A program made the translations under genes and the position numbers. The notes beneath the pieces are model-generated. The model saw nothing but the letters and a program-made list of their open reading frames with translations. It did no database searches and was not told the DNA's origin. A stretch of DNA of 20,000 nucleotides from an uncultured virus (IMG/VR IMGVR_UViG_3300034198_023361) (lineage: Duplodnaviria; Heunggongvirae; Uroviricota; Caudoviricetes), in the IMG/VR virus record IMGVR_UViG_3300034198_023361. The stretch is one strand, 5' to 3'. Every line of letters begins with the position of its first letter. Positions within the stretch are counted from its first letter, which is position 1. This document shows, one piece after another, positions 1-20,000 of this stretch.

Positions 1-26
1 ATTTTGTCGGGCTCACGGGCGGAGGA

Positions 27-122
27 GCAGCAAATGCCACACGGGACGAAATTATGTCCTTGAAAGTTGCTGCAGAACCGCGGCTTCGGCCGTGGTAGGT
101 CCTGCGGACAGGGGATCGCAGG
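27..122 (+). other. Cluster of RNA hairpins, including a cUUCGg tetraloop stem-loop (possible structured leader, ncRNA or terminator)
   Basis: ACCGCGGC-TTCG-GCCGTGGT at 77-96. CCTGCGG/TCGCAGG at 101-107/116-122, followed by GGCTTTTG. GCAGCAA/TTGCTGC at 27-33/67-73 encloses GGGAC/GTCCT. Confidence 0.45.
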
Positions 123-169
123 GGCTTTTGACACATTTATAACATCAACAATTACAGGCGGTTAAAATC

Positions 170-526
170 ATGGGCGACGAAAATTTACATTCGTTGTCGG
201 TGCTTTTGAGCGCATTTGGCGCTTCTGCGTTTGCGGGTCTGGCAACGCTTTTGCGGTTTGCCAAGAAACTGTCTAAACTAGCTGTGATCAGCGCGATGCT
301 GAACGCCGGGTTTCTCGGTCTTGCCATCGCCCTGATTTGGTATCAAAACTATCGGAAAGCCGAAAACGTCTACGGCCTGATCGGCATTTGCGTGCTGGCG
401 GGTATGGGCGGGTCAACTTTAACGGATCTGGCAATATCGCTATTGTCTGGCGCCGGCATAAAAGTAACCATTGTGCACGAACGTGACCGCGAACAGGAGC
501 ACGAGCATGACAATGACCGTCCGTAA
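170..526 (+). CDS. Putative holin-like membrane protein (about 3 TM helices)
   Basis: 118 aa with three hydrophobic segments, an LAGMGG small-residue motif in the last helix, and a charged C-terminal tail (HERDREQEHEH). This resembles phage holin architecture. Confidence 0.5.
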   Translation: MGDENLHSLSVLLSAFGASAFAGLATLLRFAKKLSKLAVISAMLNAGFLGLAIALIWYQNYRKAENVYGLIGICVLAGMGGSTLTDLAISLLSGAGIKVTIVHERDREQEHEHDNDRP

Positions 527-656
527 ACAATTGAGCGTAGCCGCATGGGGCGCTTCTGCCGTGTTTTGCCTCTTGCTGTTGGTGTCCGCTTACGCGGCAG
601 TTTCTCGTCACGCGGTCGGAGGTATGACAACGCCAAGTATTAGCGCGACCCCGTGA
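507..656 (+). CDS. Small single-TM protein (49 aa)
   Basis: AGGAG at 495-499 precedes an in-frame ATG at 507. Hydrophobic stretch AAWGASAVFCLLLLVSAYAAV. Overlaps the end of the holin-like gene. Confidence 0.5.
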   Translation: MTMTVRKQLSVAAWGASAVFCLLLLVSAYAAVSRHAVGGMTTPSISATP

Positions 657-663
657 CCCGCAT

Positions 664-735
664 TGCCTGATAGCACAATGGTAGTGCACGGCACTGTTAA
701 TGCTGGGGTTGTAGGTTCGAGTCCTACTCAGGCAG
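664..735 (+). tRNA. tRNA-Asn (anticodon GTT), CCA not encoded
   Basis: Acceptor stem TGCCTGA/TCAGGCA, D-stem GCAC/GTGC, anticodon stem CGGCA/TGCTG with loop CTGTTAA (GTT at 696-698), T-arm GTAGG-TTCGAGT-CCTAC, discriminator G735. Confidence 0.95.
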
Positions 736-749
736 TTTGAAAGCGCGCT

Positions 750-2195
750 ATGGACAGCCTCTCAGCACTTGATCCGCTCTCGTGGGACCCGCAGTATTAT
801 CGCGAGCATCCCGCCTACGCCGCCGGCAACGCGCTCGGCTGGCTCTACCGCAGCGGCAACAAGCAGGCCGCCACAAGTTATCCGCTTGCTGGTCGGCTCT
901 ATCTCGCCAAATCTGGCTGGCTTTTGTTATCTGTACCGAATGCGCTCGTCCGCGGCGTATTTGACGCGTTAACCGAACCCGGCGTTGAATTACCGACTGC
1001 TGGCGTGTTTAACGTTCCAAACGTTAAGGGCGATCTGGTAAATGCGCATATATCAATCATGACGGCCGATGAGGTAGCATCTATCGGTGCTGACAAGATT
1101 AACGAGCGCGGCCACATGTTTGGCTACACGCTGGGCGGGCTGAAAGAAATCGACGTCAAAAACGTCAACGGTGTAAGCAAAGTTTGGGCAATTCAAGTTT
1201 CCGCCCCGGGACTTTCGGCGCTGCGAAAGAGTTACGGACTGTCGGCTCTTCCCAATGACGACCACCCGTTTCACATTACGGTCGCTGCCAGACGTAAAGG
1301 CGTCCTGCTCGACAACGGCAAGTCGAAGGGTTACGAAACCCCTGCCGAAACGACGGAAGGGCAGCGGTTTAGTAACCCCATCAGCAGGGGAGAGCTTAAA
1401 GCCGCCGCAGAACTTTCCCGCTCGGGACAAAACGACCTGTTACCGGGTGGAAAAGCCGATAATGTTCCCGATCGGGATTTTTCTGTACCAGCGTTAGCCG
1501 AAGGAGCTAAACATGAGCACGAACACACAAGAGACGATCAAATCGCCAAAGAAATTGCCAAGGATCATCTGCAAGAAGACCCGCTGTACTACGAAAAAAT
1601 CGAAAAAATAGAGAAGGGCGCGGAAGAAGAACCCAAAGTTAAGAAACCGAACACTCTCGACGAGTTGCGTGCGGCGAAAACCCACTCCGACCGCCGTGAA
1701 TACGATCGCAAGCACGAGATCTTGCGGCGATTAATCTCGCAATCGCCGCAGGATTGGAACGTCGATGATCCTAAGCCGAAATACAAAGGCATTACGCACG
1801 GCCCGACCAAGTTTCGGTTTCATGCGCCCGCCGGAGTGATCGGTTCGCAGGTTAAAGCCGCTGACAATAGTGTGTATGCGCAGCAGTTCCGCAACTTACT
1901 CGATCTGCGAACGCCGTTTGTATACGACCACAACAAACCAGTGTTCGCAAACGTGACAGACCATCTGCTCAAGGCTAAACAGCGGGGTGATTTCATTCTG
2001 GCGTCGCGACAGAAGTCGCATTTGTATCGCTCGATGCTCGATCCGCAGTATAGATATCAAATGGCGCAAGCCGCCGCGACCGGAACACTGCCGCAAATGA
2101 ACATGTTCGATAAGGCAACACAGCTATACGGCAATGACATCTTTGACACCATTCAAAACTGGGGGAAAAACAATGGAAACGCCGCTGCTCGATAA
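750..2195 (+). CDS. Modular protein: N-terminal 2H-phosphoesterase (LigT/Acb1-like) domain, DUF5661-like domain and two unknown segments
   Basis: Paired HxS/HxT motifs: HISI (1047-1058) and HITV (1272-1283). The segment GAKHEHEHTRDDQIAKEIAKDHLQEDPLYY (about 1437-1607) matches the E-x-EH...A.EIA.DHL.E.P.YY pattern I recall for DUF5661. No Cys. Confidence 0.7.
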   Translation: MDSLSALDPLSWDPQYYREHPAYAAGNALGWLYRSGNKQAATSYPLAGRLYLAKSGWLLLSVPNALVRGVFDALTEPGVELPTAGVFNVPNVKGDLVNAHISIMTADEVASIGADKINERGHMFGYTLGGLKEIDVKNVNGVSKVWAIQVSAPGLSALRKSYGLSALPNDDHPFHITVAARRKGVLLDNGKSKGYETPAETTEGQRFSNPISRGELKAAAELSRSGQNDLLPGGKADNVPDRDFSVPALAEGAKHEHEHTRDDQIAKEIAKDHLQEDPLYYEKIEKIEKGAEEEPKVKKPNTLDELRAAKTHSDRREYDRKHEILRRLISQSPQDWNVDDPKPKYKGITHGPTKFRFHAPAGVIGSQVKAADNSVYAQQFRNLLDLRTPFVYDHNKPVFANVTDHLLKAKQRGDFILASRQKSHLYRSMLDPQYRYQMAQAAATGTLPQMNMFDKATQLYGNDIFDTIQNWGKNNGNAAAR

Positions 2196-2445
2196 ACTGA
2201 CCGGTTGGATCTGGAAAAAAAAGACACCAGACGCGCCGCAACCAGCACCGCCGCCCACCCCGACTCCTGCGCCGACGCCGACTGTTGTGGATTACGTCAA
2301 AGCGTGGCGTTTGCTCAAAGAAATTCCTTTTCACAAGCTTGGGCGCGTTGTTAGCCTGAGCGGCGTGATTATTTTTTTCGCTATTAGCGGCGTGCTGGCG
2401 TGGCTGGCATTAGTTGCAAAATTTATGACAGGCATTGCCCGTTAA
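2173..2445 (+). CDS. Small membrane protein with a Pro/Thr linker
   Basis: ATG at 2173 follows GGGGGA. Contains PQPAPPPTPTPAPTPT and a C-terminal hydrophobic helix (VVSLSGVIIFFAISGVLAWLALVA). Confidence 0.65.
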   Translation: METPLLDKLTGWIWKKKTPDAPQPAPPPTPTPAPTPTVVDYVKAWRLLKEIPFHKLGRVVSLSGVIIFFAISGVLAWLALVAKFMTGIAR

Positions 2446-2449
2446 ATTT

Positions 2450-3490
2450 ATGACCGTAGCCCCAACTATTTACGAATGGCAGGCTGTTCCAGAGCGCGTC
2501 GCAACGCTCTTGCCGGTTGCGGTCCAGCTCAAAGTTGCGCACGAACAGACGGCGCTGAAATACGGTTTGCTGGCCACAACTGTGGCGACGTGGGAACCAG
2601 ACGTGGGCCTTGTTACGCTGTATGCGCCCGCGTGCACGACAAAACAGGCGACCGACAACTATATCGCTGCAATGCGCGACGCCGGGTACAGTTCTGCTGT
2701 TGTAACATACGGGCCTGCAGCCCCAGATCCCGCAGAAGAGATTATCGTCAAGGTGGGCTCAATGATCCCGGGCCTGTCTACGGTCTGGAACACCGGCAAC
2801 AAACTACTCGGCGGCCCGACGCCGTTATCAAACGGGTTAATGACGGGCCTGCTGGCTGGTGGTCTGGGTTACGGCGCCGGCGCACTGGCAGAGCAGTTTT
2901 TCCCGGAACGCTATCTGGAGCGCGGGAAACTGCGCCGGACGCTCGGTCTGATGGGCGCGCTAAGCGGCGTAGGGCTTGCCGGGCTCAATTCATATGCAAA
3001 CGCCAAGGCCATGCGGACGAGCATGTTGCGCGGGCTGCTTACAAATAACAAAACACCCGTCACGTATCCGTACGAAGAAGAGATGCTGAAAAAATCTTTT
3101 TCGCCGCCGGGCGGGCAGACTGGTGCGTTTTCAAACGAGCCGATGTTTGCGCCCACGGTGTCAGTGCCGCAGTTCAATAGTGCGGCGTGGCAGGATGTAA
3201 ACATGGGTATGTACCGCGGATTTCAAAACCACACACCGCCGCAATTCGCAGCGGCAACTACTGGGCTAATGAGCGGAATCAGCACAAACATGCGCTCGCC
3301 AATTATTCGTCCGGTTGACGTAATTAACGGTATTGCGTCTGCCGGAGTTGGGCTGGCCACAGCTACGGTGGCTGGCAAAGCTCTTTCTGCGCTGGCTGGG
3401 TTAACGCCGGCCGGCCAAGCTAAATTACAAGATATGGGCCTGTGGGGCGGGATGATGCACGCCATTGTCCCGAGCCTGTTTGGCCGATAA
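2450..3490 (+). CDS. Hypothetical protein with Gly-zipper hydrophobic helices (possible virion internal/ejection protein)
   Basis: Long ORF; ATG at 2450 follows the upstream stop at 2445. Contains GLLAGGLGYGAGALA, GLMGALSGVGLAGL and ASAGVGLATATVAG. Confidence 0.7.
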   Translation: MTVAPTIYEWQAVPERVATLLPVAVQLKVAHEQTALKYGLLATTVATWEPDVGLVTLYAPACTTKQATDNYIAAMRDAGYSSAVVTYGPAAPDPAEEIIVKVGSMIPGLSTVWNTGNKLLGGPTPLSNGLMTGLLAGGLGYGAGALAEQFFPERYLERGKLRRTLGLMGALSGVGLAGLNSYANAKAMRTSMLRGLLTNNKTPVTYPYEEEMLKKSFSPPGGQTGAFSNEPMFAPTVSVPQFNSAAWQDVNMGMYRGFQNHTPPQFAAATTGLMSGISTNMRSPIIRPVDVINGIASAGVGLATATVAGKALSALAGLTPAGQAKLQDMGLWGGMMHAIVPSLFGR

Positions 3491-3496
3491 CGCGTG

Positions 3497-3524
3497 TTGC
3501 ATGTTATTTGCGGCCCGGTACAAT
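3497..3524 (+). promoter_or_regulatory. Sigma70-like promoter candidate
   Basis: Intergenic TTGCAT (3497-3502), 16-nt spacer, TACAAT (3519-3524). Followed by RBS AGGAG (3544-3548) and ATG at 3554. Confidence 0.5.
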
Positions 3525-3553
3525 ACGACCACGTCTTTTTTTTAGGAGAAGTT

Positions 3554-3925
3554 ATGGCTACCAAAAAAAGTGTTGAAACTGTTCGTGAAGAACTGCGAGT
3601 GCTCAATGCCGCTGCTGACGACGCCAACGTAGATTCAAACAACTGGCTGACACCCGAGTTTTGGACAATGGTGACTGTTGCTGTCACAAACCTGATCGCC
3701 GTAGGTGTATTAATCGGCTGGGTCGACAGTACGCAGGCTGAAGTGCTGACAAAAGCGCTGACCGCCATTGTGGGAGCGACGCAGATTGTTGTGCTCAATA
3801 GCGCGCTGGTCTGGAAATTTATCGCTAGCCGCACCGAGATTCGTGCGCAGATGATCGACGCGCGGTATCGCTACATGGAAGCGGTTGCCGTCGAGAAGAT
3901 GCGCGCTGAACGGACGGCCAACTGA
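3554..3925 (+). CDS. Two-TM membrane protein (holin-like)
   Basis: RBS AGGAG. WLTPEFW precedes two hydrophobic helices, and the C-terminus is charged. Confidence 0.65.
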   Translation: MATKKSVETVREELRVLNAAADDANVDSNNWLTPEFWTMVTVAVTNLIAVGVLIGWVDSTQAEVLTKALTAIVGATQIVVLNSALVWKFIASRTEIRAQMIDARYRYMEAVAVEKMRAERTAN

Positions 3926-4329
3926 TGACTACAGAAGAACTGCAGCGCCGCGTGAACGAGTCGCCTGCGCTGGCAGCCCTGAGAGACAGGCTCACGGACG
4001 AGCTTGTCGCTCAGGGTAACAACTCGTATCAGTTTGATCCGATCACCATCATCATGATTATTTCGATCTTGGTGCAGGTGATCATTCACTGCAAAGAAAA
4101 GAATGCGGAAGACGCAATCCAGCAGAACATGCGCGAGTTACGAACGCTTCCTCCGCGCAAGCTGATGCGGCTTCGGCGGCGTTTAAACAACGTGTGGCGC
4201 GAGCATTGCGCGAAGACAGGCGTTGAATATACGGCTGATAATCCTGTAGTTCGCGCCGTCTATACGTTGAGTGATACAATTGATGATGCCGCGGCTACTG
4301 GCCTCATGGAGTTGGCCGCCGCGCAATAA
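3925..4329 (+). CDS. Hypothetical protein with one hydrophobic segment
   Basis: TGATG coupling to the upstream gene. Contains FDPITIIMIISILVQVIIHC. Confidence 0.75.
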   Translation: MTTEELQRRVNESPALAALRDRLTDELVAQGNNSYQFDPITIIMIISILVQVIIHCKEKNAEDAIQQNMRELRTLPPRKLMRLRRRLNNVWREHCAKTGVEYTADNPVVRAVYTLSDTIDDAAATGLMELAAAQ

Positions 4330-4349
4330 CATCTGCAAGGACGCGCACG

Positions 4350-5177
4350 ATGGCACGGAAGCCAACAAATCAAGCCAGCGAGTCTCATGTTCTGCCGATT
4401 AGCGAAATTTTGCGCCGGCTCCACACGCTGGGGTATTTCGGCGACAAAACGCTGGCGCAGGTCAAGAAACTCAAAGGCGCTGAACTACAGAAAGCGGTTC
4501 GGGCGTTTCAGGAATTCAACGGCCTGAACCCGACGGGCACGGTCGGCCCCAAGACCGCGCACCGCATCAATCGCCGGCGCTGCGGGCTGCCTGATTTCAA
4601 TATCACAGCTCCCGGCGGCGATCCGTGCAAATGGCCGATGCCGAACATCTCGTACTATCACGAGATTCATCTACCCGGGCTCACCACGACTCAAGTAGCC
4701 GAAGCGTACGACATTGCGTTTTCGCAGTGGGCCGAGGTGTGTGCGATTGATCCGACGCGCGTTGATACGGCAAACAAAGCGAACATTTATGCGCGCTCCG
4801 GCATGGGCAAAAAGAACGGTTTAGATAATAAAGGCGGCACGTTGGCGTGGAGTGAGCTGCCGTGCGGAGTTGCCGAGAATGTGCAGCTTGATCAAATGTT
4901 TGACGAAGCCGAAGACTGGTCATTCAACATGGCCGTTGCCGTTATCTGCCACGAACTTGGTCACGCGCTCGGGTTGCCGCATTTAAACGCCGGCAACCTG
5001 ATGGCCCCCTACTACGATCCGAATGTTACAAAACCGAAAGAAGGCGACATCTCGGAGATCATCAAGCTGTACGGAAAACGCACAAAAGCGTATCCGATTA
5101 CAAAAGATGCCGGATTACAAATTAATGGCACGATCCTTATCAATGGTCGTCCGTATGTACTTGTTCCAAAAACGTGA
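4350..5177 (+). CDS. Matrixin (M10/MMP-like) zinc metalloprotease with a PG-binding-like prodomain and cysteine switch
   Basis: PG-binding-like segment AVRAFQEFNGLNPTGTVG, cysteine switch RCGLPD (4578-4595), zinc motif HELGHALGLPH (4950-4982), Met-turn LMAPYY. Confidence 0.9.
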   Translation: MARKPTNQASESHVLPISEILRRLHTLGYFGDKTLAQVKKLKGAELQKAVRAFQEFNGLNPTGTVGPKTAHRINRRRCGLPDFNITAPGGDPCKWPMPNISYYHEIHLPGLTTTQVAEAYDIAFSQWAEVCAIDPTRVDTANKANIYARSGMGKKNGLDNKGGTLAWSELPCGVAENVQLDQMFDEAEDWSFNMAVAVICHELGHALGLPHLNAGNLMAPYYDPNVTKPKEGDISEIIKLYGKRTKAYPITKDAGLQINGTILINGRPYVLVPKT

Positions 5178-5183
5178 TAAAAT
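5175..5183 (+). promoter_or_regulatory. Extended -10 promoter candidate
   Basis: TG-A-TAAAAT overlapping the matrixin stop, followed by an AT-rich spacer and GGAGG (5204-5208). Confidence 0.3.
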
Positions 5184-5212
5184 AAATACAACGCGCTAAC
5201 ACTGGAGGTATT

Positions 5213-5506
5213 ATGACAACGTTTCAGCTTTTATCCGCGGCGGTTTTTGCCGCCGTTTTACTCGTCGCGTATCGCAAAGAACTACTGGCAAAACTGAAGG
5301 GCGTAAATACTAGCTCTTCGGTCGCCACGTCGAATGCGCCCACCGTTCACGACTCAATTGCCGTGCCGCTTGTGGACGACATTCTGGCCGTGACCCGCCT
5401 GCGTGACAAGCTGGCCGCCGAGGATTGCAAGGCTGGCGTTGAAGCCTGCACCGCGTTGCTGCGCGTGATTGTGGAGTACGAACAACCGTCAAAGGGTGTT
5501 GTATGA
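5213..5506 (+). CDS. Hypothetical protein with an N-terminal membrane anchor
   Basis: GGAGG RBS. Hydrophobic LLSAAVFAAVLLVAY followed by basic residues. Confidence 0.75.
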   Translation: MTTFQLLSAAVFAAVLLVAYRKELLAKLKGVNTSSSVATSNAPTVHDSIAVPLVDDILAVTRLRDKLAAEDCKAGVEACTALLRVIVEYEQPSKGVV

Positions 5507-5931
5507 AAAAGATTGTTTGGGTTGCTGGTTTGCTGCTTTTGCTGTCGGTTGTATTTCCGAACGGTTTGTCGCTAACGAACCCCGTCAATACAAAACCACC
5601 CGGCGCAACAGACGCGAAGATTGTCGAGCTATTGTCGAAGGCCGACGCCGCCGACAAAGCGCGCGTCGAGGGCGTGTACAGCGGGCTGGTTTACGTTTTG
5701 AAGCGCGACAACGGCGGCCGCGTCACGACAACTGAAAAGTGGGAAGAAGTACAACAAAACACGCTTGATCTAGCGATTGAAACGGTCGGTAAGTACCCCG
5801 GGCTCGACGAAGCAATTGAGTCGGTGTTTTTAAAGGCCGTCGGTACCGATGACGTTATGCCGAACAACCCGGAAGTGCTCGCTAAATTAATCGCGGCGTG
5901 CGAAACTATTGCTAACTCGGCCGCAAAGTAA
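5503..5931 (+). CDS. Secreted or membrane-anchored hypothetical protein
   Basis: ATGA overlap with the upstream gene. Signal-like N-terminus MKKIVWVAGLLLLLSVVFP. Confidence 0.75.
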   Translation: MKKIVWVAGLLLLLSVVFPNGLSLTNPVNTKPPGATDAKIVELLSKADAADKARVEGVYSGLVYVLKRDNGGRVTTTEKWEEVQQNTLDLAIETVGKYPGLDEAIESVFLKAVGTDDVMPNNPEVLAKLIAACETIANSAAK

Positions 5932-5949
5932 CAATGTCGGAGCGCCGCC

Positions 5950-6972
5950 ATGTCGACAGAGCATTTTTTTGACCACGTCTATGATGTTGTGGCAGCGTAT
6001 GAAACGGGCTTTGTGGGGGCGTACGCCAATCACGAAGCCGCCGCGGCGCTACGCGATCAGATTCAATCCGCCGGTGGTATCCCCGACGGTGCCATGGCAT
6101 GCTCGGCATTTAAACTCGAAGAAACTGGCAAAGGTAAATTAAGCTTGCCGTTTCTTGAAATTTTGAAGCTTTACCCGGATTCGCTTCCGGGCGGCGCACA
6201 GGGCCGCGGCGACTGCGTAAGTTGGTCGACCCGCAATGCCTGTCTTGGCACAATGTGCTGCGAGATTACTAGCGGCGTGCCAGACCCCAACAGCAGTAAG
6301 CTAGAGGGCGCGCCGGAAGTAAGCGATACCGCGCGTTTAAACGGCGTGCTCAGCACGGAAGCGTTTTACAACTGGCGCCGGCACGGTGGCGACGGTTGGA
6401 GCTGTGCCGAAGCGGCCCAAGTTGCGCTTAACGACTCTGGCCTTTGGCTGCGAAAAAAGTACGACGAGATTGATGTCGATTTTACGCAGTACAGCTCACG
6501 CAATGCCGGTATTTACGGTAGCAAAACACCGCCTGAGTCGTGGCGCAAGGTCGGCGAAAATCACCGCGTGCAGACTATCACGGAAGTCGAAACATACGAA
6601 GCACTGCGCGATTTACTTGCCAACGGTTACTGCATTAGTAGCTGCGGGAGTGAAGGATTTTCAGCAGATCGTGATACAAACGGCGTAAGTTCACGTCGTG
6701 GAAGTTGGGCCCATGCCCTTGCCTATCTGGCTGTCGACGACCGCGTAGAAATTATTAAACTCTACGGCGAGCCGCTTGTATTAGTTCAAAACAGCTGGGG
6801 CGCGTGGAATGGTGGAAGCCGCCGTATTTTTGGTACTGTCGTTGACATTCCTGTTGGCTCTTTCTGGGCTAAATGGTCTGATCTCAAAAATCGATACATG
6901 GTGGCGATCTCGGGAGTAAACGGCTGGCCGCCGAAGAAACTGGCCAGTTACGGCGCCCGCGGCCACATCTAA
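5950..6972 (+). CDS. Papain-like (C1 family) cysteine protease
   Basis: Oxyanion Gln and catalytic Cys in QGRGDCVSW (6199-6225), catalytic His in WAHAL (6712), Asn in VQNSWG (6790). Confidence 0.85.
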   Translation: MSTEHFFDHVYDVVAAYETGFVGAYANHEAAAALRDQIQSAGGIPDGAMACSAFKLEETGKGKLSLPFLEILKLYPDSLPGGAQGRGDCVSWSTRNACLGTMCCEITSGVPDPNSSKLEGAPEVSDTARLNGVLSTEAFYNWRRHGGDGWSCAEAAQVALNDSGLWLRKKYDEIDVDFTQYSSRNAGIYGSKTPPESWRKVGENHRVQTITEVETYEALRDLLANGYCISSCGSEGFSADRDTNGVSSRRGSWAHALAYLAVDDRVEIIKLYGEPLVLVQNSWGAWNGGSRRIFGTVVDIPVGSFWAKWSDLKNRYMVAISGVNGWPPKKLASYGARGHI

Positions 6973-7011
6973 TCAAGACGATTAACACACCGACGGGTAG
7001 CGAGTAAAATT

Positions 7012-7368
7012 ATGTTTGAATGGCTTATGTTATTTTTTCCGGTGACATATGCAGAACCGCCCAAAAAAGACTATATCGGGATGGTCGCTGCAGAGGTTGC
7101 TTATTCTGCTCTGCTTCCTGATGCGCCGGTAGTTAAACCGCTGGTCGACACCAAGGATTGCAAGCGCTGCGGCGGTACCGGCAAGATCCGCACCGGCGAC
7201 ACCATCAGCTGGACGGACTGCCCGGACTGCGAGCCAAAAGACGGCGCGCCAAAGGGAAACGTAAAAGAATCGGCGCCGCTGCCTTCGATGAAGCTGCAAG
7301 TTAAACCGCTTCCGCCGGTAAAAACAAGCGACTGCGAAAACGGCGTTTGTCCTATTCCTCGTACGTAA
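7012..7368 (+). CDS. Putative exported Cys-rich protein with a DnaJ-type zinc-finger motif
   Basis: Hydrophobic N-terminus, CKRCGGTG...CPDC, and C-terminal CENGVCP. Confidence 0.7.
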   Translation: MFEWLMLFFPVTYAEPPKKDYIGMVAAEVAYSALLPDAPVVKPLVDTKDCKRCGGTGKIRTGDTISWTDCPDCEPKDGAPKGNVKESAPLPSMKLQVKPLPPVKTSDCENGVCPIPRT

Positions 7369-7376
7369 GGTGTTGA

Positions 7377-7871
7377 ATGCCCGCCGCTCACGGATCGACC
7401 GGGAAGTGCTACAGCTATCGCGGTTTAAAATTTTACGCCAAAAACGGCTTTATCTGCCTTCATGACGAATCTACCGGCGAGTTTTACGTTCTGACACGCC
7501 GAGAGTTTCTGCAGCGCGCGCAGGCGATTAGCGACGAGGCAAAACGCCTGCGAACGATTGCGGCTGACAACCCCGGCAAGGCCGCGTGGTTATCGGCAGA
7601 CCGCGCCGAATTACAGCAGGCAATTGATAATATGGTTGCTGTTACAAAAGAAGCCAAAGAACAGGGCGATCGGGACGATCCTGCGGTAGACGCGTGGTTT
7701 ATGCGACACCGCCCGGGCAGAAAGAGTAAGATATCGATGGCCAGCGGCGCTAATTTTACATCAGCGCTGCCGGGCGCGTTACCGCTTGGTAAGGATACCG
7801 GCAAGCACGTAACACCCGACTTCACTGTCGGGGCGCCAACCAAAAAACTTATTTTGCCCGGAGATTTCTGA
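7377..7871 (+). CDS. Hypothetical protein
   Basis: 164-aa ORF filling the gap between co-directional genes, with AAGGTG upstream. Confidence 0.7.
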   Translation: MPAAHGSTGKCYSYRGLKFYAKNGFICLHDESTGEFYVLTRREFLQRAQAISDEAKRLRTIAADNPGKAAWLSADRAELQQAIDNMVAVTKEAKEQGDRDDPAVDAWFMRHRPGRKSKISMASGANFTSALPGALPLGKDTGKHVTPDFTVGAPTKKLILPGDF

Positions 7872-7872
7872 C

Positions 7873-8232
7873 ATGGATGTCACCGAAAAAGAAGCATTTA
7901 AGCTGGGGTTTCTCCAACGTTGCGCGGAAGAACAATTGACAGGGCCCACGCTGGAATCGCGCATCAAGGCCGCGGAAGCTTTTGTAAAAGGCGCCGCGCT
8001 CCAGCTCCCCTCAATGTCTGATTCGTGGCAGGCGCTGGGTAACGTCGCGTACGCGCCGCTTATGCTGGCCACTGTTGGCGGCGGTCTAGCCGGGCATCTC
8101 GCCGGCAAGATGACGGAGCCAGACGTCGACGAAGAAGACCTGAAAGCCCGCGAACTGGCCGCTGCTTACAAAGCGTACGCGGCCCGAGCCAAGACCAACA
8201 AGAAGTTACGTCTCTACCGTCCAGAAAGGTAA
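7873..8232 (+). CDS. Hypothetical protein with a Gly-zipper helix
   Basis: Contains LMLATVGGGLAGHLAG after a KGAA motif. Confidence 0.75.
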   Translation: MDVTEKEAFKLGFLQRCAEEQLTGPTLESRIKAAEAFVKGAALQLPSMSDSWQALGNVAYAPLMLATVGGGLAGHLAGKMTEPDVDEEDLKARELAAAYKAYAARAKTNKKLRLYRPER

Positions 8233-8235
8233 TTT

Positions 8236-8583
8236 GTGAGCCTGCGCAAATATCACGGCGAACTTGGCGGCCCGCAGCACAATAACGCGCAACTGAACTG
8301 GCCGGGAACCCTCGACGGGTTTCCTGTGCTGGGAAGCGGGCAGCGGCCGGATTTAAAGCAAGATGAACTGGAAAACATCGATATCCAGTATGACTTTAAA
8401 TCTCACATGTTTGAGATGTGGGATCCGGCGCAGAAAGCAGAATTTGACAACATAAATGATAAGATAGTCAACGGTTGGTATCGGCTGTTAAAAAGAACCG
8501 ACAATTGGGACGACGAGCATAAACATTTTCGTGTCTGGCTTGAATGGGCACAGGTTTATGGCATGATTCCGCCCAAACACTAA
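8236..8583 (+). CDS. Hypothetical protein
   Basis: GTG start after AAAGG. 115 aa, no Cys. Confidence 0.7.
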   Translation: MSLRKYHGELGGPQHNNAQLNWPGTLDGFPVLGSGQRPDLKQDELENIDIQYDFKSHMFEMWDPAQKAEFDNINDKIVNGWYRLLKRTDNWDDEHKHFRVWLEWAQVYGMIPPKH

Positions 8584-8595
8584 TGAGCGCGACCA

Positions 8596-9453
8596 ATGGA
8601 AAAATCAGCAAACAATGTCGTCCCACCCGCTGCCCCTGTTGGCAAACCTACCGCCCAAGATTACCAGCGTTTCTGGGGCGATCGTATTATGCGCACTGGT
8701 GTCGGCGGGCTTGGCCTTGGTGCTGGTGCCGCTAGTCTTTATTATCTGGCCCGCGGGCTTTCTCAGGCGTTAAACAAGCCGAAGTACGAAGAAGAAGATG
8801 AAGAGACGCCCAAGATCACTGAAACCAAAGCGGCCGGTTTATACGACACCGTTGCTGAAGGTGTTGGCAAGGCGCTGCCCGACTCCGTCTTGAGCTTTCT
8901 GCGCCCGTTTACGCCAGACGCGTCGCCAAAGAAACCGAACTCGTACGACCCCAACGTGATCCGGTCGTCGTTCGGAACCGGCGCGACAGTCGGCGCTGGC
9001 GCACTAGGACTGTACGGCGGCTATAAGTTGATCGATGCAATGCACAAGCGCAAGAAACGCCGCGACCAGCAGGCCGCTATCGCCGACGCGGAAAAAGAAT
9101 ACTACGACGCGCTGACCGGCGGCGGCGCCAAGCAGCTCGACAGTGTTTACGATACCGCCAGTGAAAAGGCGGCGGCAGAAAAAACAGCGCTGCTCGATTG
9201 GATTACAGGCGCGTACGACGTTGCAAAGCGCGTTCCGGCTACGGTTGGCGGCGCGTATGTCGGCGCCGGGCTTGGGCTCGGCGGCCTCGCGGCGAAGCTT
9301 ATGTACGACCGGGCTCGCGAGCGTTCCCGCGCCAAGGCGGTTGAAGAGGCCGCAAAGTCGAAGGCCCGTATCTCCGGTATTTTGCCGACGTACGTAGACC
9401 CCGACGAAATCATCGCGCTGAAGAAACAAGTCGAGCACTCGCAGGCGGGGTGA
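8596..9453 (+). CDS. Three-module Gly-zipper protein (possible ejection polyprotein)
   Basis: Three Gly-rich hydrophobic helices, each downstream of a K-x-A motif (EKSA, TKAA, EKAAAEKTA). No Cys. Confidence 0.75.
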   Translation: MEKSANNVVPPAAPVGKPTAQDYQRFWGDRIMRTGVGGLGLGAGAASLYYLARGLSQALNKPKYEEEDEETPKITETKAAGLYDTVAEGVGKALPDSVLSFLRPFTPDASPKKPNSYDPNVIRSSFGTGATVGAGALGLYGGYKLIDAMHKRKKRRDQQAAIADAEKEYYDALTGGGAKQLDSVYDTASEKAAAEKTALLDWITGAYDVAKRVPATVGGAYVGAGLGLGGLAAKLMYDRARERSRAKAVEEAAKSKARISGILPTYVDPDEIIALKKQVEHSQAG

Positions 9454-9456
9454 TCC

Positions 9457-12400
9457 ATGCCAGCCCCCGAGCTGCCTGAGTTAAAGTCGTCGATGATGCC
9501 CGCGCCCGCTGCGCCCACGATGCGCACATTTGGCGATGTTGGCATGATGCGCGATAACATCTTCAATCAGGCGTTGACGAGCGCGCAGAGCCTCAAACCG
9601 CTGCAAAACGACCTGTATACGTTGCAACTCCAAGACGTTGGTTACACAGGACCTGAACGTTTTACAAGGTCAGATCAGAAGACAGCTGTCCTTTCTAGAG
9701 GGACACTTGCCCGCCGGCTGCAAGGTACGTGGACGCTTACAGATAACAAAACCGGCCAACCCGTCGGCCAACGCCGCGCCACGATAGCCCACGTGCCGTA
9801 TCTCACTGACTCTGGCACGTTCGTTAACGGCGGCGTTGAGTACACCCTTGCGCATCAGATGCGGTTGCGCCCCGGCGTGTTTACCCGCGAAAAAGACAAC
9901 GGCGAAATCGAGGCGCACGTAAACACGTTACCGGGTAAGGGTCGTTCGCATCGGTACTTCCTCGACCCAAAGACTGGCGTGTTCAAGATCAGCATCGGGC
10001 AGGCGCAGATCCCGCTTATGCCGCTGCTCAAATCCATGGGCGTGACCGATCAAGATATTCGCAAGGCGTGGGGCAACGAGATTACCGCGGTTAACATGGA
10101 GAAGGGCGACGCGGGCACGATGGACAAGATCTACGCGCGCCTTGTAAACAAACCCGTCGCCGGCGCAGACGCTATTGCCAAAGCGCAGGCCATCGCCGCC
10201 GAGTTTGCCAAGACCGAACTTGACCCGGAAGTTACACGTCGCACTCTGGGGTCTGAATACAAAAACATGACGCCAGAGACTATTCTGGCGATCACTAAAA
10301 AATTAATCGCAGTGAATCGCCGCGAGGCCGAAAGCGACGACCGCGACAACATGGTGTACCAGTCCGTTGTCGGCCCTGAAGACCTCATTGCCGAGCGGTT
10401 TACCAAAGACCGGCAATCTCTTAACAAACTGCTCTGGAAAGCAACCGCAAAGAAGTCAATCGATCACATCCCATCAGGCGTGTTCGACAAAGCTATCTCG
10501 GCGGCGCTCATTGGCAGCGGACTTGGGTCGAGCCTAGAAGAAATCAACCCGGCCGAGATCTTTGACCATCAGACGCGCGTGACCCGAATGGGCGAAGGCG
10601 GCATCGGCTCACTGGACGCCGTGCCCGCCGAGTCGCGTTCGGTCCAGCCCAGCCATCTTGGGTTTATTGACTACCTCCGCACGCCCGAGTCTGGAAAAGT
10701 GGGCGTCGACATGCGGTTTGCCCGCGGCGCCATGAAAGGCTCCGACGGCAAGATATACACGCCGGTTGTAGATATGAAAACCGGTGAAAAGGTGTACAAA
10801 ACACCGCAAGAGCTGGCCGACACGCCGCTCGTGTTTCCGGGTGAAGAAGATAACAACCTGCCCGTTGTGGCTGCGCTTGTTAACGGCAAACTGAAGTACG
10901 TACCGCGGAAAGAAGCGCAGTTCAGTTTGCCGAACATGGACACGACGTTCTCGGCCCTCACGAACATGGTGCCAATTAAATCCATGATCAAAGGCCATCG
11001 TGTGATCATGGGCAGTCGAATGTTTACGCAGGCGCTTCCGCTCGTAAACGCTGAAGCGCCCTTACTGCAGTCCGCTAAAGCTGATGATGAAAACGTTTCG
11101 CACGAAGACGAGATGGGCGAGAAACTTGGTGCCACGCGCGCAACTGAGCGGGCACAAGTAGTTGACGTGACACCCGACGGTATCGTGCTGCGCGACAAAG
11201 ACGGTAATAAGAAGACAATCGATCTCTATAACGAGATGCCGTACAACCGTAAGACGTTCTTACATCAGACGCCGCTTGTAAAGCCCGGCGACACGATCGA
11301 ACCCGGGCAGCTGCTGGCAAGGTCAAATTTTACTGATCAAAACGGTAGCGCAGCGTTAGGGCTTAATCTGCGTACAGCGTATTTGCCTTTTCGCGGCAAG
11401 AACTACGAAGACGCTGTAGTTATTTCTGAATCTGCATCCAAGCGGCTGACGTCTGAGCATATGTATCAGCACGAAGCCGAGTGGGACGACAACACTCACG
11501 TTGGCAAGAAGGCGTTCGTGAGTTTGTTCCCGACTGAGTATGACAAAAAGTTTCTTGATCAATTTGACGACAATGGCGCGATTAAAAAAGGCGCCGAGGT
11601 CAAGTTTGGCGATCCGCTCGTACTTGTGGCCAAAAAGAAAGACACAGTGTACGGCAAAGTGCATCGTGGGCGCGCCGGTAACTTCACTAACGAAACGATT
11701 ACGTGGGATCATCACGCGCCCGGAATTGTGACCGACGTTATGCACACCAAAAAGGGTGTCAGCGTCGTGGTGAAGAATCAATCGCCCATGGACGTAGGCG
11801 ACAAGCTTACCGGTCGCTTTGGCGATAAAGGCGTCGTGGCCGAGATTGTCCCGGACGATCAGATGCCCAAAGACCGCGACGGCAACCCGTTTGAAGTGCT
11901 GGTCTCGCCGTTGGGGTTGATCAGCCGTATTAACCCCACGCAGGTGATTGAAGCGGCGCTCGGTAAAGTTGCTGCCAAAACCGGCAAACCGTACAAGCTC
12001 AAAGATTTTGATAACAAGCGCGACCTAATTGAGTTTGCGCAAAAAGAATTAGCCGCGCACGGGTTGTCCGACACTGAAGATGTAATCGATCCAGAAACAG
12101 GCCGCAAAATCGGCGGTGTGCTCACGGGTAATCGGTTTTTCATGAAGTTGCATCACACCAGTGAATCAAAGGCGCAGGGCCGGTCGATGGGCGCGTATAC
12201 CGCCGAAGGTACGCCAGCGAAAGGCGGCAGTGAGGGCGCCAAGCGCATCGGTATGTTAGATCTTGGCGCGCTGCTATCTCACGGCGCCGGCAAAGTTATT
12301 CGCGACGCCAAGATGGTGCGCGGCCAAGCTAACCCAGAGTACTGGTCGCAGTTCATGGCTGGTTACACCCCGCCACTGCCCAAAGTGCCGCACGTCTATG

Positions 12401-13860
12401 AGAAATTCGTCACGCAGCTGAAAGCGTCTGGTATCAACGTTGTGCGCAAGGGCACCCGTTCAAACCTGATGGCGATGACGGACAAGGACGTCGACGAACT
12501 AGCCGGCCCACGCGAGTTAAAAAGTTCTGAGACCGTGGACTGGAAAGGGCGGCTCAAGCCTATTGCCGGTGGGCTATTTGACGAGACATTAACAGGCGGA
12601 CACGGCGGTAACCGGTGGAGCAAGATCACGCTGCATGAGCCGCTGCCCAATCCCGTCATGGAAGACCCGATTCGCCGCGTGTTGGGCCTGACCGAGAAGC
12701 AGTTCCGTGGTGTGCTGGCTGGCCGAGAGCAGCTAGGCGATAAAACCGGTCCCACAGCGATTAAATCTGCGTTGGAAAGAATTAACTTGCCGAAGGCGAT
12801 CGAACAGGCGCGGGAAGATATCAAATCCGGGCGTAAGACACTGCGCGACGCCGCAGTAAGGCGGCTAGGATTTTTAAAGAGCGCTGAAACAACCGGCGTG
12901 CACCCCAAGGACTGGATGATCAGTAAAGTCCCGGTGCTGCCGCCGCTTTTCCGCCCCGTCAGCACGATGGGTAGCAAGAAGCTACCGCTCGTTGCTGACG
13001 CTAATTATCTGTACAAAGAACTGCTCGACGCGAACGATACGCTGAAAGAAGCGTCTGGCGCACTATCTGACTACGGCGACGAACGCCTGAGCGTGTACGA
13101 CTCGATGAAGGCTGTTACCGGGTTAGGCGAGCCGCAACAGCCCAAGAACGTCGAGCGTAATGTCAAAGGTTTCCTGCGGCACGTGTTTGGCAACTCGCCT
13201 AAGTACGGCACTGTTCAGCGTAAGCTGCTCAGCTCGACGGTAGACCTTGTCGGCCGCGCTGTCATCACACCAAACCCCGATCTCGACATGGACGAGGTCG
13301 CGCTACCAGAAGAGAAGGCGTGGGACATTTACAAGCCGTTTGTTGTCCGCGGCCTTGTCCGCCGCGGCCTCCCGCGTATGCAGGCCATGCAGGCGGTCGA
13401 GGATAAGAACAAAGAAGCGTTTGCTGAGTTAAATCAGCAGATGTCATCGCGGCCAATTGTTATCAACCGCGCCCCAGTACTTCACCGTTACGGCATGATG
13501 GCGTTTTACCCCAAGTTAACTAAAAACAAAGTCATGGAAGTGAACCCCGTAATTACCAAGGGGTTTGGCGCCGACTTTGACGGCGACGCGATGCAGTATC
13601 ACGTTCCGAGTACAGAAGACGCCGCAAAAGAAGCTGTTGAAAAGATGCTGCCAAGCAAGAACTTGTTTGCAACAGCGACGTTTCGGGCGCACTACGTTCC
13701 TAACAAAGACTACCAGACTGGGTTATACTTGGCGTCCAGTCGGATCAGTAAAAAAGCCAAACCCCGCGTGTTTCGTAGCAAGCAGGACGCCGTGCAGGCG
13801 TACCGGCGAGGCGAAATAGAGGTGGACACCCCGGTTCATATTGTGGAAGATAATACGTAA
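9457..13860 (+). CDS. DNA-directed RNA polymerase: full beta subunit fused to the N-terminal part of beta' (RpoB-RpoC-N-like)
   Basis: Beta motifs: GTFVNGGVEY...RPGVF, NYEDAVVISE, GDKLTGRFGDKG (11797-11832), MKLHH, and C-terminal LKASGINV (about 12420-12441). In-frame beta' motifs follow: PVLPPLFRP, GRAVI, NRAPVLHR and catalytic ADFDGD (13570-13587). Confidence 0.95.
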   Translation: MPAPELPELKSSMMPAPAAPTMRTFGDVGMMRDNIFNQALTSAQSLKPLQNDLYTLQLQDVGYTGPERFTRSDQKTAVLSRGTLARRLQGTWTLTDNKTGQPVGQRRATIAHVPYLTDSGTFVNGGVEYTLAHQMRLRPGVFTREKDNGEIEAHVNTLPGKGRSHRYFLDPKTGVFKISIGQAQIPLMPLLKSMGVTDQDIRKAWGNEITAVNMEKGDAGTMDKIYARLVNKPVAGADAIAKAQAIAAEFAKTELDPEVTRRTLGSEYKNMTPETILAITKKLIAVNRREAESDDRDNMVYQSVVGPEDLIAERFTKDRQSLNKLLWKATAKKSIDHIPSGVFDKAISAALIGSGLGSSLEEINPAEIFDHQTRVTRMGEGGIGSLDAVPAESRSVQPSHLGFIDYLRTPESGKVGVDMRFARGAMKGSDGKIYTPVVDMKTGEKVYKTPQELADTPLVFPGEEDNNLPVVAALVNGKLKYVPRKEAQFSLPNMDTTFSALTNMVPIKSMIKGHRVIMGSRMFTQALPLVNAEAPLLQSAKADDENVSHEDEMGEKLGATRATERAQVVDVTPDGIVLRDKDGNKKTIDLYNEMPYNRKTFLHQTPLVKPGDTIEPGQLLARSNFTDQNGSAALGLNLRTAYLPFRGKNYEDAVVISESASKRLTSEHMYQHEAEWDDNTHVGKKAFVSLFPTEYDKKFLDQFDDNGAIKKGAEVKFGDPLVLVAKKKDTVYGKVHRGRAGNFTNETITWDHHAPGIVTDVMHTKKGVSVVVKNQSPMDVGDKLTGRFGDKGVVAEIVPDDQMPKDRDGNPFEVLVSPLGLISRINPTQVIEAALGKVAAKTGKPYKLKDFDNKRDLIEFAQKELAAHGLSDTEDVIDPETGRKIGGVLTGNRFFMKLHHTSESKAQGRSMGAYTAEGTPAKGGSEGAKRIGMLDLGALLSHGAGKVIRDAKMVRGQANPEYWSQFMAGYTPPLPKVPHVYEKFVTQLKASGINVVRKGTRSNLMAMTDKDVDELAGPRELKSSETVDWKGRLKPIAGGLFDETLTGGHGGNRWSKITLHEPLPNPVMEDPIRRVLGLTEKQFRGVLAGREQLGDKTGPTAIKSALERINLPKAIEQAREDIKSGRKTLRDAAVRRLGFLKSAETTGVHPKDWMISKVPVLPPLFRPVSTMGSKKLPLVADANYLYKELLDANDTLKEASGALSDYGDERLSVYDSMKAVTGLGEPQQPKNVERNVKGFLRHVFGNSPKYGTVQRKLLSSTVDLVGRAVITPNPDLDMDEVALPEEKAWDIYKPFVVRGLVRRGLPRMQAMQAVEDKNKEAFAELNQQMSSRPIVINRAPVLHRYGMMAFYPKLTKNKVMEVNPVITKGFGADFDGDAMQYHVPSTEDAAKEAVEKMLPSKNLFATATFRAHYVPNKDYQTGLYLASSRISKKAKPRVFRSKQDAVQAYRRGEIEVDTPVHIVEDNT

Positions 13861-13880
13861 TCGTTAAACATGGAGGCTGT

Positions 13881-14609
13881 ATGTTCACGGTCAACCCCGA
13901 ACTTATCGCGCTCGCGAAAGCGCGTTTTGAAAAATCTGCATTAGTGCCCGGAGCGGCGGTGGATCCCGCTGCTGCTGGTGGTGCTCCGCCGGTTGACCCA
14001 GCCGCCATGGGGGCTGTACCGCCGGCCGATCCGTCTGCTGTTGCTGCAGCAGCGGCACCGCCAGCAGATCCAGCGGCTATGGGAATGGCGCCTCCCGCTG
14101 CACCTCCCGCAGCGCCCGCCGCACCCGCCGCTCCGGGCGCAGCTCCTGCTGGTGCGCAGCAAAAGCTCAAGCCCGAGCAGATGATGCAAATGCTCGACTA
14201 TCGTCTGTACAACATGCAGCAGCAACTTACTGCAATTATGAACGCGATGGGCGTGCAGGTTCCGCCGGAGTCGCTAGTCCTGCCGCCGGGAACGACTGGC
14301 GCCCCGCCGGCCGAAACTGCGCTTCCGGGCGGGCCTATGGCGCCCCCGCCGCAAGATCCAAACGCGCAGGGCGGTATGCAGCCGCCGGGCGGCCCGACAC
14401 CTCCGGGCGGGCCCATGCCGCCGAACGCCGCGCCGCCAGAAGGTGACCCGTCGAAGGCCGCGTGGTGGGACCGCCACGAAAAATCAGCGTCTTCGATCGG
14501 CCGCCCGTTCGGCCCCGGCTATTCCAATCCGAACGCGCCGACGCAGATGCAAATCAAAGCAAACGCTATCGCCGCCATGATTCGGAGCATAGCGGACAAT
14601 GCTGGTTAA
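13881..14609 (+). CDS. Pro/Ala-rich, largely disordered protein with a central helical segment
   Basis: GGAGG RBS. Imperfect (V/A)DPAA(M/A)G repeats, a helical MMQMLDYRLYNMQQQLTAIMNAMG segment, and EKSA motifs near both ends. Confidence 0.75.
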   Translation: MFTVNPELIALAKARFEKSALVPGAAVDPAAAGGAPPVDPAAMGAVPPADPSAVAAAAAPPADPAAMGMAPPAAPPAAPAAPAAPGAAPAGAQQKLKPEQMMQMLDYRLYNMQQQLTAIMNAMGVQVPPESLVLPPGTTGAPPAETALPGGPMAPPPQDPNAQGGMQPPGGPTPPGGPMPPNAAPPEGDPSKAAWWDRHEKSASSIGRPFGPGYSNPNAPTQMQIKANAIAAMIRSIADNAG

Positions 14610-14838
14610 AACGCAACACAGTCTGCAGCCCAGCGAAAAAAAAGCACACAGCGTGATTGTCGAAGACGATCTCGGCAATCCGCTGTTTGTTGCTATTCAA
14701 GTTGATGAAGCCATTGTTTACTCAACAGTTGGCGAGAAAGAGTTTCACTCGCTGCTGCGCGCACTCGGTGTCGACAAAACGGTCGTCGTGTCCGAATTTC
14801 AGCCGAAGTCGATGCAGAAAATAATGTGGACGCCGTGA
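14599..14838 (+). CDS. Small hypothetical protein (79 aa)
   Basis: Overlaps the upstream stop and ends 1 nt before the beta'-C ATG. Confidence 0.65.
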   Translation: MLVKTQHSLQPSEKKAHSVIVEDDLGNPLFVAIQVDEAIVYSTVGEKEFHSLLRALGVDKTVVVSEFQPKSMQKIMWTP

Positions 14839-14839
14839 C

Positions 14840-16720
14840 ATGCTAAAGACAACGCTCGGCCAACTTCTGATTAACGAGGCGTTGCCGCCAGAAATGCGCG
14901 ACTATGATCGCGTATTGAATAAAAAAACTATGTCAAACGTGGCGACTGATCTGGCCAAGAACCACCCAGAAAAATATCGTGACGTGATGAAGCGGCTTCA
15001 CGATATTGGTCGCGACGCTGGATATACCACAAACGGCCTGTCGTTCAGCCTCAAAGACATTCGCCCCACGCTGGCCGCGCGACACGTGCAGTTGCGCGTG
15101 CAGAACCAGATGCGCGATCTCTTTGCTGACAAGCGTCTTGATGAAAAACAGCGCAACATCAAGTTGCTTGAACTAGCGCAGACCGCGCAACAAGAGCTGC
15201 TAGACAAAGTGTATAAAGAAGCTGAGGGGCAAGATAACCCACTCGCGCATCAGATTTCTGGGGCGGGCGTGGGCAACAAGTTTCAGCTGAACTCAATTAT
15301 TGGCGCCGACATGCAGTACCTCGATCACCGCGGCGACCCGATTCCAATTCCGGTGCTGCGCGGGTACAGCCAAGGCTTGCGGCCTGTGGAATATTTTGCC
15401 GGAGCATTCGGCACGCGCAAAGGTGTTATCGACCTCAAGACGGCTACAGCTGACGCCGGTTTCTACGGTAAACAGCTGGCGCAGATGACGCACCGCCTGC
15501 TGGTTACAGCCGACGACGATGACGACACGGACGAAGAGCGGCGCATGGCCGCAGAAGAGCGCGGCTACCCGACTGACGTAGACGACCCCGACAATGAAGG
15601 CGCTTTTCTTGCGCGAGCCGTTGGGCCGTACAAGCGCAATACGATGCTGACGCCCAAAATTCTGCGGGATCTGAAAGAAAGCGGCGCTAAAGATATCTTA
15701 GTCCGCAGTCCGATTGTCGGCGGCCCGGGAGACGGTGGAGTTTATGCGAAAGACGTCGGTTACAGGGAAAAGGGGCGTTTACCGCCTATTGGAGATTATG
15801 TGGGTATCGCGGCAGCACAAGCGCTGTCGGAACCAGTCACGCAAAGCCAGATCAGCTCGAAGCATTCTGGCGGTGTCGGCGGCGCAGGCGCGATTTCGGG
15901 TTTTAAAGCGCTCAACGCGCTTGTACAGGTCCCGAAGAAATATCCAGATGGCGCCGTGCACGCCCAGCTTGACGGCCGGGTACAGGAAGTTCGTCCGGCT
16001 CCGCAGGGCGGCCACTATGTGCAGATTAACGGTCAGGACCACTACGTTCCGACGGAGAGAAATCTTTCGGTTAAAAAGGGCGATGAGCTTGAGGCTGGCG
16101 ACGTTATATCAGAAGGTATGCCAAATCCGGCAGAAATTGTCCGCCACAAGGGCGTAGGCGAGGGGCGGCGTTACTTTGTGCAGGCCATGCGGCAGGTCAT
16201 GGGTAACAGCGGTATTACAGCTCATCGCCGCAACATCGAGCTACTGGCGCGTGGGCTTGTAAATCATGTGCGCCTCACGGACGAATATGGCGATTATGTG
16301 CCAGATGATGTAGTGCCGTATTCATCGATCGAACGAAACTGGACTCCGCGTGAAGGTAGCGTATCTGCCGCACCCAGCACATTGACCGGGCATTATTTAG
16401 AAAAACCAGTACTGCACTATTCAATCGGCACGAAGATCGGTAAAAACGTGCTGACAAACCTAAACAAATACGGCGTAAAAACAATTCAAGCGCACAAAGA
16501 GCCACCGCCGTTCCAGCCTGAAATGGTCCGCGGTATGGCTAACATATCCAACGACCCTGACTGGATGACCCGTATGTTGGGCTCGTATCAAGAAAAAGGG
16601 CTTATGAACAGCGTGCAGCGCGGTTTAAGCAGCGATACCGCGGGCAGCAGTTATGTGCCTTCTTTAGCCCACGGCGAGCAATTCGGTGTAACAGGCGCAA
16701 CAAGCGGGTGGAAGCCTTGA
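14840..16720 (+). CDS. DNA-directed RNA polymerase, C-terminal part of beta' (RpoC-C-like; bridge helix and trigger loop)
   Basis: Starts with TTLGQLLINEALP. Bridge helix GLRPVEYFAGAFGTRKGVIDLKTATADAGF (from 15374). Trigger loop region GDYVGIAAAQALSEPVTQSQISSKHSGG (15791-15874). Also contains HRRNIELLAR. Confidence 0.92.
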   Translation: MLKTTLGQLLINEALPPEMRDYDRVLNKKTMSNVATDLAKNHPEKYRDVMKRLHDIGRDAGYTTNGLSFSLKDIRPTLAARHVQLRVQNQMRDLFADKRLDEKQRNIKLLELAQTAQQELLDKVYKEAEGQDNPLAHQISGAGVGNKFQLNSIIGADMQYLDHRGDPIPIPVLRGYSQGLRPVEYFAGAFGTRKGVIDLKTATADAGFYGKQLAQMTHRLLVTADDDDDTDEERRMAAEERGYPTDVDDPDNEGAFLARAVGPYKRNTMLTPKILRDLKESGAKDILVRSPIVGGPGDGGVYAKDVGYREKGRLPPIGDYVGIAAAQALSEPVTQSQISSKHSGGVGGAGAISGFKALNALVQVPKKYPDGAVHAQLDGRVQEVRPAPQGGHYVQINGQDHYVPTERNLSVKKGDELEAGDVISEGMPNPAEIVRHKGVGEGRRYFVQAMRQVMGNSGITAHRRNIELLARGLVNHVRLTDEYGDYVPDDVVPYSSIERNWTPREGSVSAAPSTLTGHYLEKPVLHYSIGTKIGKNVLTNLNKYGVKTIQAHKEPPPFQPEMVRGMANISNDPDWMTRMLGSYQEKGLMNSVQRGLSSDTAGSSYVPSLAHGEQFGVTGATSGWKP

Positions 16721-16801
16721 ACCTGTTTTTGTAGGATATAGGGACCGCGACGCAGTAAATTAATGCTGTGTCTAATTTTGAGCGCAGCATGGAGGCTGGC
16801 C

Positions 16802-19183
16802 GTGTATAACAAAAAAGCGAAAGAGTCGTCTGTTAAGCATTGGTTGAAGGTAATGCAGTCGTATGACCGCACCCAGACCAAATATGCCGATCTAGGCGGC
16901 AAAGGCGACGACACCTCCTTCGAGCAGTCGTTTAGCAATCTGGCCCACGCCTATCTGCGCGATTCGGCCCCCAAGCTGCTCGACCACGAAATTGGTTTCC
17001 AGCTTCTCGACCGTAACCGGGAAAACACCAAGGCGGTTGGTGTTTTTGCGTTCAAGGTTGGCTCTAACTGGCTGTATGCGCCGGTGTTCTTCCTCAACGG
17101 CGACCTCAAAGGCCACGAACTCCTGTATATCAAAAATCAGGACATGTTCGTACCGCTTAAGGAAAACTGGATTAACTACCTGATCAACCGCAAGCCCAAC
17201 ATTCTGGGTAGCGGCGTGCAACGCAACCTGTCGGGCATGGGCCAGCGCCAACCGGACTTTACGCAGCTTTCGCGCAGCCCGGCCAAGTTTGGCTCTGCGC
17301 AGCCCACACTCAAAGAGATGATGACGGCTGCGATGCCGGCTCTCGCCAAGAGCGCTACGTTAAATACCGCGCAGGCGTTCAAGGAAATGGGCGACGCGCT
17401 GAACCTGAAGACGTTTCTGAAACAGGCTGGCCGTGAAGTAATCGGCACGCTTATTAACACGTGCAAGCACGCCCCGCAGATCGCCTCCGCCATCGATGAA
17501 TTCTATGGTTTAGATATCATCAAGGAAGCGATGGCCGAAGCGAAGAAGCGTGAACTCGCCGCCAGCGCCAAGATAGCCAGCGTGCTGTCCGAAGCGCCCA
17601 AGAAACCCGCCGCCCAAGCCGGTCTGAAGGTCATCACGTATGATGCGACGGTGCAGACCAAGGCCCCGCACGGCTACACGGAAGAAGATCAGGAGAAGTT
17701 ACTGCGCGACGGCGTGCTGATCCAAGACCAGCGCGACCGCGACAACGTCTCGGTGCCGTATCACATTCAGGTCGAAAAGAAGCTGTTTAATCCGACCGAA
17801 AGCGGCCTGTACGAGATTCTGGTCAAGCCGGGCAACATCGAGCGTTGCTACGTTGCCGTACATCCGCAAGGCGCCGTCAAGCGTGAAAACTTCATCACCG
17901 TCGTGCGCGTCGATGGCGCGCGTAACTGGTTAAACACCCGCGCTGACCAAGTCTTTGCGCTGGCGCGCATTGAGGGCGAAGAGTTTGACAAGTGGTTTGA
18001 CAGCCTGCCGGAAGCCAACAGCGTTCCGAGCAAGGATGCCCGTTACATTGCGCTCAGCAAACGTAACGACACTACTGCGCCGTTTCGCGTGATCAAAGAG
18101 TACGGCAATAGCGAAGATAGCACGATTTACGAAGTGCATCTTGAGGATCACTCAAAGTATCCGCCCAAGGGCAGCGTTTGCGGCAGCTGCTATACCGACC
18201 CGCTGAACTACGACAAGTACCGCGACGGTGTTCGAATTCACCTTAACGGTAAAAAGGGTTCCAGCCTGCGCGCCAGCATGGGCGACATTTTTGTGCCGGA
18301 GGGTTTCAAGCTTCTTAAGGTGAGCAAAGGCGAAGATGACGCCGAAAACGCGGAAGATCAGAACGCATGTGGTTGTGGTGAGAGTGATCCGCCGGCCCTG
18401 ATGCCCGGCAACCTTGTTGACGCGCAACTGGCTCTTATGCAAAAGACCGCCGCGCTGACGGTTTATCACAACGGCTCGTCGGTAACGATTAACAAAGAAG
18501 CCAACCTGAACCCGATCAAAGCGCTCGTTACGCTAGTGGAACACCACGGCCTCCGCGAGCAGGCTGCCCGCGAGATCTTGAAACAAGCGGCCGCCAAGCG
18601 CAAGTTTGAGTGCCGCGTTAAGTACGCCGACCCGTACGGCGGCCCGATGATGATCAACGGCGCTCCGTCAGCGCCGACTGATCCGGGTCCGGTAATGGGC
18701 GGCGAAAGTATCATGGGCACAAACGTTCCTACACAGCTTGGCATTGATACCGCCATGCAGGTGCCGGGCATGAGCGCTAGTCAAACGGACCGCAGCGTTT
18801 ACAACCCGAATACGCTGCTCGACCAAAAAGACGTTCGTTCTGTTATTGATGCCGCGCAGAGCGGACAGCGCGAGGTGTTCGACACCGCGATGGTCGGCGC
18901 CATGTTGCGTGCCGTTCGAGACGACTCGCTTGTCGATAGGTACATGGGCGAGCTGACCAAGGGCCTCGATAAGCTCGGCCGTATCCTGTTCATGTTCTAC
19001 TGGCACGGTGACCGGTTTGCCGAACGTTACGGCAAGGCCGACATGCCGGAACTGGAAGACTCGCTGCGCAACGCGTTTGAAATGCTAGGCGACGTCATTC
19101 TGTTCCTCAAGCAGAAGACGATTGAGCCGTACCCGGAAGAAGCCGCGCAGGATATTGATCTTGGCGCTATCGCAAACGCTTAA
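16802..19183 (+). CDS. Large hypothetical protein (about 793 aa), possibly virion-associated
   Basis: GGAGG (16791-16795) precedes an in-frame GTG at 16802. Many K-x-A motifs. No catalytic motif recognised. Confidence 0.8.
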   Translation: MYNKKAKESSVKHWLKVMQSYDRTQTKYADLGGKGDDTSFEQSFSNLAHAYLRDSAPKLLDHEIGFQLLDRNRENTKAVGVFAFKVGSNWLYAPVFFLNGDLKGHELLYIKNQDMFVPLKENWINYLINRKPNILGSGVQRNLSGMGQRQPDFTQLSRSPAKFGSAQPTLKEMMTAAMPALAKSATLNTAQAFKEMGDALNLKTFLKQAGREVIGTLINTCKHAPQIASAIDEFYGLDIIKEAMAEAKKRELAASAKIASVLSEAPKKPAAQAGLKVITYDATVQTKAPHGYTEEDQEKLLRDGVLIQDQRDRDNVSVPYHIQVEKKLFNPTESGLYEILVKPGNIERCYVAVHPQGAVKRENFITVVRVDGARNWLNTRADQVFALARIEGEEFDKWFDSLPEANSVPSKDARYIALSKRNDTTAPFRVIKEYGNSEDSTIYEVHLEDHSKYPPKGSVCGSCYTDPLNYDKYRDGVRIHLNGKKGSSLRASMGDIFVPEGFKLLKVSKGEDDAENAEDQNACGCGESDPPALMPGNLVDAQLALMQKTAALTVYHNGSSVTINKEANLNPIKALVTLVEHHGLREQAAREILKQAAAKRKFECRVKYADPYGGPMMINGAPSAPTDPGPVMGGESIMGTNVPTQLGIDTAMQVPGMSASQTDRSVYNPNTLLDQKDVRSVIDAAQSGQREVFDTAMVGAMLRAVRDDSLVDRYMGELTKGLDKLGRILFMFYWHGDRFAERYGKADMPELEDSLRNAFEMLGDVILFLKQKTIEPYPEEAAQDIDLGAIANA

Positions 19184-19193
19184 TAGGTGAAAC

Positions 19194-19613
19194 ATGGCTA
19201 GCACGATTTGGTCGGGCACAACTACATTCACAGCTACCAGCGGCAGTGAAACAATCGTACCGGTGAAGATGCCGCATCGCGGTATCCTGCGCGGTTATGC
19301 GCTTGTGCAAACAAGTGGCGGCAACAACAAGTTTGAGGCCGACCTGTATTCAAGTAATCAGGAGACGGAACCGAACGCATCGCTGCCGGCCGAGGCGTTT
19401 CATGTTCTCAGCCTTGCCGATTTTGCCGATGTCGTGTCTGACCCTGATGTCGTGGCGATTGCTGAAAACAGCAACATTAACGTGGCGTATCTGAACCGCG
19501 ACGGTTCTCCGTCAAATCCGCAGCGGTTCTTATATCTTTGGATCAAACCGAACGGTTCCGGCGCTAAGAATTTCGTGCTGACCGTTACCGTTGAAACCCC
19601 AATGCTGCGCTAA
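19194..19613 (+). CDS. Hypothetical beta-rich protein, possibly structural
   Basis: AGGTG RBS. Thr/Ser-rich N-terminus and alternating hydrophobic patterns. Confidence 0.7.
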   Translation: MASTIWSGTTTFTATSGSETIVPVKMPHRGILRGYALVQTSGGNNKFEADLYSSNQETEPNASLPAEAFHVLSLADFADVVSDPDVVAIAENSNINVAYLNRDGSPSNPQRFLYLWIKPNGSGAKNFVLTVTVETPMLR

Positions 19614-19628
19614 GTAAGGAGTGCTACT

Positions 19629-19946
19629 ATGCCTGACACACGTGTATTTCGCGCGCTGCATTTCCCGCATCGACGCCGAGACGTTGTTAGCGAGTTAGAC
19701 CCGACGCCGATCAACGTGCAGCCCGGCGAGATACTGTACGACGAAAACGCAAACAAACTGTATGCCGGGCTTGAAGACACAACGGCTGTGCAGATTGGCG
19801 GCGCGGATAACAACTACGTAGAGAGCGACGTCGCCGAAATTCAGGGCGCAACGGTAATTACAAACATCGTCAAAATTACGCAAACCGGTTATAACGCGCT
19901 GCAGACTAAAGACCCGGCAACTGTGTACTACATTGTTTCCGGGTAA
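19629..19946 (+). CDS. Small tail/tail-fibre-associated protein
   Basis: AAGGAG RBS. PGEILYDENANKLYAG and C-terminal ITQTGYNALQTKDPATVYYI resemble short modules common in phage tail-fibre and minor tail proteins. Confidence 0.55.
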   Translation: MPDTRVFRALHFPHRRRDVVSELDPTPINVQPGEILYDENANKLYAGLEDTTAVQIGGADNNYVESDVAEIQGATVITNIVKITQTGYNALQTKDPATVYYIVSG

Positions 19947-19951
19947 TCGCT

Positions 19952-20000
19952 ATGCCAAGAGTAGACAGCGATACATACATAGGCAGCGCTAATATCACGT
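19952..20000 (+). CDS. Start of a truncated ORF (MPRVDSDTYIGSANIT...)
   Basis: ATG 5 nt after the previous stop, open to the window end. Confidence 0.5.
   Translation, partial: MPRVDSDTYIGSANIT

Follow-up and report, generated by a model that had tools for sequence, protein, structure and literature searches.

The window analysed here, a stretch of 20,000 nucleotides from an uncultured tailed virus (IMG/VR record IMGVR_UViG_3300034198_023361), carries genes for an RNA polymerase with a rearranged layout. This raises the questions of which subunits the genes encode, how an enzyme built in this way would work, and whether the layout is more than a one-off rearrangement. We are almost certain about the first point: the genes encode a bacterial-type RNA polymerase that consists of a beta-beta'N chain and a beta'C chain.

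Architecture of the two polymerase chains

The fused gene lies on the plus strand (9457..13860) and is an open reading frame without internal stop, which encodes a protein of 1467 aa (P0001). This protein contains a complete beta part (residues ~1-995), a linker of eight residues, VRKGTRSN (residues 996-1003), and the N-terminal half of beta' with the clamp region and the Mg-binding barrel (residues 1004-1467). When compared to PDB chains with phmmer, residues 43-1019 match residues 37-1077 of the 1100 residues of a cyanobacterial beta subunit (8syi_C), and residues 1070-1463 match beta' 142-540 (6wvj_D); the E-values are 1.9e-68 against beta chains and 1e-49 against beta' chains. The Pfam domains Rpb2_6 (residues 584-915, E 2.6e-49), Rpb2_3 (residues 360-417) and Rpb1_2 (residues 1327-1395, E 3.8e-24) were detected; Rpb2_2 and Rpb1_1 scored under their cut-offs. 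Inside the Rpb2_6 match lies the beta barrel motif with the catalytic lysines, GDKLTGRFGDKG (residues 781-792, nt 11797..11832, plus strand), and the same chain carries DFDGD, the Mg site of the beta' barrel (residues 1373-1377, nt 13573-13587, plus strand). In the alignment, GADFDGD (residues 1371-1377) pairs with NADFDGD of beta'. As beta is joined to the N-half of beta' by about eight residues, the two double-psi barrels share one polypeptide, as the sequence-only reading had proposed, and the active centre lies entirely on this chain.

The fusion junction (12421..12507, plus strand) is formed by KASGINV, which is the end of beta (residues 989-995, nt 12421-12441, plus strand), the linker and LMAMTDKDVDELAG. 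That beta ends at KASGINV and continues in frame into RpoC motifs had been recognized before; the linker, previously put at ~10 aa, has eight residues. Past the linker, the stretch from LMAMTDKDVDELAG to ETVDWKGRLKPIAGGLFD is the counterpart of the N-terminus of bacterial beta' (residues 27-53 in B. subtilis). Residues 54-141 of beta' are reduced to ~22 residues in the alignment of P0001, and TGGHGGNRW (12592..12618, plus strand) marks the site at which bacterial beta' would have its Cys4 Zn-binding domain of ~30 residues. This domain is deleted in 8/8 aligned fused proteins, including those of Salmonella phage Arash and Vibrio phage D69, and none of the eight has a cysteine anywhere in the junction stretch.

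The fused chain continues for ~85 residues of beta' after DFDGD, and its last residue (1467) corresponds to beta' ~540-561. The beta' subunit is thus cut after the catalytic barrel, and the fusion contains just the first ~460 beta' residues. The C-terminal half of beta' is encoded by a separate gene (14840..16720, plus strand; P0003, 626 aa). It begins with MLKTTLGQ (TTLGQ at nt 14849-14863, plus strand), which agrees with the proposed split just before the TTxG motif. P0003 is similar to mycobacterial beta' 664-1186 (5tw1_D) and to Rpb1_5 (E 5.1e-24), and it covers the bridge helix, trigger loop, jaw and C-terminal region of beta'; the bridge helix (residues 179-213, nt 15374-15478) and the trigger-loop base (residues 322-345, nt 15803-15874), both on the plus strand, align with their beta' counterparts. 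On the reference chain 8i23_D, the match of the first gene ends at 561 and that of the second starts at 577; thus, the two genes abut, with ~15 reference residues absent. Based on the ORFs and the Pfam and PDB matches, all coordinates proposed for a beta-beta'N fusion with a separate beta'C gene hold. The E-values of the matches and the conservation across every informative relative place this layout far beyond chance.

We add to the sequence-only reading that the 980 nt between the two polymerase genes are occupied by two conserved genes. The first encodes a Pro/Ala-rich protein of 242 aa that belongs to no known family (13881..14609, plus strand, with GGAGG 5 nt upstream of the ATG) and is found at the same position in 44/50 loci of relatives. 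The second is an ORF of 79 aa (14599..14838, plus strand), whose stop lies 1 nt before the next ATG (TGAcATG) and which is present in 44/50 loci with identity down to 41%. A confident structure model of the 79-aa protein shows a small beta-meander plus one helix, which matched no known fold and is not omega-like. In the Arash and D69 loci used for comparison, no homologue of either gene was found. Downstream of the polymerase genes follow a gene for an 806-aa protein (16763..19183, plus strand), a weak homologue of the Arash 'structural protein' gp218, which likewise comes after the polymerase genes in the Arash annotation, and a tail-tip-domain gene (19629-19946). The polymerase genes are co-directional with and adjoin genes whose Arash homologues are structural proteins defined by mass spectrometry.

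Proposed partner subunits and possible packaging into the virion

Our statements on whole genomes are based on near-identical relatives and not on the window's own contig. Judged from these, the source is a ~205-kb freshwater tailed phage. One such relative, G001, is a 98% identical contig of 205,044 bp (CheckV 100%) that encodes terminase, Baseplate_J, DNA polymerase A, primase and helicase, together with homologues of the Arash portal, terminase, major capsid protein, gp13, gp218, gp222, gp233 and gp236. Each of the five complete genomes contains a single polymerase set, with one place for Rpb2_6 and one for Rpb1_2 (1-2 adjacent matches) that share one frame of 1468-1546 aa.

A sigma gene had been reported as missing, which is correct for the window but not genome-wide: Sigma70_r3 was found over its cut-off in 5/5 genomes (G001 and four others of the clade). 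The sigma70-like protein of G001 is similar to B. subtilis SigA 166-352 (E 1.8e-5) and to Arash gp10 (E 7e-19); its region 4 stays under the cut-off (19.5 vs 24.1 bits), and region 2 was not detected in it. It is thus likely, as far as these homologies go, that the polymerase is sigma-assisted. The catalytic core consists of two chains in place of beta plus beta', and it would work with the phage sigma70-like factor that is homologous to Arash gp10.

The observation that alpha and omega are missing from the window extends to the complete genomes, where alpha NTD (PF01000) and omega (PF01192) were found in 0/5 genomes at E ≤ 0.1 (controls 14/14); likewise, none of the 245 ORFs of G001 encodes alpha or omega. 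The fusion may replace alpha in assembly: the core would need no phage alpha or omega, and the covalent beta-beta'N link would assume part of alpha's assembly role. That the polymerase is independent of host alpha, however, we put forward only tentatively, at slightly less than an even chance. The two chains might still require a host alpha dimer and/or omega, with the fusion being a neutral by-product of adjacent genes. We consider this possible though rather doubtful. It is in line with the beta and beta' parts aligning over nearly the whole length of the bacterial subunits, including the beta' C-terminal region, and with Helicobacter, where the complete beta-beta' fusion reportedly coexists with alpha. 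The lack of alpha and omega genes in all five genomes stands on the other side, but says nothing against the use of host subunits; because these could be recruited, absent genes prove no independence.

Cultured phages that have the same layout are Salmonella phage Arash (gp206/gp216, OQ632216), from which the evidence on packaging comes, and the Vibrio phages D69, D148 and D181 (GenBank). As in the window, they encode a fused beta-beta'N (1525-1527 aa) with the same end residue and a separate beta'C (606-609 aa). In contrast to the window, Arash has nine genes between its two polymerase genes, and six of these nine are on the opposite strand; furthermore, the Arash and Vibrio proteins have just 31-32% identity to the window's protein and contain an extra insert of ~40 residues past the junction. 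The fused gene of D181 is broken by a ~950-nt insert with a homing endonuclease, and that of D148 is broken in the same way, judging from its match in two pieces with a homing endonuclease. In a comparison that took in ~112 kb of the 180.8-kb Arash genome, Arash shares homologues of sigma, SNF2 helicase, portal, terminase and capsid with the window's clade, where the Arash-like set (fused beta-beta'N, beta'C, gp10-like sigma, gp217-like SNF2 helicase and portal, terminase and capsid proteins) is present; Arash-like phages form no formal taxon. The polymerase genes of these phages are annotated merely as 'beta', 'beta prime' or 'hypothetical'. The sequence-only reading had seen its novelty at risk if a characterised phage family had the same architecture. 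The architecture is indeed found in Arash (PMC10585845) and the Vibrio phages; the fusion, in turn, goes unremarked in the literature searched, including those parts of the Arash paper used here, in which the proteins are named beta and beta' without mention of a fusion (PMC10585845).

By mass spectrometry of Arash virions, gp206, gp216, the sigma factor and the SNF2 helicase are all abundant (PMC10585845). Gp206 has the most spectra of any Arash protein (3516), and 1210 were recorded for Gp216, 1148 for the helicase Gp217 and 467 for the sigma factor Gp10 (PMC10585845). Dividing counts by length results in similar numbers of spectra per residue for gp206 (2.3), gp216 (2.0), gp217 (2.4) and gp10 (2.0). 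By analogy to this relative of 32% identity, we slightly favour that the window's polymerase is virion-packaged. The polymerase genes would then be expressed late, along with the head genes, and the enzyme would be packed into the virion with sigma and the SNF2 helicase, be delivered alongside the DNA and start early transcription. As there is one polymerase set per genome, the enzyme may serve later gene classes too.

Alternatively, the polymerase could be an intracellular, non-virion enzyme for middle or late genes, with the host polymerase starting the infection and the Arash particle proteins being carry-over. The Arash authors themselves raise the carry-over of very abundant infected-cell proteins, and their virion list also contains clearly non-structural enzymes, i.e. 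ribonucleotide reductases and RNA ligases (PMC10585845). In addition, one set is found per genome here, whereas polymerase-packaging phages of the phiKZ type encode a second, non-virion polymerase according to the review sections considered. Nevertheless, we find this alternative unlikely, since Gp206 has the top spectrum count and the four candidate components are near-equal per residue, since the polymerase genes are within the structural gene block in both Arash and the window's clade, and since the sigma-like gene sits among baseplate and structural genes.

The best reading is thus a two-chain, sigma-assisted phage polymerase that is probably virion-packaged, and we hold this reading with fair confidence. 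It appears unlikely that the enzyme is a minimal, self-assembling two-chain polymerase in which the beta-beta'N link replaces the alpha-dimer scaffold, and which relies on a sigma of its own and enters the capsid together with this sigma and the SNF2 helicase. If true, the ~200-kb phages of freshwater, marine and enteric origin, a very abundant group, would as a whole be able to do without the RNA polymerase of their hosts from the first minute on. The enzyme would then rank as the first virion RNA polymerase that depends on sigma, and as a living intermediate it would link the multisubunit enzymes to those with two barrels on a single chain.

Conservation and probable single origin of the layout

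Among 50 IMG/VR loci, 47 extend to the junction; in each of these 47, the match runs across it as one HSP and the frame is open. The stop position is shared by 45 ORFs (45/45 informative loci), and the beta'C gene follows 861-1671 nt downstream in 43 loci, the rest being cut by contig ends. Each of the 150 cluster representatives listed (50% identity) has beta and beta'N on one chain that lacks the beta'C part, and 148 of these 150 end at most 18 residues from the end of the beta'N homology. Furthermore, contigs from four other runs span not only the junction but also the two gene ends, and no indels are listed for them. The assembly error that the sequence-only reading had allowed for, or any other sequencing artefact or pseudogene, can thus be dismissed as practically excluded, given the same frame, junction and stop in these loci, representatives and contigs, the occurrence of the layout in two groups of cultured phages that were sequenced independently, and a peptide coverage of 100% for gp206 in Arash (PMC10585845). 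An equally negligible chance is left for a cellular contig whose rpoBC operon has diverged. A betaproteobacterial MAG is given as the source of one close homologue, and two fragments are in a MAG bin, but these MAG matches are contigs of 3-4 kb. Ribosomal protein genes are absent around the locus, unlike in the bacterial rpoBC loci compared, and the 205-kb relatives, which encode terminase, portal, capsid and baseplate proteins, are classed as complete viral genomes; one of them has terminal repeats. The element is therefore viral, as had been proposed.

In trees of the beta part and the beta'N part, the 19 fused proteins group in a single clade (SH-aLRT 99 and 98), apart from four bacteria and the unfused phage enzymes. 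The Arash and Vibrio D69/D148/D181 proteins belong to this clade, where they are the sister clade to the window's group in both trees. These trees are quick searches with four bacteria and three unfused phages but without an outgroup from archaea or eukaryotes, and Carin-5 and Va2 are on long branches in them. The earlier proposal of an independent derivation stands to the extent that the 19 fused proteins fall into one clade. Judged from sequence, the layout is a fixed state of a very large, mostly uncultured clade of ~180-210-kb tailed phages and not a one-off rearrangement.

Comparison with known RNA polymerases

Complete beta-beta' fusions occur in Helicobacter and Wolbachia, where, as in the window, the beta C-terminus is joined straight to the beta' N-terminus; these termini are neighbours in the enzyme. 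The window's enzyme differs in being viral, in having its beta' cut after the catalytic barrel and in the absent Zn-binding domain. It does not belong to the complete fusion type, as P0001 stops at beta' ~540-561. Cyanobacteria and plastids also divide beta' after the Mg-binding barrel, into gamma (RpoC1) and RpoC2, but cyanobacterial gamma is not fused to beta. The window's split precedes the gamma/beta' break of cyanobacteria by ~70 residues, with gamma chains of 624-626 aa aligning no further than their residues 553-558. The earlier break and the N-half that is fused to beta rather than free-standing thus exclude this type of split.

Enzymes of the phiKZ/AR9 type are, in the review sections considered, phage-encoded two-barrel enzymes without alpha and omega, with one set packaged in the virion and beta' split after the barrel. 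Their beta consists of two to three chains, nothing is fused, each genome has two enzyme sets, and there is no sigma. In contrast, the window's clade has a whole and fused beta, one set in 5/5 genomes and a sigma-like gene, so that we rejected this type; the similarity to phiKZ/AR9-type PHROG families is weak.

The mReC phages (PMC7481178), like Cobetia phage Carin-5, Vibrio phage Va2 and Rhizobium phage RHph_Y65 (phrog_24349/25354), are tailed phages whose beta and beta' are bacterial-like and alignable, as they are in the window. The latter three encode two whole separate subunits of 927-1192 aa and lie outside the fused clade in both trees. Their polymerase genes are beside replication genes in Carin-5, where a sigma gene adjoins them, and in RHph_Y65; the Va2 locus contains mostly hypothetical proteins. 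The mReC clade, deep-branching in its authors' tree (PMC7481178), was defined by beta and beta' as separate proteins with a minimum length of 800 aa each and by NADxDGD in the beta' protein (Weinheimer & Aylward 2020, PMC7481178). The 626-aa beta'C would be too short for this length rule, and the mReC table has two different proteins on every row, among the rows in part 13 of 15 of file 5 (PMC7481178).

Lastly, the crAss-like virion RNA polymerase and YonO are described, in the source material used here, as single-chain two-barrel enzymes, the crAss-like one being virion-borne. The window's enzyme resembles them in having both barrels on one polypeptide. These enzymes are too diverged for an alignment with cellular subunits, whereas P0001 aligns at E-values of 1e-68 and 1e-49.

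A fused and split RNA polymerase

All long open reading frames (ORFs) of the window lie on the + strand, and the G+C content is about 55%. Among them, we found a stop-free gene of 1467 residues (9457-13860, +) that encodes the beta subunit of a multisubunit RNA polymerase together with the N-terminal part of beta', and a gene of 626 aa (14840-16720, +; N-terminus MLKTTLGQ) that encodes the C-terminal part of beta' (beta'C). In the fused protein, Pfam detects Rpb2 domains 3 and 6 (residues 360-915) as well as Rpb1 domain 2 (residues 1327-1395), with Rpb2_2 and Rpb1_1 staying under their cut-offs. Alignment to PDB chains places residues 43-1019 on residues 37-1077 of the 1100-residue cyanobacterial beta and residues 1070-1463 on residues 142-540 of the B. 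subtilis beta'. This one chain contains the lysine motif GDKLTGRFGDKG (residues 781-792, +), KASGINV (residues 989-995, nt 12421-12441, +) and DFDGD (residues 1373-1377, +). The stretch LMAMTDKDVDELAG...ETVDWKGRLKPIAGGLFD, which aligns with bacterial beta' N-terminal motifs, begins eight residues past KASGINV. The beta'C protein, in which Rpb1 domain 5 is found, aligns to residues 664-1186 of the mycobacterial beta'; the bridge helix and trigger loop fall within this alignment. On a single reference chain, the match of the fused gene stops at residue 561 and that of the beta'C gene starts at residue 577. These alignments show that the two chains together carry all conserved elements of the bacterial core apart from the Zn-binding domain. 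An earlier sequence-only reading had described this fusion, split and domain layout, and it proved right in every detail, including the exact position of KASGINV, because motif positions, Pfam domains and PDB-chain alignments agree.

Two features were not mentioned in that reading. The first is the absence of the Cys4 Zn-binding domain of beta' from the fused protein, where another ~34 residues downstream of the domain's site are also lost. The loss is found in all eight aligned fused proteins, including those of two cultured phages, and the stretch is without cysteine in each. The second is a pair of genes between the polymerase genes: a Pro/Ala-rich protein of 242 aa (13881-14609, +), which has GGAGG ahead of its start and no family in Pfam or PHROGs, and an ORF of 79 aa (14599-14838, +), whose stop lies one base ahead of the beta'C ATG. 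Of 50 related loci, 44 keep both genes, and the remainder are cut by contig ends. The model of the 79-aa protein (pLDDT 85) has five strands and one helix. Nothing was matched in Pfam at E <= 5 or by Foldseek against the PDB at E <= 0.001, and the best Z in a wide VIA-align search was 2.3. The protein shows no detectable omega-like or other known fold.

A split intein or read-through could rejoin the two halves of beta'. We reject both, since the beta' homology runs to the last residues of the first chain and resumes from residue 1-3 of the second, and since two conserved genes stand between them. Between positions 8000 and 20000 of the window, neither promoter-like sites (3 vs 5.5 expected) nor terminator-like sites (20 vs 17.7 expected) were above chance.

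Conservation, insertions and phage context

The sequence-only reading had allowed for an assembly error as the source of the fusion or the split. The junction is reached by 47 of 50 related loci in IMG/VR (71-98% identity), each of which crosses it within one alignment. The stop of the fused ORF falls inside the locus in 45 cases, always at the identical place; measured from the match start, these 45 ORFs have 1381-1486 codons, or 1803-1808 with an insertion. The beta'C gene lies downstream in 43 of the 50 loci. We also conducted a profile-free search with residues 584-1467 of the fused protein against 1.84 billion cluster representatives and considered the best 150 of 2313 matches at E <= 1e-30 (45-62% identity). 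All 150 have beta and beta'N on one chain and none includes the beta'C part; 148 stop at most 18 residues from the split, the remaining two being truncated. Finally, contigs of four further sequencing runs span the junction, the fused-gene stop and the beta'C start, with no indels listed. The fusion and the split are thus present in all informative loci and bridged by four other runs, which rules out an assembly error.

The second alternative was a cellular contig with a conventional rpoBC context. For a whole-genome view we used G001, the closest complete relative (205,044 bp, CheckV 100%), whose polymerase is 98% identical; of the 20 window ORFs compared, 19 are collinear with it. Its 245 ORFs include, according to Pfam, a large terminase, Baseplate_J, a primase, a DnaB-like helicase, a DNA polymerase A joined to a uracil-DNA glycosylase domain, and fibre proteins with collagen and lectin repeats. 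No ribosomal protein genes were found among the 245 ORFs; two annotated bacterial rpoBC loci used for comparison are both preceded by rplKAJL, as expected. A scan of genome contigs found just two fragments, of 3-4 kb, both from one MAG. We conclude that the polymerase layout is real, conserved and viral, and that the enzyme belongs to the phage-encoded multisubunit RNA polymerases.

As a side observation, several records of the 'phages' collection behind entries H5-H11 and H13-H16 (e.g. loci L079-L082) are bacterial contigs. They carry rplKAJL-rpoBC (Salmonella, Acinetobacter) or unannotated Staphylococcus/Enterococcus rpoBC, and swell the match lists for cellular-type genes.

Inteins and homing endonucleases have a hot spot in the fused gene, which offers a naturally occurring collection of permissive insertion sites. 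Among the 150 listed cluster representatives, 121 are longer than 1600 aa, reaching up to 3350. Intein_splicing, LAGLIDADG or Hint domains were detected in three of six representatives tested, and a fourth has a LAGLIDADG match below the cut-off. The relatives concerned are P0010 (locus L010, insertion after residue 411), P0124, P0167 and P0182. The insert of P0010 comprises 347 aa within the conserved TPE|SGK motif; its first residue is Cys and it ends in ...GN followed by Ser. In the Vibrio phage D181 (L083 5046-5994), annotation divides the fused gene into two CDSs (514 and 1006 aa), parted by ~950 nt with a homing endonuclease, and the gene is whole in the Vibrio phage D69. For the interruption in D181 there are two readings, a group I intron or a fresh natural split. 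A third Vibrio phage, D148, has a two-piece match with a homing endonuclease, pointing to a similar interruption.

Several other genes deserve mention. At 28,785-29,816 (-) in G001 (L055:8785-9816), at a distance of ~11 kb from the polymerase genes, lies a phage gene for an actin homologue, whose 344-aa product matches the Volactin actin-like family over its entire length (E 8e-62). A 481-aa protein of the window (750-2195) combines a 2H-SAK phosphoesterase domain with DUF5661, and in its 612-aa G001 counterpart a NUDIX domain is inserted as well; this domain mix is known from injected 'polyvalent' phage proteins. In the + strand block, a 275-aa protein (4350-5177) combines a peptidoglycan-binding domain with a matrixin-type (M10) metallopeptidase and is possibly a virion-associated wall-degrading enzyme. 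Further, a 2981-aa G001 protein (73,879-82,824) carries an Mtd_N domain and 11 Laminin_G_3 repeats, and the genome also encodes a CsrA homologue and several proteins with collagen repeats.

Cultured relatives and a working model

A tblastn search of the fused protein against 50,697 phage records yielded four that cover at least 80% of it: the cultured Salmonella phage Arash (32% identity, in one piece) and D69, D148 and D181 (31%). Each has a separate beta'C gene. In Arash, the fused gene (gp206, 1525 aa) and the beta'C gene (gp216, 606 aa) have nine genes in between, six of them on the opposite strand. We compared G001 with a ~112-kb portion of the Arash genome (180.8 kb) and found a common portal, terminase, major capsid protein, sigma factor (gp10) and SNF2 helicase (gp217), and G001 also matches several proteins re-annotated as structural by the Arash authors. 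The gp217 gene, whose product was abundant in the virions, directly follows the beta'C gene in Arash; its G001 counterpart (744 aa, 41,322-43,556, -; 31-33% identical) lies ~30 kb away.

We inferred maximum-likelihood trees for the beta and beta'N parts in quick searches with few taxa and midpoint rooting only. Both trees unite the 19 fused proteins in one clade (SH-aLRT 99 and 98), with Arash and D69 as the deep sister of 17 metagenomic proteins. Four bacteria form a separate clade, and the unfused enzymes of the cultured phages Carin-5, Va2 and RHph_Y65 fall outside the fused clade, Carin-5 and Va2 on long branches. The simplest reading of these trees is that the fusion and the split would each have a single, old origin.

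A subunit census of three complete IMG/VR genomes, Arash and D69 found each barrel at exactly one place, both in the same frame, in all five genomes. The alpha N-terminal domain and omega were detected in none of the five at E <= 0.1 (controls 14/14). Sigma70 region 3 exceeds the curated cut-off in all five. In G001, the sigma-like protein (284 aa) aligns with residues 166-352 of B. subtilis SigA; its region 4 is under the cut-off and region 2 was undetected. The earlier statement that there is no sigma gene thus holds only for the window, as every complete genome searched has a sigma-like gene.

For Arash, virion mass spectrometry gave the most spectra of all proteins for Gp206 (3516), with 1210 for Gp216, 1148 for the helicase Gp217 and 467 for the sigma factor Gp10 (PMC10585845). 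Dividing these published counts by protein length, we obtained 2.3, 2.0, 2.4 and 2.0 spectra per residue, near-equal values as expected of one complex. The authors suggest a role in early transcription or a carry-over of abundant proteins (PMC10585845).

In both lineages, the polymerase genes adjoin structural genes of the same orientation, and they are tightly coupled to adjacent genes (3 nt, 20 nt, an 11-nt overlap and 1 nt). We propose that the core enzyme would consist of two chains, use the phage sigma and need no phage alpha or omega. It would be made alongside the head proteins, packed into the virion and then injected, which fits the position, shared direction and tight spacing of the genes. 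It is plausible that the beta-beta' tether takes the place of alpha in assembly.

Comparison with known polymerases

Few biological machines are as conserved as the multisubunit RNA polymerases, which have a small and well-documented set of subunit boundaries. Complete fusions of beta and beta' are of the Helicobacter/Wolbachia type, which we reject for the phage enzyme because its beta' is cut. In the phiKZ type, according to reviews, beta is split, sigma is absent and there are two enzyme sets; this type is rejected as well. The layout is also not the cyanobacterial split, as the phage cut lies ~70 residues earlier and the N-terminal half of beta' is joined to beta rather than free. Two whole subunits, unlike the fused clade, are found in the mReC phages, as far as their description was available (Weinheimer and Aylward, PMC7481178), and in cultured phages similar to Carin-5; in Carin-5 and RHph_Y65, the polymerase genes lie beside replication genes.

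We found no earlier description of a beta-beta'N fusion in phages in full-text searches of a literature collection that includes few subscription journals. The claim of novelty is lowered because the published, cultured Arash has the same genes; within that coverage, their layout appears to have gone unnoticed by anyone. Pipelines and survey criteria that expect two long separate subunits will mislabel or miss the clade. Arash is a cultured, tractable member whose polymerase proteins are abundant in particle preparations. This makes testable the dispensability of alpha under a tethered beta/beta', the need for the Zn-binding domain and the presence of a sigma-type factor in the virion.

The layout is a fourth, stable division of the beta/beta' core: one chain holds both catalytic barrels, and the other holds the bridge helix and trigger loop as mobile elements. 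It is fixed in a clade big enough to occupy all 150 listed 50%-identity clusters (the best 150 of 2313).

Follow-up and report, generated by a model that had tools for sequence, protein, structure and literature searches.

Both zinc sites of the β′ subunit are considered standard in bacterial-type RNA polymerases (RNAPs). The N-terminal one was termed common to all multisubunit RNAPs in one paper. A β/β′-type virion RNAP (vRNAP; gp178/gp149/gp180/gp80) is packaged in the jumbo phage phiKZ, as we propose here for another phage type, and its β′-N is without the Zn-ribbon cysteine cluster that the non-virion RNAP (nvRNAP) of the same phage has, while an RNAP-linked Swi2/Snf2 helicase has been described in phiKZ-type phages. 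The two phiKZ enzymes are paralogous sets of 4–5 chains each, and the vRNAP retains 16 Cys in 2614 aa, a frequency roughly half that of the nvRNAP. The non-virion RNAP of Bacillus phage AR9 is also of the β/β′ type, and in its description the N-terminal β′ zinc domain was not observed (PMC7618050); being non-virion, unlike the enzyme proposed here to be packaged, it counts against a link between loss of this domain and packaging. The virion RNAP genes of AR9 are split by introns in its record, each being assembled from 3–6 pieces. For the myovirus Salmonella phage Arash the particle proteome has been published (PMC10585845), with the RNAP chains Gp206 (3516 spectra, 128 unique peptides) and Gp216 (1210 spectra) ranking first and fifth by spectra among the proteins of purified particles, alongside the sigma factor Gp10 (24 unique peptides) and the helicase Gp217 (38). 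The 116 proteins of this list must include some carry-over, since ribonucleotide reductase, ligases and primase are among them.

The principle of cysteine avoidance is itself already known from N4-like phages. Near-total Cys suppression is described for the ejection proteins of 191 Schitoviridae, absence of Cys is presented as a sign of periplasm passage in N4-like phages, and ejection, unfolding and refolding remain models even in N4. Direct counts gave 0 Cys in the 3500 aa of the N4 vRNAP, which the original prediction had correctly given as Cys-free, 0 in 4294 aa for N4 gp50, gp51 and gp52 together, and 0 in 2065 aa for T7 gp15 and gp16. N4 gp50–52, DEV gp71–73 and the T7 core proteins gp14–16 share near-total suppression against a normal proteome background, and in N4 and DEV the suppressed set includes a packaged, ejected RNA polymerase (PMC11445570). 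The likeness of our locus to these proteins lies in the way of working, with no homology claimed or seen, and the N4 vRNAP, unlike the enzyme described here, is a single-subunit, T7-like polymerase. The crAss-like phage phi14:2 (gp66, GenBank gp077) and Thermus phage P23-45 (gp96) also package RNAPs, reported to transcribe early or pre-early genes; these distant single-chain two-barrel enzymes, without recognisable Pfam Rpb domains or a sigma partner, contain 2 Cys in 2180 aa and 0 in 5002 aa, respectively, the P23-45 case being weak because the proteins of that phage are Cys-poor overall. As avoidance recurs in the unrelated packaged polymerases of N4, phi14:2 and P23-45, it was fair of the original prediction to speak of a convergent adaptation.

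The window studied here (the whole 20,000-nt stretch of DNA analysed, from an uncultured member of the Caudoviricetes, IMGVR_UViG_3300034198_023361) contains two ORFs whose sequences identify them as the catalytic core of a bacterial β/β′-type RNAP, the one multisubunit RNAP that we could detect in this phage (Table 1). The catalytic double-psi beta-barrel (DPBB) region of β (Rpb2 domain 6), the β′ DPBB with its Mg-binding NADFDGD-type loop (GADFDGDAM, large-chain residues 1371–1379) and the β′-C module (Rpb1 domain 5, the bridge helix and trigger loop region) are all present, and the D-F-D-G-D columns are invariant in the large-chain alignment. A profile built from 53 small-chain relatives matched solved bacterial β′ chains with E = 3.8e-84. 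The large chain is 32% identical to Arash Gp206, with 99% query coverage against both this protein and 0261 of Vibrio phage D69, and the small chain is 24% identical to Gp216, with 75% query coverage against Gp216 and D69 0264.

Table 1. Coordinates of the RNAP genes, their motifs and neighbouring ORFs in the window
Feature	Position	Strand	Basis or remark
481-aa multidomain protein (2H-SAK phosphoesterase + DUF5661), Cys-free	750..2195	+	Pfam; candidate co-packaged cargo
285-aa ORF, Cys-free	8596..9453	+	ends 3 nt upstream of the large-chain start codon; in 42/73 related loci
RNAP large chain, β + β′-N fusion	9457..13860	+	1467 aa, 0 Cys; Pfam Rpb2_6 (PF00562, E = 2.6e-49, residues 584-915), Rpb1_2 (PF00623, E = 3.8e-24)
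Zn1 deletion site (β′ N-terminal zinc ribbon), GLFDETLTGGHGGNRWSKITL	12571..12633	+	alignment with Salmonella β′
ADFDGDAM, catalytic Mg-binding loop of the β′ DPBB	13570..13593	+	motif search
Pro/Ala-rich 242-aa ORF between the RNAP genes, 0 Cys	13881..14609	+	tblastn match in 65/73 related loci
Possible 79-aa ORF, 0 Cys	14599..14838	+	putative; stops 1 nt before the β′-C start codon
RNAP small chain, β′-C	14840..16720	+	626 aa, 0 Cys; Pfam Rpb1_5 (PF04998, E = 5.1e-24)
VTADDDDD, acidic run at the first former Zn2 ligand position, D227 (codon 15518-15520)	15503..15526	+	alignment
VRSPIVGGPGDGGVYAKDVG, former Zn2 ligands 2-4, now G294, Y302 and D305	15701..15760	+	alignment; codons GGC, TAT, GAC
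806-aa ORF (from first ATG) after β′-C, 8 Cys	16763..19183	+	in 71/73 loci

The closest architecture is that of Arash and the Vibrio phages D69, D148 and D181, which share the two-chain RNAP (β–β′N fusion plus β′C); the Arash/D69 type also has a deleted N-terminal zinc ribbon (Zn1), almost no cysteine, a homologous sigma and SNF2 helicase, and, as far as Pfam can detect, a single RNAP set in each genome. It differs in that its β′C retains the four Cys of the second zinc site (Zn2), all of which are replaced in the window clade, and in gene order, with the RNAP genes lying ~1 kb apart in the window and ~4.8 kb apart in Arash. phiKZ, with its vRNAP/nvRNAP pair, is another case: the window clade has one detectable set, of two chains, and uses a sigma70-like factor, unlike phiKZ. 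Each genome yielded one PF00562 place and a single gene carrying PF00623, and in a 205-kb relative 98% identical to the window (G001) no second RNAP set was found by Pfam or by phmmer/hmmsearch with filters off; Pfam recovered only one of the two sets in phiKZ, so a very divergent second set could escape it. A DFDID motif in G001, considered as a possible second RNAP, belongs to a collagen-like fibre encoded by a 1534-aa ORF.

As originally predicted, neither chain contains any cysteine (0/1467 aa, 9457–13860, and 0/626 aa, 14840–16720). Luck or base composition in a Cys-poor lineage is already refuted as the cause and is left with a negligible probability. In favour of chance, 9 of the 21 ORFs listed in the window are Cys-free, the RNAP chains not standing alone in this. 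The original prediction had pointed to normal Cys use in nearby proteases and a 793-aa protein; the M10 peptidase has 5 Cys in 275 aa and the latter protein, our 806-aa ORF, has 8, and the window ORFs other than the two RNAP genes together contain 38 Cys in 4277 aa. Against chance, TGT and TGC are absent in frame from both RNAP genes, compared with 74 and 47 off-frame occurrences in the large gene and 33 and 20 in the small one. The G001 proteome, used as a stand-in for the whole-genome background of the window phage, contains 932 Cys in 63,628 aa (1.46%), so that genome-wide depletion is absent, and against this background the two chains (0/2093 aa when pooled) have binomial p values of 4e-10 (large chain) and 1e-4 (small chain). 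The trait is also conserved down to 46% identity; 107/120 large-chain and 115/120 small-chain homologues have 0 Cys, and in intein-bearing RNAP variants every clear junction has Ser at extein +1.

Both zinc sites are lost as the original prediction described, and the coordinates it gave for two of the motifs (12571–12633 and 15701–15760) proved exact; the third, VTADDDDD, we place at 15503–15526. At Zn1, a 32-residue block carrying C70, C72, C85 and C88 of Salmonella β′ is missing from the large chain, a gap common to the window chain, Arash and D69, and a CxC..CxxC cluster occurs in 0/120 database homologues and 0/63 complete locus frames. At Zn2, the ligands C814, C888, C895 and C898 (E. coli numbering) correspond to D227, G294, Y302 and D305 of the small chain, a register that a profile alignment with solved β′ chains also gave, and VTADDDDD aligns with VTEDDC of Salmonella β′ and V/I-T-x-x-D-C of the Arash type. 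Among 31 window-type sequences the D227 column varies (D 13, A 7, E 6, G 3, H 1, S 1), and columns 2–4 are nearly fixed (G 30/31, Y/F 30/31, D 31/31), as against Cys in 22/22 Arash-type sequences. The close, window-type homologues therefore do not retain the zinc ligands. Arash-type β′-C chains have exactly four Cys in 113/120 cases and the Zn2 spacing in 119/120.

Most likely, the cysteines and zinc sites were lost because the enzyme rides in the virion and enters the host together with the DNA. We place the probability of this explanation as a whole, a packaged RNAP ejected with the DNA and selected against thiols and zinc sites, at roughly 0.6. That the enzyme is packaged, as was first proposed, is the best reading of the abundance of Gp206 and Gp216 in Arash particles; the particle proteomics comes from Arash only, whose chains are 24–32% identical to those of the window. 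Within Arash, Cys content is 0.46% in robustly detected particle proteins, 1.13% in weakly detected and 1.33% in undetected ones (Mann–Whitney p = 2e-6), and the two sigma factors divide in the same way, packaged Gp10 having 0 Cys and undetected gp196 having 3. The dominance of these homologues in the particle proteome speaks against an enzyme that is not packaged and whose composition would be an answer to conditions inside the infected cell, such as scarce zinc, oxidative stress or host defences aimed at thiols. Such an intracellular cause, which we regard as quite improbable, would suit the fact that this is the only detectable RNAP in these genomes and must therefore also work inside the cell, as well as the want of Zn1 in the non-virion AR9 RNAP; it does not accord with the Cys kept by replication enzymes of the same genome, such as DNA polymerase A (16/1055), nor with the same signature on experimentally established ejected proteins of four unrelated phage groups.

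Depletion in G001 follows the candidate cargo: the RNAP chains (0), the sigma-like protein (0/284), the SNF2 helicase (1/744) and a 2H-SAK/NUDIX/DUF5661 protein (0/612) are Cys-free or Cys-poor, and Cys is present, besides DNA polymerase A, in the portal homologue (8/640) and in gp236-like (7/1077) and gp222-like (10/485) proteins. This distribution bears on a further alternative, that the enzyme is packaged but lost its Cys and zinc through long storage in an oxidising extracellular environment and not through passage of the tail or periplasm. Arash particle proteins are ~3-fold Cys-depleted as a class, the N4 major coat protein, gp17 and gp57 are Cys-free too, and so are P23-45 head proteins, as storage would have it. 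We nevertheless hold it to be rather unlikely, as the portal, gp236-like, gp222-like and gp234-like proteins of G001 carry 0.65–2.3% Cys and its collagen-like fibre 69 Cys in 1534 aa. Nor is oxidation-prone Met depleted in the Cys-depleted set (2.63% vs 1.91%), and the constraint on this set is thus thiol-specific.

The signature extends to relatives: sigma homologues have 0 Cys in 5/5 distant genomes, and the SNF2 helicase was found in only one of these five, the other four being negative with whole and partial queries. In 4/18 distant loci (translation table 11) the β′-C ORFs are 918–1452 aa long with 0–1 Cys; such long extensions consist of arrays of enzymes, or of a helicase, with homology to other proteins that lack Cys. 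Only 5/150 representatives carry one that is homologous to a cargo protein of G001, and no β′-C extension matches the 806-aa ORF of the window. A 1566-aa Cys-free protein gave no Pfam or PHROG family, atlas matches at chance level (0.81–0.86) and no similarity to Arash Gp4 (E = 0.43). Tentatively, Cys avoidance might mark a whole injected "ejectome" of this uncultured jumbo-phage clade, comprising both RNAP chains, sigma, SNF2 helicase, multidomain enzymes (NUDIX/2H/DUF5661) and giant proteins without a recognised family, with a complete sigma-dependent holoenzyme of the bacterial type arriving in the host as individual chains, loosely folded and free of metal, which reassemble there. If so, the same zinc-less enzyme, as sole RNAP, would run middle and late transcription too, and Cys depletion relative to a phage's own proteome could predict injected cargo in unculturable phages.

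By homology, packaging and delivery would proceed as follows. New RNAP copies would be packed into the capsid with the phage sigma-like factor and other enzymes, would exit alongside the DNA, loosely folded, by way of the narrow tail channel, and would reassemble inside the host to transcribe the first phage genes. Travelling proteins may have been selected for having no thiols, which might become cross-linked by disulfides during storage or in transit; Cys4 zinc sites, for their part, would have to be reloaded with metal when the protein refolds. The β′ zinc ribbon would have gone first, followed by a purge of all non-ligand Cys, giving the Arash-type state, and finally by exchange of the Zn2 ligands for a fixed G/Y/D motif. 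Since Arash retains the Zn2 Cys and the phiKZ vRNAP its 16 Cys, neither zero Cys nor loss of Zn2 is required for packaging. The window phage type probably has a contractile tail, as Arash is a myovirus whose sheath-like gp236 has a homologue in G001, so the cargo may stay within the tube instead of crossing the periplasm as the original prediction had it; N4-like phages and T7 differ in having short tails and a trans-envelope channel.

A large natural clade in which a conserved non-thiol motif stands in for both zinc sites and all further cysteines shows that the RNAP fold can dispense with them, and makes available for study an enzyme form that is redox-inert and metal-independent. The series from the bacterial enzyme through the phiKZ nvRNAP and the Arash type to the window clade ties the loss to a packaged lifestyle. 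A cargo-specific Cys signature would carry the N4-like rule over to contractile-tailed jumbo phages and could serve as a cheap predictor of injected proteins from sequence alone. No description of a Cys-free or zinc-less β/β′ phage RNAP was found in the open-access literature searched.

Among the neighbouring ORFs, the 481-aa protein is 47% identical to C-terminal extensions fused to β′-C in the relatives P0263 and P0268, and its G001 counterpart additionally bears NUDIX. The 285-aa ORF had no Pfam or PHROG family over curated cut-offs, the 242-aa ORF had no Pfam or PHROG match, and the 79-aa ORF could not be aligned with its positional counterparts in Arash and D69, small ORFs to which no similarity was detected. 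Gp218, one of the particle proteins of Arash, is weakly similar to the G001 copy of the 806-aa ORF (E = 7e-5). Scans for tRNAs and Rfam families of RNA found a tRNA-Asn alone.

The window comes from a phage. Domain and family searches of its ORFs identify, among others, a 2H-SAK/DUF5661 protein, an M10 peptidase that binds peptidoglycan and a tail-tip domain, and the IMG/VR contigs bearing relatives are about 190-235 kb in length. It encodes the core of an RNA polymerase (RNAP) in which both beta' zinc sites, the N-terminal Cys4 ribbon (Zn1) and the second Cys4 site (Zn2), are lost. As Rpb2 domain 6 is followed by Rpb1 domain 2 in one ORF, the large chain joins beta to the N-terminal part of beta' (beta'-N, about half of that subunit), in which the catalytic loop GADFDGDAM is present; a small-chain profile, built from the window sequence and those of 52 relatives, hits beta' chains of solved bacterial structures with E = 3.8e-84. 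The 79-aa ORF preceding beta'-C has no detectable similarity to the small ORFs at the same position in Salmonella phage Arash and Vibrio phage D69. Besides the 242-aa ORF, Pro/Ala-rich sequence is found in some relatives as a linker within beta'-C itself, with additional domains after it. The clusters of the 806-aa ORF are a possible metal site. An Arash particle protein, Gp218, weakly resembles this ORF. Only one RNAP set was detectable; the same Pfam search recovers just one of the two sets of phiKZ and could therefore have missed a very divergent second RNAP here.

Features of the window and of G001, its 98%-identical relative of about 205 kb
Feature	Sequence	Coordinates	Strand	Length	Remarks
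tRNA-Asn (GTT)	window	663-736			just upstream of the 2H-SAK/DUF5661 gene
RNAP large chain	window	9457-13860		1467 aa	Rpb2 domain 6 (E = 2.6e-49), then Rpb1 domain 2 (E = 3.8e-24)
Pro/Ala-rich Cys-free ORF	window	13881-14609		242 aa	between both RNAP genes; tblastn match in 65/73 related loci
Possible Cys-free ORF	window	14599-14838		79 aa	stops 1 nt short of the beta'-C start codon
RNAP small chain (beta'-C)	window	14840-16720		626 aa	Rpb1 domain 5
ORF after beta'-C	window	16763-19183		806 aa	CGSC and CGCG clusters; kept in 71/73 loci
Collagen-repeat fibre	G001	165786-170390 (L097:5786-10390)	minus	1534 aa	69 Cys (4.5%)
Cys-free protein	G001	187353-192053 (L098:7353-12053)	minus	1566 aa	0 Cys; most significant Cys-depleted ORF of G001

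The original prediction held that neither RNAP chain contains cysteine, and a direct count agrees, its motif coordinates also being exact. TGT and TGC codons are absent in frame from both genes but occur off-frame 74 and 47 times in the large gene and 33 and 20 times in the small gene, so that the absence reflects a constraint at the level of the protein. Nine of the 21 ORFs of the window are Cys-free, several RNAP neighbours among them. There is no genome-wide Cys depletion in G001 (205,044 bp, CheckV completeness 100%), which served as proxy for the window's own genome and in which the 242 ORFs returned by a simple greedy ORF caller contain 932 Cys in 63,628 aa (1.46%); against this background the large and small chains have lower-tail binomial p values of 4e-10 and 1e-4.

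The absence of Cys is clade-wide, against a normal proteome. Among the best 120 of 1423 large-chain homologues (E <= 1e-3; 75-100% identity), 107 have no Cys and five have one, and the remaining eight are proteins of 1801-1822 aa with 11-15 Cys; among the best 120 small-chain homologues (74-96% identity), 115 have none and the other five are proteins of 1005-1023 aa with LAGLIDADG/Hint annotations. An exhaustive deep search yielded 4201 representatives, and in the RNAP-aligned part of the best 150 (46-57% identity) there were 0 Cys in 92, 1 in 46, 2 in 10, 3 in one and 5 in one. The 63 complete large-chain frames on DNA, which run from stop to stop and may include upstream residues, have 0 Cys in 46 cases, 1-3 in 12 and 13-17 in five (1825-2212 aa). 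LAGLIDADG and Hint domains were seen among 10 long representatives scanned, and in the 21 sets of intein junctions inspected every clear one combines the intein's own Cys1 with an extein +1 Ser, so that splicing would yield Cys-free chains; inteins explain many of the single-Cys cases. Recurrent insertion sites lie around residue 412 of the large chain and, in the small chain, around residues 190-210 and 330-343; the 330-343 site adjoins the invariant K341/H342. The intein-bearing database relatives are P0008, P0028, P0065, P0069, P0077 and P0080 for the large chain and P0172-P0225 and many of P0241-P0390 for the small chain. In some proteins there are two or three inteins.

Alignment with Salmonella beta' bears out the predicted deletion of Zn1, a 32-residue block with C70, C72, C85 and C88 being absent, and likewise the loss of the Zn2 ligands, C814, C888, C895 and C898 being replaced by D227, G294, Y302 and D305. 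The Zn1 ribbon is missing alike from the window, Arash and D69; the motif GLFD occurs in 63/63 of the complete large-chain frames (52-98% identity) and a CxC..CxxC ribbon in 0/63. At Zn2, the 31 window-type sequences vary in the first column, where most have an acidic residue, and the other three columns are fixed (G in 30/31, Y/F in 30/31, D in 31/31). Cys is found at all four columns in 22/22 sequences of the Arash type, and the 120 beta'-C homologues of that type have exactly four Cys in 113 cases and five in seven, with the spacing C-x(40-60)-C-x6-C-x2-C in 119/120. The simplest order of events is loss of Zn1, then a purge of non-ligand Cys, then loss of Zn2 in the window's clade. An N-terminal zinc domain is reported not to be observed in the AR9 non-virion RNAP, and the loss of Zn1 is therefore not tied to packaging.

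The closest cultured relatives are Arash and the Vibrio phages D69, D148 and D181, the Arash chains Gp206 and Gp216 being 32% and 24% identical to the large and small chains. In purified Arash particles (PMC10585845) no protein was detected more than Gp206 (3516 spectra, 128 unique peptides), which is accompanied by Gp216 (1210 spectra), the sigma factor Gp10 (24 peptides) and the helicase Gp217 (38 peptides). The same list extends to 116 proteins, including ribonucleotide reductase, ligases and primase, and its authors themselves consider that abundant proteins may have been carried over; the meaningful part is the top rank of the RNAP. We labelled 128 Arash proteins of at least 150 aa by Table 2 of that paper, shifting gene numbers beyond about gp240 by one to fit the GenBank labels, a mapping that is a matter of judgement. 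The 52 robustly detected proteins (seven or more unique peptides) contain 110 Cys in 24,128 aa (0.46%), against 1.13% in 36 weakly detected and 1.33% in 40 undetected proteins (robust set versus rest, Mann-Whitney p = 2e-6). Cys counts in the robust set include 1/1525 aa for Gp206, 0/472 for Gp217, 0/234 for Gp10, 0/1097 for Gp4, 2/2548 for Gp229 and 4/606 for Gp216, the four of Gp216 aligning with the bacterial Zn2 ligands; a second sigma, gp196, undetected in particles, has three. From this distant homologue we infer that the RNAP of the window clade is packaged.

The Cys signature is shared by the sigma factor and other enzymes and is absent from structural proteins. A depletion test with Bonferroni correction picks out seven ORFs of G001: the two RNAP chains, an SNF2 helicase (1 Cys/744 aa), a 2H-SAK/NUDIX/DUF5661 protein (0/612), two proteins without known family (1566 aa, 0 Cys; 869 aa, 1 Cys) and a collagen-like fibre. 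The sigma70-like protein (0/284) fails only through its shortness. The helicase and sigma match Arash Gp217 and Gp10 in BLAST at 33% and 29% identity; sigma homologues in 5/5 distant genomes (36-42% identity) have no Cys, nor has the helicase in the one of the five where it was found. Shared structural proteins have normal Cys (portal 8/640, gp236-like 7/1077, gp222-like 10/485, gp234-like 10/437, and a different fibre 69/1534). The Cys-depleted set shows no lack of Met (2.63% versus 1.91%). The 1566-aa protein, for which no Pfam or PHROG family was found, is encoded upstream of the gene for the Cys-free sigma, within a series of ORFs that have no Cys or little of it, and its composition and neighbourhood make it a candidate injected protein.

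The premise that the N4 virion RNAP (vRNAP) is Cys-free holds (0/3500 aa), and gp51 (0/644) and gp52 (0/150) are alike; Cys does occur in the N4 portal (2), the 160-kDa protein (11) and the RNAPII subunits (4 and 9). T7 gp15 (0/747), gp16 (0/1318) and gp14 (1/196) are similarly poor, T7 RNAP having 12. In phi14:2 the crAss-like virion RNAP has 2/2180 and the cargo proteins on either side of it 1/1421 and 1/1797 (the three together being GenBank gp076, gp077 and gp078; L107, L105), with 0.8-1.75% in replication and metabolic enzymes. The tape-measure-fused RNAP of P23-45 has 0/5002, amid a generally Cys-poor proteome. phiKZ is a partial exception, its vRNAP having 16/2614 (0.61%) against 33/2850 (1.16%) in the non-virion enzyme (nvRNAP); the nvRNAP gp55 carries CxC..CxxC, and the vRNAP beta'-N chain lacks such a cluster. 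A Zn-finger is published for the nvRNAP gp74, and a comparative survey assigns a Zn-ribbon to nvRNAPs.

Cys suppression over the ejection operon of 191 Schitoviridae is described in the DEV paper (PMC11445570), which cites an earlier suggestion attributing Cys absence to periplasm passage and a 2002 N4 paper for gp50. No description of a beta/beta' phage RNAP without Cys or without zinc was found in the open-access literature searched; the crAss-like RNAP preprint does not contain the word 'cysteine', and in the phiKZ nvRNAP papers queried zinc and cysteine come up only in connection with the zinc sites of that enzyme. By analogy, the chains of the window clade would be ejected in a loosely folded state and might then reassemble metal-free; for N4 vRNAP, unfolding and refolding is a model yet to be shown, according to a 2026 N4 paper. 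The oxidising periplasm is the weakest part of the original prediction. Arash is a myovirus (PMC10585845), and its gp236 has a sub-threshold sheath match and a homologue in G001, so that the cargo may travel within the tail tube.

In 4/18 distant loci, translation with the standard code gives a beta'-C ORF of 918-1452 aa that is uninterrupted and has 0-1 Cys. Their extensions include acylphosphatase, P-loop kinase and DUF5661; DUF4269 and DUF5661; and NUDIX with an SNF2 helicase 44% identical to that of G001. Homology between an extension and a G001 protein was seen in only five of the best 150 of 4201 representatives. We see in these arrays a resemblance to the 'polyvalent proteins', for which entry into the host with phage DNA is predicted (PMC5512222); that paper does not use the names DUF5661 and 2H-SAK. 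Four ORFs beside the 1534-aa fibre of G001 have 1.5-3.8% Cys, and the external fibres of this phage appear disulfide-rich, the opposite of its cargo proteins.
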